Positions 1-36,510 of a stretch of 36,510 nucleotides of DNA are shown one piece after another. This DNA comes from an uncultured Bdellovibrionales bacterium. Its GTDB lineage: Bacteria; Patescibacteriota; Minisyncoccia; Moranbacterales; UBA1568. The stretch lies in NCBI GenBank assembly GCA_964459475.1, contig CAYWLN010000003.1:1-36510 (forward strand). Reading direction: 5' to 3'. A program made the translations under genes and the position numbers. Numbering within the stretch: position 1 is the stretch's first letter; the number at the start of each line of letters is the position of its first letter. The notes beneath the pieces are model-generated. The model worked only from the letters and a program-made list of their open reading frames with translations, had not been told where the DNA came from and made no database searches.

Positions 1-44
1 AAGCGAAGCGCAAGGCGAGTGTGCCGCTCACAGAGGTTTAGAGT

Positions 45-671
45 ATGTTCGGTCTTTCATCTGAAGAATTAGCGGTTTTGAAGAAGCTCGATACCCCGGA
101 GAAGATCCAGGATTTTCTCGACGACATGCCGAGCAATCTCTCACGGTACAGTGAATCCTGTTCATCACCCCGGATGGCTCTCCGGAAAGGCCGAGCTCAT
201 TGCATCGAGGGCGCCTTTATCGCGGCGACCGCTCTCTGGCTCGCGGGCAAGCGACCGATTCTCATGGATCTGAAGGCCATTGATCCAGACTTTGACCATG
301 TGGTAGCACTTTTCAAGCGCGATGACCACTGGGGTGCCATCAGTAAGAGCAATCACCCAGTTCTCCGCTATCGCGACCCCATCTACCGGACCCTCCGCGA
401 GCTCGCCCTCTCCTACTTTCATGAGTACGTGTACGTGAAGACGGGCGACAAGACTCTTCGGAGCTACTCTCGTCCTTTCTCACTCAAGCGCTTTGGGACA
501 GAGTGGATCACTTCTGAGGAGCATCTCTGGGACATCGCAGAAGCACTCGACGAATCACCGCATTATGCTCTCCTTACGAAAGAACAGGAAAAATGCCTAA
601 AGAAAGCCTCGGATGTGGAGCGCCAGGCGGGACGTCTCCAGGAATGGGACCGTTCTGACCCAAGGACGTAG
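45..671 (+). CDS. hypothetical protein, possible papain/transglutaminase-like Cys-His fold
   Basis: 208-aa ORF with an ATG start, followed by a hairpin plus T-run. The segments AHCIEGAF and DFDHVVALF resemble a Cys/His catalytic pair. No family was recognised with certainty. Confidence 0.55.
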   Translation: MFGLSSEELAVLKKLDTPEKIQDFLDDMPSNLSRYSESCSSPRMALRKGRAHCIEGAFIAATALWLAGKRPILMDLKAIDPDFDHVVALFKRDDHWGAISKSNHPVLRYRDPIYRTLRELALSYFHEYVYVKTGDKTLRSYSRPFSLKRFGTEWITSEEHLWDIAEALDESPHYALLTKEQEKCLKKASDVERQAGRLQEWDRSDPRT

Positions 672-705
672 CAACCCCAAGACTTCCCATTTCTAAGCCA
701 AAAAT

Positions 706-727
706 ACCAGTATCAAACTGGTTTTTT
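706..727 (+). terminator. rho-independent terminator
   Basis: ACCAG-tatcaa-ACTGG hairpin (706-721) followed by TTTTTT (722-727), 35 nt after the stop at 671. Confidence 0.6.
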
Positions 728-760
728 GCTTTATAATAGCCATTAATCTGTGTTTATCTA

Positions 761-789
761 TTGACGAAATTTAAAAAATGTGCTAATAT
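761..789 (+). promoter_or_regulatory. sigma70-type promoter (TTGACG-N17-TGcTAATAT)
   Basis: -35 TTGACG at 761-766, a 17-nt spacer ending in TGc (extended -10), and -10 TAATAT at 784-789. The predicted TSS is near 796. Confidence 0.6.
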
Positions 790-795
790 GTGTAG

Positions 796-885
796 TTAGC
801 TTAAGAGTTTACCCGCCGTAGGCGAGTTTACTGCAGGCTATCCCGTCTCCCTTTCGAGGGCCACGGCTTATCCTAAGAACATACT
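796..885 (+). promoter_or_regulatory. structured 5' leader of the 3D-domain gene (unassigned, possible riboswitch or attenuator)
   Basis: About 90 nt lie between the predicted TSS and the ATG at 886. It contains the direct repeat GAGTTTAC twice, a CGCC-GTA-GGCG hairpin, and CCGT-ct-CCCT-TTCG-AGGG-cc-ACGG, a nested hairpin with a UUCG tetraloop. Confidence 0.3.
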
Positions 886-1440
886 ATGGGTGAACGAAAA
901 GGTTTTCTTTTCGCGATAGTAGTACTCGGTGCTCTTTGTATGATCAATACGGCCCAGGCGGCCGAAGCCTCACTGGAGATCCCTGCTATTCCTGGCTATG
1001 ACTACCAGAATGACCCGTATCTCCTCGAGTGGACGTTTTCACTCGAAGACAAAACGAAGCAGGCGACTGTCCCGGTGGCTGAGATGAGCCGCGAAGACAA
1101 GATGCTCGCTCGTTGGAAAGAGAAGCAGGCGCACCTCTGGAAGAATCTCCCGACTGACCCCTTTATCATCAATGCTTCTGCCTATACGGCAGCTGCTGAT
1201 GAATGTGGTAAGTCAGATGGTATTACCGCCTCAGGTATCAAGGTGACCGAGAAGCGTACCTTGGCTTGTCCCCCCGCCTTTCCTTTTGGTACTAAAATTG
1301 CCATCGAAGGCATGGGTGAGTTCCGCTGTGAAGATCGTGGTGGAGCCATCAAGGGAAACCACATCGACATCTATATGGAAACCAAGGCCGAAGCCTTTTC
1401 CTTCGGTCGTCGTAACCTCACCGCTCAGGTGATACAATAA
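886..1440 (+). CDS. secreted 3D-domain (MltA/YabE C-terminal-like) cell-wall-binding or lytic protein
   Basis: N-terminal signal peptide (FLFAIVVLGALCMINTAQA). The C-terminus, GITASGIKV...LACPPAFPFGTKIAIEGMGEFRCEDRGGAIKGNHIDIYM, is typical of the 3D domain. Confidence 0.8.
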   Translation: MGERKGFLFAIVVLGALCMINTAQAAEASLEIPAIPGYDYQNDPYLLEWTFSLEDKTKQATVPVAEMSREDKMLARWKEKQAHLWKNLPTDPFIINASAYTAAADECGKSDGITASGIKVTEKRTLACPPAFPFGTKIAIEGMGEFRCEDRGGAIKGNHIDIYMETKAEAFSFGRRNLTAQVIQ

Positions 1441-1567
1441 TCGTAGAGTGAGTGCGGGGAGTCGGGGGCGTAAGCTCAAGACTCCCCTCCTCCATTGGGA
1501 TTCCGAACTAGTTTCGGGATTCGAATGGAGGAAAGTTCCTTCATCAACCTGCCACGAAAGGGCAACC

Positions 1568-1927
1568 ATGGAAAACTTTTTTGGAATGTTGGTAGCGGGG
1601 ATTTTGTTCCTCGTGACGTTGGCCACCGCCCTGGTGACCTACCGTCGGAAAGAGAAAAGGCGGAAGGAAAGCAGTTTCTTCTCGACCGAATTCCGAGGTA
1701 CTTTCCTCGGTGCCGAATGTGTGTTCGGTGTAGCCGTGATCGCGGTTGGCCTCATGGCCGACCTGTACGTCACCAGTCAATTGGTCGGCATGGTTCTGCT
1801 CATCGCCGGCACAATCGGGCAATATTCCGCACACAAGCGCATCATCCGGTGGGCTCACCGGGAGGCGGGCAAAGACCGCATGGTCAAGGGCACGCGTCCG
1901 AGGCGGCACATGCGCGCGCGGGCGTAG
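1568..1927 (+). CDS. small membrane protein, hypothetical
   Basis: An internal ATG at 1568 is preferred over the track start at 1448, because 1448-1567 is occupied by strong hairpins. The protein has three hydrophobic segments and an Arg-rich C-terminal tail. Confidence 0.5.
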   Translation: MENFFGMLVAGILFLVTLATALVTYRRKEKRRKESSFFSTEFRGTFLGAECVFGVAVIAVGLMADLYVTSQLVGMVLLIAGTIGQYSAHKRIIRWAHREAGKDRMVKGTRPRRHMRARA

Positions 1928-1985
1928 ACGAGGGGGCTCGGCAGGAACAACTGCCAGCCCCTTTCAAATTTCTGGAGCACTTTTA

Positions 1986-2014
1986 TTGACGCTCCCCTCC
2001 CTATTTGCTAGGCT
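1986..2014 (+). promoter_or_regulatory. promoter for the tRNA-Cys / tRNA-Leu unit (TTGACG-N17-TAGGCT)
   Basis: -35 at 1986-1991, 17-nt spacer, -10 at 2009-2014, 27 nt upstream of the tRNA-Cys 5' end. Confidence 0.45.
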
Positions 2015-2040
2015 TTGAGAGTACTTTCCGTTAAATATTT

Positions 2041-2114
2041 GGCCAGATGTCCGAGCGGCTAGGAAGCGGTCTGCAAAACCGCGTACAGGAGTTCGACTCT
2101 CCTTCTGGCCTCCA
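2041..2114 (+). tRNA. tRNA-Cys (GCA), CCA encoded
   Basis: Hand-folded cloverleaf. Acceptor GGCCAGA/TCTGGCC, anticodon arm GCGGT-CTGCAAA-ACCGC, T arm AGGAG-TTCGACT-CTCCT. The discriminator is U, the Cys identity element, followed by CCA. Confidence 0.88.
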
Positions 2115-2130
2115 TAAAGTATACAGCAGC

Positions 2131-2278
2131 GCTTTGGTCTGAATGGTTCCCTGCCAGCCTTTGGAGGGAATTCCGGACGCGACCTCACACAATTGCCGCG
2201 CCCGCCTGCATCGCGTACACGAAGCGTTTCGGGCAGGGTGGTGGAATCCTGCCTGCCGGCAGGGGCATACAATATTTC
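2131..2278 (+). other. two degenerate tRNA-5'-like fragments, each carrying a GC-rich hairpin at the D-loop position
   Basis: 2231-2247 GGGCAGGGTGGTGGAAT mimics the 5' end of the adjacent tRNA-Leu (GGGCGAGTGGTGGAATGG) and is followed by the hairpin CCTGCC-TGCC-GGCAGG (2248-2263). A second unit, TGGTCTGAATGGTT plus CCCTGCCAGCCTTTGGAGGG, lies at 2136-2168. Neither unit has a T arm or a 3' acceptor strand. Confidence 0.55.
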
Positions 2279-2358
2279 GGGCGAGTGGTGGAATGGTATA
2301 CACGCGACACTTAAAATGTTGTGCCAAAAGCATGAGGGTTCGAGTCCCTCCTCGCCCA
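2279..2358 (+). tRNA. tRNA-Leu (TAA), class II, CCA not encoded
   Basis: Acceptor GGGCGAG/CTCGCCC, anticodon arm CGACA-CTTAAAA-TGTTG, long variable arm TGCC-AAAA-GCA, T arm GAGGG-TTCGAGT-CCCTC, discriminator A. Confidence 0.85.
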
Positions 2359-2359
2359 C

Positions 2360-4159
2360 ATGAAACGCAATACACCAGAGCAGAGTATCCCTGCTCGTCC
2401 CATTCCTTTTCTTCGATTTATCAGTCGGCCATTTTGGCGTTATGCCGTGGCCACTTTTTTCTTTGTGACCGTGGCTCAATTACTCTCTATTGGGCTCCCG
2501 TTTGTGCTCAAGCTCTTGATCGATGCCCTGGCCCACGCTTCCGGTACCAAGGCACTGACTGAGGCGCTCCTCCACTATGGAGCTCTGTATGTAGCGCTCT
2601 CGACAGCCATGTTTATCGCTTGGCGAGTGAGTGGCTTTTGTGGCATCAACTGGTTGGCTCTCTCCAAAGCGTATTCTTTCCGATTACTCTACGAGTATAT
2701 TACGTTTCACAGTTATACTTATTTCTCCAACCGCTTTGCCGGAGCCATTGCCAACAAAATTTCCCATGCTTCTGATGGTGCTGATGACCTCATGGAGGAT
2801 ATCGTTTGGCACTACTATCCGTCGGTACTCTCTCTGTGTGGCACGGGGGTACTCCTCTTTATTACTGACGTCCGTCTCGCACTCGTCTTTCTCATCCTCG
2901 CCGTAGTCCTCATTGCGCTCAATATCTTCCTCGTGAAGCGTCGCCGACCACTCATCGTCGCCTATGCGGAGGCGTCGTCACTCCTCCGCGGAGTTGGAGT
3001 AGACCTCGTCACCAATATGTCATCGGTCCGCCAGTTTGATCGTCGACTCTTTGAACGAGAGCGACTGGATCAGTATATTGATGATCGCACCAAAAAGGAC
3101 ATCACTCGAGATCGCTCTCAAGAATGGGGTCTCCTCATCAACAACACGCTGGTGGTGATGGCCATTATCGTCATGATGTTCATCTTGGCGCGGGGTGTGA
3201 TGGCTGGAGTGCTCACTGCTGGGGATGTGGTCTTGGTGGTCTCGCTTATCTGGAGTACCTCGTATCAGCTGATCTTTATTGGCAATATGCTGAATGGCTT
3301 CATCCGAGTGTACAGCGAGATAGAAGAGGGGCTCACAGAGACACTTGTCGCGCACGACATCGTAGATGAATCAGGGGCGCAACCACTGGTCGTTCCAAAG
3401 GGACATATTCTCTGGCAGGACGTGGTGTTTCGCTATGATACTCATCCAGTACTCGATCACTTCAATCTCGATATTTTGCCCGGCCAACGACTTGGCCTTG
3501 TCGGTACGAGTGGTGCGGGCAAATCTACCTTTGTATCACTGCTCTTGAGGCAGTACGAAGTAAGTAGTGGCGCCATCCTCATTGATGATCAGAATATCTC
3601 ACACGTGACGCAGGATTCGCTCCGGACGATGATCGCGGTTGTCCCGCAGGAGCCTTCGCTCTTCCACCGTTCTATTCGGGAGAACATCGCTTATGGCAAG
3701 CCAGATTCGACGGAAGCAGAAATTATTGAAGTCGCCAAGAAGGCTGAGGCCCATGATTTTATTAGCGCTTTACCCCAAGGGTATGACACGCTCGTCGGTG
3801 AGCGAGGGGTCAAACTCTCTGGCGGTCAGCGCCAGCGTATCGCCATCGCCCGAGTGATGCTCAAGAATGCTCCGATACTTATCCTCGATGAAGCGACGAG
3901 CGCGCTCGATAGCGAGAGTGAAGTAGCAATCCAAAAGGCACTCCATGAACTCATGGCCGGAAAGACAGTGATCGCTATCGCTCATCGTCTCTCGACGCTC
4001 CGCGAGATGGACCGCATCATCGTCATGGACAAAGGAATGATTGTCGAAGATGGCAGACACGATGTCCTCGCGGCCGCTGGTGGCAAGTACGCCAAACTCT
4101 GGGAGCATCAGGCCGGAGGATTTCTCCAAGAAGAAGCAGAACAAAAAACCGACCACTAG
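2360..4159 (+). CDS. ABC transporter, fused permease/ATP-binding (MsbA/lipid or multidrug exporter type)
   Basis: N-terminal six-helix transmembrane domain. Walker A GTSGAGKST, ABC signature LSGGQRQR, Walker B ILILDEATSALD, H-loop AIAHRLST. Confidence 0.93.
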   Translation: MKRNTPEQSIPARPIPFLRFISRPFWRYAVATFFFVTVAQLLSIGLPFVLKLLIDALAHASGTKALTEALLHYGALYVALSTAMFIAWRVSGFCGINWLALSKAYSFRLLYEYITFHSYTYFSNRFAGAIANKISHASDGADDLMEDIVWHYYPSVLSLCGTGVLLFITDVRLALVFLILAVVLIALNIFLVKRRRPLIVAYAEASSLLRGVGVDLVTNMSSVRQFDRRLFERERLDQYIDDRTKKDITRDRSQEWGLLINNTLVVMAIIVMMFILARGVMAGVLTAGDVVLVVSLIWSTSYQLIFIGNMLNGFIRVYSEIEEGLTETLVAHDIVDESGAQPLVVPKGHILWQDVVFRYDTHPVLDHFNLDILPGQRLGLVGTSGAGKSTFVSLLLRQYEVSSGAILIDDQNISHVTQDSLRTMIAVVPQEPSLFHRSIRENIAYGKPDSTEAEIIEVAKKAEAHDFISALPQGYDTLVGERGVKLSGGQRQRIAIARVMLKNAPILILDEATSALDSESEVAIQKALHELMAGKTVIAIAHRLSTLREMDRIIVMDKGMIVEDGRHDVLAAAGGKYAKLWEHQAGGFLQEEAEQKTDH

Positions 4160-4175
4160 GTCGGCATTTTTGCAC

Positions 4176-4754
4176 CTACGATTTTAACTCATCTACCACC
4201 TTTGGAATTTTTTGAAAGTCTGCGATGAGCGTCTGGCGGAGGGAACCATTGTAGAGCGCGGCCGCCGGATGATAGAGAACAAAAAATGTCTGGGTGCCAA
4301 TATCTGGGAGTGTTCGAGTGAACGATTGACCATGCACCTCGGAAATTTTCTGGCCAGGAATGAAATGTTCCATGGCGTGACGACCGAGAGTGACAATAAC
4401 TTTTGGTCGGATAATCTTTATCTGTTCGTGAAGCCACTCTTCACAAGCGAGGACCTCTGCTGGAAGTGGGTCGCGATTGTCTGGCGGACGATATTTCACG
4501 ATGTTCGTGATGTAGATGTCTTCACGTTTGAGATTGATCGTGGCGAGCATCTCTGCTAAGAATTTGCCCGAGGCTCCAACAAACGGAACGCCCTGTTCAT
4601 CTTCTTTCTTACCGGGCGCTTCTCCGATAAACATGATGTCTGCATCAGGGTTGCCCACCCCTGGTACGGCCTGCGTGGCCGTCGACTTGAGAGTACATGT
4701 GCATGATGCTGCCATGCGAACATTGAGTGCATCGAGTGATTCCTGTTTCGTCAT
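4176..4754 (-). CDS. udg: uracil-DNA glycosylase, family 4
   Basis: Motif A GEAPGKKEDEQGVPFVGASG and motif B-like VLYHPAAALYN. The size of 192 aa is typical. Confidence 0.88.
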   Translation of the reverse strand: MTKQESLDALNVRMAASCTCTLKSTATQAVPGVGNPDADIMFIGEAPGKKEDEQGVPFVGASGKFLAEMLATINLKREDIYITNIVKYRPPDNRDPLPAEVLACEEWLHEQIKIIRPKVIVTLGRHAMEHFIPGQKISEVHGQSFTRTLPDIGTQTFFVLYHPAAALYNGSLRQTLIADFQKIPKVVDELKS

Positions 4755-4757
4755 AGA

Positions 4758-5717
4758 TTATGCAATGGCAAATCCTGTTTCGGTTTCAATAATTTTCCCT
4801 GGTACTTCGAATCCGCTGGCGAGCTTGTGTCCTCCCCCACCAAACTGATGAGCGATAAGCGAGACGTCGATGCCGTGGTGCTCCATAGAGCGGAGACTGG
4901 CCCTCACGATACAGGCATCACGTTCGGAGAGGACCATAGCGAACTTGGCATCGGGCACAGTGGAGAGTATCGATGCGACCTGGTAGATGTCTTCGGCACA
5001 GGCGTCACATTCGGCGATATCCTTTTGAGTGACTGCAGTGACGAGCATGCCGGTCTCCTTATTGAACTTGGCCTTTTCAAATGCCTTGCCCCAGAGCTTC
5101 ATCGCGCCGATATTTTTGTTGGTGAATATCGTCTGAGAAATTTTGGGGAGAGGCGCTCCTTTCTTCATGAGTTCAGAGGCGATCTCCATCACCCGAGGCG
5201 ACACTCCCCCGTGCTGAAAGCCACCCGTATCAAAGAGGATACCCATAAGAAGCATGGTGGCCATGGATTTACTGATGGGGGCGTCGATTGATTTGAGGTA
5301 AAGATAGAGGAGCTCTGAAGTAGACGAATATTCTGGGTCGATGATGACGACATCCCCCTTGAGCTCAATATCAGGGTGATGATCCATGAGCACGATAACC
5401 TGCTCCTCCTTGAACTGATCGATGAGCGTATCGAGACCTCGATCGACACTGTCGCATCCGATCACGGCATCATAACTCTTGAGATCCAGCTGGTCTGGGT
5501 GAAGAAAAGTATGTTCAGCTAGCCCCTTTAGATTATCGGGAAACGGGTTGAAGCAAGCGATATCGACGTGCTTCCCGAGCGAGCGGAGGTATTCCTCAAA
5601 AGCGAGGTTGGAACCTACTGTGTCTGGGTCCGGTCGGTTGTGTGCAAAAAGGAGTACCCGCTCCGCTCTGGAGATGATATAGGAAAGGGTACGGAATTCC
5701 TTGGCAAAACGATGCAT
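4758..5717 (-). CDS. nrnA: DHH/DHHA1 family phosphoesterase (NrnA-like oligoribonuclease / pAp phosphatase)
   Basis: Motifs HNRPDPDTVGS, GCDSVD, LMDHHPD (DHH) and FGGGGHKLASGF (DHHA1 GGGH). Confidence 0.85.
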   Translation of the reverse strand: MHRFAKEFRTLSYIISRAERVLLFAHNRPDPDTVGSNLAFEEYLRSLGKHVDIACFNPFPDNLKGLAEHTFLHPDQLDLKSYDAVIGCDSVDRGLDTLIDQFKEEQVIVLMDHHPDIELKGDVVIIDPEYSSTSELLYLYLKSIDAPISKSMATMLLMGILFDTGGFQHGGVSPRVMEIASELMKKGAPLPKISQTIFTNKNIGAMKLWGKAFEKAKFNKETGMLVTAVTQKDIAECDACAEDIYQVASILSTVPDAKFAMVLSERDACIVRASLRSMEHHGIDVSLIAHQFGGGGHKLASGFEVPGKIIETETGFAIA

Positions 5718-5766
5718 GGCGGATGGGATAAATCTGTATAAGTCAAAAAAATGCCAATTTCAAGCC

Positions 5767-6102
5767 CTATTTAAGTTCGAGGAGGAGTTTCTCTACTTTG
5801 TCAGCTTCTTGCTCTGTGGTGTCGATACTAAATGACAGCTTGGGCATGGGACGCATGTAGAGCTTCGCGTAAAGTTTCTTTTGGATGCCACTAATTTCCT
5901 TTTTGAGTGTTTCGGTCACGTAGTTGGTCTCACTCTCAGGAAAAACACTGACAAACATGCGAGTATAGCGGAGATCCTTGGAGGTGTCAACCCTGGGGAT
6001 AGTAATGATGACTCCAGGCTTGAGGGAGAGTTCGCGCTCCATGATTTCACCGAGAAGCTTTCTCAATTGCTCATTTACTTTGGTAATACGGAGAGTGGAC
6101 AT
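5767..6102 (-). CDS. rbfA: ribosome-binding factor A
   Basis: 111 aa. The pattern RITKVNEQLRKLLGEIM...PRVDTSKDLRYTRMFVSVF is typical of RbfA. Confidence 0.88.
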   Translation of the reverse strand: MSTLRITKVNEQLRKLLGEIMERELSLKPGVIITIPRVDTSKDLRYTRMFVSVFPESETNYVTETLKKEISGIQKKLYAKLYMRPMPKLSFSIDTTEQEADKVEKLLLELK

Positions 6103-6139
6103 ATGGGATAATCGTGTATAAGTGTATAAAATGGCTTGT

Positions 6140-6214
6140 TGGTGCCCTCGGCAGGAGTTGAACCTACGTTTACTCGTTAGGAGTGAGTCGTTCTATCCAC
6201 TGAACTACGAGGGC
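6140..6214 (-). tRNA. tRNA-Arg (CCT), CCA encoded
   Basis: Minus-strand sequence GCCCTCG TA GTTC AGTGGATA GAAC G ACTCA CTCCTAA CGAGT AAAC GTAGG TTCAACT CCTGC CGAGGGC A CCA. There is one A-C mismatch at 31:39. Confidence 0.8.
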
Positions 6215-6284
6215 AATTGATCGATGATTTCTTGAGATAGCTCCCTGCCCGCCGGCAGGCAGGTATCCATTGAGCTACAGAGGC
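6215..6284 (-). other. truncated tRNA 5' copy B with a 20-nt GC hairpin inserted in the D-loop
   Basis: Minus strand: GCCTCTG TA GCTC AATGGATA [CCTGCC-TGCCGGCG-GGCAGG] GAGC, then non-tRNA sequence. The hairpin is at 6244-6263. There is no pairing anticodon stem, T arm or 3' acceptor. Confidence 0.6.
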
Positions 6285-6346
6285 ATAATTTATGAGTGAG
6301 TGTTCCCTGTCTACCGGCAGGCAGGTATCCACTGAACTACGAGGGC
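6285..6346 (-). other. truncated tRNA 5' copy A with a 20-nt GC-rich insertion in the D-loop
   Basis: Minus strand: GCCCTCG TA GTTC AGTGGATA [CCTGCCTGCCGGTAGACAGG] GAAC ACTCA CTCATAA, which then runs directly into copy B. The first 21 nt are identical to the intact tRNA-Arg. The anticodon-loop-like CTCATAA is at 6290-6296. The 3' half is absent. Confidence 0.6.
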
Positions 6347-6403
6347 TTGAGATGGCAAGAATGTACTGTACCACGGTATCTCAATAATATCAATGGAGCC
6401 GGT

Positions 6404-6435
6404 CAAAGTAAAACAAAACTCCTCTTACGAGGAGT
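6404..6435 (-). terminator. rho-independent terminator downstream of tRNA-Ala
   Basis: Minus strand: ACTCCTC-GTAA-GAGGAGT (6418-6435) followed by TTTTGTTTTACTTT. Confidence 0.65.
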
Positions 6436-6459
6436 GTTTATGCTACGTGAGTCGAAGTG

Positions 6460-6532
6460 TGGACCTGAGGAGACTCGAACTCCTGACCTCCTCCATGCCA
6501 TGGAGGCGCTCTACCAGCTAAGCTACAGGCCC
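6460..6532 (-). tRNA. tRNA-Ala (GGC), CCA not encoded
   Basis: Minus strand: GGGCCTG TA GCTT AGCTGGTA GAGC G CCTCC ATGGCAT GGAGG AGGTC AGGAG TTCGAGT CTCCT CAGGTCC A. The G3:U70 Ala identity pair is present. Confidence 0.9.
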
Positions 6533-6594
6533 AAATGCTACTTCCCTATCATACTGATTTCTGGCCATTCGTCAATGTGAGGGAGTAGGGAGAG

Positions 6595-8370
6595 ATGCGA
6601 GTCTGGAGAAAATCCGCTATACTGAAGGCGAAATACTTCCTGACTGCTATGATTCGTATACTGGAACGTCTGCAACTGTCGAATATCTTTCTTCTTGGTT
6701 TCTTTTTGGTTCTCCCACTTTCACTCCGGCACACTTTTGTCGCCTGGAGTCCACTGGGGACGAGTGGCTTCAATGAGTATACTGACGTCTCAGTTTTTCT
6801 ATCGGACCTCGTGCTCCTGTGCTTTATTTTGCTAAAAATATTAGAAAACAAAAGAACATATTTGTCAATAAGTTGGTGGAGGGAAATGTTCCACGTGGAA
6901 CAATGGAAGCTAGCCGTTCTTTCGCCACTCCCCTTTTTGCTGTGGAGCCTCATTTCAACTTTGTGGTCAGAAAACCAATCGTTGGCTATTTATGCCTCAA
7001 TAAAGCTCATTGAAGGTTATTTGCTGTATCTGTTTTTATTGCTAACAATTGTTCCACGTGGAACAATTGAAGCGAGTGATAATAAAAGTTCCACGTGGAA
7101 CATGGCGGATTCGTTAAGTGTTGATCACAAATTGTTCCACGTGGAACAATCACAATCCAATATTTCTAAAGTTGTAAAAAATGTTCCACGTGGAACAATT
7201 GCTTTCTTGAGTCAGATTGTTTCAAAATGTTCCACGTGGAACATTCGTGGATACGTCATTCAAACACTCATTCTATCGGCATCTGCCCAGTCACTCGTTG
7301 CTTTGTATCAGTTTATGGCTCAAAAAAGCCTTGGACTAGCTTTCCTAGGTGAATCACAACTAGGGGCCCAGTGGCCAGGAATAGCCAAGATTCTTATGGA
7401 CGGAGAAGCAATCGTACGACCCTATGGCTTATTTCCGCACCCTAACGTTTTGGCTGGATTTTTAGGATTCGCGATTATTTTGGTAATATTGGAACCGATT
7501 CTTGGATCAGGAAAATTGTTCCACGTGGAACAATCACGGCTACTCTACCGTATCGTTCTTGGTACTCTCAGTTTTGTCTTTCTTGTCACTTTCTCAAAAG
7601 GAGCTATTCTAAGCCTCATTCTTGTTCTGTTTTATATATTTTGGCAAATGTTCCACGTGGAACAAATTATTCACGGTTCAGTAGTTAATACGATAACAAA
7701 TGTTCCACGTGGAACAATAGCGTATTTCAAACGCGTGTACTCGAATTGTTCCACGTGGAACATACATCAATACTGGTTGAAATTGTTCCACGTGGAACAT
7801 TTCTTTGTGGGAACTGTTTTTGTACTGGTTGGCGTTGTACTAGCGCTTGTGGTGCGTTCGCTTGATTGGTATTATTTCCTGTACCAACCTCTGACGGAGC
7901 GATGGCTCTACGTGCAAGGCTTTTTCAGAATGATTATTGATTCATTTTGGCTAGGTATCGGTCTTGGACAGTCTGTTTTCCTCATGCAACACTTTATTGA
8001 AAGAATCCTGTTTGACTGGGAGTTTCAGCCAATACATAACCTTTTTCTGTTAATATGGGCAGAGGTTGGACTAGTTGGCCTGGTCTTATTCGGCTATATT
8101 TGTTCCACGTGGAACAAAACTACTCAAATTCCAAAAATGTTCCACGTGGAACAATGCGTCCAGAAATTTGGTCGCAATCAAAACAATGTTCCACGTGGAA
8201 CAATTTATACTGTCGTCATTGAATCGATCTTTTCTCGAGGAATCTTACTCTATATCTTAATAACGAGCTTATTCGATCATTACTATTGGGATATTCAGCA
8301 GGGGCAACTCCTGTTCTGGACTGTCTGTGCTGTGGCAATTTCACTTAGACTCAGAGTATTGACAAAATAG
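6595..8370 (+). CDS. O-antigen ligase / Wzy_C-family polytopic membrane protein carrying 14 in-frame palindrome insertions
   Basis: Uninterrupted 591-aa ORF in AT-rich DNA, with a GGGAG-rich RBS upstream. Many hydrophobic helices. The family-typical segment is PIHNLFLLIWAEVGLVGLVLF (HN..L....E.G..G), together with LFPHPNVLAGFLGF. The hydrophilic stretches between helices contain the repeat-encoded peptides FHVEQ, VPRGT and STWN. An alternative start at 6649 is possible. Confidence 0.75.
   Translation: MRVWRKSAILKAKYFLTAMIRILERLQLSNIFLLGFFLVLPLSLRHTFVAWSPLGTSGFNEYTDVSVFLSDLVLLCFILLKILENKRTYLSISWWREMFHVEQWKLAVLSPLPFLLWSLISTLWSENQSLAIYASIKLIEGYLLYLFLLLTIVPRGTIEASDNKSSTWNMADSLSVDHKLFHVEQSQSNISKVVKNVPRGTIAFLSQIVSKCSTWNIRGYVIQTLILSASAQSLVALYQFMAQKSLGLAFLGESQLGAQWPGIAKILMDGEAIVRPYGLFPHPNVLAGFLGFAIILVILEPILGSGKLFHVEQSRLLYRIVLGTLSFVFLVTFSKGAILSLILVLFYIFWQMFHVEQIIHGSVVNTITNVPRGTIAYFKRVYSNCSTWNIHQYWLKLFHVEHFFVGTVFVLVGVVLALVVRSLDWYYFLYQPLTERWLYVQGFFRMIIDSFWLGIGLGQSVFLMQHFIERILFDWEFQPIHNLFLLIWAEVGLVGLVLFGYICSTWNKTTQIPKMFHVEQCVQKFGRNQNNVPRGTIYTVVIESIFSRGILLYILITSLFDHYYWDIQQGQLLFWTVCAVAISLRLRVLTK
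6887..6902. repeat. parS-like 16-bp perfect palindrome TGTTCCACGTGGAACA (copy 1)
   Basis: Exact palindrome read directly from the sequence. It is translated as MFHVEQ. Confidence 0.9.
7050..7243. repeat. cluster of 5 parS-like palindromes (copies 2-6)
   Basis: Core starts are 7050, 7087 (14-nt core GTTCCACGTGGAAC at 7088-7101), 7133, 7182 and 7228. The spacings are 37, 46, 49 and 46 bp, with unique AT-rich spacers. Confidence 0.9.
7517..7532. repeat. parS-like palindrome (copy 7)
   Basis: Exact TGTTCCACGTGGAACA, translated as LFHVEQ. Confidence 0.9.
7649..7799. repeat. cluster of 4 parS-like palindromes (copies 8-11)
   Basis: Core starts are 7649, 7701, 7747 and 7784. The spacings are 52, 46 and 37 bp. 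Confidence 0.9.
8101..8202. repeat. cluster of 3 parS-like palindromes (copies 12-14)
   Basis: Core starts are 8101, 8138 and 8187. The spacings are 37 and 49 bp. Confidence 0.9.
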
Positions 8371-8387
8371 TATTTTCGTGTTATAGA
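8359..8387 (+). promoter_or_regulatory. candidate promoter TTGACA-N17-TATAGA
   Basis: -35 at 8359-8364 (inside the last codons of the ligase-like ORF) and -10 at 8382-8387. It would produce a leader of about 260 nt before the ATG at 8658. Confidence 0.35.
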
Positions 8388-8583
8388 ATTTTATCGTACG
8401 ATTGAAGAGATACACCTCGAAATTGCGTCGAGAAATGCAACTTGACCCATGAGCGCACGAGGATATCAGTGAAGATATTTGGTGAAGCAAATTCAATACT
8501 GCGGTCATGAAATATATATGTCGTCATGAGTGGTGAGTACGATTTGTTTGATGAGGCACACACTTTTGCTGTTCGTAAAAAAA

Positions 8584-8601
8584 TGATATACTTTGAGTGA
8601 C
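8584..8601 (+). promoter_or_regulatory. extended -10 element TGaTATACT plus conserved downstream TTGAGTGAC
   Basis: TGATATACTTTGAGTGAC matches 27177-27194 at 17 of 18 positions. It lies 57 nt upstream of the ATG at 8658. Confidence 0.4.
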
Positions 8602-8657
8602 GTGAGAGTAATGAAGCCTCACATCGAGGACACAGGCGCTTAGAATAAAAACACAAT

Positions 8658-9668
8658 ATGTCGTTGGTACGTAAAGGCATTTCACAAGTAGAAATGAGAA
8701 CGTCGTTGTTTCTCTTTTTTGGTCTCCTCATTTTGAGTGTGACTTTTTTTGTATCGGCCGATGATACGATGACAGACAAAAATATTTTTCAGGATTCTGA
8801 TCAGGATGGTTTGAGCAATGACGAAGAAGCGCTCTATAAAACGGATCCACTTGATAAGGATAGTGATGACGATGGTTATACTGATGGTGTTGAGGTAGAG
8901 AGCGGGTATGATCCACTGAAGCCCGCTCCGGGTGACAGAGTTGTGTCAAATACTACAGTTCAAGCTAGCTCAACTCTGGGTGCTTCAGATTCACTGGGTG
9001 AAGTTGATGACGCAAATTTAACGACAGCAGTTTCGGAAGAGATCGCAGGGCTCATACAGCAGGGTAATTCTGCCGAGGGCGAAACAATTACGTTGGATGC
9101 AATTACGGAATCTGTCCAGGGTGTTATGGATAAATCTGATCAGGAAATTGTTCTGCCAGAAGTAGATATAGATTCTATTAATATCAAATCAGTCTCAAAG
9201 AAATTGAAAGGCGAGCGTCGTACAGAGGCTGAGAAGGAAGATATAGTTGAATACTTAACAGTGCTTGCTTATATCTTGGCCAACAATTCTCCGCAAAGTT
9301 TTAAGTCCGAGAAGGACCTTGGCTCTGTACTTACTTCAGCTGCGAGTGGAGCCCTTGGAGCAGTGACGACTGGCAATATGAAGTACCTGGAAGAGTTATC
9401 ATCGAAAAGTAATAAAATTCTATCGGAAATTGATACTATTGAAGTTCCTGAAGCCATGTTAGATGTTCATGTAAAGGCTATTAAAATGGTGAAGTATTCC
9501 TCTCAACTGAAGGATGAGGTAAAGCTTGATAATATTGATGATCCGATTGGTCAGATTTCTTCACTTGGAAAGGTACAGGGTTTCTTGTCAGCCTCTGTAG
9601 ATTTTTCATCTGAAATTTATGCGAAATTACAGACGTATAAAATTGATACTATTCCTTTGAGTCTCTGA
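8658..9668 (+). CDS. secreted or membrane-anchored protein with thrombospondin-type-3-like Asp-rich calcium-binding repeats
   Basis: Hydrophobic N-terminus (LFLFFGLLILSVTFFVSA), with an alternative ATG at 8694. Repeats DSDQDGLSNDEE and DKDSDDDGYTDGVE are present. The remainder is not recognised. Confidence 0.65.
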   Translation: MSLVRKGISQVEMRTSLFLFFGLLILSVTFFVSADDTMTDKNIFQDSDQDGLSNDEEALYKTDPLDKDSDDDGYTDGVEVESGYDPLKPAPGDRVVSNTTVQASSTLGASDSLGEVDDANLTTAVSEEIAGLIQQGNSAEGETITLDAITESVQGVMDKSDQEIVLPEVDIDSINIKSVSKKLKGERRTEAEKEDIVEYLTVLAYILANNSPQSFKSEKDLGSVLTSAASGALGAVTTGNMKYLEELSSKSNKILSEIDTIEVPEAMLDVHVKAIKMVKYSSQLKDEVKLDNIDDPIGQISSLGKVQGFLSASVDFSSEIYAKLQTYKIDTIPLSL

Positions 9669-9673
9669 AGTGT

Positions 9674-10735
9674 ATGTTTAGTCTACGCCACTACATAGCA
9701 AAGAAATTTTTTACGGTACTATTTGTTACTGTGTCAATTATTGGCCCGTCTCTTTTCCCGTTACGGGCTCATGCACAGGTTTGGGGTACGGATGATATTT
9801 TTGGTGATTTGGTAAAGCAAATGCTCGAGGTGGTTAAATCCCAAATTGATGGAGCAATTCTTGCTACTATAAAAGTAGCTGCAATTTCTGCCATGAATAG
9901 CAAAGTAGCTCAGATGATAGGGGGTACTTCACTTGGTGACCAACTCTTTATCTCAGATTGGAATGATTACTTGTATCAAAAGCCAGCCGAGCAAACGAAG
10001 CTTATCATGAACGATTTCTTTACACTGACTACTCGTGGCAAGTACGCTTCGGCCAACTATGTGGGAGTAGGGGATGTTACCGGGAGTGTTTCTGGGAACT
10101 ATCCAGCGTACCTGGTAGCACAAGCACAGCAGTCGATTGGCGATGAGAGCGCCGGACAAGCCGGCTTGGAATATAACCTGGATAGTTATTGCGCCAGTCC
10201 AGATGTCTTGTTTCAGGAGGGTGACTTCAGATGTTTTAATGCTATGATTTCGAATCCAGCTAATAATCCATTTGGGTATACCCTTTCCGCAACAGCATAC
10301 TACGCAAGAACGATGAATCAGAAGATTGAGCAGGCCAGGACGGAGGCCCAGTCATCAGGATATATCGGTAAAAAGCAAAATGGAATGACTATCGCGCCAG
10401 CGGCTACCATTGAAAATATGATGTCTGATGTTCAGAACATTGGAAACAATGTGATTGCTGCTGCGGAGAATCCGGGAATACTTTCAGGTATTGTCCAAGC
10501 AGCCATGAATCGGATTATTTCTAACATGATTCAAAAGGGCATTGGTAATGTTCAGGCAAAAATTCAACGTGAAATTAAGCGCGTTGATAATCAAGTGGTT
10601 GGCGCTTTGGATAAGGCTAATAAGCAGCTTGGTCCCGCAGCCAAATTTACCAAGGAGTGGAGTCAAAAATCTAATGTGGTAAAACCGTACACGGCACCAC
10701 CACCAGCGGCTTGTAGTGTTGAGCAAGGTTGTTAA
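9674..10735 (+). CDS. secreted hypothetical protein
   Basis: Signal peptide ending in LRAHAQ. The start is 5 nt after the preceding stop, consistent with an operon. The C-terminus is Pro- and Cys-rich (PPPAACSVEQGC). No family was recognised. Confidence 0.6.
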   Translation: MFSLRHYIAKKFFTVLFVTVSIIGPSLFPLRAHAQVWGTDDIFGDLVKQMLEVVKSQIDGAILATIKVAAISAMNSKVAQMIGGTSLGDQLFISDWNDYLYQKPAEQTKLIMNDFFTLTTRGKYASANYVGVGDVTGSVSGNYPAYLVAQAQQSIGDESAGQAGLEYNLDSYCASPDVLFQEGDFRCFNAMISNPANNPFGYTLSATAYYARTMNQKIEQARTEAQSSGYIGKKQNGMTIAPAATIENMMSDVQNIGNNVIAAAENPGILSGIVQAAMNRIISNMIQKGIGNVQAKIQREIKRVDNQVVGALDKANKQLGPAAKFTKEWSQKSNVVKPYTAPPPAACSVEQGC

Positions 10736-10742
10736 AATAAAA

Positions 10743-10770
10743 GACTCGGAACAATCCGAGTCTTTTTCTT
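10743..10770. terminator. bidirectional rho-independent terminator
   Basis: GACTCGGA-acaa-TCCGAGTC with TTTTTCTTT on the plus side and TTTTATTTT on the minus side. It lies between the plus-strand CDS and the minus-strand tRNA-Val. Confidence 0.75.
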
Positions 10771-10774
10771 TGGG

Positions 10775-10848
10775 TGGGTGTATCTGGATTCGAACCAGAG
10801 ACCTCTACAATGTCAATGTAGCGCTCTAACCAACTGAGCTATACACCC
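10775..10848 (-). tRNA. tRNA-Val (GAC)
   Basis: Minus strand: GGGTGTA TA GCTC AGTTGGTTA GAGC G CTACA TTGACAT TGTAG AGGTC TCTGG TTCGAAT CCAGA TACACCC A. Confidence 0.9.
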
Positions 10849-11705
10849 GAAATTTCTGTAATCTCTTTTTTTAAGATGGCAGGAAGTGTTGTTTCAAGTG
10901 GATCCTGAGGTGTCGCCAACTTTTGAAAAAATAGGAACCAAACTGTTTGGCGTACTATTTCATAGAAAGCCAGTGCAACAAAGCTTCCGACCAGCATGGA
11001 GGTATCTGCCATACTTAGGAAGAGAGCATGAGAAAGAGCAACAATACCTAGCATAACCAGATTCAGTGAAAAAGTAAAGAGGAGAGCTCCCCACAGAAAG
11101 AAGAGAAAGAATTGTACTGAGAGGGATGTGTTTCTTTGAAAAAGTGCTACGCTCGCCTCGAGGGCCGATTTGAAGCGGATACCTGGAGTAAGGAGGAAGT
11201 AAAAAAAGACAAATTCCCGAAGAATAAATATCACAAGAGAAATAGGGAGTATGACAACAAGGGTGAGCCAGTGGAGAACCGGAGGAATTGCACCGAGAGT
11301 CATGAACGCCATGAGAAGAGGGAGAGCCAGTACGAAGCCAACGAGGAAGATAAAGAGGAGCAAACTCAATTCAATCAAGAGGCCTCGAACGATAGCTTGG
11401 CGCAGTGTGCGGCGTGAAATTGAGGGAGTGTCTTTTCTCGAAGAGACTCGGTGGAGGAGGAGAATCAAACATGACTTACCAATGAGCGAGCATACAAAGG
11501 TGATGATGAGAAAGAGAGAGGTCTCTCGGAAGTGGTTGGTTATATATGAGAGGAGCTCGCTTGATTGGGAAGGGGCATCAGCGAGGTAGTACGTCTGAGC
11601 GAGGATGGGGAGGGCGAGAATAGCTCCTCCTATCCAAAGCTGGCGCCGTCTCAGGGAGAGGCGCCAGCTATCGGAAAGGATGTCGACAAAAGAAAAGGAT
11701 GTCAT
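10839..11705 (-). CDS. polytopic membrane protein, hypothetical
   Basis: 288 aa with about 7 hydrophobic helices. The last three codons and the stop overlap the 5' acceptor strand of tRNA-Val by 10 nt. Confidence 0.6.
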   Translation of the reverse strand: MTSFSFVDILSDSWRLSLRRRQLWIGGAILALPILAQTYYLADAPSQSSELLSYITNHFRETSLFLIITFVCSLIGKSCLILLLHRVSSRKDTPSISRRTLRQAIVRGLLIELSLLLFIFLVGFVLALPLLMAFMTLGAIPPVLHWLTLVVILPISLVIFILREFVFFYFLLTPGIRFKSALEASVALFQRNTSLSVQFFLFFLWGALLFTFSLNLVMLGIVALSHALFLSMADTSMLVGSFVALAFYEIVRQTVWFLFFQKLATPQDPLETTLPAILKKEITEISGV

Positions 11706-11717
11706 AAGAGGACCAAT

Positions 11718-13568
11718 TTACTTGGTCGGGGAGGCGGGAATGGGTGCCAGGGTCTTGCCAGCCACGAGGAGAGCGAATTCGTCTTTCTCAAGCGTCTCTC
11801 GCTCGAGGAGAGCGGTAGCGATAGCGTCGAGAGTTTCCCTCTTTTCGGTGAGGATAGCGGTAGCCCGCTTGAAGGCCTCGTCGATATAGTGAGTCACTTC
11901 GATATCGATATCCTGAGCGGTCTTTTCGGAGTAGTTGCGTTCTTCGTGCATCTCGCGACCGAGGAACACGAGCTCTTCTTTCTTACCAAAGGTGCGAGCC
12001 CCGAGACGGCTCATACCGTAGCGAGTGACCATACTACGAGCCATGGAGGTAGCGCGTTCGAGATCATTCGAGGGTCCGGTCGTGATATCACCAAAGACGA
12101 GCTTTTCACTGGCATAGCCTCCCAGGAAGACCGCCAGTTCATCGAGGAAGTAGGCGTGCGAGTGAAGACTCTTGTCCTCTTCTGGGACCGAGAGGGTATA
12201 GCCACCAGCATGACCACGAGAGATGATGGAGACCTTGTGGACTGGATCAGCGTGAGGGAGGGAGGCGCCAACCAAAGCGTGACCACCTTCGTGGTAAGCC
12301 ACAATCTTTTTCTCTTCGGCATTGATGACCCGGCTCCGGCGTTCTGGGCCAAGGATAACCTTTTCAACCGACTCCGCGAGTTCGGCCATACCAATCGTCT
12401 TCTTGTTGCGACGGGTGGCGAGGATAGCGGCTTCATTCACCAGGTTGGCGAGGTCAGCCCCAGAAAAGCCTGGAGTACGTTCGGCCAGAGTGCGCATCCG
12501 GACCACTGCTTCGATCGGTTTGTTCTTGACATGGATAGCGAGGATCTGCTCACGCTCATTGATATCAGGGAGATCCATGGTCACCCGACGATCGAAGCGA
12601 CCGGGCCGGAGGAGAGCTGGGTCAAGGACATCGGGGCGGTTGGTGGAAGCAATCACGATGACGGATGTATCGGTCTCAAAACCATCCATCTCGACGAGTA
12701 TTTGGTTGAGCGTCTGCTCACGTTCGTCATGACCACCACCGAGTCCGGCCCCACGGTGACGTCCGACGGCATCTATTTCATCAATGAAGACAATGGCAGG
12801 AGCATTCTTCTTGGCCTGCTTAAAGAGGTCGCGGACACGGCTCGCACCAACGCCGACAAACATCTCAACAAATTCAGAACCACTGATATTGAAGAAGGGG
12901 ACGCCAGCTTCACCAGCGACGGCCTTGGCCATGAGTGTCTTGCCGGTCCCTGGAGGGCCGAGAAGGAGAACACCCTTGGGAATCTTGGCGCCCATGTTGA
13001 GAAACTTCTTGGGGTGCTTCAAGAATTCCACGACTTCTTCGAGTTCGGTCTTGGCCTCAGTGGCACCAGCAACATCGGCAAACATGATGCGCTTCTTCTT
13101 GTCTTTGGGATCAAGCATACGAGCTCGACTCATGCCAAAAGAGAGAGCCTGAGAATTACCCCGCTGAGCCTGGCGCATCATGAACCAGATGAAGGCCGAG
13201 ATGAGAATAAAGGGAAGGAGAAAGGGAAGGAGGGCGGTCAACCAAAAACCAAAGCCAGAATCTTCGGTGATATTGAGCGTTACACTCTTTAACTTCTCTT
13301 TGTCGATGCCGTAGTTGTTGAAGGTCTCCGAGAGAGAACTCTCAGACTCCTTGCTGGCTACCTGTTTCTTACCATCTTTTAATTCTATGGCAAGATCATT
13401 ATTCTTGACCGTAATCTCTTTGACCTGGTCCTGATTGATCTCAGTCACGAGCTCGGAGAGAGAAACGGCTGAGGGCTTGGCCTCCGGGGACTGGTAGAGG
13501 ATCACAATGCCTGAAATAAGGAGAAACAGGAGAATGAGGGTCGAGAGGTTTTTGAACATTTTTTCCAT
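11718..13568 (-). CDS. ftsH: ATP-dependent zinc metalloprotease FtsH
   Basis: N-terminal transmembrane helices, AAA+ Walker A GPPGTGKT, Walker [13 protein letters not shown], and the zinc motif HEGGHAL. Confidence 0.97.
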
Positions 13569-13590
13569 ACCAAAAATATAAAATTGGGGG

Positions 13591-14574
13591 TTAAGCTCCC
13601 TGTCGGAGCAGTCTCACTCTATCACCTTTTCGCTCTATCTTCAACCCTTTTGTAACAAAGATTTGAGGCTTGTTTTTGGTGCTTTTGAGAAGTTTCAGGA
13701 CCTCATCGATGACTCCCTGGGACGGAAATCGACCACCCGTGTAGGGTCGGAGGAGGTGGCGGAGTCGTACCTGGAGGAGGGTATCAGGGAGGGCGAGGAG
13801 GGCCCGGACCGAAAGGAGTCCAGTCTTCTCACTCGGGGAGAGCGACGGTGACTCACCGAAATGGGCAAAATCAGTCGCCAGCCGAGTGGCGGTCTCTGAG
13901 AGAATCGGAACGATGCGAGGCTGATAGTCCCGCTTGAGGAGGGGGAGGAGTTCATGGCGGATACGATTGCGGAGGAATGCTCGGTCACTGTTACTCTGGT
14001 CTGTCCGATAGGAAAGACCACGCACATCGAGGTAGTGGAGGACATCCTCACGACTTTGCTCAATGAGGGGGCGTACTATCACTCCATGTTTGGGTCGCAT
14101 GGCGGAGAGGCCGAGACTGCCGGAACCACGGAGGAGCCGAAGGAGCAAGGTTTCAGCCTGATCATTCTCATGATGGGCCACGGCGATGAGGGTAGCCTTT
14201 TTGGCCAGGCGTACTTTCTCAAAAAACCGATAGCGGATATCGCGGAGCCTCTCTTCGAGGTTGGCAGACTCCGTGGTCTTCGGATGGAGGACCGAGAGGG
14301 AGAGCCCGTAGAGAGTGGCTCGCTCCCGGACGAGGGCCTCATCGAGGTCTGAGTCTTTACCGCGAAGACGGTAGTTGACGTGAGCGACGTGGAGAGAAAA
14401 GCCAAATTTCAAAGAGAGCAGATACAAGACATCAAGGAGGCAAATGCTATCCGGTCCGCCAGAAACAGCCACAACAAATGAATCATCTTGCTGCCAAAGG
14501 TTGTGCTTGGCAACACTATTTAGGACACGCTTCAAAAAGCCTCGGACAAACGGAGCGAGGGGAGTGTTAGGCAC
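13591..14574 (-). CDS. tilS: tRNA(Ile)-lysidine synthetase
   Basis: PP-loop VAVSGGPDS and the conserved tilS-ftsH adjacency. The track start (TTG at 14754) overlaps gmk by 188 nt. The GTG at 14574 overlaps the end of gmk by 8 nt and gives a typical N-terminus. The ATG at 14637 is an alternative, so the start is uncertain. Confidence 0.8.
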   Translation of the reverse strand: MPNTPLAPFVRGFLKRVLNSVAKHNLWQQDDSFVVAVSGGPDSICLLDVLYLLSLKFGFSLHVAHVNYRLRGKDSDLDEALVRERATLYGLSLSVLHPKTTESANLEERLRDIRYRFFEKVRLAKKATLIAVAHHENDQAETLLLRLLRGSGSLGLSAMRPKHGVIVRPLIEQSREDVLHYLDVRGLSYRTDQSNSDRAFLRNRIRHELLPLLKRDYQPRIVPILSETATRLATDFAHFGESPSLSPSEKTGLLSVRALLALPDTLLQVRLRHLLRPYTGGRFPSQGVIDEVLKLLKSTKNKPQIFVTKGLKIERKGDRVRLLRQGA

Positions 14575-15130
14575 AGGTACGCTCTTTGATGATGCGAGCC
14601 ACTTGCTCGACGGTTTCCGAGAGCTTGCCTTCTTCATTTTCGACTTGGTAGTCATAGATATCGAGGTGGTTGAGCCATTCGCGAGTGTAGTCCATGCGCT
14701 CTTTGAAGTAGTGTTCATCTTTATCGGCATCACGATTGCGCAGTCTCTGCTCAAGCACGGAGAGCGGAGCGGAGATATAAATAGCAGGAATTGCGGGAAA
14801 TAGTTTCTTTATGGTGACTACACCCTTCCAATCCACGCGCCATATGGCAATACCGCTCGTTTGGCTCACACGATCAAGCTCTCTTTTCGTAACCCCGTAG
14901 AGGCCACCGTTTTCGTTGGTGGAATACTCGACAAATTCCCCTGCCTGGATACCGCGCTCAAACTCTTCTTTGGAAATGAAATAGTAGGGGTGGCCCTCAC
15001 TTTCAGTAGGACGTGGAAGACGCGAAGTCGTGGTGATGATGCGCTCAAGTGGCAAAAGTGCCTGAAGTCCATCAATAACTGAATCTTTGCCTGAACCAGC
15101 TGCCCCAGAGATGATAACAATGTTCTTCAT
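14567..15130 (-). CDS. gmk: guanylate kinase
   Basis: P-loop ISGAAGSGKDS and TTTSRLPRPTESEGHPYYFISKEEF, typical of Gmk. Confidence 0.88.
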   Translation of the reverse strand: MKNIVIISGAAGSGKDSVIDGLQALLPLERIITTTSRLPRPTESEGHPYYFISKEEFERGIQAGEFVEYSTNENGGLYGVTKRELDRVSQTSGIAIWRVDWKGVVTIKKLFPAIPAIYISAPLSVLEQRLRNRDADKDEHYFKERMDYTREWLNHLDIYDYQVENEEGKLSETVEQVARIIKERTCA

Positions 15131-15145
15131 AGAGTACAGTTACGA

Positions 15146-15193
15146 AAACATCCCTGCCAGCCGGCAGACACTCTGACAGAGGAAGGGATGTTT
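15146..15193 (-). other. intergenic stem-loop containing a CCTGCC-A-GCCGGCAG-type GC element (possible terminator or processing site)
   Basis: The outer stem AAACATCCCT/AGGGATGTTT (10 bp) encloses CTGCC-GGCT-GGCAG and CTCTG-T-CAGAG hairpins (minus-strand reading). It sits between the rpsA stop and the gmk start. Confidence 0.45.
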
Positions 15194-15210
15194 CGGAGAG
15201 AGATGTTGGT

Positions 15211-16380
15211 TTACGCGGCCACCTCTTCTTTGGCTCCTTTGGAAGCAGCCTTGTCCTTGACCGGGAGGAGCCCCATACGGTGACTCTTCGGTTCGATGGA
15301 AAGGATATTCCAAGAGTAGGTCTCGCCCTCCTTGAAGACATCTTCTATCTTCTTGCCAGGGTAGACATCTTGGAATTCGCTGACGTGAGCCAAACCATGG
15401 ATATCCTTGTCGAGGTAGACGAAGGCTCCAAAGTGGTTGATCTTGTCCACTTTGCCTGAAACAACGTCACCAATCTTGTACTTGGTGAGGACCTCGTCCC
15501 ACGGGTCCTTCTTCAAGGCCTTCATAGAGAGGGAAATACGTGTTTCTTCGATACCGATAATCTTGGCTTCGACGGCATCACCGGTCTTGATCATCTCACG
15601 TGGATCATCGATGAGCTGCCAGGCCAATTCGGAGATATGGACCAAGCCTTCGAGCTTTTCGCTCGGCTTCTTACCATCTTCTCGGATGGGAGGAGCAAAC
15701 TTGACGAAGGCACCGAAGTCTACGACCCCGCTTACTTCGCCGGAAACAATATCGCCGACTTTCAAGAGGTTGATCAGTTCACGCTCCTTTTCGCTCTGGG
15801 CCGCCTTTTCTGAGACGATAAGCTTCTCACTTTCACGATCGGCATCGAGGATACGGACCTGAATCTCTTGACCAATGAGCTTCTTCAGGAGATCGAGGAT
15901 TTTGTTCTTGTCACCATCCTCAACACGAGGGTAGTGCTCACTGGCGAGCTGGGAAACGGGGAGAAAGCCCACAATACCGTTAATTTCTACCATGAGACCG
16001 CCCTTATTGGCTTCCATGACCTTGGTACCGATGACTTCACGGTTCGTGAGCTTGTGCTCGATATCTTCCCAAGACTTCTCGTAGGAAGCCTCACGGATAG
16101 AGAGTTCAATATAGCCATCCTCGTTCTCATAGTTCATGAGAGTGGCCGTCACGGTGGTACCAACCTTGAGTTTGCCCTCCGGTCCGAGACCATCACGCAT
16201 TTCTTTGCCCAAAACGATACCGGTGCCCATAGGCCCGAGGTCGATGAGAGCGTAGCTTGAGGCGACAAACATGACGGTACCAGGGATAACGTCACCAATT
16301 TCTGGGATTTCGACAACGTGCTGGCTCAAAAGTTCCTCCATGGGGGAGGGGGTCGCCACTGCTTCTGTAGGAGTAGACAT
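15211..16380 (-). CDS. rpsA: 30S ribosomal protein S1 (four S1 domains)
   Basis: Repeated S1/OB motifs (G.V..V..FGAFV..). The start was moved to the ATG at 16380 (MSTPTEAV...) because the 45-aa track extension looks non-coding. Confidence 0.9.
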   Translation of the reverse strand: MSTPTEAVATPSPMEELLSQHVVEIPEIGDVIPGTVMFVASSYALIDLGPMGTGIVLGKEMRDGLGPEGKLKVGTTVTATLMNYENEDGYIELSIREASYEKSWEDIEHKLTNREVIGTKVMEANKGGLMVEINGIVGFLPVSQLASEHYPRVEDGDKNKILDLLKKLIGQEIQVRILDADRESEKLIVSEKAAQSEKERELINLLKVGDIVSGEVSGVVDFGAFVKFAPPIREDGKKPSEKLEGLVHISELAWQLIDDPREMIKTGDAVEAKIIGIEETRISLSMKALKKDPWDEVLTKYKIGDVVSGKVDKINHFGAFVYLDKDIHGLAHVSEFQDVYPGKKIEDVFKEGETYSWNILSIEPKSHRMGLLPVKDKAASKGAKEEVAA

Positions 16381-16557
16381 AGTGTTACGAGACTGGTGAG
16401 AGCGCCAAAACTCACAATTTAGGATTAAAAGGCGCAAAAAAAGGCTGCAAAGGCGCCTTGGTAACAGAAGGAGAAGCGAGGAATAAGCTTCCTCGTATTC
16501 AGTTGTGTTAGCCAATTAGCCGAGATGCCCCACATTTCATACTTGGGACCTCGACTG

Positions 16558-16586
16558 AGTCTAGCTCAGTTTGGAAAAAAAAGCAA
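16558..16586 (-). promoter_or_regulatory. candidate rpsA promoter TTGCTT-N17-TAGACT
   Basis: Minus-strand -35 at 16586-16581 and -10 at 16563-16558. This predicts a 5' UTR of about 170 nt containing several hairpins. Confidence 0.4.
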
Positions 16587-16648
16587 GGCACCGTCGTGTG
16601 TAAGCGACCAGATGAGCCCAATGTTGGCGAGAGAGGGAGGAAAGTGTC

Positions 16649-16677
16649 TTGTCGGAGGCCAAAAAGCCTGCTAAAAT
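16649..16677 (+). promoter_or_regulatory. candidate promoter TTGTCG-N17-TAAAAT
   Basis: -35 at 16649-16654 and -10 at 16672-16677, 29 nt upstream of the ATG at 16706. Confidence 0.4.
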
Positions 16678-16705
16678 GAGCACACAGTAATGAAAATGAC
16701 CTTGT

Positions 16706-17365
16706 ATGAATATCCAATACTACGGAGACTATTGTTTCAAATTGAGCACCAAACCAGCCGGTCGGGCTACTGACGACGTGGTAATTTGGACCGATCTCCT
16801 CGAAAAAGGGGCGGGACTACGCGCTCCGCAGGGTCAGGCTGATATCGTTTTTCTCACCCATGGCGATACCGAGATGGTAAAGGAGACCCTGAAGGGTGAG
16901 CCGACCGTTATTGACGCTCCAGGCGAATACTCAGCCAAGGGAATTGCGGCACTCGGCTTTCCTTCTTTTCAAGATGATAAGGAAGGGGCACTCCGGGGGC
17001 AAAACACAGTGTATGTCTTTGAGAGCGAAGATATTCATATCGCGTTTTTGGGTGCACTCGGTCATGACCTCTCACCGGAGCTCTTGGACAAACTCTCCGG
17101 TATCGATATTTTGTTTTTGCCCGTCGGTGGTGCCGATGCTATCACACCCAAGCTCGCAGCGGAGCTGGCACGCAAGATTGAGCCCAAAGTGGTCATCCCG
17201 ATGCACTACAAGCTCTCAGGGCTCACGCTCCCGCTTGAGAGTGAAAAGGCTTTTTGTGAAGCAATTGGCAATTGTCCAAAAGAGGCCTTATCAAAAATGA
17301 ATATCAAGAAGAAAGATCTTGAAGGAAAACAGCTCGAAGTCGTCCTCCTCGAACGAGGGGCCTAA
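16706..17365 (+). CDS. MBL-fold metallo-hydrolase-like protein (degenerate HxHxDH motif)
   Basis: 219 aa. The order of beta-lactamase-fold motifs is D.V.LTHGD ... H ... D ... PMH, but the first motif is incomplete (FLTHGDTE). Confidence 0.55.
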   Translation: MNIQYYGDYCFKLSTKPAGRATDDVVIWTDLLEKGAGLRAPQGQADIVFLTHGDTEMVKETLKGEPTVIDAPGEYSAKGIAALGFPSFQDDKEGALRGQNTVYVFESEDIHIAFLGALGHDLSPELLDKLSGIDILFLPVGGADAITPKLAAELARKIEPKVVIPMHYKLSGLTLPLESEKAFCEAIGNCPKEALSKMNIKKKDLEGKQLEVVLLERGA

Positions 17366-17374
17366 TACCTCCGT

Positions 17375-17695
17375 ATGGCGATGTCCTTGTGGGAAAAAAT
17401 TGAGCAGATGCGCGAGGAGCCCGAGCACGTGCGACAGCGATATGTCGTCATCGCCGTCTCGGTTTCTATGGTGTTCATCATTGGTATCTGGCTCCTGTCC
17501 GTCGGAGAAAATGTCACTCAGACAGCCAGCGATATCCCCAAGGCAGTGGAAGGAGGAAAGTCATTGGTACCGGGTACACCCTCGCTCAATTCTCTCTTTG
17601 GTGAAACGGCGCCACTTCGACTCGAGACTGATCCGGTACCTGGCAAGCAGTTCCTTGATGAGGAAATAACGAATCGCCAGGGGGAGGGGCAGTAG
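17375..17695 (+). CDS. small single-pass membrane protein, hypothetical
   Basis: 106 aa with one transmembrane segment (YVVIAVSVSMVFIIGIWLLSV). It is tightly linked to the upstream gene. Confidence 0.5.
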   Translation: MAMSLWEKIEQMREEPEHVRQRYVVIAVSVSMVFIIGIWLLSVGENVTQTASDIPKAVEGGKSLVPGTPSLNSLFGETAPLRLETDPVPGKQFLDEEITNRQGEGQ

Positions 17696-17730
17696 CAGTA
17701 TTCATATATTTACCCACGTAGCACATCTGT

Positions 17731-20181
17731 ATGGAAGACAAGAAAGAATTTCATGACGGGAAAATAGAGCCACGGTCGATTGCGGAAGAAGTCCGACAGT
17801 CGTATCTCGACTATGCCATGAGTGTTATCGTGGCTCGAGCACTTCCGGATGTCCGTGATGGACTGAAACCTGTGCATCGACGCATCCTCTACTCGATGTG
17901 GTCAACCGGACTCCGGTCTACCGCCAAGTTTCGCAAGTCGGCAACGGTAGTCGGTGAAGTGCTCGGTAAGTATCATCCGCACGGAGACACCGCGGTCTAT
18001 GACACGATGGTCCGTATGGCCCAGGATTTTTCTCTTCGTTATCCGCTGGTCTGGGGCCAAGGAAACTTCGGTTCGATGGATGGTGATAGCGCGGCAGCAT
18101 ACCGGTATACCGAAGCGAAATTGAAGGCCATTGCCGAAGAAATGCTTGTTGATATCGACAAAGATACGGTGGATTTTATTCCCAACTTTGATGGGATGCA
18201 TGAGGAACCTCAGGTACTCCCAGCCAAACTTCCGCAACTCCTCTTGAACGGTACGGTGGGTATCGCTGTTGGTATGGCGACCAATATCCCGCCTCACAAC
18301 TTAAACGAACTGGTGGATGGTATCTGTCACTTGATTGACCATCCTGATGCCACCGTCGATGACCTGATGGAATTTATCAAAGGTCCGGATTTCCCAACGG
18401 GTGGTATTATTTACAATCAGAAAGACATCCGAGAGGCCTACGCGACTGGCAAGGGGCCGATTATGGCGCGGGCCAAAGCGGAAATTGTCGAGATGAAATC
18501 CGGTCTCTTCCAGATCGTAGTGACCGAAATGACCTACGCCACGAACAAGGCGTCGCTCATCATGAAGATTGCCGAGCTCTACAAAGAAAACAAGTTGCCT
18601 GGGATCAAGGATCTTCGCGATGAGTCGGACAAAGACGGGGTGCGGGTGGTAATTGACCTGAAGAAGGAAGCTTTTCCGCAGAAGGTCTTGAATCAGCTCT
18701 ATCAGATGACTGACCTCCAGAAGAATTTTAACGTGAACATGCTCGCGCTTGTGGACGGTGTTGATCCGCAGATTCTGACCCTCAAGTCCATCCTCGAGCA
18801 CTATGTGAAACACCGCGAAGTTGTGGTTGTCCGTCGAACCGAACATGATTTGAAGAAAGCCAAGGACCGGGCGCATATCCTCGAAGGACTCAAGATTGCC
18901 CTTGATCACATCGACGCGATCATCGAAACCATCAAGAAGTCGGCCAACAAAGAGGAGGCCCATATGAACTTGATGAAGAAGTTTAAGCTCTCAGAACTCC
19001 AGGCCACGGCTATTCTCGAGATGCGCCTCCAGACCCTCTCTGGATTGGAACGAAAGAAGATTGAGGAAGAGTTGGAAGAAAAGTACAAACTCATTGCCTA
19101 CCTCGAAGATCTCCTCAAACACCGAAAAAAGATTTTGGCCCTAGTGAAGAGCGAACTCATCGAAGTCCGTGATCGATTTGGTGACGAGCGGAAGACCAAA
19201 GTAGTGAAGGGTGCTATTGGAGAGTTCCGCCAGGAAGACCTCATCCCAAACGAAGAGGCCATCATCACCCTCACCGAGGATGGCTACATCAAGCGCATGA
19301 ACCCAAGTGTTTATCGTGTCCAGAAGCGCGGAGGCAAAGGTGTGATCGGCGCGACCACCAAGGAAGAAGACAAGATTGCCAAGGTACTCACGATTGAGAC
19401 CCATGACAACCTCATGTTCTTTACGAATTCCGGCAAAGTCTTCCAGACCAAAGCCTATGAAATTCCAGAATCGACTCGAACGTCCAAGGGTCAGGCCATT
19501 GTAAATTTCCTCCAGCTCTCTCAGGAAGAAAAAATCACCGCGGTAGTAGCCCTCAACAAGGGGAGTGACTACAAGTACCTCTTTATGGCGACCGAAAAAG
19601 GGACCATCAAGAAGACCAAACTGGAAGACTTTGAAAATGTGAGACGGAGTGGTCTCATCGCTATCACCCTCGAAAAGGGTGACACCCTCGGTTGGGTGGG
19701 TGCGACGACCGGAAGTGACGAAGTCGTCCTCACCACGAACGACGGCCAAGCGATCCGCTTCAAAGAGTCTGATGTCCGGCCGATGGGTCGTAACGCGGCT
19801 GGTGTCCGTGGTATGAAGCTAAAGAATGTGGATGTCTTGGTCGGGATGGACGTCGTCCTCAAGGGTGACAAGGATCTCGAGCTCCTCATCCTCTCCCAAA
19901 ACGGCTACGGCAAGCGAAGTGAACTGAAAAGCTACAAAGTCCAGAAGCGTGGTGGATCCGGGATCAAGACCATGAAGGTGACGCCAAAGACTGGTAAGCT
20001 CGTTGGCGCCAAGGTCGTGAGCATGGCCAACATCGAAGATGACCTCATCCTCACATCGTCCAAGGGCACCATCATCCGTATCCCATTCAAGAGCATTCCA
20101 AAATTGGGTCGCGTCACTCAGGGCGTCCGGATCATGAAGCCTCAGTCCGGAGACAGCGTGGCAGCGTTTACGATTCTGTAG
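17731..20181 (+). CDS. gyrA: DNA gyrase subunit A
   Basis: Conserved N-terminus [12 protein letters not shown], the active-site region [10 protein letters not shown] with catalytic Tyr, and C-terminal beta-pinwheel repeats. The length of 816 aa indicates no intein. Confidence 0.97.
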
Positions 20182-20201
20182 GTAGAAGCAAAGATATACA
20201 G

Positions 20202-20226
20202 CCCCGTTACCAAACGGGGTTTTGTA
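20202..20226 (+). terminator. rho-independent terminator of gyrA
   Basis: CCCCGTT-acca-AACGGGG followed by TTTTGTATT. Confidence 0.75.
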
Positions 20227-20256
20227 TTGACAAAGTGAGAAAAAAGAGGCTAGAGT
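20227..20256 (+). promoter_or_regulatory. promoter TTGACA-N18-TAGAGT
   Basis: -35 at 20227-20232 and -10 at 20251-20256. It has the same architecture and the same ggcTAGAGTg context as 22665-22694. Confidence 0.5.
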
Positions 20257-20283
20257 GACAGCAATCCACAACGGAGATGAATC

Positions 20284-20742
20284 ATGGACCATTACAGAGT
20301 GCACAGCGTTGCACTGCTCTTGTTGGACGGACAAGGAGCGTTGTACTGCGTACAAGAGCTCCAATCCAAGCCAGCCATTGGCAAGGTGGTTGGCAGCAAG
20401 GACTACTCTTTCCCCTGGGAAACCGTGGAGCCGGATGAGAGACTCCTCCGCACTCTTCATCGACTCATCATCGAGGAAGTTGATGTCACAGATCGTGTCC
20501 GAATCAGCTTCCCGGTCTCTATCGGATGTGTGCCGGTATACGACACCCTTGCCCATGTCTTCGTGGCTCGGTTCGAAGCAGGCCCTGAAGGCATGAGGGG
20601 ATTTCATGCTGGCATCGAGATTGAGCCTCTTGGATGGCAAACGAGGGAGTTTCTCCTGTCGCGCTGTCGGGATGGTGTCCCAGAAGTGCTCGCATTGCTC
20701 GATCAGTACGAGCAAGACTCAATTGCCTGCGGGTCTCAGTGA
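20284..20742 (+). CDS. NUDIX hydrolase-like protein
   Basis: 152 aa. A Nudix-box-like segment, PWETVEPDERLLRTLHRLIIEEV, is present but degenerate. Confidence 0.5.
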   Translation: MDHYRVHSVALLLLDGQGALYCVQELQSKPAIGKVVGSKDYSFPWETVEPDERLLRTLHRLIIEEVDVTDRVRISFPVSIGCVPVYDTLAHVFVARFEAGPEGMRGFHAGIEIEPLGWQTREFLLSRCRDGVPEVLALLDQYEQDSIACGSQ

Positions 20743-20747
20743 GTCAT

Positions 20748-20787
20748 GGAGTGTTGGGATGAGAATCAATCCCCACTCCTTTTTTTA
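20748..20787 (+). terminator. hairpin plus T-run terminator between convergent genes
   Basis: GGAGTG (20748-20753) pairs with CACTCC (20774-20779) and is followed by TTTTTTT. The loop is large, at 20 nt. Confidence 0.45.
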
Positions 20788-21600
20788 TTTCTTTACTATG
20801 ATAGTAGTGCCAAAGAATTTCCTTTGGTCGAATATAAAAGAGAAATTCTTTGATACCAGGCCATTAAAAAGTCGAATCTCTTCAAGAGACGGCATCTTGT
20901 AAAACAAGGAGAATTTCTTGGAAAGGCCACCGGTGACATCGATATTGTGCGACTTTCCCATCTGTATAGTACCGCGTGATAGTTCTTTCAAGGTTGTTTT
21001 TTGAATGAGAGTGGCGTTGCTATATTGGTGAGGATCCGCGGTATAGATGCCATCAACATCTGAAGCAAAGAAGACGGATTCAGCCGAAAAGTGTCGTGCG
21101 AGCTCCGGAACAAGTACATCTCCGGAACAGACCGAGAGCCCCCAAGTAGTATCAAAGACCATGTCGCCGTGGAGGAGGGGGATAGCCCCAACCGAGAGAG
21201 CGGACTCTATGCTGTCTATATTGAGCGATGAAAGTTTCCCGGCCTCGTTTTTGGCTATGGTTCGAGTTGGAAGACCAACGACGGGGAGACCAGCTGTAAC
21301 AAAGAGCGTGGTGAGCTCCGCATTGAGACGGGCATCAAGGGACTGATTTTCAATGGCACGAAATGTTTTCTGGGGCTGATCTTTGGTTCCTTGGGCCAGG
21401 CCGTAGTGGTGGGCGTGAATATGCCCGAAAGAGCCAGCCCCATGGATAAGAATGAGAGCATGCTTCAGTGGGTCGTACTGTTTCTTGAGGATGGACGCAA
21501 TTTTTGAGACATGGGTACGTCGAATAGCAGGACGACCAAGGTGTTTTAGGGTCACGATACTGCCACCGAGTTTGACGATGAGGACTTGTTTTTTGGGCAT
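20785..21600 (-). CDS. isopentenyl phosphate kinase (amino-acid kinase fold)
   Basis: N-terminal IVKLGGSIVT and the diagnostic HGAGSFGH motif. The size of 271 aa is typical of IPK. Confidence 0.75.
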   Translation of the reverse strand: MPKKQVLIVKLGGSIVTLKHLGRPAIRRTHVSKIASILKKQYDPLKHALILIHGAGSFGHIHAHHYGLAQGTKDQPQKTFRAIENQSLDARLNAELTTLFVTAGLPVVGLPTRTIAKNEAGKLSSLNIDSIESALSVGAIPLLHGDMVFDTTWGLSVCSGDVLVPELARHFSAESVFFASDVDGIYTADPHQYSNATLIQKTTLKELSRGTIQMGKSHNIDVTGGLSKKFSLFYKMPSLEEIRLFNGLVSKNFSFIFDQRKFFGTTIIVKK

Positions 21601-21764
21601 AGAGTGTATTCTGAGACAACGCTACATGGAAAGTGGGTTTTTGTCTACTAATTCCTCGAGTTGCAAAAAATGAGGAAGCGTGTTATTGTACTTTTGTTAA
21701 CATTTATCACGAGCGTGGATTGGTTCACCCCTCTGGCGAACGAGTCTATTGCTGACACAAGGTT

Positions 21765-22028
21765 ATGGCGCTTACGCACAAGCAGAAGGAGAAAGTCACG
21801 ACGCCGGTCAAACGGCACGACAAGGATACTGGTTCTCCAGAGTATCAGGTGGCCAAGTTTACCGAAGAAATCAAGCGTTTGACGACGCACTTGAAGAAGA
21901 ACAAGAAGGATTTTCATTCTCGCCGTGGACTCCTCAAAATGGTTTCAAAGCGGAAGAAGCTCCTCTCGTATCTCGAGAAGACCAACGAAAAGTCGTACAA
22001 GACACTCGTGAAAACACTGGGCCTCTAG
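21765..22028 (+). CDS. rpsO: 30S ribosomal protein S15
   Basis: 87 aa containing GSPEYQVA..TE.I..LT.HLK..KKD.HSRRGLL.MV..R..LL.YL. Confidence 0.95.
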   Translation: MALTHKQKEKVTTPVKRHDKDTGSPEYQVAKFTEEIKRLTTHLKKNKKDFHSRRGLLKMVSKRKKLLSYLEKTNEKSYKTLVKTLGL

Positions 22029-22042
22029 GCCCTTTGTTTTTT
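22019..22042 (+). terminator. rpsO terminator
   Basis: GGGCC-TCTA-GGCCC overlaps the stop codon and is followed by TTTGTTTTTT. Confidence 0.7.
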
Positions 22043-22079
22043 AGGGAAGTTTTAAACAAGAAGATATTTTATAAATTAT

Positions 22080-22577
22080 ATGGCGAAGTTTGCAGAGCAG
22101 AGAGTCGGAGTGTTTGTCGATATCCAGAATATGTACTATAGCGCCCGTGTGCTCTATAGCAAGAAGGTGAATTTTAAGAATGTACTCCTCTCAGCCGTGA
22201 GTGACCGCAAGGCCATCCGAGCCTTGGCCTACGGCATCAAGACGGTGGAGGCGACTGAAGACAAGTTCTTTGAGGCCCTCGGCAAGAGTGGCTACGAAGT
22301 GAAGACTAAGGACCTTCAGATTTTTCACGATGGTTCCAAAAAAGGGGATTGGGACGTAGGTATCGCTATCGATGCCATCAAGATGGCCCCCAAGCTCGAT
22401 GTGATTGTGATCGTCTCCGGTGATGGTGACTACATCTCACTCGTCGAATACCTCCAAAACACCTATGGCTGTCGCGTTGAGGTGGTGGCTTTTGCTGAAT
22501 CAGCCTCAGCCAAGTTGATCGAACAGGCTGATGACTTCATCAATCTTTCTGATGACAAAAAGAAGTTCCTCATTTAA
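22080..22577 (+). CDS. NYN-domain (LabA-like) putative ribonuclease
   Basis: 165 aa. It contains VFVDIQNMYYSA near the N-terminus and IVSGDGDY (the Asp cluster of the NYN/PIN-like fold). Confidence 0.75.
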   Translation: MAKFAEQRVGVFVDIQNMYYSARVLYSKKVNFKNVLLSAVSDRKAIRALAYGIKTVEATEDKFFEALGKSGYEVKTKDLQIFHDGSKKGDWDVGIAIDAIKMAPKLDVIVIVSGDGDYISLVEYLQNTYGCRVEVVAFAESASAKLIEQADDFINLSDDKKKFLI

Positions 22578-22664
22578 ATGTCCCCTTCAAGAAGTCTCTT
22601 ACGCTTTCGCAAAAATAGGTGTGGGCTCGCCCGCCATACTACTCGTAGAGTTGTAGGCGGGTCT

Positions 22665-22694
22665 TTGACAAAAGAGTCACTATAAGGCTAGAGT
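22665..22694 (+). promoter_or_regulatory. pnp promoter TTGACA-N18-TAGAGT
   Basis: -35 at 22665-22670 and -10 at 22689-22694. It is preceded by a CCCGCC...GGCGGG hairpin. Confidence 0.5.
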
Positions 22695-22720
22695 GGGGAT
22701 GGTAACTTAATCATTGTTTC

Positions 22721-22799
22721 GTCCGGTAGGTACTGGTTAATAAGTACACGAGTGTGGCCTGTGGCCCTAGTCGCGTGTTTGTTAGCTTACCTTCCGGAC
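22721..22799 (+). promoter_or_regulatory. long stem-loop in the pnp 5' UTR
   Basis: GTCCGGTAGGTA (22721-22732) pairs with TACCTTCCGGAC (22788-22799) at 11 of 12 bp. It lies just upstream of the ATG at 22809. Confidence 0.45.
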
Positions 22800-22808
22800 C
22801 AGAAGTGT

Positions 22809-24929
22809 ATGGAAGGAAAGAAATGGTCCCTAGAGCTGGGGGGGCGAGAGCTCGTCATTGAGACGGGCGTGTTTGCCAAGCAGGCCAGTGGTGCCGTAAC
22901 GGCCCGTTATGGGGACACTGTCGTCCTCGCCACCGCCGTGATGAGCAAGGAAATGTCCAAGATAACGGGCTATTTCCCGCTCATGGTGGACTACGAAGAG
23001 CGCTATTATGCAGCCGGTAAGATCAAGGGTTCACGCTTTATTAAGCGGGAAGGTCGTCCATCGGATGATGCTGTTCTCTCTGGACGAGCCGTGGACCGGA
23101 CAGTGCGTCCACTCTTTGATAGTCGCATGCGGAACGAAGTCCAGGTAGTGGTGACTACGCTCTCTGTTGATGGAGAAAATGATGCAGATCTGGTAGCTAT
23201 GATTGGCGCCTCGGCGGCACTCTCGCTCTCAGATATTCCTTGGAATGGTCCGATTGGAGCGGTCCGAGTGGGACTCGCTACGGATGGGAGTTTTATCTTG
23301 AATCCAGTGAGTGCCGATCGTAAAGTCAGCACCCTTGACCTCCTCCTTTCTGGTACCAAGGACAAGATCAACATGATTGAAGCTGGTGCGCAGGAGATTA
23401 CGGAGGAGAAAATGGCCGAAGCCTTTCATTTTGGCTTTGAGGCAATCCAAAAGATTGCTACGTTTATTGATGATATCCGTAAAGAGGCTGGCAAAGAGAA
23501 GCGTGCAGCAGCGGTACTCCGTGGATCCGATGAGTTTGAGACTGATATCCGCCAGTTTGCCGAAAGGTCAGGCTTGGCCGAAGCTCTGTACCTCTTGCCA
23601 AAGCAGGCGATGGAAGCAAAAACAGCGGAAATCAATGCTACGATTGCCAAATATGCTGCAGAGAAGTATCCAGATCAGAAGAACCTCTCCGAGCTTCTCT
23701 CGCTTATTACCGATGAAGTGTCTGATGAAGCTGTGCATCACAATATTCTGGATAAGGAAGCTCGGCCAGATGGTCGCAAGCTGACTGAAATCCGTCCTAT
23801 CTGGTGCAAAGTCGGTGTCCTCCCTCGTACTCACGGGACGGGAGTCTTTACCCGGGGTGAAACGCAGGCCCTCACGGTGACTACACTCGGTGCCCCTGGG
23901 GACGAGATGGTCGTAGACACTATGTCGACCGACGAAAAGAAGCGTTACATGCATTTCTACAACTTCCCACCGTATTCTGTGGGTGAAGTAAAGCCGATGC
24001 GGGGCCCGGGTCGGCGCGAAGTCGGTCACGGAGCACTGGCTGAAAAGGCTCTCGTACCAGTCCTCCCAAGCAAAGAGGAGTTCCCCTATACCATCCTCCT
24101 CGTATCTGAGGTGCTCGAATCGAACGGTTCATCCTCGATGGCTTCAACCTGTGGCTCAACTCTGTCACTTATGGATGCTGGTGTGCCGATCAAGAAACCA
24201 GTCGCCGGTATCGCTATGGGAGTCATCACCGGGAAAGACGGTGCCTACAAGGTACTTTCTGACATCCAGGGTCTCGAAGATCACTACGGTGATATGGATT
24301 TCAAGGTGGCTGGTACCAAAGACGGTATCACAGCCATGCAGATGGATGTGAAGATCGATGGACTTACCCCGGATATGCTCGCGGTGGCTATCGCCCAGGC
24401 CAAAGAAGGCCGGATGTTCATCATGGGCAAGATGCTCGAAGTGATGCCAGAAGTCCGCAAGACTATGTCTCCGTACGCTCCACGCATTATTACCCTTCAT
24501 ATCAATCCTGAGAAAATCCGTGATGTCATCGGCCCTGGAGGCAAGATGATCAATCAGATTATTGATGAAACGGGTGTTTCTATTGATATCGAGGATGATG
24601 GCTCGGTCTTTATCACCTCGGTGGACGAAGTGAGCGCTCAGAAGGCGGTTGATTGGGTGCGAAATATCACTCGTGAGGTGGTTGCCGGAGAGCTGTTTCA
24701 GGGACGGGTCACGAGGCTTATGAACTTCGGTGCCTTTGTGGAGGTACTGCCGAACCAAGAGGGACTAGTCCATATTTCCGAGTTCTCTGACGAGCGAGTC
24801 GAGAATGTCGAAGATGTGGTGAAAGTGGGCGATGTCATCCCAGTCATTGTCAAAGAAATTGATTCACAAGGACGCATCAATCTTTCGCACAAGATGGCCA
24901 AGCGTCGGATGGAACTGGGTCAGGCCTAA
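22809..24929 (+). CDS. pnp: polyribonucleotide nucleotidyltransferase (PNPase)
   Basis: Two RNase PH domains, then KH (INPEKIRDVIGPGGKMI) and S1 (GRVTRLMNFGAFVEV). The start was moved from the GTG at 22752 to the ATG at 22809. Confidence 0.95.
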   Translation: MEGKKWSLELGGRELVIETGVFAKQASGAVTARYGDTVVLATAVMSKEMSKITGYFPLMVDYEERYYAAGKIKGSRFIKREGRPSDDAVLSGRAVDRTVRPLFDSRMRNEVQVVVTTLSVDGENDADLVAMIGASAALSLSDIPWNGPIGAVRVGLATDGSFILNPVSADRKVSTLDLLLSGTKDKINMIEAGAQEITEEKMAEAFHFGFEAIQKIATFIDDIRKEAGKEKRAAAVLRGSDEFETDIRQFAERSGLAEALYLLPKQAMEAKTAEINATIAKYAAEKYPDQKNLSELLSLITDEVSDEAVHHNILDKEARPDGRKLTEIRPIWCKVGVLPRTHGTGVFTRGETQALTVTTLGAPGDEMVVDTMSTDEKKRYMHFYNFPPYSVGEVKPMRGPGRREVGHGALAEKALVPVLPSKEEFPYTILLVSEVLESNGSSSMASTCGSTLSLMDAGVPIKKPVAGIAMGVITGKDGAYKVLSDIQGLEDHYGDMDFKVAGTKDGITAMQMDVKIDGLTPDMLAVAIAQAKEGRMFIMGKMLEVMPEVRKTMSPYAPRIITLHINPEKIRDVIGPGGKMINQIIDETGVSIDIEDDGSVFITSVDEVSAQKAVDWVRNITREVVAGELFQGRVTRLMNFGAFVEVLPNQEGLVHISEFSDERVENVEDVVKVGDVIPVIVKEIDSQGRINLSHKMAKRRMELGQA

Positions 24930-24964
24930 CACCTACCGAAAAGTTTCAATCTCTTGTATACTAG

Positions 24965-24998
24965 GAGGAGCCACGGTGCTCCTCTTTGTATTTTGTTT
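24965..24998 (+). terminator. pnp terminator
   Basis: GAGGAGC-cacggt-GCTCCTC followed by TTTGTATTTTGTTT. Confidence 0.65.
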
Positions 24999-25000
24999 CT

Positions 25001-25969
25001 ATGTCTTTATTTTCTTCTTCATCTCCCAAGGCACAGCCTCAAGAGACTATCCCTCTTGAAATTCGACAAGCAGTGATGGTTATGGGCGAATCAGTGAGTG
25101 CGCCTGCAGCCACTGCGAAGCCCGTAGGAAATAGCCCATTTCTTGATGGAGGGGCATCTACTCACCCCACACCACCAGTAGCAGCACCGACACTCGAGCC
25201 TCTTTTTCAAGAAGGAGCCCCTAAACCACCAACAAATAAGAAGCTTTTTCTCTGGGGAGGTTTGGGCATAGCAGTATTGATCGTGCTCGCTGGCATTGTC
25301 TGGTACGTCATGAGGCCTGTGGCGGAGGAAGTAGCTCCAGTGGAAGACGTTGTAGCGCTACCACAAACGACAATACAAGTGACGACCTCTGAGCCGGAAC
25401 CGGTTCCAGTGCTGCCATTTTCGCTGACGGGACCAAATTATCTCTCGATAGATACAGAAGCAGTTACCCCGGCTTCTTTCCAGACTCTTTTGGCTGAAAA
25501 GAAGCAAATTCTTCTCAATGCAGGCATCATTCAACCGGTAGAATTTCTTCTAACAGACAAGAATAACAACCCCGTGGCTTTCAGTCGGGTGGCTTACCTT
25601 ATGAATATCGAGCTCAGCCCTGCCTTTCTTGCGACTATCGCCGAGTCATTCTCGCTTTTTCTCTATAACGACCAGGGGAGAGTGATGTCTGGATTGGCCC
25701 TTACTTTTGGGACTGTCGAAGGGCCGACGCTTTTTGCCAAAGAGAAAGAGGGATTGTTCCCGTATGCGTTCCGTTCTTTTCTCTACGAGGGGATGGCAGT
25801 GCCCCGAGATGTCGTATTTCGTTCTGGTGTTTACAAGGAGCAACCAGTACGTTACGTCAATATTGATGATACGACACAGACCTCATTTGACTATGCCCTC
25901 CGCGGGACCACTTGGATGATTGGCACTACGAAGGAGACATTGCGGGCGATTCTCGATGCCAAGTTATAA
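25001..25969 (+). CDS. single-pass membrane protein, hypothetical
   Basis: The ATG at 25001 is preferred to the TTG at 24986, which lies inside the pnp terminator. The protein has a Pro-rich N-terminal region and one transmembrane segment (LFLWGGLGIAVLIVLAGIVWYVM). No family was recognised. Confidence 0.55.
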   Translation: MSLFSSSSPKAQPQETIPLEIRQAVMVMGESVSAPAATAKPVGNSPFLDGGASTHPTPPVAAPTLEPLFQEGAPKPPTNKKLFLWGGLGIAVLIVLAGIVWYVMRPVAEEVAPVEDVVALPQTTIQVTTSEPEPVPVLPFSLTGPNYLSIDTEAVTPASFQTLLAEKKQILLNAGIIQPVEFLLTDKNNNPVAFSRVAYLMNIELSPAFLATIAESFSLFLYNDQGRVMSGLALTFGTVEGPTLFAKEKEGLFPYAFRSFLYEGMAVPRDVVFRSGVYKEQPVRYVNIDDTTQTSFDYALRGTTWMIGTTKETLRAILDAKL

Positions 25970-26006
25970 TTTTGGCTTCATAAAAGCATTACTACCGTAT
26001 CAAAAA

Positions 26007-26029
26007 GAAGTCACAGACTTCTTTTTTTG
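26007..26029 (+). terminator. rho-independent terminator
   Basis: GAAGTC-aca-GACTTC followed by TTTTTTT. Confidence 0.75.
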
Positions 26030-26111
26030 TGGTCACGAGCGTGTGAAACAAACAAGCTGATGTGAAGTGCTCTGTTTGTGTTTGATTCAAGCGATTATTA
26101 CCAGTCACTGA

Positions 26112-26140
26112 TTGACTCGAGGGTAATTTTCTGCTATAAT
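26112..26140 (+). promoter_or_regulatory. near-consensus promoter TTGACT-N17-TATAAT
   Basis: -35 at 26112-26117, a 17-nt spacer, and -10 at 26135-26140. No ORF follows for about 620 nt. Confidence 0.65.
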
Positions 26141-26146
26141 TGACTT

Positions 26147-26733
26147 GTGATGTTGAAATTTCTTTGACAACTTGCTCTCTTCAACCGTACCGAACGGTGA
26201 AAGAACTCCCATCGCAATGCCCCCTCATTGTGACGGGGATTCTTTCACTGTTCAAGAGTCATAGCAATGTACTATGACCGCTCCGTCCTAACACGGAGAC
26301 TCAAACAAAAACAAAAAACTCCTGAAATATAATACATGCAGGAGAAAAACAAAAAGAAACAAAAAAACAGTTCTTTCAAATAGAGAGGCGTTGGCTACAC
26401 AGAGGCTGGAAAGCGTTCTTGCTCCTGTGTAGTCAATGACCTCACCCAAAAAAGGCTTCGCGCCAGAGAACGGTGAAGGGAGAAGTGACGAAAAAGTTAG
26501 GATCGTCGCGAAACTGCAAGTGCACAAAATACAGATCTCAATTGGATTATAGATGCTTCCTCACCCGTAGCTATATAACCTAGACATCTGTTGGCACATG
26601 CAACGTTCGGGCGTACAGCCAAATAATTTATTATCGGGCGATAGTACGCCCGGACACCAACATGTTTCTTAGACGGTGACCGGGTTAGAAGTAGCGTAGA
26701 ATAGAAACAGAACTCCCCACAGGGTGTTTTTTT
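26147..26733 (+). ncRNA. candidate large structured non-coding RNA (family not identified)
   Basis: Bounded by the promoter above and a terminator (AAC-t-CCC-caca-GGG-t-GTT plus TTTTT at 26711-26733). The track shows no plus-strand ORF of 60 aa or more. At least nine local Watson-Crick helices of 5-9 bp are present, including GTGAAAGAA/TTCTTTCAC (26197-26205 with 26240-26248), CTACACAG/CTGTGTAG (26395-26402 with 26425-26432) and GGGCGTAC/GTACGCCC (26609-26616 with 26644-26651). A-rich linkers lie at 26301-26318 and 26345-26368. Confidence 0.45.
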
Positions 26734-26769
26734 GTTGCCCAATTCCTCATTTCGGCGTAGGGTAGTGGT

Positions 26770-27159
26770 ATGAAACGGTTTCAACTCGCCTCTCCACTCG
26801 GCGCTCTCGGTGAGGAGCTGGCCTCCCGTTACCTCAAGGACAAGGGGTACCGGATTCTTGCGACCAATTATTGTAATGTAAAGGGGAAACGATTGGGGGA
26901 GATAGATATCGTAGCCGAGTATCAGGGGGAACTGGTGTTTGTAGAAGTGAAGAGTCGGCTCAGAGGCGCAGAAGGCTCTGCTCTCCCGGAGGCGGGTATT
27001 ACCAGAGACAAGCTGCGCAAATTGGCCCGTATTGCCGAGTGTTACCTCCGAGAGACGAAGCGTGAGAATACGCAGTATCATTTCGATGGGATAGCCATCC
27101 TTTATGACCCAATTCAGAAAAAGGCTCAGATACGCCACCTGGAGCACATATTTTTCTAG
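26770..27159 (+). CDS. yraN: YraN-family (UPF0102) endonuclease-like protein
   Basis: 129 aa containing GEELA..YL...GY.IL..N.....GEIDIVA.....LVFVEVK.R. Confidence 0.85.
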   Translation: MKRFQLASPLGALGEELASRYLKDKGYRILATNYCNVKGKRLGEIDIVAEYQGELVFVEVKSRLRGAEGSALPEAGITRDKLRKLARIAECYLRETKRENTQYHFDGIAILYDPIQKKAQIRHLEHIFF

Positions 27160-27194
27160 ACAACCTACCCAAAATTTGATATACTTTGAGTAAC
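27157..27194 (+). promoter_or_regulatory. promoter TAGACA-N17-(TGa)TATACT with conserved TTGAGTAAC downstream
   Basis: -35-like element at 27157-27162 and extended -10 at 27177-27185. The 18-mer at 27177-27194 matches 8584-8601 at 17 of 18 positions. Confidence 0.45.
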
Positions 27195-27222
27195 AGTAGC
27201 TATAACCCTTCTTCTCAATTGT

Positions 27223-27567
27223 ATGGCCCTCGATCAAGCACTCCTCGCTACCCTGAAAGAAAAGCTCCTCGCGGAAAAAACTCGTCTTGAGAGTGAGCTC
27301 GGACGTTTTGCCAGCTCAACAGGCACTGAGGGTAGCTACGAGACTCGGATGGGAGATATGGGTACCGATGAAGATGAAAATGCTTCGGAAGTAGAGGAGT
27401 ATGTCGACAATCTCGGCCTGGAGCAGAACCTCGAGGCTCAGCTCAAGGAGGTGCATGATGCCTTGGCAAAGATGGATGCTGGTACCTACGGTGTCTGTGA
27501 GGAAACAGGTAAGGAGATTGATAGTGATCGGTTGATGGCATATCCGGCCGCTCGGACGGCACTCTAA
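27223..27567 (+). CDS. DksA/TraR-family protein lacking a complete C4 zinc finger
   Basis: Coiled-coil N-terminus and the C-terminal segment DAGTYGVCEETGKEIDSDRLMAYPAART. Only one Cys is present where C-x2-C...C-x2-C is expected. Confidence 0.65.
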   Translation: MALDQALLATLKEKLLAEKTRLESELGRFASSTGTEGSYETRMGDMGTDEDENASEVEEYVDNLGLEQNLEAQLKEVHDALAKMDAGTYGVCEETGKEIDSDRLMAYPAARTAL

Positions 27568-27576
27568 TTGAATACT

Positions 27577-27975
27577 ATGAGGCTACGGAACGTGCTCTTT
27601 GGCACTCTCTCCCTAGCCTTTTTTGTTTGTCTTTTGTTCGGTGTGGCCCTCGTGGTGCGTGTCTCTGGGCTAGAAGGGGTATGTAATAGCGCTGGTGCGT
27701 GGGGAATGTCTATGCCAGATGGAGTCAGCGTCTTAGCGCTCTTGTTGGTGGGGATACTCTTTTTTCGTGAGTGGCGACAAGACCAAATCAAATCAACGCT
27801 TCTTCCGTGGCTCCTTCTCATGGCGGCCGGCGGGAGCAATCTCCTCGAGCGACTCTATTTCGGGTGTGTTATGGATTATGTGAGATGGTTCGCGTTACCT
27901 ACGTTTAACCTGGCCGATGTCGTCTTGACCGTAAGTGTGGTATTTTTAGTAGTGAAGGGATATAAGCATGATTGA
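27577..27975 (+). CDS. lspA: lipoprotein signal peptidase (signal peptidase II)
   Basis: Motifs NSAGAWG, GGSNLLERLYFGCVMDYV and FNLADV. The ATG at 27577 is preferred to the TTG at 27568. Confidence 0.75.
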   Translation: MRLRNVLFGTLSLAFFVCLLFGVALVVRVSGLEGVCNSAGAWGMSMPDGVSVLALLLVGILFFREWRQDQIKSTLLPWLLLMAAGGSNLLERLYFGCVMDYVRWFALPTFNLADVVLTVSVVFLVVKGYKHD

Positions 27976-27987
27976 TACCCATATCCT

Positions 27988-29508
27988 ATGTCTGCCAAAG
28001 TGTTTGCGGCCGCCACGATTGGGCTTGAGAGTGTGTTAGTTGAGGTGGAAGTAGACGTTTTGCCCCAGGGGCTTCATACTTTTACGCTCGTTGGATTGCC
28101 CGATACAGCCATCAAGGAGTCACGAGACCGGGTCAGTGCTGCGCTCAAAAACAGTGGATTCAAGCCGGCGCATCAAAGTGGCCGGATTACGGTGAATTTG
28201 GCCCCGGCTGATCTCCCCAAGAATACGCCTATCTACGACGTGCCGATGGCCCTCGGGCTTCTCTTGGCCACCAAGCAGATAGTTTTTGATCACACAGGCA
28301 AACTCTTTATCGGCGAGTTGGCTCTCGATGGTCTCGTGCGACGGGTACAAGGAGTCCTCCCTATTGCGCTCTTTGCGCGGGAGGCTGGATTTACAGAACT
28401 CTATATCCCGGCTGAGAATGCTCCTGAGGCAGCGCTCGTTTCGGGACTCACCGTCATCCCGGTTGAAACACTTTTTGGACTCGTGGCACATCTGCGTGGT
28501 GAGGCACTCATCACGCCCTTTCCGACTGGTGTCCCGAAGCTCGTGGAAGAGGATGAAGAAGCTGATATGGCGCATGTCCGAGGTCAGGAACATGCCAAGC
28601 GGGCTCTTGAAATTGCCGCTGCGGGTGGCCACAATGTCCTTTTTGTCGGGCCGCCCGGAAGTGGCAAGACCCTTCTCGCCAAGACTCTCCCCACGATACT
28701 GCCTCGCCTGGACTTTGATGAGAGTCTGGAAGTAACCAAAATATTTTCGGTGGCGGGCGTTCTCCCTCGAGGGGATGCTCTCGTGACCAAGCGGCCGTTT
28801 CGGTCGCCCCATCATACTGCGAGTGCTGTCTCACTCGTTGGTGGTGGGACTAATCCGCGACCTGGGGAGATTAGTCTGGCTCATCGAGGAGTTCTCTTTC
28901 TCGATGAATTTGCCGAGTTCTCACGGGCAGTGCTCGAAAATCTCCGTCAGCCCCTTGAAGACGGTGAGGTGACTGTATCGCGGGCCAAGGGGTCGCTCCG
29001 TTTCCCGGCCCGGTTTATGCTCATCGCGGCCATGAATCCCTGTCCTTGTGGCTACGCGGGTGATCCGGAGCGGGTCTGCGCCTGTCTCCCTTCCCAAGCA
29101 GAGCGGTACAAGATGAAAATCTCAGGGCCAATTATGGACCGGATCGATCTCCATGTGGAAGTACCCCGAGTCAAGATAGAGAAGCTCGATGGTGATGGTC
29201 CAGCCGGCGAACGAAGTAAAGATATCCGGGAGCGGGTCGAACGAGCTCGGGCCAAGCAACGAGACCGTTTTCTTGGCAAGAAGTTTCGGACAAATGCAGA
29301 GATGACCAGTCAAACCGTGAAAGAAGTGTGCGTCCTCGATGAAGCCTCACGGACGGCGCTTCACGAAGCAGTCAGCCGAATGAAACTTTCGGCTCGAGGG
29401 TACATGCGGGTGCTCAAAGTAGCTCGCACTATCGCTGATCTGGCCGAGTCAGAAGAAGTGACCCTGAGTCATATCGCGGAGGCCCTCCAGTATCGATTTA
29501 AAGATTAG
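27988..29508 (+). CDS. comM: YifB/ComM-family Mg-chelatase-like AAA+ ATPase
   Basis: N-terminal Lon-protease-like domain, Walker A GPPGSGKT, Walker B VLFLDEF, and a C-terminal ChlI-like region. The length is 506 aa. Confidence 0.92.
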   Translation: MSAKVFAAATIGLESVLVEVEVDVLPQGLHTFTLVGLPDTAIKESRDRVSAALKNSGFKPAHQSGRITVNLAPADLPKNTPIYDVPMALGLLLATKQIVFDHTGKLFIGELALDGLVRRVQGVLPIALFAREAGFTELYIPAENAPEAALVSGLTVIPVETLFGLVAHLRGEALITPFPTGVPKLVEEDEEADMAHVRGQEHAKRALEIAAAGGHNVLFVGPPGSGKTLLAKTLPTILPRLDFDESLEVTKIFSVAGVLPRGDALVTKRPFRSPHHTASAVSLVGGGTNPRPGEISLAHRGVLFLDEFAEFSRAVLENLRQPLEDGEVTVSRAKGSLRFPARFMLIAAMNPCPCGYAGDPERVCACLPSQAERYKMKISGPIMDRIDLHVEVPRVKIEKLDGDGPAGERSKDIRERVERARAKQRDRFLGKKFRTNAEMTSQTVKEVCVLDEASRTALHEAVSRMKLSARGYMRVLKVARTIADLAESEEVTLSHIAEALQYRFKD

Positions 29509-29529
29509 TAAGGAGAGAAAGAGAGCATC

Positions 29530-30498
29530 ATGAAGTATGGAGCAAGAATGAAAAATCAGACGAGTCGGAAGCGGGCGATAGGATTGCTTTGTTTGTTCTT
29601 TCTTTTTGTGACAGGGTACTTGGTAGTTCGGCCCGAGGAAGACCAGTTTGCCGGTGTTTCGAAAGACATTGTTCTCATAGATAACGGACTCGAGTTTTGG
29701 TTTGAGGGCGTGGCAGAGGAGACTGTCGGGGAATTCTTGCGTAACCACAATCTTGCCTTGAGAGAGAAAGAAACCGTTTTTCCAGCTCCAGAGACACGCC
29801 TGACCCCAGGCATGTATATCAGTGTCACGCGGACGCATATGCTCTCGGTACGGGTGGATGGGAAAGAAACAACCTATCCTGTTTTGGCTACGACCGTCGG
29901 GGCAGCGCTCACGGAGGTGGGCGTAGCCCTTGATGAGGACGATATCGTCCAGCCCGTTCGCGAGGCGTTTGCTGGGCGAGGTACGAGTATCGTGGTGACA
30001 CGCGTCGAAATTCGTGAAGAAGCCATCGACAAGACACTGCCCTTTGAGAAAAAGACGAATGAAGATGATACGCTATCATGGCGGAAAACTGTGGTAACCC
30101 AGAAAGGTGAAAAGGGGATAGACCGTCTGGTTTATCGGGTGAGTAGTCATGATGGTAAGGAAGTGAACCGTAAACTAATCCGGACGGATCGTATCAAAGA
30201 TCCGATACCGGAAATAGTGACTCAGGGGACATACGTCAAACTCGGGAAGAGTCACAGTGGCGGAGCGTCGTGGTACGCTTGGACCGGGACGATGGCTGCT
30301 GCCAACCCCTGGCTTCCCAAGGGAAGTTATGTTAAGGTAACCAACACGGAAAATGGGAAGAGCGTCATTGTAGTCATCAATGATCGGGGACCCTTTGTGC
30401 CCGGGCGAATCATCGATCTCGACAAGGTGGCTTTCGCCAAGATTGCCTCGATTGGTGCTGGCGTTATCAATGTGAAAATGGAAGAAATCGTCAACTAG
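29530..30498 (+). CDS. membrane-anchored YabE/RpfB-like protein (DUF348-like repeats, G5 domain, C-terminal RlpA-like double-psi beta-barrel)
   Basis: N-terminal transmembrane segment. A G5-like region (FEKKTNEDDTLSWRKTVVTQKGEKGIDRLVYRV) is followed by the C-terminal GGASWYAW...VKVTNTENGKSVIVVINDRGPFVPGRIIDLD. Confidence 0.75.
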   Translation: MKYGARMKNQTSRKRAIGLLCLFFLFVTGYLVVRPEEDQFAGVSKDIVLIDNGLEFWFEGVAEETVGEFLRNHNLALREKETVFPAPETRLTPGMYISVTRTHMLSVRVDGKETTYPVLATTVGAALTEVGVALDEDDIVQPVREAFAGRGTSIVVTRVEIREEAIDKTLPFEKKTNEDDTLSWRKTVVTQKGEKGIDRLVYRVSSHDGKEVNRKLIRTDRIKDPIPEIVTQGTYVKLGKSHSGGASWYAWTGTMAAANPWLPKGSYVKVTNTENGKSVIVVINDRGPFVPGRIIDLDKVAFAKIASIGAGVINVKMEEIVN

Positions 30499-30534
30499 CT
30501 TATAGCTTTTAGGAGATAGCTTATAGAAATTCTT

Positions 30535-30891
30535 ATGAAAATTTCCTCCTACAGGGATCTCGTTGTCTGGCAAAAGTCAATGGATTTGGTAGTTTCCGTG
30601 TATCAACTTACGGAAGTGTTTCCGAAAGAGGACGTATTTGGACTTACGTCACAAATGCGAAGGGCTGCTGTTTCCCTCCCATCGAATATTGCTGAAGGGC
30701 GGTACCGTGGAACACGAAAGGATTTTGCGCATTTTCTAAGAATCGCGTTTGCTTCTGGGGCAGAGCTAGAAACACAACTAGAAATTTCACGTAGACTTTC
30801 AAGAATACCATTGATTGAGTACGAACGAATGAGTAATCAACTCGGCGAAGTTATGAAAATGCTGAATGTAATGATAAGTAAACTCTCATGA
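30535..30891 (+). CDS. four-helix-bundle protein (23S rRNA intervening-sequence protein / Avd-like family)
   Basis: 118 aa. SYRDLVVWQKSMDLVVSVYQLT..FPKE..FGLTSQMRRAAVS.PSNIAEG is characteristic of the family. Its stop overlaps the rsmA ATG (ATGA). Confidence 0.88.
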   Translation: MKISSYRDLVVWQKSMDLVVSVYQLTEVFPKEDVFGLTSQMRRAAVSLPSNIAEGRYRGTRKDFAHFLRIAFASGAELETQLEISRRLSRIPLIEYERMSNQLGEVMKMLNVMISKLS

Positions 30892-31712
30892 AGGAACTAT
30901 CAGCCATAAGCCATAAGCTAAAAGCTAAGAAATCTCTAGGACAGAACTTTCTCCACGATGAATCAATCATCGAGGGCATATTTGAGGTAGCCAATGTCGA
31001 GGCGAGCGACTGGGTCCTCGAGGTAGGGCCTGGGACGGGAGCCCTCACCTTTCGTCTATCCGACCAGGTTGAAAAGCTTCTCGCTATTGAGCTTGATCAT
31101 ACGCTCGTCGAACGGCTTACGGCTCATTTTGTGGATTCAGAAAGCGTTTCGATTCTTGAGGGTAATATTCTCGATCTCCATCTGGAAGAAGTGCTCCGCT
31201 CGGCTGGTTTTGCCGATCATCCCTACAAGGTAATCGCCAATATTCCCTACTACATTACCGCTCCGATTATTCGGACACTCTTGTCACTCCCTATTCAGCC
31301 ACTGTCACTGACGCTCATGGTCCAGGAGGAGGTAGCCGATCGTCTCTCGGCCAAGCCTGGGAGTATGAGCCTTCTTTCTGTTATGGCACAGTATTATGCG
31401 TCTGTTGAGAAAAAATTGTTTGTCCCAAAAACGGCTTTTGATCCCGTGCCCAAGGTAGACAGTGCGATCGTCCATATCATCCCAAGACGACCATTTGATC
31501 ACGAGGCAGACAGAAAAGTATTTCGCTTGGCGCGAGCCGGATTTGCAGCGAGACGTAAGACTTTGGTCAACAATTTGTCCACGAGCTTTTCGGTAGAGCG
31601 GTCAGTGGTAGAGGGGCACCTCATGACACTCGGTCTCCGGAGTGATATCCGAGCCCAGGCCCTCTCGGTTCTAGACTGGGAGCACCTGTCGGCACTGTGG
31701 CAGGATGAGTAG
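30888..31712 (+). CDS. rsmA: 16S rRNA (adenine1518/1519-N6)-dimethyltransferase
   Basis: KKSLGQNFL and the SAM motif VLEVGPGTGALT. The length is 274 aa. Confidence 0.93.
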   Translation: MKELSAISHKLKAKKSLGQNFLHDESIIEGIFEVANVEASDWVLEVGPGTGALTFRLSDQVEKLLAIELDHTLVERLTAHFVDSESVSILEGNILDLHLEEVLRSAGFADHPYKVIANIPYYITAPIIRTLLSLPIQPLSLTLMVQEEVADRLSAKPGSMSLLSVMAQYYASVEKKLFVPKTAFDPVPKVDSAIVHIIPRRPFDHEADRKVFRLARAGFAARRKTLVNNLSTSFSVERSVVEGHLMTLGLRSDIRAQALSVLDWEHLSALWQDE

Positions 31713-31727
31713 GCAGTACACGGAATA

Positions 31728-31751
31728 AGTGACCCAATGCTTTGGGTCACT
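31728..31751. terminator. hairpin between convergent rsmA and the UbiA-family gene
   Basis: AGTGACCCA-atgctt-TGGGTCACT (9-bp stem). The U-tracts on both sides are weak. Confidence 0.45.
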
Positions 31752-31757
31752 GGCATT

Positions 31758-33389
31758 TTAGAGAGAAAAAACAATGACGAGTCCGAAGAGTGTCGTGATG
31801 CCGAGTATAATGCGGGGGAGTTTGCGATAGGCAAAGAAAGAATTTTCGTCGTCGGTTCCATTTTGAAGAGCGAAGAAGGCGAGACTGCCAAAGAGAATGG
31901 CTGGGAAAAAGAGCGCACGGAGGGCAAGGACGAGCGGAGAGAGAGCAAAGAGGAGAAAGAGGAGGCTCCCGATGACTTGCTTGCCCCGCTTGGCACCGAG
32001 GAGGACTGGGATAGTGTAGACCTGATCAGCCCGATCACCCTCGACATCTTTGAAGTCTTTGATGGGGATGGCGAGAAAATAGGCGACAAAGAGGTAGGCG
32101 AGGAGTGAGAGAGGAATGTCAGTGATGGTGTGTCCTGGGGATACTGAGACGACACCGGATACGAGGACAAGGAGGCCAGCTGAAGCTGCTAAAAGTGTGG
32201 CCAACCCGGGATACTGTTTGAGGCGGAGTGGAGGCGCTGAGTAGAGTGTAGCCAGGGCTTGGTAGGAGAGAAGGAGGAGCATAGCCGAGAAACTGACGAC
32301 GCCAGAGAGGAGGAGCGAGAAGAGGAAAAAGAGGATACCGTAGTTACGGTACTCATGCACGGGGATGGTATGTTCGATGAGGGGCCGCGCGGGATTGGTC
32401 AGGCGGTCGATCGCTGTGTCATGGAGGTCGTTTAGGACCACCGAAGCCATCCAGGCACACCAGGTGGCGAGGAGGAGTGAAAGGATACCGAGCACATGAA
32501 AAAATTCTAAGGCGATATGTCCCTCGGCAAAGAAAAAGGCGAGGAGCATACCAAGGAAAAGGAGTCCGGCGTGATAGATGAGTTGGGGGACACGAGCGTT
32601 TTTTATGAGCGCAAGAAAATGATGGGGCTGTGATCGGTAAAGAGTCAGGCCGGCGAGTCCTGCTGCCAAGAGTCCATAGACGAGACTCATTTTGAAATTG
32701 AGCACGCTCCGGAAATCAGTCAAGTCACGCCCGAGGATACGTTCGGGCGCAAGAAAGAGAGCAGCGATGTCGGTACTCCCCACCGTGAGGAGGCTCTTTT
32801 CGAGTGAGAGGACAAGGAGGGTGATCCAGGAGGGAAAGGTGCCAAGGACAAACAGGACGGTATAGGCGAGGAGTGAGACAAGGAGAGACCGGGCCAGCCG
32901 AGCGCTTTTCAAGTAGGTATAGAGGCCAAGGGCAAGCGTGACCAAGACCACCTCGATGCGTACTCCAAAGGTGATACCAATATCGGGAGTATCCCCAAAG
33001 AGGGTAAAGAAACGTACAAAAAGGCCACGAAGACCATCAAACTCGTAAAAGCTCCAGTAATTGCCAGCTCCAAAGATGGCACGGTCAATGAGGGGTGGAG
33101 TCCAGATGATAAGGAAGCCAAAGAGGAGAATATTTGTGGCCTGGGCGAGCGTGAGGCGTCCAGCGTAGCGGACCAGGGGGAGCATGATGAGAAAGGAGCA
33201 AAGGAAAAAGAGAAAAGTATGAGTGAACTCGAAAAAGAGAAAGAAGAGAGTGTGTTCAGTGAAACGCTCGAGAGTATTTTCGATGGCGAGTCGGACGAGG
33301 ATGAGTCCTAGGAACGTCACGGCAAATGACCCGAGCGTGAGCGGGGCGTTTTCAATGCGTCCGACGAGGTGGTGGAAGAAGCGTTTCAT
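31758..33389 (-). CDS. UbiA-family prenyltransferase with a long N-terminal polytopic extension
   Basis: The first Asp-rich motif, NDLHDTAIDR, appears only about 320 aa into the protein. The second motif is DFKDVEGDRAD. The total of 543 aa compares with roughly 290 aa for typical family members. Confidence 0.75.
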   Translation of the reverse strand: MKRFFHHLVGRIENAPLTLGSFAVTFLGLILVRLAIENTLERFTEHTLFFLFFEFTHTFLFFLCSFLIMLPLVRYAGRLTLAQATNILLFGFLIIWTPPLIDRAIFGAGNYWSFYEFDGLRGLFVRFFTLFGDTPDIGITFGVRIEVVLVTLALGLYTYLKSARLARSLLVSLLAYTVLFVLGTFPSWITLLVLSLEKSLLTVGSTDIAALFLAPERILGRDLTDFRSVLNFKMSLVYGLLAAGLAGLTLYRSQPHHFLALIKNARVPQLIYHAGLLFLGMLLAFFFAEGHIALEFFHVLGILSLLLATWCAWMASVVLNDLHDTAIDRLTNPARPLIEHTIPVHEYRNYGILFFLFSLLLSGVVSFSAMLLLLSYQALATLYSAPPLRLKQYPGLATLLAASAGLLVLVSGVVSVSPGHTITDIPLSLLAYLFVAYFLAIPIKDFKDVEGDRADQVYTIPVLLGAKRGKQVIGSLLFLLFALSPLVLALRALFFPAILFGSLAFFALQNGTDDENSFFAYRKLPRIILGITTLFGLVIVFSL

Positions 33390-33395
33390 AGCGGT

Positions 33396-33448
33396 ATTTT
33401 AGCATACTTCAGGCTGATGTAGAGTGTCAGACTGAGGTATGCTAAAAT
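33396..33448. promoter_or_regulatory. 53-bp imperfect palindrome carrying divergent TAAAAT -10-like boxes
   Basis: The arms ATTTTAGCATACTTCAG (33396-33412) and CTGAGGTATGCTAAAAT (33432-33448) are complementary at 16 of 17 positions. The loop itself contains CTGA...TCAG. Confidence 0.5.
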
Positions 33449-33589
33449 GGGGAAACACCTATGCCCGGCAGTGAAATTTCGGCCAGAAAGGATGAAATAC
33501 GCTGTTAGGGCGAGGGTATCAAAATAGAGAGCTATAGGTGAATAAATGAGACGTAAAACAGAAAAACGTCGAAATTCTACTGACCGGGT

Positions 33590-35845
<2,256 letters not shown>

Positions 35846-35849
35846 AGTG

Positions 35850-35879
35850 TAAAAAAGAAGTCCTAGGACTTCTTTTTTC
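35850..35879. terminator. bidirectional terminator (perfect palindrome)
   Basis: AAAAAAGAAGTCCTAGGACTTCTTTTTT lies between the convergent helicase and recombinase genes and overlaps the recombinase stop codon. Confidence 0.7.
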
Positions 35880-36510
35880 TTTTCGCGTGAAATGATTGGT
35901 GGACTTCTTTGAGGCGTTCGTTGGTGACGTGGGTGTAGATCTGGGTCGTCGTGATAGAAGAATGACCGAGCATGGCCTGGACGCTTCTGATGTCAGCACC
36001 ATTAGCAAGGAGGTCAGTAGCAAAGGAGTTGTGAGAGACAAAGCCGTCAGTAATAAGATTCTCAGTCTCAGCCACTGCAAAGTCATAGACGGGAAAGTGA
36101 CCAGAGAGGGTATCGAGTGAGGTGACACGAAGCCATTTGAATTGGTTTTTTCCTGCAAGACGTCGAAGTAAGTTGAGTCGTTCATCTTTGAAACCTATGC
36201 GCTTCAAGCGATTATAAAAGAGAAGAAGAGTATTTTTGGTAGGTACTATTTTGCCACTAGTATAGCGAGATGGATATCGCAGGGTCTGTTGATCAGCGCG
36301 CTTACTGTAGATAGAATATCCGTTTTCTTTGGCCTTACGTACGAGATCGGCGAGCATAGCTCCGGCTGGAATCTTTTCACCGACGTAATCATGTTCGATA
36401 GCAAAGCTTTTCAGTGTAGGAACAAGCCGGCGGAAGCTTTCCTGGTCTGGTTTACATAAAATTTGTAGGATATACATCGTATGGTCAATGGGGTTTGTGC
36501 TGAGTGGTAG
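35863..36510 (-). CDS. XerC/XerD-family tyrosine recombinase interrupted by an intein (5' end beyond the window)
   Basis: The last 54 aa, [34 protein letters not shown], form the box II / catalytic Tyr region. The frame stays open to position 36510. Confidence 0.8.
36028..36510 (-). other. intein, C-terminal portion (at least 161 aa, partial)
   Basis: It ends in [21 protein letters not shown] (blocks F and G) and is followed immediately by the +1 nucleophile Ser (codon 36025-36027) of the extein SFATDLL. Confidence 0.75.

Follow-up and report, generated by a model that had tools for sequence, protein, structure and literature searches.

tRNA genes are classic integration sites, which are marked by partial duplications of the tRNA. 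In fungal mitochondria, mobile endonuclease ORFs (e.g., that of Allomyces atp6) bring along a replacement gene end, and the displaced end persists as a pseudogene. Collaborative homing couples a free-standing endonuclease to a group I intron that disrupts its site, as in the case of F-CphI and cyanophage psbA. GC-rich palindromic mini-elements constitute a further group, comprising the GC clusters of yeast mitochondria, the double-hairpin elements of Allomyces, the PstI palindromes flanking tRNA genes in Neurospora, and bacterial REP sequences. SegB is a free-standing GIY-YIG homing endonuclease of the phage T4 tRNA gene cluster that cleaves a competing genome within the region of its tRNA genes, giving preferential inheritance to the segB gene and to the tRNA alleles beside it; it has lately been reported to promote segmental amplification of the tRNA locus (PMC2330249; PMC13096335). 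The term "collaborative homing" itself appears in PMC2988022 and PMC3984707.

Here, we analyzed a 36.5-kb stretch of DNA (36,510 nt; the window) from a bacterium that its NrnA and RbfA homologs place within Candidatus Moranbacteria (CPR). An intact type I tRNA-Arg(CCT) gene, detected by ARAGORN and by the Rfam tRNA model RF00005 (64.8 bits), lies on the minus strand at 6214-6140 and is presumably functional as the present occupant of the locus. Between this gene and a promoter-like site revealed by promoter scan (TTGATA-17-TACAGT; 6365..6393, minus strand), two partial tRNA copies are arranged in tandem on the same strand. Sequence reading and alignment with the intact tRNA identified the first (unit A; 6346-6285) as a 5′ stump of a type I tRNA-Arg(CCT). 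Its positions 1 to 21, GCCCTCGTAGTTCAGTGGATA (6346-6326), are identical to those of the intact tRNA-Arg (21/21) and are followed by the insert CCTGCCTGCCGGTAGACAGG (6325-6306), a decayed palindrome. Homology then continues from position 22 to position 38 through GAACACTCACTCATAA (6305-6290; 15/17 nt), in which one deletion has occurred and the anticodon loop is decayed, leaving a 5-nt tail, ATTAT. The second copy (unit B; 6284-6215) begins at +1 of the type II tRNA-Arg(CCT) allele, as judged from its match to the type II genes of relatives. It consists of positions 1 to 21, GCCTCTGTAGCTCAATGGATA (6284-6264), the insert CCTGCCTGCCGGCGGGCAGG (6263-6244), which is a palindrome with one mismatch, positions 22 to 29, GAGCTATC (6243-6236), and a 21-nt spacer that reaches the intact tRNA-Arg. 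Both inserts are placed between GGATA and GAAC or GAGC, i.e., between tRNA positions 21 and 22, and both units are devoid of a T arm and a 3′ acceptor strand. An earlier note, made by reading the sequence, had described two tandem truncated tRNA copies upstream of tRNA-Arg, with a 20-nt GC-rich insertion at the same D-loop position and neither T arm nor 3′ acceptor strand, and all of these features hold. The loop CTCATAA that it reported for copy A is also there; it is a decayed CTCCTAA and not a Met-like anticodon loop, and the A-like unit of the relative L252 retains CTCCTATAA.

The inserts of A and B are decayed copies (2 and 1 mismatches, respectively) of one perfect 20-bp palindrome formed by CCTGCCTGCC and GGCAGGCAGG. 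The 36.5 kb contain three exact copies of the 12-mer CCTGCCTGCCGG, and when up to 2 mismatches are allowed it yields 10 matches versus 2.19 expected, a figure that none of 100 shuffled sequences reached (0/100); the recurrence is not due to chance.

Comparison with the loci of near relatives revealed that the region of the promoter, CCATTGATA..GTGGTAnAGT, is kept in both filled and empty sites. The conserved promoter directly abuts tRNA-Arg in the empty loci (L128-131, L134-136, L253, L258, and L265), while stumps are found in the window, L121-125, L126, and L252; unit B of L126 has 5 differences. Five independent assemblies (L121-L125) agree at every base in the arrangement of A, B, and tRNA, which is therefore not an assembly artifact. 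Two tRNA-Arg(CCT) alleles alternate at this position among relatives: unit A and the intact gene of the window are type I, and unit B is type II, intact versions of which read GCCCC[CT]GTAGCTCAATGGATAGAGCTATCCCGTCCTAAGGG in L128-130 and L265. A 1,084-nt metatranscriptome contig from a related strain (X6) spans tRNA-Ala, the promoter, unit A, a type II-like tRNA, and rbfA. In this contig the palindrome of unit A is perfect (6310 T>C and 6313 A>G relative to the window), and it is followed by the 21 nt of unit B, a 28-nt segment (GAGCTATCGCGTCCTAAGCGAGAGATCC), and a T-arm. Judging from the contig, X6 thus carries unit A ahead of a predicted uninterrupted type II-like tRNA that starts with the first 21 nt of unit B; for the "strain W" tRNA, the 3′ portion is deduced from the contig and was not read directly. 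Mirror-image remnants exist as well; L252 has a 3′ stump with a perfect palindrome in the T-loop, and L271 combines an intact type II gene with a downstream 3′ stump of type I, the T-loop of which contains a hairpin. The palindromes, perfect in some strains, carry 1 to 2 substitutions in the window, and anticodon-loop indels differ among strains, which indicates that the units are decaying.

Stumps of the same kind extend well beyond Moranbacteria. Bacteroidota, CPR, Omnitrophota, and further phyla have identical stumps marked by CCTGCCTGCCGGCAGGCAGG, the perfect form of the palindrome, usually in this order: promoter, tRNA stump from +1 with a GC hairpin, minimal Slx1/UPF0213-type GIY-YIG ORF, and intact tRNA. 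The ORF encodes 80 to 94 aa, is usually located between stump and intact tRNA, and reads into the tRNA 5′ end. It belongs to the GIY-YIG family (Pfam E=2.7e-18), with invariant Y, R, and E residues, and among proteins of solved structure it comes closest to UPF0213 proteins and SLX1, which are structure-specific nucleases. Cultured carriers include Flagellimonas beolgyonensis KCTC 23501 (L049), which has the ORF, and Hanstruepera neustonica JCM 19743 (L057), which has the unit together with a partial ORF in the stretch of the locus covered. A search of public genomes retrieved 39 perfect units consisting of TGGATA plus the palindrome. Approximately 30 of them have an intact tRNA, always tRNA-Arg, within 1.2 kb downstream as called by ARAGORN, and in ∼25 a GIY-YIG ORF intervenes, its frame ending inside the intact tRNA. 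The raw count of the underlying 18-mer pattern in public contigs (at least 120 matches) is not itself evidence, because ∼70 are expected by chance under uniform composition; only the ∼40 matches that share the tRNA context count. The converse, ORF-based sample found a tRNA at the ORF end in 44 of the best 80 loci (31 Arg, 5 Leu, and others). At all 44, an upstream partial copy of the same tRNA bearing at least one GC hairpin insert could be aligned, clearly so in 42 and unreliably in L192 and L201. Position 21/22 is the commonest insert site in this sample. Removal of the insert restores GGATA-GAGC exactly, with no target duplication at the tRNA sites. The stump of Bacteroidota is identical to the adjacent intact tRNA and, from this identity, looks like an in-place duplication rather than the import of a foreign allele. 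That the hairpins act as homology breakers preventing deletion of the ORF is weakened by stretches of 55 to 59 nt of uninterrupted identity in L173 and L217. Neither the palindrome nor GIY-YIG-linked tRNA stumps were found described in the searchable literature, and the arrangement is apparently undescribed.

This arrangement shares the setting of a GIY-YIG nuclease gene among tRNA genes with SegB. However, SegB is a full-size, I-TevI-like phage protein with a DNA-binding domain, whereas the ORFs here comprise the catalytic domain only and fall into the Slx1/UPF0213 branch; these predicted nuclease genes, unlike segB, reside in chromosomes, extend over the 5′ end of the tRNA, and always accompany a hairpin-plugged stump. 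As in collaborative homing, an insertion that interrupts the target travels with a nearby nuclease gene and would protect the allele that carries it, if the hairpin indeed confers immunity. The intron of that system is nevertheless spliced and leaves the gene functional, whereas the 20-nt hairpin is unspliceable and a second, intact tRNA keeps the function. The atp6 case of Allomyces offers a parallel in that an invading nuclease ORF causes part of a gene to be duplicated, with a hybrid functional copy next to the displaced fragment, but it concerns 3′ ends of protein genes in organelles, as opposed to mostly 5′ ends of tRNA genes in bacterial chromosomes with an obligatory hairpin. The GC mini-elements resemble the inserts in being short, highly conserved, noncoding GC-rich hairpins, scattered in multiple copies and sometimes next to tRNA genes or mobile ORFs. 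Unlike them, the palindrome is only 20 bp long, is identical across bacterial phyla, and enters the cloverleaf loops of tRNA pseudo-copies at precise points without duplicating the target; no RAYT-type transposase was identified in association with it. Finally, a partial tRNA copy beside an intact tRNA gene is also seen in the 3′-end duplications generated by integrases (attL/attR); here, in contrast, the duplication concerns the opposite end of the tRNA, neither an integrase nor an element between the copies is present, and the copy contains an internal palindrome.

Collectively, we consider it probable that A and B are nonfunctional stumps, left by two former tRNA-Arg(CCT) genes of this locus that were displaced one after the other by a homing-like mechanism, and that they represent ORF-less members of the nuclease-linked arrangement. 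The empty sites, the combination of unit A with an intact B-type tRNA in one relative, and the alternating alleles argue for scars of two successive gene replacements. Together with the stumps found across phyla, they favor one of the explanations offered in the earlier note, namely, that an element targeting the D-loop left scars and the gene was subsequently replaced. Each time, the resident tRNA-Arg would have been displaced by an incoming tRNA-Arg copy, while the old gene kept its 5′ portion next to the promoter, with the D-loop broken at 21/22 by the 20-bp GC palindrome. Displacement of a type I gene would first have left unit A ahead of an intact type II gene, and displacement of the latter would then have produced the present series of A, B, and a type I gene. 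By analogy with free-standing homing endonucleases, the GIY-YIG gene may act by promoting breakage of the tRNA gene, the repair of which would copy in the cassette together with the spare tRNA. The hairpin could be an unspliced plug that makes the stump both unusable and uncuttable, or else a structure handled by the putative nuclease. After fixation, the nuclease gene would decay and eventually be lost, as may have happened at the window locus. The stumps would be transcribed within a 5′ leader of ∼150 nt, which is presumably removed upon RNase P maturation of tRNA-Arg.

Indirect signs of homing are the site polymorphism, the replacement of alleles, and the presence of decaying ORFs (L061 and L101). 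A profile search of all six-frame ORFs detected no GIY-YIG ORF in the 36.5-kb window, and the Moranbacteria relatives examined likewise showed no such ORF separating stump and tRNA-Arg. A related GIY-YIG ORF does occur at the same locus in L261, a relative with an RbfA identity of 91%. For the window locus, the link to the nuclease consequently depends on L261 and on the pattern seen in the family, and since only 5 and 21 nt follow the two stumps, A and B are classified as ORF-less relics, similarly to L016, L043, L078, and L090. The 21-nt spacer past unit B translates as YLKKSS, which resembles the ORF motif KYLKSG; the stretch is very short and has no profile match, and it could be a remnant of an ORF C terminus.

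A broader proposal, which we put forward only tentatively and regard as somewhat less probable than its negation, is that the palindrome and the minimal Slx1-like GIY-YIG ORF constitute a new type of selfish element ("spare-copy homing"). Such an element would plug the resident tRNA gene in a cloverleaf loop, in various phyla, and supply or regenerate an intact tRNA downstream; the hairpin would serve as immunity determinant or as a grip for the nuclease, and the resulting continual turnover of alleles would leave stumps like A and B. A homing scheme must face the objection that the intact copy beside the nuclease gene should be a target too, unless it is protected.

Among the alternatives, the one that fares best, although we deem it unlikely, is that the hairpins are independent mini-elements, similar to REPs or GC clusters, that insert wherever they are tolerated, with the stumps arising from local duplication or recombination and the GIY-YIG ORF being a passenger. 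Indeed, the same palindrome is found in many contexts other than tRNA genes, where it frequently forms arrays and has no GIY-YIG gene nearby. With regard to MITE- and REP-type repeats, short direct repeats of the flank accompany some of the non-tRNA copies, and no transposase was identified. Hairpin sequences also differ widely among loci, and the stumps of the window and its closest relatives lack the ORF. Unrelated processes would nonetheless hardly produce a hairpin stump at 42 of 44 GIY-YIG+tRNA loci, the other two being unjudgeable. Moreover, the inserts cluster at the single site 21/22, no stump was seen without a hairpin, and within the window all exact copies of the 12-mer (3/3) sit in tRNA stumps.

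We consider it improbable, to a greater degree, that stumps and hairpins form a selected 5′ leader of tRNA-Arg acting as processing platform, stabilizer, or decoy for tRNA-binding proteins or nucleases. The earlier note had raised this possibility. The units are placed between promoter and tRNA and are thus transcribed. Contigs from RNA runs cover them at the depth of the adjacent rbfA, although DNA carry-over may contribute to that coverage. Compared with shuffled sequence, the leader has the more stable fold (z = -2.6), and the five identical assemblies include one with a differing promoter region (L125). A selected function is at odds, however, with relatives that dispense with the units altogether while their neighboring NrnA or RbfA is 86 to 91% identical, and with L126, in which unit A gives way to unrelated sequence past nt 12. 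In addition, the palindrome mismatches are uncompensated, and a search of Rfam at the gathering threshold and at E≤10 matched only the intact tRNAs of the window and neither unit. The same search, at E≤10, returned no intron family; a tRNA group I intron, with a ribozyme core of ∼200 nt or more in the anticodon loop, was also discarded on account of the 20-nt size of the insert and its position in the D-loop.

Very little speaks for A and B as 5′ halves of split tRNAs, which would be joined in trans to 3′ halves with the GC element as a pairing handle, as in Nanoarchaeum (the archaeal Nanoarchaeum/Caldivirga type), and we give this explanation next to no credence. In each unit, the 5′ acceptor strand and the D-arm are indeed clean, and a GC-rich self-complementary element comes next. 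Yet that element is a palindrome within the D-loop and not a trailer after the half, and it lacks the bulge-helix-bulge character of a processing site. The host is a bacterium, for which no tRNA splicing endonuclease is known. A search of the window for complementary 3′ acceptor strands returned the intact tRNA only, so that no partner with a T-arm is present in the window, and ARAGORN, run with introns allowed and a relaxed score as the earlier note had suggested, produced only spurious intron-containing tRNAs within coding sequence, with no call at either unit. Furthermore, a relative has in intact form the tRNA of which B is an interrupted copy, and the units come and go between near relatives and decay between strains. 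Equally implausible are att-site duplications left by a phage or island that was integrated and later excised or deleted: tRNA genes are the usual integration sites and partial tRNA duplications mark them, but the duplicated segment is the 5′ end from +1 and not the 3′ end, as the note had correctly recognized, the units are adjacent copies only 5 to 25 nt apart, neither an integrase among the neighboring ORFs nor an island is present, none of 30 related loci has an integrase-bearing island between stump and tRNA, and the same 20-bp palindrome lies inside stumps of unrelated phyla.

For the window itself, the message is modest, i.e., A and B are decaying pseudogene stumps and not split tRNAs. 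The identity of the 20-bp palindrome across phyla is striking and implies a conserved recognition or insertion machinery. If the displacement scenario is true, tRNA genes in CPR, Bacteroidota, and other phyla would undergo replacement at a much higher rate than assumed, through a very small nuclease cassette, and tRNA alleles should be used with caution as vertical markers. Annotation pipelines give this nuclease no name beyond the generic "GIY-YIG nuclease family protein," which is the sole label of at least 6,892 protein clusters. The scenario would also account for tRNA-like fragments and odd GC hairpins beside tRNA genes and provide a concrete, testable role for the large UPF0213/Slx1-like family of bacterial GIY-YIG proteins, which has no assigned function.

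The tRNA-Arg locus is not the only site of such relics in the window. On the plus strand, upstream of an intact tRNA-Leu(TAA) (2279-2359), a tRNA-Leu 5′ stump of the same kind (2231-2271) is composed of GGGCAGGGTGGTGGAAT (2231-2247), the insert CCTGCCTGCCGGCAGG, which is a 16-nt form of the palindrome (2248-2263), and GGCATACA (2264-2271), ending 7 nt before the gene. Its insertion point coincides with that of the tRNA-Leu stump in L011, which precedes a GIY-YIG ORF, and further tRNA-Leu stumps were identified in L217, L237, L241, and L248. Just downstream of an intact tRNA-Cys (2041-2114), the 3′ stump of a displaced tRNA-Cys allele (2145-2189, plus strand) reads GGTTC, a 19-nt GC-rich T-loop insert (2150-2168), and AATTCCGGACGCGACCTCACA. 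The high GC content of the left end of the window might have suggested an island ending at tRNA-Leu, but the tRNA-Cys promoter region is homologous in L257, and no island boundary is therefore placed there. The tRNA-Cys stump is identical (18/18) to the 3′ end of the differing tRNA-Cys allele of L257, where a LAGLIDADG ORF runs into a different tRNA-Leu allele.

On the minus strand, two incomplete copies of tRNA-Arg precede the intact tRNA-Arg(CCT) gene (6214-6140; ARAGORN; Rfam tRNA, 64.8 bits), and reading that strand confirmed their description in the earlier note. Unit A comprises a 5′ tRNA part (GCCCTCGTAGTTCAGTGGATA, 6346-6326), an insert (CCTGCCTGCCGGTAGACAGG, 6325-6306), and a tRNA continuation (GAACACTCACTCATAA, 6305-6290), after which comes ATTAT. 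Unit B consists of a 5′ tRNA part (GCCTCTGTAGCTCAATGGATA, 6284-6264) and an insert (CCTGCCTGCCGGCGGGCAGG, 6263-6244), and it ends with GAGCTATC ahead of a 21-nt spacer. A repeat finder scored the three 21-nt 5′ copies at 100%, 76%, and 100% identity. Both inserts derive by decay from a single perfect 20-bp palindrome (CCTGCCTGCC/GGCAGGCAGG). Its 12-mer CCTGCCTGCCGG occurs exactly three times in the window, and allowing up to two mismatches raised the count to 10 matches versus 2.19 expected, a number reached by no shuffle. Units A and B lack the GIY-YIG ORF that usually accompanies such tRNA stumps elsewhere. Five independent public assemblies encoding the same RbfA (L121-L125; L-numbers denote retrieved loci) share the whole A, B, and tRNA-Arg arrangement without a single difference.

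By its NrnA and RbfA homologs, the window belongs to Candidatus Moranbacteria/Moraniibacteriota, a CPR lineage. We retrieved the orthologous locus (tRNA-Ala, terminator, promoter, tRNA-Arg, rbfA, and nrnA) from ∼30 related contigs for comparison. The site is empty in L128-131, L134-136, L253, L258, and L265, whose neighboring NrnA or RbfA is 86 to 91% identical; in these relatives a conserved promoter (TTGATA-17-TAnAGT) lies directly before tRNA-Arg(CCT). The tRNA-Arg allele has been replaced at this locus: depending on the relative, the one site holds either of two quite different tRNA-Arg(CCT) genes, type I (GCCCT[CT]GTAGTTCA..GGATAGAACGACTCACTCCTAACGAGT; the window, L131, L134-136, L253, and L258) or type II (GCCCC[CT]GTAGCTCAATGGATAGAGCTATCCCGTCCTAAGGG; L128-130, L265, and L271). 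Compared with these alleles, unit A is a type I stump spanning tRNA positions 1 to 38, its CTCATAA loop a decayed CTCCTAA, and unit B is a type II stump spanning positions 1 to ∼29. A 1,084-nt contig of a related strain, from a wastewater metatranscriptome (X6), runs through tRNA-Ala, the promoter, unit A, and the 21 nt of unit B, has 28 nt (GAGCTATCGCGTCCTAAGCGAGAGATCC, minus strand) in place of 98 nt of the window, and returns to it with the T arm and rbfA. Unit A of that strain likely precedes an uninterrupted type II-like tRNA, the 5′ end of which is our unit B. The palindrome of unit A is perfect in this contig (6310 T>C, 6313 A>G), and that of unit B is perfect in other contigs (6250 C>T).

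Two successive gene replacements fit the data from relatives. A first would have displaced a type I gene, leaving stump A before a type II gene, and a second would have displaced the latter, yielding A, B, and the present type I gene. The stump nearest the gene is the youngest, and both palindromes are now decaying. Empty sites, alternating alleles, and the X6 contig all support the earlier proposal of scars left by a D-loop-targeting element and followed by gene replacement. Other relatives carry further variants: in L126 (NrnA 92%), unit B shows five differences, and unit A diverges after nt 12; in L252 (NrnA 90%), the tail of an A-like unit (..GGCAGG GAACACTCACTCCTATAA) precedes an intact type I tRNA, which is followed by a 3′ stump with the perfect palindrome in its T-loop (CTCCAGGTTC, palindrome, GATTCTCTGCCGAGGGCACCA); in L271, an intact type II gene precedes a type I 3′ stump with a T-loop hairpin; and in L258, a 32-nt hairpin interrupts a tRNA-Ala stump at the D-loop site also used in A and B. 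Separately, L134 (∼1137-1300), L131, L135, L136, and L265 show an intact tRNA-Ala, a 60- to 170-nt GC-rich insert, and a duplicated tRNA-Ala 3′ end (..TTCCGGCATGGTCCAC), which is another kind of tRNA remnant.

The same comparison bears on the proposal that A and B are a selected leader or processing module of tRNA-Arg. Both units lie within the transcribed leader, contigs from RNA runs cover them at rbfA depth (possibly through DNA carry-over), and the folding of the leader is somewhat more stable than that of shuffles (z = −2.6), mainly because the palindromes of A and B can pair with each other. However, the units are absent from close relatives, their strain differences are uncompensated substitutions and indels, and they match no Rfam family even at an E value of ≤10, so that a selected role is not supported. 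A split-tRNA origin is not supported either: no T arm with a complementary acceptor strand was found in the window, ARAGORN in intron mode reported nothing at the units, the host is a bacterium, and a relative has, in intact form, the tRNA of which unit B is an interrupted copy. A and B also lack the defining features of a group I intron and of an integrase att duplication.

The third exact copy of CCTGCCTGCCGG, missed in the earlier note, lies on the plus strand in a tRNA-Leu stump (GGGCAGGGTGGTGGAAT, CCTGCCTGCCGGCAGG, and GGCATACA; 2231-2271), 7 nt upstream of an intact tRNA-Leu(TAA) with the 5′ end GGGCGAGTGGTGGAATGGTATACA. This stump is built like A and B, only on another tRNA, and it has an exact, ORF-containing counterpart in L011. 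Between it and the intact tRNA-Cys, just downstream of the latter, GGTTC, a 19-nt GC-rich T-loop insert, and AATTCCGGACGCGACCTCACA (2145-2189) form the 3′ stump of a displaced tRNA-Cys allele; over its last 18 nt, this stump matches the 3′ end of another tRNA-Cys allele without a difference, and relative L257 carries that allele intact. A weaker, possible further tRNA-Cys remnant lies at ∼2206-2223.

The ORF found with such stumps contains a GIY-YIG domain (Pfam PF01541, E = 2.7e-18) and falls under no specific NCBIfam model. Among solved structures, the UPF0213 proteins 1ywl and 1zg2 come closest, with SLX1 next. The ORF belongs to the minimal, structure-specific branch of the superfamily (PMC1564403), not to the I-TevI branch. 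At least 6,892 protein clusters match it, carrying no name other than "GIY-YIG nuclease family protein" or "putative endonuclease." The ORF starts within a few nucleotides of the stump end and runs into the intact tRNA, its stop often being the TAG of GGATAG, so that the protein ends in tails such as ..KWSGSSAG. Because the search began from the ORF, the best 80 metagenome loci constitute a sample unbiased toward the palindrome. A tRNA stands at the ORF end in 44 of these 80 loci (31 Arg, 5 Leu, 2 Thr, 2 Gln, and 1 each of Gly, Asn, Glu, and Lys), and in all 44 an upstream partial copy of the same tRNA with at least one GC-rich hairpin insert could be aligned, two alignments (L192 and L201) being unreliable. 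The inserts measure 16 to 23 nt or multiples thereof, number up to four per stump (L216), and fall at sites 21/22 in 29 of ∼80 cases; the remaining sites (8-9, 12, 15-17, 32-35, and 53-55) are mostly cloverleaf loops and junctions. Where the palindrome is absent, other hairpins occur, often with C(TTCG)G or C(GAA)G loops. Stumps in L173 and L217 retain 55 to 59 nt of uninterrupted identity, and the ORF is truncated in L061 and L101. Since A and B display every structural feature of this arrangement except the ORF, we class them as ORF-less relics; they are a pair of decaying pseudogene stumps, locally of little consequence to the cell. Within Moranbacteria, L261 (RbfA 91% identical to that of the window) carries a related 84-amino-acid GIY-YIG ORF (181-435; Pfam E = 1e-16; hhalign probability to the family, 98%) between tRNA-Ala and tRNA-Arg, its stop codon overlapping the −35 box of the tRNA-Arg promoter. 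Where the window has its palindrome-bearing tRNA-Leu stump, L257 has a 228-amino-acid LAGLIDADG-type ORF (4077-4763, minus strand; Pfam match rated weak) directly upstream of, and reading into, a completely different tRNA-Leu(TAA) allele, which reveals a second nuclease family with the same layout.

A palindrome-first scan (TGGAWW followed by CCTGCCTGCCGG, one genome per species) returned at least 120 loci, a number that means little by itself because we calculate ∼70 to be expected by chance. Among the matches listed, however, ∼40 are the same object, i.e., ..GTAGYTCARYTGGATA, the perfect palindrome, GAGC or GAAC, and more tRNA. The carriers span Bacteroidota (including isolates of Agriterribacter, Flagellimonas, and Hanstruepera), CPR (Roizmanbacteria, Saccharibacteria, and Kuenenbacteria), Omnitrophota, WOR-3, and Chlorobiota. 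For the 39 perfect units among the matches listed, ARAGORN reported an intact tRNA in the 1.2 kb downstream of ∼30, always tRNA-Arg with any anticodon, and ∼25 have an ORF of 80 to 94 amino acids between stump and intact tRNA. The arrangement is widely distributed and polymorphic at its sites. Each stump copies the neighboring tRNA from +1 to a variable end (position 29 to 62), sometimes with ∼20 nt of upstream flank. At these tRNA sites, the constant 20-bp palindrome lies at a precise point, and the target is not duplicated. Further copies are present in 35 stretches of viral contigs, as well as in numerous non-tRNA contexts. Two viral contigs (L161, ∼2240-2340; L138, ∼8570-8660) contain a seemingly full-length tRNA-Met(CAT) with the perfect palindrome in the variable loop, between ..CACGAGG and TCGCCGGTTCGAATCC.., where it would mimic a long variable arm. 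Non-tRNA copies (L007, L139, L145, L155, and others) often lie between short direct flank repeats (CACAGAGA, TCTCGTCTCTCGCT, and TTGCGGA) or within arrays of 7- to 8-nt repeats (TGTGNAAA, Chitinophagaceae chromosome), a pattern hinting at target duplication or at slippage around the hairpin.

We propose that the ORF encodes a free-standing homing-type nuclease that would break tRNA genes, with repair from the carrier locus copying in the ORF and an intact tRNA and leaving the end of the resident gene as a stump. The hairpin may act as an unspliced plug, rendering the stump unrecognizable or uncuttable and useless as a tRNA, or as a DNA structure handled by a structure-specific, Slx1-like nuclease. 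After fixation, the nuclease gene would degenerate and then disappear. Relics such as A and B would remain, and RNase P could remove them from the precursor by cutting at +1 of tRNA-Arg.

By analogy, the nearest known kind would be homing-type selfish cassettes. In collaborative homing, a site-disrupting insert likewise travels with a neighboring free-standing nuclease gene, but its intron is spliced, whereas here the spare gene copy would stand in for splicing. Mitochondrial endonuclease ORFs that duplicate a gene end share the partial duplication and displaced fragment but concern protein genes, 3′ ends, and organelles. Among mini-elements, the GC-cluster, double-hairpin, and REP types look like the hairpins but are not tied to the loops of tRNA pseudo-copies. 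Closest in logic is SegB of phage T4, a GIY-YIG homing endonuclease encoded in a tRNA cluster (PMC2330249; PMC13096335 on tRNA-locus amplification), but this enzyme is full-size and phage-borne. Units A and B point to an association, widespread across phyla, that links tRNA gene turnover with a minimal GIY-YIG nuclease and a conserved GC palindrome. This association is apparently undescribed: in the full-text literature searched, neither the palindrome nor tRNA stumps linked to GIY-YIG genes are described, an absence that does not prove novelty.

A 14-nt palindrome (GTTCCACGTGGAAC, usually TGTTCCACGTGGAACA) occurs in 14 copies at 6888-8201, all in a Wzy_C/O-antigen-ligase-like ORF (6595-8370, plus strand) and none elsewhere in the window. 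It is read in all three frames (FHVEQ, VPRGT, and STWN), and in relatives the orthologous gene has 11 to 15 copies, whose positions differ in part. It resembles a second palindromic insertion habit, distinct from the first and located within a coding gene. The G+C content is 0.39 to 0.42 over 7001-10000, which covers the Wzy_C gene and the next two secreted or membrane protein ORFs, versus 0.50 to 0.57 in most of the window.

What the first reader, a model, noticed from the sequence alone, without database searches (positions are those of the whole stretch)
6887..8202. Fourteen parS-type centromere palindromes packed into 1.3 kb
The perfect 16-bp palindrome TGTTCCACGTGGAACA occurs at 6887, 7050, 7133, 7182, 7228, 7517, 7649, 7701, 7747, 7784, 8101, 8138 and 8187. 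A 14-bp version (GTTCCACGTGGAAC) is at 7088. Most copies carry A/T extensions, giving the consensus AAWTGTTCCACGTGGAACAWT.

The sequence matches the widely conserved chromosomal parS consensus TGTTNCACGTGAAACA at 15 of 16 positions. Its half-site TGTTCCAC is exactly the left half of the Bacillus subtilis parS found inside spo0J.

Chromosomes usually carry a handful of dispersed origin-proximal parS sites. Fourteen sites arranged as 1+5+1+4+3 in 1.3 kb looks more like a plasmid-style or Myxococcus/Streptomyces-style dense centromere, meaning a ParB loading platform. gyrA lies in the same window, which is compatible with an origin-proximal location. No parA or parB gene is present in the window.
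Basis: partly seen in the sequence, partly recalled or inferred. Interest (0 to 1): 0.9.

Follow-up and report, generated by a model that had tools for sequence, protein, structure and literature searches.

The report
parS centromere array inside a gene
Fourteen copies of a well-known bacterial centromere sequence (parS) are written in-frame into the floppy loops of one membrane-protein gene, and this arrangement is conserved across a whole lineage of ultra-small (CPR) bacteria, which is an unusual way to build and keep a chromosome-segregation site.

Summary
There are 13 perfect TGTTCCACGTGGAACA and one 1-mismatch copy at the stated coordinates, none elsewhere in 36.5 kb, and 0 expected by chance.

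They are translated in all three frames (FHVEQ / VPRGT / CSTWN) and confined to five low-confidence loops.

The arrangement is ancient. Syntenic orthologues in Moraniibacteriota and other Parcubacteria carry up to 18 sites. In 80 metagenome loci chosen without reference to parS, 556 sites sit in this gene and 2 sit in 672 kb of flanks.

The conservation is at the DNA level. Codons are invariant, spacers evolve faster than the protein core, and one lineage has switched all 14 sites to TGTTTCACGTGAAACA.

Close neighbours almost never sit in the same frame (2/152 at 50 bp or less), so deletion between repeats would frameshift the host gene.

The 16-mer is identical to ParB-bound parS2/3 of Pseudomonas aeruginosa.

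Best reading: a dense ParB-loading centromere embedded in a gene.

Not shown: a ParB gene (none within ±10 kb in about 100 loci), origin proximity, or binding.

The parts
6595..8370 (+). Host gene: intact 591-aa ORF, a Wzy_C / WaaL-like polytopic membrane protein that contains all 14 sites
   Evidence: ORF. Pfam PF04932 Wzy_C, 33.1 bits against a cut-off of 31.7. AlphaFold2 model with pLDDT 80 and pTM 0.84. Best PDB fold match is WaaL 7tpg_B, E 6e-5, TM 0.61. Eighteen columns are invariant across 57 homologues, including R275, H282 and H481.
6887..6902 (.). parS site 1 (perfect), read as M-FHVEQ, in loop aa ~90-104
   Evidence: pLDDT dips to 55 at residues 91-100. Motifs recur at this alignment position in homologues.
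7050..7243 (.). Cluster of 5 sites at 7050, 7087 (1 mismatch), 7133, 7182 and 7228. Frames run V, C-like (SSTWN), F, V, C. Start-to-start spacings are 37, 46, 49 and 46, all 1 mod 3. Encodes loop aa ~152-216.
   Evidence: pLDDT is below 50 for residues 156-200 and 211-213. Occupancy drops and motif counts peak here among 110 homologues.
7517..7532 (.). Single perfect site, read as L-FHVEQ, in loop aa ~305-314
   Evidence: pLDDT is 71-74 for residues 301-320. The position is conserved in homologues.
7649..7799 (.). Cluster of 4 perfect sites at 7649, 7701, 7747 and 7784. Frames run F, V, C, F. Spacings are 52, 46 and 37, all 1 mod 3. Encodes loop aa ~352-402.
   Evidence: pLDDT is 47-59 for residues 351-400.
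8101..8202 (.). Cluster of 3 perfect sites at 8101, 8138 and 8187. Frames run C, F, V. Spacings are 37 and 49, both 1 mod 3. Encodes loop aa ~502-536.
   Evidence: pLDDT is below 50 for residues 516-534.

Best explanation
The 14 palindromes are chromosomal parS sites, that is, loading sites for a ParB-family CTPase clamp. Together they form a very dense centromere of about 10 sites per kb.

They are not in intergenic DNA. They are written in-frame into five disordered loops of a conserved Wzy_C/WaaL-like membrane-protein gene. By helix counting these loops are probably cytoplasmic, which is an inference.

The GG variant of parS has no stop codon in any frame, so each copy is simply translated as FHVEQ, VPRGT or CSTWN, and the loops tolerate this.

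Selection acts on the DNA word. The arrangement is inherited across Moraniibacteriota and related Parcubacteria at a fixed chromosomal neighbourhood (rbfA-tRNA-wzy-...-ftsH-tilS-gmk-rpsA-...-gyrA).

Close neighbours are almost always out of frame with each other. A slippage or recombination deletion between two adjacent perfect repeats would therefore frameshift the host gene, so purifying selection on the gene keeps the array from collapsing.

**Shown:** site identity, exclusivity to this gene, DNA-level conservation, loop location, and the frame rule.

**Inferred:** ParB binding, a role in segregation or SMC loading, loop topology, and that the frame rule reflects protection from deletion.
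For: **Site identity**
- The exact 16-mer equals ParB-bound parS2/3 of P. aeruginosa and the P. putida parS. M. xanthus uses 22 near-identical sites.

**Exclusivity to this gene**
- There are 14 sites in 1.3 kb and none in the other 35 kb of the window.
- L123 (GCA_049287005.1) has 17 perfect sites in the syntenic gene and none in the 20 kb around it.
- L216 has 18 sites.
- In 80 metagenome loci picked by parS-free peptide patterns, 79 have at least 1 site and 52 have at least 5. There are 556 sites inside the gene and 2 in 672 kb of flanks.

**Breadth**
- A search with a parS-free core segment gave 97 proteins of at least 400 aa among the best 150 cluster representatives. Of these, 78 carry at least 1 parS-coded peptide and 64 carry at least 3.

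**DNA-level rather than protein-level constraint**
- Three different peptides come from one DNA word.
- 164 of 170 VPRGT and 123 of 127 CSTWN peptides use the identical codons.
- Against orthologues, the core is 43-71% identical, loop spacers are 20-40% identical, and parS-coded residues are 95-98% identical.
- A Moranbacteria MAG (L215) has all 14 sites as TGTTTCACGTGAAACA and uses only the two frames that avoid TGA.

**Loops and open frame**
- Low pLDDT falls exactly at the parS-coded segments.
- Motifs sit at five fixed alignment positions.
- All sites lie in one open frame in 70 of 74 loci.

**Frame rule**
- In-frame spacing is 2/152 at 50 bp or less, 6/47 at 51-80 bp, 4/25 at 81-120 bp, and 81/238 (about one third) overall beyond 120 bp, uneven between bins.
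- Chi-square for neighbours 80 bp or less apart gives p = 1e-17. More distant neighbours give p = 0.93.

**Comparison with other phyla**
- Closely spaced pairs of the same 16-mer lie next to a ParB ORF in 52 of 116 non-CPR loci, which ties the word to ParB.
Against: - No ParB or ParA gene was found in the window or within ±10 kb of the array in about 100 CPR loci. I could not search complete genomes of the lineage, so the cognate binder is unverified.
- Typical chromosomal parS sites cluster around parAB and oriC. Here there is no dnaA gene, no DnaA-box cluster, and no clear skew switch nearby.
- A ParB complex sitting on a gene could hinder its transcription, which makes a coding location counter-intuitive.
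- The counts are not phylogenetically independent.
Confidence: 0.72

Rival explanations
1. The palindrome binds a sequence-specific factor other than a canonical segregation ParB. Candidates are a Noc-like or otherwise diverged ParB paralogue, a regulator of the wzy/surface-glycan locus, or a restriction-modification or uptake-related factor. The array would then serve nucleoid organisation or regulation rather than segregation.
For: - No parAB lies within ±10 kb in any of about 100 loci, unlike 52 of 116 non-CPR loci.
- The conserved extra A-rich flank (AAAW...WTTT) goes beyond the classical 16-bp parS.
- The sites are always in a cell-envelope gene that is followed by two conserved secreted or unknown proteins.
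Against: - The core is identical to validated ParB sites, and the only lineage variant seen is the other canonical parS (TGTTTCACGTGAAACA).
- Noc sites and plasmid ParB sites have different sequences (established knowledge).
- Fourteen to eighteen operators inside a coding region is not how regulators are usually organised.
- Uptake sequences are dispersed genome-wide, not confined to one gene.
Confidence: 0.13
2. The 16-mer is a selfish or mutationally self-propagating palindromic element. It would be comparable to REP/MITE elements or to Rickettsia palindromic elements that insert in-frame into genes, or it would spread by hairpin template-switching. Under this reading it has no cellular function.
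For: - It is palindromic and translated in-frame in tolerant loops.
- Copy number varies from 1 to 18 between lineages.
- In some relatives individual sites have site-specific palindromic extensions of up to 34 bp. The mean complementary run is 2.26 against 1.55 in shuffles, as expected from quasi-palindrome template switching.
Against: - The sites are confined to one gene: 556 in the gene against 2 in 672 kb of flanks.
- They sit at five fixed loop positions across proteins only 28-68% identical.
- The 16 bp are essentially invariant while the neighbouring spacers drift.
- The word is identical to a functional parS.
- All sites switched in concert to the other parS variant in one lineage.
Confidence: 0.06
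3. The repeats are a recombination or phase-variation device for a surface-polysaccharide gene. Deletions or inversions between perfect repeats that are out of frame with each other would switch the Wzy-like protein off or remodel its loops.
For: - The host is a surface-glycan-type enzyme, a class that often shows phase variation (established knowledge).
- Neighbour spacing is almost never a multiple of 3, so any deletion between repeats would frameshift the gene.
- Assemblies often break at the array.
Against: - The ORF is intact in 70 of 74 loci.
- Deletion is irreversible, so it cannot act as a switch.
- This reading does not explain why the repeat must be exactly parS, nor why it changes in concert to the other parS variant.
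- Contig breaks are expected for any repeat in short-read assemblies.
Confidence: 0.05
4. The repeats are selected as a protein motif, that is, a repeated peptide in the loops of the enzyme.
For: The peptides FHVEQ, VPRGT and CSTWN recur in hundreds of homologues.
Against: - The three unrelated peptides share only their DNA.
- Synonymous codons are essentially never used.
- The segments are predicted to be disordered.
- In L215 the peptides change to FHVK[HQ]/VSRET while the DNA remains a parS.
Confidence: 0.01

Closest known systems
Chromosomal parS of Pseudomonas aeruginosa / P. putida (ParABS system)
   Same: The 16-bp palindrome TGTTCCACGTGGAACA is identical to parS2/parS3 (PMC4368675, PMC7022226). 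A perfect palindrome is the high-affinity ParB site.
   Different: Pseudomonas has 4 origin-proximal sites spread over kilobases, near oriC and parAB. Here there are 14 in 1.3 kb, all inside one gene, and no parAB within at least 10 kb.
Myxococcus xanthus / Streptomyces multi-site chromosomal centromeres
   Same: Both have many (about 20) near-identical parS copies concentrated in one chromosomal region. The M. xanthus consensus is TGTTCCACGTGGAACG with 22 sites (PMC7022226 Table 1, PMC3899335).
   Different: By my own recollection, not checked here, those sites are spread over many kilobases and over several genes and intergenic regions, beside parAB. Here the density is about 10 per kb within a single ORF, with a reading-frame phasing rule.
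Plasmid tandem centromeres (e.g. F sopC, 12 x 43-bp repeats) (own knowledge)
   Same: Comparable site density and regular short spacing. The presumed role is to nucleate one large partition complex.
   Different: Plasmid centromeres are non-coding, lie adjacent to their parAB/sopAB operon, and use unrelated sequences. This array is coding, unlinked to par genes, and uses the chromosomal parS word.
B. subtilis parS inside the spo0J coding sequence (own knowledge)
   Same: A functional parS can lie within, and be translated as part of, a protein-coding gene.
   Different: That case is a single site in a conserved part of a gene. It is not an array of 14-18 sites occupying dedicated insertion loops.
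Rickettsia palindromic elements inserted in-frame into genes (own knowledge)
   Same: Palindromic DNA is tolerated as extra peptide in surface loops of otherwise conserved proteins.
   Different: RPEs are about 100-150 bp, dispersed over many genes, and considered selfish. These sites are 16 bp, restricted to one gene, and identical to a functional centromere word.
WaaL / Wzy_C O-antigen ligase family (host gene only)
   Same: Pfam Wzy_C scores above its cut-off. The best fold match is WaaL 7tpg. His/Arg/Gln-Pro-x-His motifs are conserved.
   Different: The host protein is about 150-190 aa longer than WaaL (403 aa). The excess is concentrated in five loops that encode the parS sites. Its substrate in wall-less-LPS CPR cells is unknown.

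Membership tests
Chromosomal parS (ParABS centromere) | 16-bp palindrome matching tGTTNCACGTGAAACa and known to be bound by ParB | tested here: met
   There are 13 perfect copies of TGTTCCACGTGGAACA. This equals P. aeruginosa parS2/3 and the P. putida parS.
Chromosomal parS (ParABS centromere) | Few, localised sites rather than a genome-wide dispersed repeat | tested here: met
   There are none outside 6887-8202 in the window. Related loci have 556 sites in the gene against 2 in 672 kb of flanks. Whole genomes were not searched.
Chromosomal parS (ParABS centromere) | Cognate ParB (ParBc + HTH) encoded in the same genome | not testable with these tools
   No ParB is present in the window or in 1.08 Mb of CPR loci.
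Chromosomal parS (ParABS centromere) | Location in the origin-proximal ~20% of the chromosome, usually near parAB/dnaA | tested here: inconclusive
   There is no DnaA-box cluster and no DnaA or ParA signature in the flanks. The skew rises monotonically across the window with a weak minimum near 3 kb. The skew comparison across 19 loci is ambiguous. Linkage to gyrA is conserved.
Chromosomal parS (ParABS centromere) | ParB binding and CTP-dependent loading at the sites | not testable with these tools
   This requires EMSA, BLI or ChIP-seq.
REP / MITE / RPE-like dispersed palindromic elements | Many copies dispersed over unrelated loci, with patchy presence among orthologues | tested here: not met
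   The sites are confined to one gene and to five fixed loop positions across homologues only 28-68% identical.
CRISPR or TIGR arrays | Non-coding repeat-spacer array with adjacent cas/tas genes; directional repeats (box C/D motifs for TIGR) | tested here: not met
   The array lies inside an intact ORF. No Cas or Tas/Nop domains are found in the window. The repeat is a perfect palindrome. TIGR features are described in PMC12045711.
Plasmid-type tandem centromere (sopC/parC-like) | Non-coding tandem repeats immediately adjacent to the parAB operon | tested here: not met
   The array is coding, and no parA or parB lies within ±10 kb.
Wzy_C / WaaL O-antigen ligase family (host gene) | Wzy_C domain, polytopic WaaL-like fold, conserved catalytic-loop His/Arg | tested here: met
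   PF04932 scores 33.1 bits against a cut-off of 31.7. Foldseek best hit is 7tpg_B with probability 1.00 and TM 0.61. R275, H282 and H481 are invariant. Enzymatic activity was not tested.

The most novel reading that the evidence does not exclude
Placing the centromere inside an indispensable membrane-protein gene may be an adaptive design rather than an accident, in two ways.

1. Keeping adjacent perfect repeats out of frame makes any deletion between repeats lethal to the host gene. Purifying selection on the protein then acts as a 'frameshift guard' that stabilises a repeat array that would otherwise be unstable.
2. Co-transcriptional membrane insertion (transertion) of the polytopic protein may physically tether the centromere to the envelope. 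This would happen in ultra-small cells whose par genes are unlinked or absent.

If ParB is truly missing from these genomes, the array would be a parS-like centromere read by an unknown factor.
Probability: 0.25. Interest if true: 0.9.

Novelty: new variant of a known kind. Interest (0 to 1): 0.8.

Why it matters
parS/ParB centromeres are textbook, but they are known as a handful of sites scattered near oriC and parAB.

Here a whole CPR lineage, with hundreds of protein clusters, keeps its parS sites as a 10-per-kb array. The array is encoded in-frame in the loops of one conserved gene and is unlinked to par genes.

This gives three things:
- A natural example of dual-coding DNA, where a cis-acting chromosome-maintenance element and a protein share the same bases.
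- A quantitative signature, the distance-dependent avoidance of in-frame spacing. It makes the idea that 'selection on a host gene protects a repeat array from deletion' directly testable.
- An entry point to chromosome segregation in uncultivated Patescibacteria, about which I found no literature.

There are also practical consequences. These arrays break short-read assemblies. They cause truncated gene calls, as with the 425-aa call in L123. They could be mistaken for CRISPR-like repeats.

Tried and rejected
**Rejected**
- **CRISPR/TIGR array.** The array is inside an ORF, the repeat is palindromic, and there are no cas or tas genes.
- **Dispersed REP/MITE.** The sites are confined to one gene.
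- **Protein-motif selection.** Codon invariance and use of all three frames rule it out.
- **Simple tandem duplication as the origin of clusters.** Spacers within the window are dissimilar. In-frame spacings, the only ones that single-unit duplication could leave in an intact gene, are the rarest class.

**Led nowhere**
- **oriC in the window.** There are 3 DnaA-box-like matches against 6.8 expected.
- **GC skew as an origin marker.** Inconclusive.
- **Finding ParB.** Pfam scans of window ORFs, including at E <= 1, found none. A home-made ParB HMM over 1.08 Mb of CPR loci also found none, although its positive control worked. DnaA and ParA signature motifs were absent too.
- **Walking outward from the window.** Failed because the source organism is only on short contigs.
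- **Literature searches for parS/ParB in CPR, Patescibacteria, Parcubacteria and Saccharibacteria.** Nothing relevant was found.
- **Rfam.** Only tRNAs.

**Caveat on the first homologue search**
- That search preselects by shared 5-mers, which favours parS-bearing proteins.
- I therefore repeated the survey with a parS-free core query.
- I also ran a locus search keyed on parS-free peptide patterns.
Full report
**1. Observation**

A search for TGTTCCACGTGGAACA with up to two mismatches returns 14 matches. One is a one-mismatch copy at 7087 (AGTTCC...). All lie in 6887-8202 and none elsewhere in the 36.5-kb window, with 0.00 expected in shuffles. The 1+5+1+4+3 grouping and the A/T-rich flanks are visible in the sequence.

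**2.

All 14 sites lie inside one ORF, 6595-8370 (+), 591 aa. It hits Pfam Wzy_C (O-antigen ligase) above the curated cut-off.

The palindrome is read in all three frames:
- TG|TTC CAC GTG GAA CA. gives FHVE(Q/H).
- T|GTT CCA CGT GGA ACA gives VPRGT.
- TGT TCC ACG TGG AAC gives CSTWN.

None of these contains a stop.

An AlphaFold2 model built on 57 homologues is confident for the helical core (pLDDT 80, pTM 0.84). Confidence drops below 50-60 exactly at the parS-coded segments: residues 91-100, 156-213, 301-320, 351-400 and 511-534. Its best PDB match is the WaaL O-antigen ligase 7tpg (E 6e-5, TM 0.61, 403 aa).

The sites therefore occupy five insertion-like loops of a real polytopic membrane enzyme. 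Helix counting relative to the conserved loops (R275...H282-P-N and Q478-P-x-H481) suggests that all five are on the cytoplasmic side. This is an inference only.

**3. Genomic setting**

The window looks like a CPR/Patescibacteria chromosome segment. The gene order is:
- 3D-domain protein, tRNA-Cys/Leu, ABC transporter, UDG, DHH, RbfA, tRNA-Arg/Ala
- the Wzy-like gene, a TSP3-repeat protein, two hypotheticals
- tRNA-Val, FtsH, TilS, Gmk, S1, a metallo-beta-lactamase-fold protein, GyrA, PNPase, and onward to UvrD and an intein-containing tyrosine recombinase

The block from 7 to 10.7 kb has lower GC (0.40 against 0.50-0.55). No ParB or ParA domain is present, even at E <= 1 for the unannotated ORFs.

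**4. Conservation elsewhere**

- The identical protein occurs on two short Logan contigs.
- A Moraniibacteriota MAG contig of 766,823 bp (L123) has the same gene order. It carries 17 perfect sites in the orthologous ORF and none in the surrounding 20 kb. The gene caller had truncated that ORF to 425 aa.
- Two further Moranbacteria-type MAGs (L215, L216) with the window's gene order have 14 and 18 sites.
- More distant Parcubacteria (L131/L132, L133) keep the array-bearing gene linked to gyrA, S1, tilS and ftsH, though in a rearranged order.
- All of the top 120 homologues (28-68% identity) carry 1-18 parS-coded peptides.

That first search preselects by shared 5-mers, so I repeated the survey in two independent ways.

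(a) phmmer with a parS-free 98-aa core segment against 1.84 billion cluster representatives. Of the 97 best hits of at least 400 aa, 78 carry at least 1 motif, 64 carry at least 3, and 44 carry at least 5.

(b) A metagenome locus search keyed on three parS-free peptide patterns. Of 80 loci, 79 have at least 1 GTTNCACGTGNAAC in the gene and 52 have at least 5. In total, 556 sites lie in 142 kb of this gene against 2 in 672 kb of flanks.

In a 110-sequence alignment, the motifs fall at five fixed positions between conserved hydrophobic blocks. In 70 of 74 loci, all sites lie in one open frame.

Named members are Moraniibacteriota/Moranbacteria, 'Parcubacteria group', 'Patescibacteria group' and Minisyncoccota.

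**5. The constraint is on DNA**

- 164 of 170 VPRGT and 123 of 127 CSTWN peptides are encoded by the identical nucleotides.
- Against eight orthologues, the protein core is 43-71% identical. The non-parS loop residues are only 20-40% identical. The parS-coded residues are 95-98% identical.
- In one Moranbacteria MAG (L215), all 14 sites are the other canonical parS, TGTTTCACGTGAAACA. They appear only as FHVK[HQ] and VSRET, because the third frame would read TGA.
- The conserved word extends to AAAW-16mer-WTTT.

**6. Identity with known centromeres**

The 16-mer is exactly parS2/parS3 of P. aeruginosa PAO1 (PMC4368675, Table 1). It is also the P. putida parS. M. xanthus uses 22 copies of TGTTCCACGTGGAACG (PMC7022226, Table 1).

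In those non-CPR loci, a ParB ORF lies within the 8-kb slice in 52 of 116 cases. This ties the word to ParB in ordinary bacteria.

In about 100 CPR loci (1.08 Mb, partly redundant), the same HMM finds none.

**7. A reading-frame rule**

In the window, all nine within-cluster start-to-start spacings (37, 46, 49, 46 / 52, 46, 37 / 37, 49) are 1 mod 3. Successive sites therefore cycle V -> C -> F.

Across data sets:

| Data set | Neighbour distance | 1 mod 3 | 2 mod 3 | 0 mod 3 |
|---|---|---|---|---|
| 120 homologues | 80 nt or less | 491 | 97 | 8 |
| 74 independent arrays | 80 nt or less | 104 | 78 | 8 |
| 74 independent arrays | more than 80 nt | 87 | 89 | 84 |

For the 74 arrays, chi-square gives p = 1e-17 for close neighbours and p = 0.93 for distant ones.

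The depletion of in-frame spacing fades with distance: 2/152 at 50 bp or less, 6/47 at 51-80 bp, 4/25 at 81-120 bp, and 81/238 (about one third) overall beyond 120 bp, uneven between bins.

Deletion between short direct repeats falls steeply with distance (established knowledge). The simplest reading is that in-frame neighbours collapse without harming the protein and so disappear. Out-of-frame neighbours cannot collapse without a frameshift and so persist. This also implies that the host gene is under purifying selection.

The counts are not phylogenetically independent. A partly 'frozen' ancestral phasing, kept because only 3n indels are allowed, contributes. On its own it does not explain why class 2 is common and class 0 is rare.

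**8. Mechanism proposed**

A ParB-family clamp loads at 14 closely packed sites and forms one large partition and SMC-loading complex. The sites are kept inside a gene whose loops tolerate them, and the gene's integrity guards the array.

- Shown: sections 1-7 above.
- Inferred: the binder, the segregation role, the loop topology and the guard logic.

Origin proximity is undetermined. There is no DnaA-box cluster, no dnaA in the flanks, and the skew is ambiguous.

**9. Rivals**

- Another binder or function: plausible mainly because parAB is unlinked and the flank is extended.
- Selfish palindrome or template-switch growth: supported only by site-specific palindromic extensions in some relatives. 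Contradicted by confinement to one gene and by identity with parS.
- Phase variation: contradicted by the intact ORFs.
- Protein motif: refuted by the codon data.
- CRISPR/TIGR: rejected.

**10. Novelty**

I found no paper on parS or ParB in CPR bacteria, or on in-frame parS arrays. Multi-site chromosomal centromeres and single parS sites within genes are known. The following are not known, as far as I could find:
- a 10-per-kb array embedded in the loops of one conserved gene
- inheritance of that array across a phylum-level lineage
- no linkage to parAB
- a frame-phasing rule

Hence my rating of 'new variant of a known kind', of high interest. The main gap is the unverified ParB.

Noticed in passing
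L109 2692-2841 (Verrucomicrobia MAG CAMOCC010000016.1): Four perfect copies of the same parS lie inside a 745-aa GidA/MnmG ORF as an in-frame insert (FHVEQ...FHVEH...FHVEH...CSTWN). In-frame parS clusters in coding loops therefore also occur outside CPR, here in a gene that classically neighbours oriC/parAB.
   Followed up: partly
window 35863-36477 (-); full gene on L125 6460-8709: A tyrosine recombinase (Xer/phage-integrase type) is interrupted by an intein with a LAGLIDADG homing-endonuclease domain. The full gene is 749 aa, and the window holds only its C-terminal part.
   Followed up: partly
window 25970-27222: About 1.25 kb has no convincing gene, Pfam hit or Rfam hit. The 246-aa ORF on the minus strand looks spurious. 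A 28-nt imperfect hairpin sits at 26192-26253.
   Followed up: no
window 7000-10700: A low-GC block (0.40 against 0.50-0.55) comprises the Wzy-like gene, a TSP3-repeat protein and a 353-aa hypothetical. It is bounded by tRNA-Ala (6459-6532) and tRNA-Val (10773-10848). The same three genes travel together in L123, L215 and L216. In 19 related loci the array region is also lower in GC than its flanks (0.354 against 0.40 and 0.41).
   Followed up: partly
L176 10205-11637; L152; L157; L216: In some relatives, individual parS sites carry site-specific palindromic extensions, up to a 34-bp perfect palindrome (e.g. TTCTGAAAA-16mer-TTTTCAGAA). The mean complementary flank run is 2.26 against 1.55 in within-array shuffles. 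The window's own sites show no such extension (0.92 against 0.99). This is possibly quasi-palindrome template-switch 'growth'.
   Followed up: partly
L127 (ends after rbfA), L001/L002, L123 10001-11278: Short-read assemblies tend to break at the array. Gene callers truncate the host ORF, as with the 425-aa call in L123 for a full-length gene of about 600 aa.
   Followed up: partly
L063 724-2262 (contig CAZQLN010000002.1, binned as Bdellovibrionales): A 513-aa ORF with 7 parS sites has no Pfam hit, but it carries the family's signature motifs (FNEY, GYGLFxHPN, QPIHN, DHFFY). It is the same Wzy-like family. The contig may be a mis-binned CPR fragment.
   Followed up: no
window 30535-30891: A free-standing gene for a '23S rRNA intervening-sequence protein' (PF05635) lies between a G5/DPBB lytic transglycosylase-like gene and ksgA.
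   Followed up: no

What the first reader, a model, noticed from the sequence alone, without database searches (positions are those of the whole stretch)
6595..8370. The whole palindrome array is translated in frame inside an O-antigen-ligase-like membrane protein
A single uninterrupted 591-aa ORF spans all 14 palindromes, even though this DNA is AT-rich and therefore stop-prone. Outside the repeats the protein looks like a genuine Wzy_C/O-antigen-ligase polytopic protein (PIHNLFLLIWAEVGLVGLVLF, LFPHPNVLAGFLGF, many hydrophobic helices).

The palindrome has no stop codon in any of its six frames. It is read in all three forward frames: FHVE(Q) six times, VPRGT four times and (C/S)STWN four times. 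The repeat-plus-spacer blocks encode hydrophilic stretches between hydrophobic segments, so they appear to be tolerated loop insertions.

This resembles the in-frame Rickettsia palindromic elements, but here the inserted element has the sequence of a centromere site. It implies dual selection on DNA function and protein function over the same bases.
Basis: partly seen in the sequence, partly recalled or inferred. Interest (0 to 1): 0.85.

Follow-up and report, generated by a model that had tools for sequence, protein, structure and literature searches.

The report
Centromere array inside a membrane-protein gene
Fourteen copies of the standard bacterial centromere site (parS) lie inside one working membrane-protein gene, translated in all three reading frames as floppy cytoplasmic loops, and this layout is conserved across a whole lineage of ultra-small (CPR/Moranbacteria) bacteria, so the same bases serve both chromosome biology and a protein.

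Summary
Fourteen exact GTTCCACGTGGAAC cores lie at 6888-8201 and nowhere else in the window. Thirteen are the full 16-bp TGTTCCACGTGGAACA. All sit in one 591-aa ORF and are read as FHVE (6), VPRGT (4) and STWN (4).

The protein is a real WaaL/Wzy_C-type 12-helix membrane protein. The sites encode low-confidence cytoplasmic loops.

The palindrome is the published chromosomal parS. In a metagenome sample, tight clusters of it usually lay next to parA/parB.

The arrangement is not a local accident. In 79 species-level genomes of Moranbacteria-like CPR bacteria, the orthologous gene carries up to 18 sites, and the roughly 1.2 Mb of flanking DNA carries none. Sites keep their loop positions and frames down to about 30% protein identity. 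Codon choice inside them is frozen.

One species switched all 14 sites to GTTTCACGTGAAAC and uses only the two frames without the TGA stop. Relatives without sites have short cytoplasmic loops. The gene lies near the replication origin in many species.

The Rickettsia-style mobile-insertion analogy is not supported. A cognate ParB could not be checked. I rate this a new variant of a known kind.

The parts
6595..8370 (+). 591-aa ORF for a WaaL/Wzy_C-type 12-TM membrane protein that hosts the whole array
   Evidence: Orthologues are intact in 76 of 79 species.
7804..8091 (+). Wzy_C (PF04932) core, aa 404-499: TM9, the large periplasmic loop and TM10. It contains no parS site.
   Evidence: A search with this site-free core recovers the same family.
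6887..6902 (.). parS 1 (TGTTCCACGTGGAACA), frame 2, peptide FHVE, cytoplasmic loop TM2-3
7050..7065 (.). parS 2, frame 0, VPRGT, cytoplasmic end of TM4 / loop 4-5
7087..7102 (.). parS 3 (AGTTCCACGTGGAACA; position -1 is A), frame 1, STWN, loop 4-5
7133..7148 (.). parS 4, frame 2, FHVE, loop 4-5
7182..7197 (.). parS 5, frame 0, VPRGT, loop 4-5
7228..7243 (.). parS 6, frame 1, STWN, loop 4-5
7517..7532 (.). parS 7, frame 2, FHVE, cytoplasmic loop 6-7
7649..7664 (.). parS 8, frame 2, FHVE, cytoplasmic end of TM8 / loop 8-9
7701..7716 (.). parS 9, frame 0, VPRGT, loop 8-9
7747..7762 (.). parS 10, frame 1, STWN, loop 8-9
7784..7799 (.). parS 11, frame 2, FHVE, loop 8-9 / start of TM9
8101..8116 (.). 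parS 12, frame 1, STWN, cytoplasmic end of TM10
8138..8153 (.). parS 13, frame 2, FHVE, loop 10-11
8187..8202 (.). parS 14, frame 0, VPRGT, loop 10-11

Best explanation
The 14 palindromes are the chromosome's parS centromere array. They are sites where ParB dimers load, and ParB in turn drives ParA-dependent segregation and SMC loading. In this CPR lineage (Moranbacteria and relatives) the array is written into the coding sequence of one conserved, functional WaaL/Wzy_C-type membrane protein.

The sites occupy codons for the five cytoplasmic loops, which are disordered and otherwise almost unconstrained. The protein tolerates whichever peptide the fixed DNA dictates in that frame: FHVE, VPRGT or STWN.

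Shown here:
- sequence identity to parS;
- DNA-level selection on the sites;
- an intact protein;
- loop placement of the sites;
- conservation across the lineage;
- proximity to the replication origin in many relatives.

Inferred, not shown:
- that a ParB is encoded in these genomes and binds the sites;
- that neighbouring sites are kept out of frame with each other because a slippage deletion between them would then frameshift the gene and be purged. On this view the reading frame stabilises the repeat array.
For: 1. Identity to parS. TGTTCCACGTGGAACA is the published parS of P. aeruginosa and P. putida. The general consensus is TGTTNCACGTGAAACA (PMC7022226, PMC4368675).

2. Natural context of the palindrome. 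I sampled 120 metagenome stretches carrying three close copies. Of the 114 that are not this gene family, 62 have parA/parB in the same fragment (42 of the 70 fragments of at least 3 kb). The nearest site is a median of 146 bp from parA/parB.

3. DNA-level selection.
- FHVE is encoded by TTCCACGTGGAA in 204 of 218 cases.
- VPRGT is encoded by GTTCCACGTGGAACA in 228 of 229 cases.
- STWN is encoded by TCCACGTGGAAC in 153 of 159 cases.
- The family's own codon usage would give under 1.5% for each.
- Nucleotide identity to other species is 94-100% in the sites, 45-60% in the loop spacers and 50-72% in the protein core.

4. Lineage-wide distribution. The 79 loci were found with peptide patterns that do not involve the palindrome. 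Of these, 72 have exact sites (up to 18) and the rest have T/A variants. There are no exact copies outside the ORF in about 1.2 Mb of flanks.

5. Concerted change. L017 has 14 copies of GTTTCACGTGAAAC, the other canonical parS form. They occur only in frames 0 and 2, because frame 1 would read TGA.

6. Pattern of variants. Single mismatches fall only at the symmetric positions 4/11 and 7/8 of the 14-mer.

7. A real protein.
- Pfam Wzy_C match.
- AlphaFold pTM 0.75 with 12 TM helices.
- The only significant Foldseek hit is WaaL, 7tpg_B, E 1.4e-4.
- 42 invariant columns in the alignment of 25 homologues.

8. Loop placement. The low-pLDDT segments coincide with the site-bearing loops. The positive-inside rule and helix counting place those loops in the cytoplasm. 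Relatives without sites have cytoplasmic loops of 0-11 and about 11 aa, against 61 and 46 here, with periplasmic loops unchanged.

9. Origin proximity.
- 13 of 40 loci show V-shaped cumulative GC skew; none shows an inverted V.
- DnaA-box clusters lie at or within a few hundred bp of the skew minima where both could be read: L051, L046 and L071.
- dnaA lies 2-2.6 kb upstream in L031 and L178.

10. Frame staggering. Only 6 of 260 spacings between adjacent sites up to 80 bp apart are multiples of 3.
Against: - No parB or parA gene lies within 10 kb in the window, the 79 genome loci or the 6 metagenome family loci. For the same palindrome in other lineages, parAB is usually adjacent.
- I could not establish that these genomes encode a ParB at all. 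A consensus-ParB search returned only Firmicutes-type proteins.
- For the window itself, origin proximity is unresolved. It has no DnaA-box cluster, and the skew is only flat or negative in the first 3 kb.
- The palindromes would also form hairpins of -7 to -12 kcal/mol in the mRNA, and some resemble weak terminators. An RNA-level role is therefore not excluded.
- Slot and frame conservation is partly helped by the aligner matching identical peptides.
- Site counts across species are not phylogenetically independent.
Confidence: 0.75

Rival explanations
1. The sites bind a different dimeric DNA-binding protein, not a canonical segregation ParB. Candidates are a Noc-like or ParB-derived nucleoid/membrane-tethering factor, or a regulator of this gene. 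The array would then serve nucleoid organisation or gene control rather than segregation.
For: No parAB lies within 10 kb in any of the 85 family loci. ParB presence in the lineage is untested. The array sits inside a transcribed gene, where bound protein could act as a roadblock.
Against: Both forms seen here, GTTCCACGTGGAAC and GTTTCACGTGAAAC, are the two canonical parS forms. In other lineages the same clusters sit next to parAB. The array is close to the origin in many relatives. Fourteen operators inside a coding region would be an odd design for a regulator.
Confidence: 0.1
2. The palindromes act at the RNA level. Hairpins in the mRNA, or in antisense transcripts, would tune translation, stability or termination, and the match to parS would be incidental.
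For: Each site folds as an RNA hairpin of -7 to -12 kcal/mol, with z-scores of -3 to -4.5. Several sites, together with their T-rich flanks, score as weak terminator-like sites, mostly on the antisense strand. The concerted C>T/G>A switch in L017 also preserves base pairing.
Against: An exact 16-of-16 match to parS, in both canonical forms, is very unlikely by coincidence. In frames 0 and 2, single variants are about equally common at position 4 (C>T, which gives a tolerated U-G pair; about 10 cases) and position 11 (G>A, which gives a C-A mismatch in RNA; 7 cases). That symmetry fits duplex recognition rather than a hairpin. No Rfam family matches.
Confidence: 0.06
3. These are copies of a selfish mobile palindromic element inserted in frame, like Rickettsia palindromic elements or REP/MITE sequences, and are merely tolerated.
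For: The copies are in frame, in loops, in three frames, and carry no stop codon. The loops are longer than in relatives without sites. In L072 a different repeat family is also translated in frame in this same protein, next to an IS200/RAYT-like ORF.
Against: The conserved unit is only 16 bp. There are no copies elsewhere in the window. There are no exact copies outside the ORF in about 1.2 Mb of flanks across 79 genomes. Slots and frames are shared by species only about 30% identical. The spacers are not conserved, so there is no larger element.
Confidence: 0.03
4. The ORF is a decaying pseudogene or a spurious open frame, kept open only because the palindrome has no stop codons. Alternatively, the repeated peptides are themselves the selected feature.
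For: Stop-free palindromes do create long spurious open frames in non-coding parS arrays, for example L190.
Against: The match lies in a single open frame in 76 of 79 species. There are 42 invariant residues outside the sites. The fold is a confident WaaL-type fold. A site-free 100-aa core finds 611 relatives. Three unrelated peptides come from one DNA word with frozen codons, which rules out peptide-level selection.
Confidence: 0.02

Closest known systems
Chromosomal ParABS centromeres: parS clusters near oriC (P. aeruginosa/P. putida TGTTCCACGTGGAACA; M. xanthus about 22 sites; B. subtilis parS sites lying within genes such as spo0J)
   Same: The 16-bp sequence is identical and occurs in multiple clustered copies. 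The same T/A variant positions are tolerated. The array is close to the origin in many relatives. Single parS sites inside coding sequence are already known (the B. subtilis example is from my own knowledge).
   Different: The whole array of 5-18 sites is packed into one ORF of about 1.8 kb and read in three frames. It sits at loop positions conserved across a deep lineage. It is not linked to parAB: none lies within 10 kb in 85 loci. In a metagenome sample of the same palindrome in other bacteria, 62 of 114 clusters sit beside parA/parB.
Dense tandem parS or plasmid-type centromere arrays beside parA (F sopC; metagenome examples L190 with 22 sites at a 44-bp period, L136 with 18 sites, L219 with 15 sites)
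   Same: High site density, with spacings of 37-50 bp.
   Different: L190 is a regular tandem array, and all three arrays sit beside parA outside any recognised gene. Their spacings include multiples of 3. Here the spacing avoids multiples of 3 (6 of 260), and the array is interrupted by conserved transmembrane segments.
Rickettsia palindromic elements (RPEs) and other in-frame REP/MITE insertions
   Same: Palindromic DNA is translated in frame within tolerant regions of functional proteins.
   Different: RPEs are mobile elements of about 100-150 bp, dispersed through many genes and with no known DNA function (from my own knowledge). Here the units are 16 bp, confined to one gene, ancient, and identical to a known protein-binding site.
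WaaL / Wzy_C O-antigen ligase superfamily (PF04932; structure 7TPG)
   Same: Pfam match above the cut-off, a 12-TM fold, a large conserved periplasmic loop after TM9, and cytoplasmic N and C termini.
   Different: The protein is 591 aa against 403 aa for WaaL. The extra length is almost entirely in cytoplasmic loops that carry parS. The substrate in a CPR cell, which has no LPS, is unknown.

Membership tests
parS (ParB-binding chromosomal centromere site) | 16-bp inverted repeat matching TGTTNCACGTGAAACA / TGTTCCACGTGGAACA | tested here: met
   13 of 14 sites are exactly TGTTCCACGTGGAACA and one is AGTTCCACGTGGAACA. This sequence is listed as parS in PMC7022226 and PMC4368675.
parS (ParB-binding chromosomal centromere site) | Natural variation limited to the known degenerate positions and symmetric between the two half-sites | tested here: met
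   Single mismatches across the family fall at positions 4/11 and 7/8 of the 14-mer. L017 uses GTTTCACGTGAAAC at all 14 sites.
parS (ParB-binding chromosomal centromere site) | Location in the origin-proximal part of the chromosome | tested here: inconclusive
   Relatives: 13 of 40 loci show V-shaped GC skew and none shows an inverted V. DnaA-box clusters lie at or within a few hundred bp of the skew minima where both could be read. dnaA lies 2-2.6 kb away in L031 and L178. The window itself has no DnaA-box cluster and only weak skew evidence.
parS (ParB-binding chromosomal centromere site) | A cognate ParB (and usually ParA) is encoded in the genome, often adjacent | not testable with these tools
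   No ParB or ParA lies within 10 kb in the window or in 85 family loci. The rest of these genomes could not be fetched. The consensus-ParB search returned only Firmicutes-type ParBs. The query was shown to work: it found ParB in L086 and in 62 metagenome loci.
parS (ParB-binding chromosomal centromere site) | Specific ParB binding and CTP-dependent loading at the site | not testable with these tools
   This needs EMSA, BLI or ChIP-seq.
Wzy_C / WaaL O-antigen-ligase superfamily | Match to PF04932 above the gathering threshold | tested here: met
   33.1 bits against a 31.7-bit cut-off, aa 404-499. Most homologues carry a precomputed PF04932 hit.
Wzy_C / WaaL O-antigen-ligase superfamily | 12-TM WaaL-type fold with a large periplasmic loop after TM9 | tested here: met
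   AlphaFold pTM 0.75 with 12 TM helices. Foldseek: 7tpg_B WaaL, E 1.4e-4, probability 1.00, target-normalised TM-score 0.58, and it is the only significant hit.
Wzy_C / WaaL O-antigen-ligase superfamily | Conserved periplasmic catalytic Arg/His residues | tested here: inconclusive
   R275, H282, R436 and H481 are invariant in 25 homologues. I did not map them residue by residue onto the WaaL active site.
Rickettsia palindromic element-type mobile insertion | A conserved element of about 100-150 bp | tested here: not met
   Only the 16-bp site and its A/T-rich flanks are conserved. Spacers are 45-60% identical between species.
Rickettsia palindromic element-type mobile insertion | Copies dispersed across many unrelated genes and intergenic regions | tested here: not met
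   There are no copies outside the ORF in the window. There are no exact copies outside the ORF in about 1.2 Mb of flanks across 79 genomes.
Rickettsia palindromic element-type mobile insertion | Recent insertion, with presence/absence varying between close relatives | tested here: not met
   Slots and frames are shared across species down to about 30% identity.

The most novel reading that the evidence does not exclude
The embedding is adaptive rather than a frozen accident, in one or both of two ways.

(a) Staggering neighbouring sites across reading frames makes any slippage deletion between repeats a frameshift in a needed gene. The reading frame therefore acts as a lock that preserves a dense centromere array in a tiny, recombination-prone genome.

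(b) Placing the centromere inside a gene for a 12-helix membrane protein couples the ParB-parS/origin complex to the membrane through co-transcriptional, co-translational insertion (transertion). This would replace the polar anchor proteins that these minimal cells lack.
Probability: 0.2. Interest if true: 0.9.

Novelty: new variant of a known kind. Interest (0 to 1): 0.78.

Why it matters
parS/ParB centromeres are among the best-studied bacterial cis-elements, and single sites inside genes are known. A whole centromere array of up to 18 sites confined to one ORF is a different matter. It is translated in three frames and held in place across a deep, uncultivated lineage, which makes it an unusually clean natural case of dual coding.

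Three observations show the two constraints acting on the same bases:
- codon choice inside the sites is frozen;
- a species that adopted the TGA-containing parS variant has lost every frame-1 slot;
- neighbouring sites are almost never spaced by a multiple of 3.

It also gives the first concrete lead on how chromosome segregation is organised in CPR bacteria. I found no literature on this. It also suggests testable ideas about array stabilisation and membrane coupling of the origin.

Practically, the FHVE/VPRGT/STWN peptides are annotation artefacts of DNA function. They should not be read as protein motifs.

Tried and rejected
- **ParB/ParA near the array.** The queries were validated by hits in L086 and in 62 metagenome loci. 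The weak Soj hits at relaxed E-value are formate-tetrahydrofolate ligase.
- **ParB in the lineage.** A consensus-ParB search of the 5.8-billion-protein set returned only Firmicutes-type ParBs, so it was uninformative.
- **Extending the window.** Looking up its edge genes added only about 1.7 kb on the left and an intein-bearing recombinase on the right.
- **DnaA boxes in the window.** None above chance.
- **Literature.** No paper links parS or ParB with CPR, Patescibacteria, Parcubacteria, Moranbacteria or an O-antigen ligase.
- **PDB sequence search with the family profile.** No hit. The WaaL relationship appeared only by fold comparison.
- **NCBIfam.** No hit.
- **Conserved unannotated neighbours** (9674-10735 and 10839-11705). 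These are a secreted protein and a membrane protein, not DNA binders.
- **DnaA-box-like 9-mers inside the gene.** They are 2.3-fold denser than in the flanks but overlie conserved protein motifs in related species, so I treated them as unproven.
- **IMG/VR viral contigs.** They hold only pairs or triplets of the site, none in this gene family. A phage or plasmid origin was rejected.
Full report
**1. Checking the observation**

The window has 14 exact copies of GTTCCACGTGGAAC between 6888 and 8201. There are no others, even allowing two mismatches, and 0.08 are expected by chance.

Thirteen copies extend to the 16-mer TGTTCCACGTGGAACA. The copy at 7088 has A at position -1. The flanks are A/T-rich.

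All copies lie in ORF 6595..8370 (+), 591 aa.
- frame 2, read as FHVE, six times;
- frame 0, read as VPRGT, four times;
- frame 1, read as STWN, four times.

Because the word is a palindrome, its three reading frames are the same on both strands. None contains a stop codon.

The gene is 41-46% GC against about 51% for the rest of the window. It is only moderately AT-rich.

The surroundings are ordinary chromosomal housekeeping genes: rbfA, a DHH phosphoesterase, UDG, tRNAs, ftsH, tilS, gmk, S1, gyrA, PNPase, ksgA and uvrD/pcrA. The window contains no parA, parB or dnaA.

**2. The protein is real**

- Pfam Wzy_C matches aa 404-499 at 33.1 bits, against a cut-off of 31.7.
- An AlphaFold model built on 25 homologues has pTM 0.75 and twelve transmembrane helices.
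- Its only significant structural neighbour in the PDB is the WaaL O-antigen ligase, 7tpg_B (E 1.4e-4, probability 1.00).
- Forty-two alignment columns are invariant among homologues 37-68% identical to the window protein. They cluster in the periplasmic loops: FNEY, HPN, ER, GxGxGQ, QPxH and DHYxWD.

The model's low-confidence segments are 156-212, 307-313, 354-374, 396-399 and 513-536. These are the stretches that carry the palindromes.

Counting helices from the conserved periplasmic loop places all 14 sites in the five cytoplasmic loops or at the cytoplasmic ends of helices. The positive-inside rule agrees: K+R is 29 in 203 residues on the predicted inside against 7 in 138 on the outside.

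**3. The palindrome is parS**

TGTTCCACGTGGAACA is listed as the chromosomal parS of Pseudomonas aeruginosa and P. putida. The M. xanthus site differs at one end, and the general consensus is TGTTNCACGTGAAACA (PMC7022226, PMC4368675).

I also tested the association directly.
- Only 6 of the 120 are true members of this gene family.
- Of the other 114, 62 have parA or parB on the same fragment (42 of the 70 fragments of at least 3 kb).
- The nearest site is a median of 146 bp from parA or parB.

So tight clusters of this word behave as centromeres in nature.

**4. The arrangement is shared across a lineage**

A search of one genome per species used peptide patterns unrelated to the palindrome (FNEY.., WQFQPIHN). 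It found 195 relatives, of which the best 79 loci were kept. Their record titles name Moraniibacteriota, Parcubacteria or Patescibacteria MAGs. Many are TPA records labelled 'uncultured Bdellovibrionales', labels I take to be wrong.

Main results:
- **Site counts.** 72 of 79 loci have exact sites in the orthologous gene, up to 18. The other seven have T/A variants.
- **Flanks.** In about 1.2 Mb of flanking DNA there is no exact copy outside the ORF. The three apparent exceptions lie in N-terminal extensions of the same open frame, in L030 and L074.
- **Intactness.** In 76 of 79 loci the match lies in a single open frame.
- **Position.** On a family alignment the sites fall into recurrent slots, each with its own frame, shared by species only about 30% identical. 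Part of this regularity comes from the aligner matching identical peptides, but the position of each slot relative to the helices is the same.
- **One exception.** In 25 species a slot encoding NV[S/P]RGT lies in the periplasmic loop after TM9.

**5. Selection acts on the DNA word and on the reading frame together**

*Frozen codons.* Across the family:
- FHVE is encoded by TTCCACGTGGAA in 204 of 218 cases;
- VPRGT is encoded by GTTCCACGTGGAACA in 228 of 229 cases;
- STWN is encoded by TCCACGTGGAAC in 153 of 159 cases.

The family's own codon usage would give these codon combinations in under 1.5% of cases.

*Region-by-region conservation.* Against six other species, the sites are 94-100% identical at the nucleotide level. 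The loop spacers are 45-60% identical (21-40% at the amino-acid level) and the protein core is 50-72% identical.

*A natural experiment.* Species L017 has converted all 14 sites to GTTTCACGTGAAAC, the other canonical parS form. That word reads TGA in frame 1. L017 has sites only in frames 0 (VSRET) and 2 (FHVK), and the frame-1 slots used in the window are empty. Across the family, GAAAC-type sites number 20, 14 and 0 in frames 2, 0 and 1.

*Variant pattern.* Single mismatches occur only at the symmetric positions 4/11 and 7/8. Their numbers are similar on the two halves once the TGA constraint is allowed for. This fits duplex recognition by a dimer better than an RNA hairpin.

**6. Are the loops 'insertions'?**

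I ran an exhaustive search of 1.84 billion representative proteins with a 100-aa core that contains no site. It found 611 relatives. Among the full-length hits in the first 90 ranks, every one carries site-encoded peptides. Site-free relatives appear from rank 91 and are shorter.

Aligned to the window protein, the site-free relatives compare as follows:

| Loop | Window protein | Site-free relatives |
|---|---|---|
| Periplasmic 5-6 | 40 aa | 40-41 aa |
| Periplasmic 9-10 | 60 aa | 57-60 aa |
| Cytoplasmic 4-5 | 61 aa | 0-11 aa |
| Cytoplasmic 8-9 | 46 aa | usually about 11 aa |

Some of these relatives show decayed relics, such as NVSRRT, NVSYGT, CFTWN and VPCGT. At least some therefore lost their sites.

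The loops are expansions that exist largely to carry sites. They are old, and they grow by internal block duplication: L017 has the same three-site block in two different loops. They do not grow by invasion of a mobile element. This is where the Rickettsia-element analogy fails.

**7. Position on the chromosome**

- Among 40 loci with long flanks on both sides, 13 show a clear V-shaped cumulative GC skew inside the 20-kb locus. None shows the inverse shape. About one V would be expected at random.
- Where both could be read, DnaA-box clusters lie at or within a few hundred bp of the skew minima. L051 has 7 boxes at -6.4 kb and L046 has a cluster at -8.1 kb. L071, L074, L075 and L041 have 3-4 boxes within 300 bp upstream of the gene.
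- dnaA itself lies 2-2.6 kb upstream in L031 and L178.

The array is thus origin-proximal in many species, as expected for parS. For the window itself this is unresolved.

**8. Frame staggering**

Among 260 pairs of adjacent sites up to 80 bp apart, only 6 spacings are multiples of three. By slot, none of the 16 within-loop neighbour pairs shares a frame, and most step by +1.

Non-coding parS arrays beside parA, such as L190, do include multiples of three.

My inference is as follows. A slippage deletion between two in-frame repeats would leave the protein intact and so would be lost neutrally. A deletion between out-of-frame repeats frameshifts the gene and is purged. Coding context would then stabilise the array. 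This is an inference and was not tested.

**9. What remains open**

No parA or parB lies within 10 kb in any of the 85 family loci. This is unlike most clusters of the same word in other bacteria.

I could not fetch the rest of these genomes. A consensus-ParB search returned only Firmicutes-type proteins. The trans-acting ParB is therefore inferred, not shown.

RNA hairpins of -7 to -12 kcal/mol would form in the mRNA, and some sites look like weak terminators. An RNA-level side effect cannot be excluded. No Rfam family matches.

I found no paper describing parS or ParB in CPR bacteria, or a centromere array inside a gene of this kind.

**10. Verdict**

The best reading is a ParB-type centromere array written in frame into the cytoplasmic loops of a functional WaaL-like protein and conserved across Moranbacteria-like CPR bacteria. 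My confidence is about 0.75.

This is a new variant of a known kind. It is a strong natural example of dual coding, and it gives a first lead on chromosome segregation in these organisms.

Noticed in passing
window 35863-36510 (-), full gene in L114 6460-8709: The last ORF of the window is the C-terminal part of a tyrosine recombinase (Xer/phage-integrase type) interrupted by an intein with a LAGLIDADG homing endonuclease domain.
   Followed up: partly
window 30535-30891 (+): A 118-aa ORF matches 23S_rRNA_IVP (E 1.2e-36) and, below Pfam's cut-off, bAvd-like. This four-helix protein family is often linked to diversity-generating retroelements, but no reverse transcriptase lies next to it.
   Followed up: no
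L017 10001-11935: One species has switched all 14 sites to GTTTCACGTGAAAC. It also carries an identical three-site, roughly 50-aa block in two different cytoplasmic loops. This points to block duplication or gene conversion between loops.
   Followed up: partly
L072 280-3708: In a more distant relative, parS (GTTTCACGTGAAAC) also lies in frame in ispD (3235) and at the end of an IS200/RAYT-like ORF (2444). A second repeat family, encoding CPPKFFxEKxWR and THRSAPT, is translated in frame in the same membrane protein.
   Followed up: no
L190 12272-13965; L136 377-2643; L219 2212-3750: Unrelated metagenome contigs carry very large arrays of the same parS word beside parA. L190 has 22 sites at a regular spacing of about 44 bp, with dnaA about 3 kb away. 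L136 has 18 sites and L219 has 15.
   Followed up: partly
L051 10315-11092; L022 10918-11059; L046 10315-11281; L033 10265-11125: DnaA-box-like 9-mers (TTATCCACA, up to 1 mismatch) are 2.3-fold denser inside the gene than in the flanks (0.80 against 0.34 per kb), with 5-7 per gene in these species. They overlie conserved protein motifs in related species, so their significance is unclear.
   Followed up: partly
window 6000-11000: A lower-GC stretch (0.39-0.46 against about 0.51 elsewhere) covers the parS gene and the two downstream envelope genes. These are a TSP3-repeat protein and a 353-aa secreted protein that is a conserved neighbour in about 30 species.
   Followed up: no
P0352, P0314, P0304 (relatives without exact sites): Some site-free relatives keep decayed relics of site-encoded peptides (NVSRRT, NVSYGT, CFTWN, VPCGT, IVSHGT). 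This suggests secondary loss of the array in those lineages.
   Followed up: no

Follow-up and report, generated by a model that had tools for sequence, protein, structure and literature searches.

The window analysed here, a 36,510-nt stretch of DNA from an uncultured member of Candidatus Moranbacteria (Patescibacteria/CPR) with ultra-small cells, carries a separate gene for a ~585-nt (about 587 nt) folded non-coding RNA at positions 26112–26733 of the + strand, between two housekeeping genes (Table 1). The gene order is pnp–membrane protein–RNA–yraN–dksA-like–lspA–comM. The upstream neighbour is a 327-aa protein (hyp327) with one predicted membrane span, a globular part predicted to be extracellular and no Pfam family, and it is not conserved in distant lineages. 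A conserved upstream partner protein was rejected as a candidate, because hyp327 and a 560-aa ORF of the distant locus L082 are not similar and the neighbour at L071 is a different, 219-aa membrane protein. A gene for PNPase or RNase J lies two genes upstream of the RNA in all lineages checked.

Table 1. Features of the RNA gene and its predicted structure (positions in the window).
Feature	Position	Strand	Details
Sigma-70-type promoter	26112–26140	+	−35 TTGACT (26112–17); T-rich 17-nt spacer; extended −10 TGCTATAAT (26132–40)
Predicted primary transcript, structured ncRNA, ~587 nt	26147–26733	+	Start inferred from −10 box, end from U-run
H7 5′ strand, pyrimidine-rich leader	26175–26188	+	CUCUCUUC with 26475–82; ACCGU with 26470–74; closes 5′ domain
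H1, long irregular hairpin	26192–26253	+	26192–205/26240–53, 26207–10/26236–39, 26212–19/26226–33; apical C-rich loop CCCCCU
H2 hairpin	26258–26278	+	GUCAUAG/CUAUGAC, loop CAAUGUA; 93.5% of cells paired; both-side changes at 7/7 pairs
H3 hairpin	26281–26298	+	CUCCGU/ACGGAG; loop CCUAAC takes part in kissing; 95.7% paired
Kissing loop, 5′ half CCUAAC	26287–26292	+	Pairs with GUUAGG 26496–26501; 6 bp; hairpins ~200 nt apart
A-rich linker 1, AAACAAAAACAAAAAA	26303–26318	+	Single-stranded; nearly invariant; many invariant A and C columns
H4 hairpin	26319–26344	+	CUCCUG/CAGGAG, AU-rich loop; both sides change at 6/6 pairs
A-rich linker 2, AAAAACAAAAAGAAACAAAAAAACA	26345–26369	+	Nearly invariant in the 51-sequence alignment
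Invariant GUUCUUUC	26370–26377	+	Probable H5 partner AGAGAAC
Inserted hairpin, clade-specific	26383–26445	+	CUACACAG/CUGUGUAG at 26395–402/26425–32; alignment columns 487–557
H6 mini-hairpin	26454–26464	+	GGC-UUCGC-GCC; 100% paired; third pair CG:47, GC:2, UA:2
Purine-rich strand AGAGAACGGUGAAGGGAGAA	26465–26484	+	Pairs with leader (H7) and GUUCUUU (H5, probable)
H8 hairpin	26485–26509	+	GUGACGA/UCGUCGC; loop holds kissing 3′ half GUUAGG; both-side changes at 6/7 pairs
3′ core	26516–26601	+	H10 26516–22/26595–601; H13 26531–35/26587–91; H14 26544–50/26575–80; H15 26555–57/26569–71
H12, long hairpin	26606–26654	+	26606–15/26645–54 and 26618–20/26637–39; apical part AU-rich
Invariant CACCAACA	26655–26662	+	Complementary to UGUUGG 26589–94
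Variable 3′ tail	26663–26711	+	Alignment columns 845–935
Weak intrinsic terminator	26712–26733	+	Short CCC/GGG-core hairpin, then U7 at 26727–33

The element was found at ~80 loci in genomes and metagenomes, of which 60 are non-redundant (<96% identical), and structure and conservation were assessed in a MAFFT alignment of 51 sequences. The hits include Rifle (RIFCSP) and Crystal Geyser (CG_) samples, from places where Moranbacteria are plentiful. Homologs share ~70–93% nucleotide identity within the element, and the flanking proteins are 30–65% identical. The strand of the RNA and its syntenic slot were constant across the loci compared, with exceptions on the downstream side: yraN does not follow the RNA in L024, L082, L080 and L071, and in a complete genome (CP175956; L062) two convergent genes lie downstream of the RNA and yraN is 3 kb away, which argues for a stand-alone gene rather than a leader. 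Family members range from 350 to 650 nt. The distant homologs are shorter (~350–440 nt); H1 is missing, and the leader helix, H3, linker 1, H4, the H8 kissing loop, an H12-like hairpin (seen in L082, L080 and L071) and the terminator are retained. A 3′-core pattern search returned one viral-contig match, a chance hit, and a phage association was rejected. About 28 metagenome matches to the same pattern correspond to an IS3-type transposase ORF.

The RNA is predicted to be expressed from its own promoter and to end at its own short terminator. The TTGACT-N17-TATAAT promoter, described as near-perfect in the original prediction, scored 11/12 against the consensus and has TG before the −10 box. 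Its hexamers hold up across the family: TTGAC and TGnTAnAnT are invariant in the 51 homologs, and the distant copies L082, L071, L049 and L062 are preceded by the same promoter type. The proposed hairpin-plus-T-run terminator recurred as a short hairpin followed by U6–8 in 51/51 aligned homologs, with stems that differ in sequence (CCC/GGG, GGCC/GGCC or GCCU/GGGC), although a consensus terminator scanner did not flag 26712–26733, because the stem is only 3–5 bp long.

The interval was originally read as lacking an ORF, and indeed the longest + strand ORFs between 26140 and 26740 encode only 45, 38, 36 and 30 aa. Mechanical ORFs of 30–79 aa exist on both strands (the median longest ORF is ~60 aa per homolog), which could in principle mean that the conservation reflects a gene for a small protein, or a pseudogene in decay. 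However, each of these + strand ORFs, like the minus-strand ORFs, is frameshifted or stopped in at least 76% (76–100%) of 50 homologs, none of which supplied a conserved small-protein ORF to explain the conservation. Moreover, variation is concentrated in compensatory pairs, alignment indels are not multiples of three and no relevant Pfam match was found, leaving a coding origin with a negligible likelihood.

The + strand of the element has a minimum free energy of −203 kcal/mol (z = −10.9, compared with z = −5.1 for the − strand), and + strand folding z values ranged from −5 to −10 in seven homologs. On the 51-sequence alignment, a 114-pair model was 85.5% paired, versus 75.5% in shuffles and 38–44% (about 42%) in slid controls. 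The homologous intergenic regions upstream of yraN, whose comparison had been suggested as a check, proved strongly conserved and rich in covariation, with 588 compensatory cells versus 191 in shuffles and a covariation score of 0.332 versus 0.170; each observed value was reached by 0/500 shuffles. The excess of G·U cells (472) over A·C cells (221) favours the + strand. A model-free, unbiased stack search recovered H1, H2, H3, H12, H13, H14 and the L3:L8 kissing loop. H7, H4, H8 and the terminator were only 54–76% paired in the MAFFT alignment, with H4 at 72.6% in a region that is poorly aligned there. In the resulting model, the RNA is arranged in two domains, a 5′ multi-helix domain in which the leader helix H7 encloses H1–H4 and H6, and a 3′ domain comprising H8, H10, H13–H15 and H12, which are modelled as clamped together by 6-bp kissing between the H3 and H8 loops.

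Most of the helices listed in the original prediction are real, but that list missed the long-range helix between the leader and the middle of the RNA, the L3:L8 kissing loop and H10/H13. Compensatory changes support the 9-bp stem at 26197–26205/26240–26248 with its inner CAATG/CATTG, which belongs to H1 (86–88% paired, both-side changes at 18/26 pairs); the hairpins now called H2, H3 and H4; the helix at 26487–26507, which is H8; and that at 26609–26651, which is H12 (87–99% paired, both-side changes at 11/13 pairs). The helix proposed at 26184–26198 is incompatible with two helices that have better support, and it probably does not form natively. That at 26395–26432 is a genuine hairpin that only 7/51 sequences contain, as a lineage-specific insertion; in other clades the insert is a different one and follows linker 1. 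H7, present in the minimum free energy structure, joins the leader to a partner ~300 nt downstream, and the leader:partner duplex had a median energy of −16.3 kcal/mol versus −11.3 kcal/mol for shuffled leaders (z < −2 in 24/51). As read from the alignment, the L054/L055 clade has re-matched H7 as GAUCUUCUA:UAGAAGAUC and CCGCUU:AAGCGG; support for H7 is weak in the short-leader clade. The strand AGAGAACGGUGAAGGGAGAA repeats GAACGGUGAA from 26192 as a direct repeat. An alternative 11-bp register between the H1 3′ strand and the second GAACGGUGAA copy was rejected, because the two copies have diverged in the L054/L055 clade, where each of them covaries with the partner it has in state A.

The two A-rich linkers that had seemed striking in the single sequence are real and nearly invariant across the alignment, and the linker 1 motif extends to the distant homologs L082, L080, L071 and L049. 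The 3′ end of linker 2, AACAAAAAAACA, is a 12-nt perfect complement of 26725–36 (the U-run and next bases), so that it may pair with the U-run and sequester the 3′ U-tail. The adjoining GUUCUUUC probably pairs with AGAGAAC at 26465–71 to form H5, a pairing between invariant bases for which covariation is unavailable. Pairing of GUUCUUUCA with 26198–207 was rejected, as it would set a varying side against an invariant one.

The L3:L8 kissing interaction was 99% paired (pair types CG:35/UA:14, AU:37/GC:14 and AU:48/GC:3) and occurs in five versions: CCUAAC:GUUAGG, UCUGAC:GUCAGA, UUCUGGU:ACCAGAA, CCGAC:GUCGG (L082, L071) and CCAAC:GUUGG (L080). In the 3′ core, the H10 and H13–H15 helix segments were 88%, 100%, 94%, 84% and 92% paired; H13 varies as GC:32/UA:12/CG:7 and GC:40/AU:11, and L062 adds covariation in H10 through the pairing GUAUGUAC:GUGCAUGC. 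The H15 loop is an invariant CUCACCC (26560–66), and the strand CUGUUGGCACAUGC at 26588–601 is also invariant. CACCAACA raises the possibility of a CCAACA:UGUUGG pseudoknot between invariant bases, whose columns allow no covariation. Beyond the core, the tail varies from 0 to 70 nt across the family, and in about half of the members a tail strand (26675–84 here) can pair with 26649–58 in competition with the base of H12. A G-C to A-U exchange is visible in this tail helix when the copy here is compared with L056 and L025; the helix originally placed at 26649–26684 thus exists but is optional.

Such an alternative pairing could be the switch of a giant cis-acting leader, riboswitch- or attenuator-like, that senses a signal and controls read-through into yraN–dksA–lspA–comM. 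At most loci yraN starts 2–90 nt 3′ of the element on the same strand and has no recognisable promoter of its own; at the locus here, a scan found no promoter-like site between the U-run and yraN, and across homologs the terminator stem is weak (−2.7 to −8 kcal/mol). We nevertheless consider a leader function quite improbable. The downstream gene differs among lineages, as the arrangement in L062 and the absence of yraN downstream in four other loci illustrate; the segment between core and terminator contains no conserved anti-terminator pairing; and dksA has a promoter-like site of its own (27157–85). In addition, a length of 350–650 nt with a long-range kissing loop far exceeds known leaders.

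Comparison with known RNA families likewise placed the element outside them. At gathering score, Rfam 15 assigned no family to it in a scan of the entire window, and at E ≤ 10 three divergent members (the copy here, L054 and L082) gave only chance-level microRNA and sRNA noise, in agreement with the original failure to recognize RNase P RNA, tmRNA, SRP RNA, OLE, ROOL, GOLLD or HEARO. OLE (RF01071) gave no match at E ≤ 10 in the three members. The ROOL and GOLLD models did not match either, and the element has fixed housekeeping synteny without tRNA or prophage surroundings; the same was true of HEARO/IscB omega RNA (RF02033), for which no adjacent IscB/TnpB-type nuclease gene is present. ARAGORN detected no tmRNA in the window, and the element has no Rfam tmRNA match, no conserved ORF and no tRNA-like end. 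No Rfam match to 6S RNA was obtained, and the fold is multi-branched with a kissing loop. Mimicry of or antisense pairing to rRNA was rejected: CUCACCCG complements 16S GGGUGAG, and CACAUGCAAG and AAGUCGGAAUCG are 16S segments, but 9-mers were shared with E. coli 16S and 23S at the level of shuffled controls. The element is longer than 300 nt and non-coding and has covarying helices and conserved unpaired nucleotides, the features of large structured bacterial ncRNA, a descriptive class. Our literature searches found no description of this RNA. Its conservation in ~80 related genomes, together with the lack of a match to any known RNA family, suggests that it forms a new class of large RNA in bacteria.

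The same data bear on whether the element is an extremely diverged universal housekeeping RNA, mainly RNase P RNA or else tmRNA, SRP RNA or 6S RNA, all of which are missing from the window. CPR RNase P RNAs can escape Rfam thresholds; for 10/35 circular CPR genomes, Lui et al. 2021 (PMC8172020) had to lower the RF00010 threshold to 5 bits and refold the RNA by hand. Set against the RF00010 consensus, taken via E. coli rnpB, GUGCACAAAAUACAG is similar to the P11/J11-12 segment and CUCACCCGGAGC to CCACCCGGAGC. However, RF00010 was not among the matches listed down to ~14 bits for the three divergent members, the CPR threshold being 5 bits, and the universal P4 strands GGAAAGUCC and ACAGAANCCGGCUUA (CR-I, GAGGAAAGUCCGG; CR-V, ACAGAANCCGGCUUA) are absent from the 51-sequence consensus and from the distant copies L082 and L071. 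A regex scan of the collected sequences found no paired CR-I and CR-V; a GGAAAGTCCGG match in L031 falls within a coding gene. There is no P1 joining the 5′ and 3′ ends, as the leader pairs with 26470–82 in the middle of the RNA and the 3′ end is the terminator. Furthermore, CACCC sits in a hairpin loop and the P5-forming GGAG is not conserved. Lacking P4 and P1, the element was rejected as RNase P RNA, and with the ARAGORN result, the absent tRNA-like end and a multi-branched shape unlike 6S or SRP RNA, a diverged housekeeping RNA of any of these kinds seems extremely unlikely.

Together, these data support the original claim of an independent transcription unit for a large structured RNA, which the Rfam, covariation and ORF checks all favoured. 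The locus is probably best explained as a gene in its own right, with a strong promoter, for a large ncRNA that acts in folded form, lies outside described families and most likely serves in trans as an RNA or RNP scaffold. Our best guess is that the RNA would act as a compact scaffold binding one or more housekeeping proteins. A candidate partner would be a single-strand-RNA-binding factor of RNA metabolism; a PNPase or RNase J gene lies nearby. The loop CUCACCC, the A-rich linkers on either side of H4 and the strands CUGUUGGCACAUGC and CACCAACA would provide the functional surfaces. Some transcripts probably continue past the weak terminator into yraN–dksA–lspA–comM. Searches of the collected sequences with Hfq, CsrA, KhpA, RnpA and SmpB (tblastn) gave no match, and those sequences are uninformative on the presence of these proteins.

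The size class, ornate architecture, invariant unpaired strands, conserved loops and long-range kissing loop would also suit a protein-free function, as a large ribozyme of a new kind or as a homo-oligomer assembled from RNA alone. OLE, ROOL and GOLLD reportedly form homo-oligomers, according to a recent cryo-EM study (PMC12286853). We regard this alternative as unlikely, because no palindromic conserved loop for obvious self-kissing was found, covariation marks the one kissing pair detected as intramolecular, and the genomic context suggests no chemistry or substrate.

Beyond the trans-acting scaffold, we tentatively raise a bolder reading, that the family may represent the first class of large ornate RNA confined to the Candidate Phyla Radiation. 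It would be a core-genome RNA expressed at a high level, with a function new to RNA residing in its invariant A-rich strands and loops. In that case it would be no variant of any described RNA and could be, for example, a new ribozyme, an assembly made of RNA alone, or an RNP organiser dedicated to RNA decay or to the upkeep of ribosomes in such minimal cells. Apart from rRNA, RNase P RNA, tmRNA and introns, only a handful of bacterial RNA classes are known to exceed ~300 nt, and OLE, GOLLD, ROOL and HEARO/omega RNA each revealed unexpected biology. The tiny genomes of Patescibacteria have little DNA to spare, and the retention of a 0.6-kb non-coding gene with an invariant strong promoter throughout an order-level group, with shortened forms outside it, suggests an important function. 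The ~60 diverse sequences suffice for a covariance model, annotation of metagenome-assembled genomes and structural work, for which the two-domain fold, the covarying kissing loop and the invariant A-rich strands are a ready set of hypotheses. Annotating the RNA would clear a recurrent ‘unannotated gap’ in Moranbacteria genomes.

Among known systems, class A RNase P RNA (RF00010) is likewise a housekeeping-type, single-copy, strongly conserved RNA of two domains and several hundred nucleotides, and a few 9–12-nt stretches here resemble CR-II and CR-III, but they are placed differently in the structure. CrcZ is a protein-sequestering sRNA with A-rich Hfq/Crc sites. The element resembles such sRNAs, as a functional analogy only, in having a strong promoter, its own terminator and two conserved single-stranded (AAN)n-like tracts (AAC AAA AAC AAA) between hairpins; it differs in that there are only two tracts, set in a large rigid fold. 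Neither Hfq nor Crc was identified in the collected sequences, which are uninformative on this point. 6S RNA, in the ssrS–ygfA arrangement, is also a stand-alone RNA gene directly upstream of a coding gene with probable read-through, and here a gene for a DksA-like factor that binds RNA polymerase follows a short way downstream. However, 6S RNA (~150–200 nt) is a single irregular rod of ~185 nt with a large central bubble, whereas the RNA here is three times larger and multi-branched.

A further likeness in kind is to OLE, ROOL, GOLLD and HEARO, which share a size of ~0.4–0.8 kb, covarying helices, conserved unpaired nucleotides, long-range pairing and a function that is not obvious. Like OLE, the RNA lies among housekeeping genes, adjoins a membrane-protein gene and is probably partly co-transcribed with its neighbours. 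Its 327-aa neighbour, with one predicted span, seems unlike OapA, a small multi-pass membrane protein; the RNA has neither the adjacent IscB of HEARO nor the tRNA or prophage context of ROOL and GOLLD. We know of no long, sequence-invariant A-rich linkers described in any of the four. None of their models matches the element in sequence or structure, and whereas OLE, ROOL, GOLLD and HEARO occur in Firmicutes, rumen and lake organisms and phages, the RNA described here belongs to Patescibacteria and carries its own invariant promoter and a terminator.

The RNA is bounded by transcription signals of its own. The promoter scan agreed with the original prediction of a near-perfect promoter, scoring it 11/12 with a TG extension, and the -35 TTGAC, the extended -10 TGnTAnAnT and the U-run were invariant in an alignment of 51 homologs. 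From ~26147 to the end of the U-run, the RNA measures 587 nt. The predicted terminal hairpin and T-run before yraN are retained as a short hairpin directly 5' of 6–8 U in 51 of 51 sequences, with stems that vary in sequence (CCC/GGG, GGCC/GGCC, GCCU/GGGC, GACUC/GAGUC). These stems are weak (-2.7 to -8 kcal/mol), which explains why the scanner missed the site and makes read-through into yraN plausible; a further promoter-like site means that downstream genes may not rely solely on read-through from the RNA promoter.

Features of the RNA and its surroundings in the window
Feature	Position	Remark
NYN-domain (nuclease-like) protein	22080-22577	just upstream of pnp
ORF, 327 aa	24986-25969	no Pfam family; upstream of the RNA
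Hairpin and T7	~26007-26028	after the 327-aa ORF
RNA promoter	26112-26140	TTGACT-17-TATAAT
Pyrimidine-rich leader	26175-88	
Direct repeat, 10 nt	26192-26201; 26468-26477	GAACGGUGAA
H3 loop	26287-92	CCUAAC
A-rich linker 1	26303-18	AAACAAAAACAAAAAA
A-rich linker 2	26345-69	AAAAACAAAAAGAAACAAAAAAACA
Purine-rich strand	26470-82	
H8 loop	26496-501	GUUAGG
U-run	26727-26733	
UPF0102/YraN gene	26770-27159	downstream of the RNA
Promoter-like site	27157-27185	TAGACA-17-TATACT with TG; immediately 5' of dksA-like gene

Searches by blastn and nhmmer with a 661-nt query matched about 40 of 80 loci, all at the same slot upstream of yraN–comM and at ~70–93% nucleotide identity; a profile search found the element in ~80 loci, 60 of them mutually <96% identical. 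PNPase and the NYN-domain protein are encoded farther upstream in the window, and a DksA/TraR-type zinc-finger protein, LspA and ComM downstream. This single-strand order (pnp, membrane protein, RNA, yraN, dksA-like, lspA, comM) is nearly invariant across loci, and the flanking proteins (30–65% amino acid identity) are far less conserved than the RNA. Metagenome contigs scanned with an exact pattern of the invariant 3' core (TCACCC..TGTTGGNACANGC..CCAACA) returned 68 loci, ~40 of them genuine full-length homologs; the remainder traced to an IS3-type transposase ORF or to random matches; the sole viral-contig match was likewise due to chance. About 28 contigs matched the pattern only through that one conserved ORF (translation ...DQGWQYQH...; L090, L096, L097, L103, L104, L106, L109, L111, L112, L114, L117, L122, L123, L129–L131, L134, L136, L137, L141, L143, L144, L146 and L149), which in L146, a 5.8-kb contig, lies inverted at both ends.

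ComM relatives in a species-representative genome collection were Candidatus Moranbacteria/Moraniibacteriota MAGs. Several MAGs titled 'uncultured Bdellovibrionales', 'Pseudobdellovibrionaceae' or 'Gammaproteobacteria' (L003–L007, L011, L013, L020, L021, L065, L070, L078, L080) encode ComM 58–90% identical to Moranbacteria/Patescibacteria, and many carry the full pnp–RNA–yraN–comM synteny; these titles look taxonomically wrong. Identical or near-identical copies of the window locus occur in L002 (GCA_013558375.1, JACCDG011438373.1), L083 (JACCDN010339085.1) and L119 (JACCDG010595442.1), which have contig numbers of ~339,000 to 1.4 million and seem to come from bulk metagenome or host-associated assemblies, not from binned genomes.

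The described abundance of helices is borne out by folding and covariation. The plus strand has a minimum free energy of -203 kcal/mol (z = -10.9; complement, z = -5.1), and homologs fold much better than shuffles (z -5 to -10). Helices were derived by eye from the alignment, script-checked and then counted with a pair-counting tool, giving a 114-pair model in which 85.5% of 5574 cells form standard pairs, versus 75.5% in column shuffles and 38–44% with partners slid by 1–3 columns. Pairs changing on both sides numbered 80 versus 59.5 in shuffles and compensatory cells 588 versus 191; the intergenic regions upstream of yraN are both conserved and covarying, and the covariation score (0.332 versus 0.170) was reached by 0 of 500 shuffles. 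Support was strongest for the long hairpin H1, H2 (both sides change in 7/7 pairs), H3, H12 (98.5% paired), H13 (100%, with GC/UA/CG and GC/AU exchanges) and H14; when stacked, covarying column pairs were sought without a model, the same helices and no others emerged. The excess of G.U over A.C cells (472 versus 221) indicates that the plus strand is the one folded.

The pyrimidine-rich leader pairs with the purine-rich strand, closing the 5' domain; this helix is backed in most sequences by the duplex energies, and in L054 and L055 by re-matched sequences, and is unclear in the short-leader clade. Each copy of the direct repeat heads a purine-rich strand with a pyrimidine-rich partner, the first pairing with the 3' strand of H1 and the second with the 5' leader; this hints at an ancient internal duplication. 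The complementary H3 and H8 loops, ~200 nt apart, form a predicted kissing interaction that joins the 5' to the 3' domain: its six columns are 99% paired, covary (CG:35/UA:14, AU:37/GC:14, AU:48/GC:3) and differ by clade (CCUAAC:GUUAGG, UCUGAC:GUCAGA, UUCUGGU:ACCAGAA). The A-rich linkers flanking H4, noted originally for their composition, are near-invariant in sequence and not in composition alone, and GUUCUUUC, the H15 loop CUCACCC, CUGUUGGCACAUGC and CACCAACA are invariant. Linker 2 ends in 12 nt perfectly complementary to the U-run region, with which they may pair. In L108:107-730 and L015 the variable 3' tail holds a tandem GUGAUAA repeat of ~6 units (alignment columns ~860–900).

More distant genomes carry 350–440-nt versions, ordered pnp–ORF–RNA–dksA-like (L082, L080) or RNase J–membrane protein–RNA–dksA-like (L071). 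These retain the promoter type, leader helix, H3, linker 1, H4, H8 kissing loop (CCGAC:GUCGG in L082 and L071, CCAAC:GUUGG in L080), an H12-like hairpin and the terminator, but not H1, H2 or the CUCACCC loop. Since their profile matches the main family weakly but collinearly, and L049 and L062 are intermediate forms, the family reaches past sequence-search range and has a definable core.

A coding role finds no footing: the longest plus-strand ORF across ~26147-26733 is 45 aa, in keeping with the predicted lack of any ORF of at least 60 aa, and a frameshift or stop interrupts every window ORF of the region in 76–100% of 50 homologs. A cis-acting leader of yraN would fit the usual slot and the plausible read-through; yet in L062 (complete genome CP175956) the RNA precedes two convergent genes, one a methyltransferase, with yraN 3 kb off, and in L024, L082, L080 and L071 no yraN lies downstream. 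In the Moranbacteria contig L014:1-1054 (ComM 72% identical), yraN-dksA-lspA-comM occurs without the RNA and a protein-coding gene fills its slot, so the RNA lies elsewhere or has been lost in that genome. Together with a spacer of 0–70 nt between core and terminator, these observations point to an RNA gene that stands alone, read-through into yraN being a side effect.

The element thus represents a conserved family of highly structured non-coding RNAs that have their own promoter and terminator and contain a long-range pseudoknot; among the genomes sampled, the family is limited to Moranbacteria and related Patescibacteria. We are highly confident that the gene is real and that its structured ncRNA belongs to a new family. 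This RNA may work as a compact trans-acting RNA or RNP, its invariant A-rich strands and loops serving as binding or active surfaces; any specific scaffold or protein-binding mechanism is proposed only tentatively. The neighbourhood (PNPase or RNase J, NYN nuclease, nuclease-like YraN, KsgA) suggests a link to RNA metabolism, and in L071:1042-2802 RNase J replaces PNPase two genes upstream, so that either arrangement has an RNA-decay enzyme in that slot.

Rfam 15 found five tRNAs and nothing else in the window, a permissive scan of 25900-26850 gave chance-level microRNA/sRNA matches only, ARAGORN found no tmRNA in the window, and our literature searches returned no description of the RNA. RNase P RNAs of the CPR have diverged and often score below threshold (Lui et al., PMC8172020), so this identity was tested explicitly against the RF00010 consensus and structure, taken via E. 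coli rnpB. The P4 strands are missing from the family, the 5' end does not pair with the 3' end, the few similar stretches occupy different structural contexts, and RF00010 is absent among matches listed down to ~14 bits for three family members. Likeness to 16S rRNA is at chance level. As originally suspected, tmRNA and SRP RNA also fail on their membership tests, as do 6S, OLE, ROOL, GOLLD and HEARO; we file the RNA within the loosely defined kind of large ornate bacterial ncRNAs.

Follow-up and report, generated by a model that had tools for sequence, protein, structure and literature searches.

A predicted self-splicing LAGLIDADG intein in the active-site motif of a Xer-type recombinase gene of Patescibacteria

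Introduction

Inteins are known mainly from enzymes of replication, repair and nucleotide metabolism. The locus described here, which lies at the edge of a 36,510-nt stretch of DNA (the window), raises the question whether such an element can also occupy the active site of a site-specific recombinase: a reading frame ends there like a Xer-type tyrosine recombinase, and what directly precedes this ending resembles the end of an intein. A sequence-only reading had taken it for an intein inserted at the catalytic box of a XerC/D-type protein; the strand was left unstated, and the part lying in the window was otherwise described exactly. Here, the rest of the gene was recovered from public data, and the intein was weighed against a fixed or decaying passenger, a dead gene and a false join of the assembly. 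We concluded that at its edge the window very probably carries the 3′-terminal part of a xer gene of the single-copy Xer/XerA kind, located on the chromosome of an uncultured, ultra-small bacterium of the Patescibacteria (CPR) and split by an apparently still mobile class-1 LAGLIDADG intein that is predicted to splice itself out.

Results

Reading frame at the window edge

The frame occupies the minus strand from position 36,510 down to 35,863, including its TAG stop codon (35,863–35,865). It comprises 215 codons and runs off the window without a start. At its end, 54 residues (35,866–36,027, minus strand) form the C-extein with the end of box II, the conserved His183 (35,964–35,962) and the catalytic Tyr192 (35,937–35,935). 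This segment (residues 162–215, nt 36,027–35,866) matched positions 135–171 of the Pfam Phage_integrase profile with an E-value of 2.9e-11, and the NCBIfam XerD, XerC and XerA models matched it over their last approximately 50 positions only. It aligned with E. coli XerD (1a0p) at HVLRH/AFATHLL (the slash marks the junction position here and below) and with the XerD structure 5dcf, and it is 93–96% identical to the intein-free Xer proteins of the Moranbacteria type (P0033–P0041). The earlier assignment of these 54 aa to the box II and catalytic-Tyr region of a Xer protein is thus borne out by the profile matches and the alignment with 1a0p, down to the exact count.

The preceding 161 aa (36,028–36,510, minus strand) were recognized from the translation, the TIGR01443 model and a partial match to Pfam Intein_splicing as the C-terminal part of a class-1 intein of about 422 aa, the remaining N-terminal approximately 261 aa of which lie outside the window. 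Blocks F and G (36,028–36,093, minus strand) were detected by TIGR01443, the "intein C-terminal splicing region" model, at aa 140–162 with 25.8 bits against a curated cut-off of 15.6; they end with the penultimate His160 and the terminal Asn161 (AAC, 36,030–36,028). The pattern V..DF...N.ITDG..SHN proved invariant across 33 sequences and at least 90% conserved in 47 inteins. The next codon (TCC, 36,025–36,027, minus strand) encodes the +1 Ser, the first residue of the C-extein and the predicted nucleophile of transesterification. Most relatives likewise have Ser at this position, whereas five genome loci have Cys. That the 161 aa before this Ser represent intein blocks F and G ending in His-Asn had been proposed from the letters, and both the identification and the length held. 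On the window fragment, Intein_splicing (aa 92–161, 20.3 bits) stayed under its gathering score of 35.8, since the domain extends beyond the window and just its C-terminal part was available for the match.

Two further parts of the intein lie upstream of block F. The first (36,409–36,510, minus strand) is the end of the LAGLIDADG endonuclease domain, that is, its last strands and a helix after the second motif, which alignment A1 places directly after ...LLLRLGIxAHLYxRxRxV. Its L, P, Q and PTxK are invariant in all eight sequences of A1; with 47 inteins aligned, a conservation of 90% is attained by L, P, T and K alone. The structure models show a strand at 8–17 and a helix at 20–29 in the fragment and strands at 247–273 in a homologue. 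The second is a helical module (fragment aa ~50–120; 36,151–36,363, minus strand) filling the interval between the endonuclease and block F. It occurs in all relatives and may add DNA binding. The AlphaFold model of the window fragment is poor overall (mean pLDDT 63.6) and most reliable in this module, where four helices have pLDDT 82–90. The fold search with the whole fragment model gave no match with E < 0.9, and the module alone had no significant fold match in the PDB; weak matches to lambda-repressor-like folds (probability 0.15) were not counted as evidence.

Downstream, the xer frame converges with uvrD (33,590–35,845, plus strand), which lies outside the element and encodes a UvrD/PcrA-type helicase of 751 aa (UvrD-helicase 319 bits, UvrD_C 259 bits and a PcrA_UvrD_tudor match). 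Direct reading of the sequence around the xer stop codon revealed a perfect 16-nt palindrome, GAAGTCCTAGGACTTC (35,857–35,872), flanked by an A-run and a T-run (35,851–35,879 in total, no strand assigned). It overlaps the stop codon and looks like a two-way terminator that serves both uvrD and xer, which converge here. It is absent from the output of the consensus terminator scan.

Recovery of the complete gene

A public contig of 1629 nt (L003) is 98.9% identical at the nucleotide and 99.5% at the amino acid level to the window piece over all 648 nt, and the 483 nt of the intein in the window are identical in it. Upstream, L003 contains the complete 422-aa intein and then 59 aa of the N-extein (...IARIVKHYATKAGILKDVHPHTLRH/CLHAETRISLPRAI...), with the junction HPHTLRH/CLHAETRI. 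Four freshwater metagenome runs (X1–X4) contain 99–100% of the sampled words of the window, and in each of them one contig of 4.2–10.5 kb covers positions 1–1623 of L003 with 18 substitutions and no gaps. The downstream loose end of these contigs is the window's own sequence, and their upstream continuation extends 417 to 8344 nt beyond. Beyond the window edge, the substitutions lead to a single amino acid change, and in total the window organism differs from L003 by 12 synonymous and 2 amino acid changes. The intein is therefore complete and in frame in the window organism, and the sequence stops where it does owing to assembly or cutting and not because the gene ends there. The N-extein of the window organism is known in sequence for its last 59 aa; the rest is deduced from the continuity of the contigs and from an intein-free protein, P0038, described below.

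The recovered part contains what the sequence-only reading had expected beyond the open edge, namely the N-extein and the N-terminus of the intein. In L003 and in the X1–X4 contigs (from the Logan assemblies), ...HPHTLRH is followed by Cys1 (CLHAETRISLPR, block A) and, further on, by block B, TPEH. The intein can be laid out as block A C-L-H-x-x-T-R-I, block B T-P-E-H, block C LLGYICGDG, block E FLAGFYDAEGN and block F/G VYDF...SHN, followed by the +1 Ser. A look for LAGLIDADG or HNH endonuclease motifs in the middle had also been suggested, and two LAGLIDADG motifs (LLGYICGDGH and FLAGFYDAEGN) were found there. On the joined protein Pfam detected LAGLIDADG_3 (PF14528) with 74 bits; Intein_splicing (PF14890) exceeded its gathering score (35.8) with 39.8 bits, and the match to Phage_integrase was divided in two. 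Three full-length relatives (L001, L008 and L024) scored 54–72 bits with Intein_splicing; in these the Phage_integrase match breaks off at profile position 135 where the insertion begins and resumes there behind it, and a SAM-like N-terminal domain is present. The finding that had been named as fatal for the intein, an upstream region devoid of the N-terminal and core domains of a recombinase, was thus not encountered.

In the 47-intein alignment, from which the copy on an IMG/VR contig (L056) was omitted, a conservation of at least 90% was found for Cys1, the block B His, GDG, YDAEGN, both acidic residues of the LAGLIDADG motifs and SHN. A homologue comprising almost the whole intein, P0122, was modelled with AlphaFold (pTM 0.70); the model matched the TliVMA intein 7qss with an E-value of 4e-17 over 401 columns, and also PI-PfuI, PI-SceI, PI-TkoII and I-DmoI; the nearest solved proteins by sequence are archaeal VMA inteins, the Pho RadA intein and PI-PfuI. 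By its sequence, then, the element is a class-1 intein, with Cys1, TxxH, His-Asn, a +1 nucleophile, the profile score and colinear empty-site orthologues. Its two motifs, their acidic residues and the profile match identify a putative two-motif LAGLIDADG homing endonuclease, and the conservation of these residues is compatible with endonuclease activity but does not prove it.

Bacterial intein-like (BIL) domains are Hint domains of proteins that are variable and not conserved; as a rule they lack both an endonuclease and a nucleophile at +1. A BIL domain was rejected for the present element, in which the insertion point is a conserved active-site motif, the +1 residue is Ser or Cys and a LAGLIDADG endonuclease is present.

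The host protein and its empty alleles

One intein-free orthologue is P0038, a Xer protein of 327 aa encoded on a 1.6-kb Logan contig (L054). Its sequence agrees fully (100%) with that of the window organism in the last 59 aa of the N-extein, and it reads HTLRHSFATDLL (...HPHTLRHSFATDLL...) at the site. P0033 and P0034 likewise read HTLRH-SFATDLL without a gap. The +1 Ser is consequently a native residue of the recombinase, because the intein-free alleles have the same Ser in HTLRH/SFATDLL. The neighbourhood is also conserved: P0034 retains the convergent uvrD, and in L055 synteny with uvrD is kept beside an intein-free xer allele.

P0038 passed the NCBIfam XerA-type model NF040815 (235.4 bits, cut-off 220), while it remained below the cut-offs of the NCBIfam equivalog models for XerD (239.5 against 329.6) and XerC (238.7 against 335.15). 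As it passes NF040815 only, the host is assigned to the Xer family and not to XerC or XerD specifically. P0038 aligned end to end with solved Xer recombinases (E 1e-30 to 1e-34). One of the PDB matches, 9i5v_14, is labelled RaiA; it is a Xer-like chain that aligned over the whole length of the recombinase, and it has no bearing on the intein. His183 and Tyr192 of the catalytic set lie in the window and HxxR in L003, and the full set, as well as the SAM-like domain, is found in P0038 and in the full-length intein-bearing relatives. The R-K-HxxR-H/W-Y residues and the SAM-like plus catalytic domain layout thus mark the host, as far as its sequence tells, as a Xer-type tyrosine recombinase.

The window is ordinary chromosome. 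Besides uvrD it contains genes for an ABC transporter, UDG, a DHH phosphoesterase, FtsH, a TilS-like PP-loop protein, ribosomal protein S1, GyrA (816 aa, without an intein), a UMP-kinase-like protein, PNPase, a ComM-like Mg-chelatase protein, KsgA (rRNA adenine dimethylase) and a UbiA-family membrane protein. Among the window ORFs that were scanned with Pfam, there was no second integrase gene and no other intein. From the family membership and this housekeeping context, the host would act in chromosome dimer resolution at a dif site, and it may be the only Xer recombinase of these bacteria.

Distribution in public genomes

The protein search with the window fragment retrieved about 32 database proteins that combine the C-terminus of the intein with the C-terminus of Xer, all truncated N-terminally and located on short contigs, as well as thousands of intein-free Xer proteins, the best of which came from Patescibacteria of the Moranbacteria type. 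Scanning one genome per species with the intein-only alignment A1 yielded 52 loci, all in MAGs of the Patescibacteria type, on contigs of up to 766 kb. The co-occurrence of intein and Xer matches cannot be due to chance, since the 32 database proteins share the arrangement and the 52 loci matched a query consisting of the intein alone. Apart from L003, this intein occupies the identical position in 46 public loci, 45 of them in MAGs and one on the IMG/VR contig; together with L003 and the window organism they make up the 48 intein-bearing xer genes analysed (46 genome loci including L003, the IMG/VR contig and the window organism). Every informative intein-bearing locus looks like Patescibacteria, and within this group the distribution is patchy at the class level. 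The sequence-only reading had called the host unusual: this stands with respect to the literature, where we found no paper on such a case, but not with respect to the data, in which the element is widespread in MAGs of Patescibacteria.

The junctions are uniform. Cys directly follows HxxR[H] in 48 of the 48 genes, SHN precedes [S/C][F/Y]A[T/I] in all 48 as well, and an uninterrupted ORF of 698–775 aa was found in 44 loci. This bears on the possibility that the arrangement is an assembly artefact, a chimeric join between some intein-containing gene and a xer gene. The window does end inside the element, and the intein-bearing copies in the databases are nearly all on short contigs; however, many independent studies and assemblers yielded the same junctions, which were seen in 52 loci on contigs reaching the length given above and recur in Logan contigs of eight separate runs, and the break in the Phage_integrase HMM falls precisely on a single profile position. 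An artefact is hardly conceivable under these circumstances. The continuity of the frame in the 44 loci also led us to reject a split intein.

A non-splicing insertion, in which a LAGLIDADG endonuclease is fused to the remnant of a dead xer gene, is suggested at first sight by the annotation: NCBI names of the Patescibacteria copies include "LAGLIDADG family homing endonuclease" beside "tyrosine-type recombinase/integrase", many entries begin inside the intein, and the window itself contains no N-extein. The short entries, however, are contig-end fragments or have mis-called starts, as in P0122, whose start is residue 2 of the intein read as Met. Moreover, in 44 independent loci one unbroken frame covers the N-extein, the intein and the C-extein; Cys1, the block B His, His-Asn, the Ser or Cys at +1 and the catalytic residues of the exteins are retained, and the changes between the window organism and L003 are mostly synonymous (12 against 2 altering an amino acid). 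We therefore regard a pseudogene, or a fusion of an endonuclease with an integrase, as very improbable.

Footprint of recent movement

The strain represented by L003 occurs in wastewater and activated-sludge runs, which contain 59% of the words of the window, roughly the intein and the first ~60 nt of the C-extein. With uvrD as the chromosomal yardstick for divergence, the window and the L003-type strain differ at 97–98 of 791 nt (12%) in the 34,800–35,590 segment of this gene, and at about 22 of 186 nt in the 35,680–35,865 region covering the end of uvrD and the spacer. The C-extein, with 165 nt, has 7 differences, of which none lies within 66 nt of the junction and six are synonymous; in the N-extein 4 of 177 nt differ, the nearest at 63 nt from the junction. 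The intein itself showed 0 differences in the 483 nt of its window part and 3 in its whole length of 1266 nt (~99.8% identity). The contrast was significant in Fisher tests (6e-5 for the intein against the C-extein in the window part, 7e-6 for the intein against both exteins), and identity falls off about 60 nt into each extein. L003 is a 1.6-kb co-assembly contig, so assembly mosaicism could add to the pattern at its ends; the longer contigs in runs X11 and X14 repeat the same pattern. Selection is ruled out as the cause of the gradient because synonymous sites are affected. The pattern requires recent lateral movement, and an almost identical intein across a uvrD divergence of ~12% points to recent homing with co-conversion of the flanks.

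The intein-free alleles carry a similar trace. Compared with the window organism, L054 has 6 differences in the 177 nt of the N-extein but 30 in the 165 nt of the C-extein (p 6e-6), while L055 is evenly diverged, with 34 differences in the N-extein and 30 in the C-extein. A recombination breakpoint, in either L054 or the window lineage, therefore coincides with the insertion site.

Over the whole set the signal is mixed. Among 41 full-length genes, the identities of inteins and exteins were only loosely correlated (Spearman 0.40) and the nearest neighbours agreed in 13 of 41; the mean identity was 41% for inteins and 52% for exteins, but in some pairs the inteins are by far the more similar part, as in L008 and L016 with 83% in the intein and 65% in the extein. 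The history of the intein thus looks like vertical descent mixed with lateral transfer within Patescibacteria. The positive correlation, which indicates that some of the inheritance was vertical, and the greater divergence of the inteins, which is as expected for a relaxed passenger, could also be read in favour of a fixed, domesticated or decaying element that still splices but whose endonuclease no longer homes, so that it is inherited only vertically within Patescibacteria. This is unlikely in the light of the near-identity of the intein set against the 12% difference in uvrD, its decay ~60 nt into both exteins, the existence of near-identical empty-site alleles, the patchy distribution across classes and the preservation, at 90% or more in 47 copies, of both catalytic acidic residues and many other positions of the endonuclease. 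We infer from the LAGLIDADG conservation and the population footprint that the free intein probably cuts empty xer alleles and spreads by repair.

Discussion

Considering these results, the following course of events can be proposed for the mobile, self-splicing intein. It would interrupt the precursor between the His and the Ser of H-x-x-R-H/S-F-A-T-D-L-L, just past the box II Arg, and thereby divide the catalytic pocket, with the Arg, the Lys and HxxR on one side and the His and the Tyr on the other, so that the precursor should be inactive until the intein is excised. Splicing would start with an acyl shift at Cys1, followed by transesterification to Ser+1, cyclization of Asn161 and an acyl shift to the peptide bond, and the predicted products are a recombinase of ~327 aa reading HTLRHSFATDLL and a free endonuclease. 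Class-1 chemistry and the intact residues suggest that the intein excises itself in this way, joining LRH to SFATDLL and restoring an active Xer. The endonuclease would cut an intein-free xer gene at a site of ~20 bp (...CAT ACG CTN CGT CAY/TCN TTT GCN ACN GAY...), and repair from an intein-bearing copy would insert the intein, together with short flanking stretches of the exteins.

By analogy with what is known of the recombinase family, the unspliced precursor would be inactive and dimer resolution would depend on splicing. Going one step further, splicing might act as a gate for dimer resolution, or for Xer-dependent integration of mobile DNA, in these genome-reduced bacteria; we consider such a regulatory role quite improbable. 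If it existed, the trigger could be the thiol of Cys1 or DNA binding by the helical module, as the conditionally splicing RadA and DnaB inteins would suggest.

What is new here is the host protein and the insertion site, while in kind this is a textbook intein, of which the databases already contain many copies, mis-named and mostly truncated. The full-text literature searched contained no natural intein in a tyrosine recombinase and no intein-bearing Xer, and the main text of the survey of Novikova et al. (PMC4760082) mentions neither integrase nor Xer, though its supplementary tables may list one. A site-specific tyrosine recombinase thus joins the natural intein hosts. Insertion into an active-site motif agrees with the rule that inteins persist at positions where no loss other than an exact deletion is tolerated. 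A widespread element with a fresh homing footprint across a species gap of ~12% also offers a natural system for following the spread of inteins in uncultured, host-dependent bacteria. On the practical side, annotation pipelines mis-call the intein-bearing xer genes as short "LAGLIDADG endonucleases" or truncated integrases, and Xer may be under-counted in CPR genomes because the intein-bearing copies in the databases are nearly all on short contigs. The element is furthermore a candidate source of tools, both as a natural intein compatible with a recombinase and for a predicted new LAGLIDADG specificity toward a highly conserved codon string of recombinases.

The extein belongs to the same family as E. 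coli XerD (1a0p, 5dcf) and the archaeal XerA proteins (5hxy, 4a8e); the Asp of its SFATDLL takes the place of a His in XerD. As for the intein, the TliVMA and PhoVMA inteins (7qss, 7qsu, 7qst), PI-PfuI (1dq3) and PI-SceI (1vde, 1lws) are alike in that a Hint domain is interrupted by a two-motif LAGLIDADG endonuclease. The archaeal HEN-associated inteins share Cys1, the block B His, His-Asn and the +1 nucleophile, as well as the choice of a conserved active-site motif of a nucleic-acid enzyme as insertion point, and they are the best matches by sequence and fold (E 4e-17 to 1e-8 with the homologue model), although the identity is only ~20%. Their hosts are an ATPase, a polymerase or a reductase, whereas that of the Xer intein is a tyrosine recombinase of Patescibacteria, and the Xer intein has an extra helical module of ~70–100 aa before block F. 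The Pho RadA mini-intein (2lqm, 4e2t) resembles it in the N-terminal and block B region of the Hint domain (E 1.7e-5), in being class-1 and in residing in a recombination protein; however, it has no endonuclease, and its host is a strand-exchange ATPase and not a site-specific recombinase. A functional parallel is found in engineered split-intein recombinases such as the phiC31 integrase with the Npu DnaE intein (PMC6868429), where recombinase activity depends on splicing, as it would for Xer. Those systems are artificial, splice in trans and work with a serine integrase, whereas the Xer intein is natural, is predicted to splice in cis and resides in a tyrosine recombinase.

Distribution and annotation of intein-bearing xer genes

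Mis-annotation of the intein-bearing Xer genes in the databases is systematic. Three NCBI entries for relatives outside the window (P0122, P0123 and P0124) begin within the intein, the start of P0122 being intein residue 2 read as Met, and they are named either "LAGLIDADG family homing endonuclease" or "tyrosine-type recombinase/integrase". Neither of the two protein searches brought up a full-length product of 730 aa.

Intein-bearing Xer was present in five public MAG records named Gammaproteobacteria or Pseudomonadales (L007 and L009–L012), labels that are probably wrong. In the extein comparison, which covered L007, L009, L011 and L012 of these records, the closest exteins of L009 and L012 belonged to a Microgenomates locus (L031, 88%) and a Woesebacteria locus (L017, 79%), respectively, while those of L007 and L011 were found in other records of the same labelled group. 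A contig in the viral collection, L056 (IMGVR_UViG_3300025015_000021, 93.9 kb), carries a full-length intein-bearing Xer of 719 aa at 3975–6134 with the same splice junctions as the other intein-bearing xer genes. This contig is either a misfiled piece of a Patescibacteria genome or a phage or prophage encoding an intein-bearing Xer, and in the latter case it would be a possible vector for the element. A further doubtful label was met in PDB entry 9i5v, where residues 7–299 of chain 14 (401 aa), labelled "Ribosome-associated translation inhibitor RaiA", align with a Xer recombinase (E 2e-20); either the RaiA label looks wrong, or this chain is a recombinase-like protein not expected in the entry.

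The uvrD–xer junction and other regions of the window

Where uvrD and xer converge, a 16-nt perfect palindrome, GAAGTCCTAGGACTTC, was read between the two genes; it is bordered by an A6–7 run and a T6 run (35851–35879 including these runs) and overlaps the TAG stop of xer. It looks like a two-way terminator common to both genes; the consensus terminator scan did not report it. In the C-terminal part of uvrD (35590–35680), the L003-type strain has, in all four runs examined, 95 letters that cannot be aligned in place of 89 nt of the window strain; the flanking sequence aligns at ~88%. This stretch is a hypervariable linker preceding the PcrA/UvrD tudor domain.

The G+C content drops to 0.40–0.46 at ~6000–11000, compared with ~0.51 elsewhere. 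This region, which may be a laterally gained cell-surface island, encodes an O-antigen-ligase-like membrane protein (6595–8370) and a bacterial TSP3-repeat protein (8658–9668), and two further ORFs in it gave no Pfam match.

The product of a free-standing gene adjoining ksgA (30535–30891) matches PF05635, "23S rRNA intervening sequence protein", at 126 bits; there is no rRNA gene in view. The usual location of such proteins is within rRNA intervening sequences.
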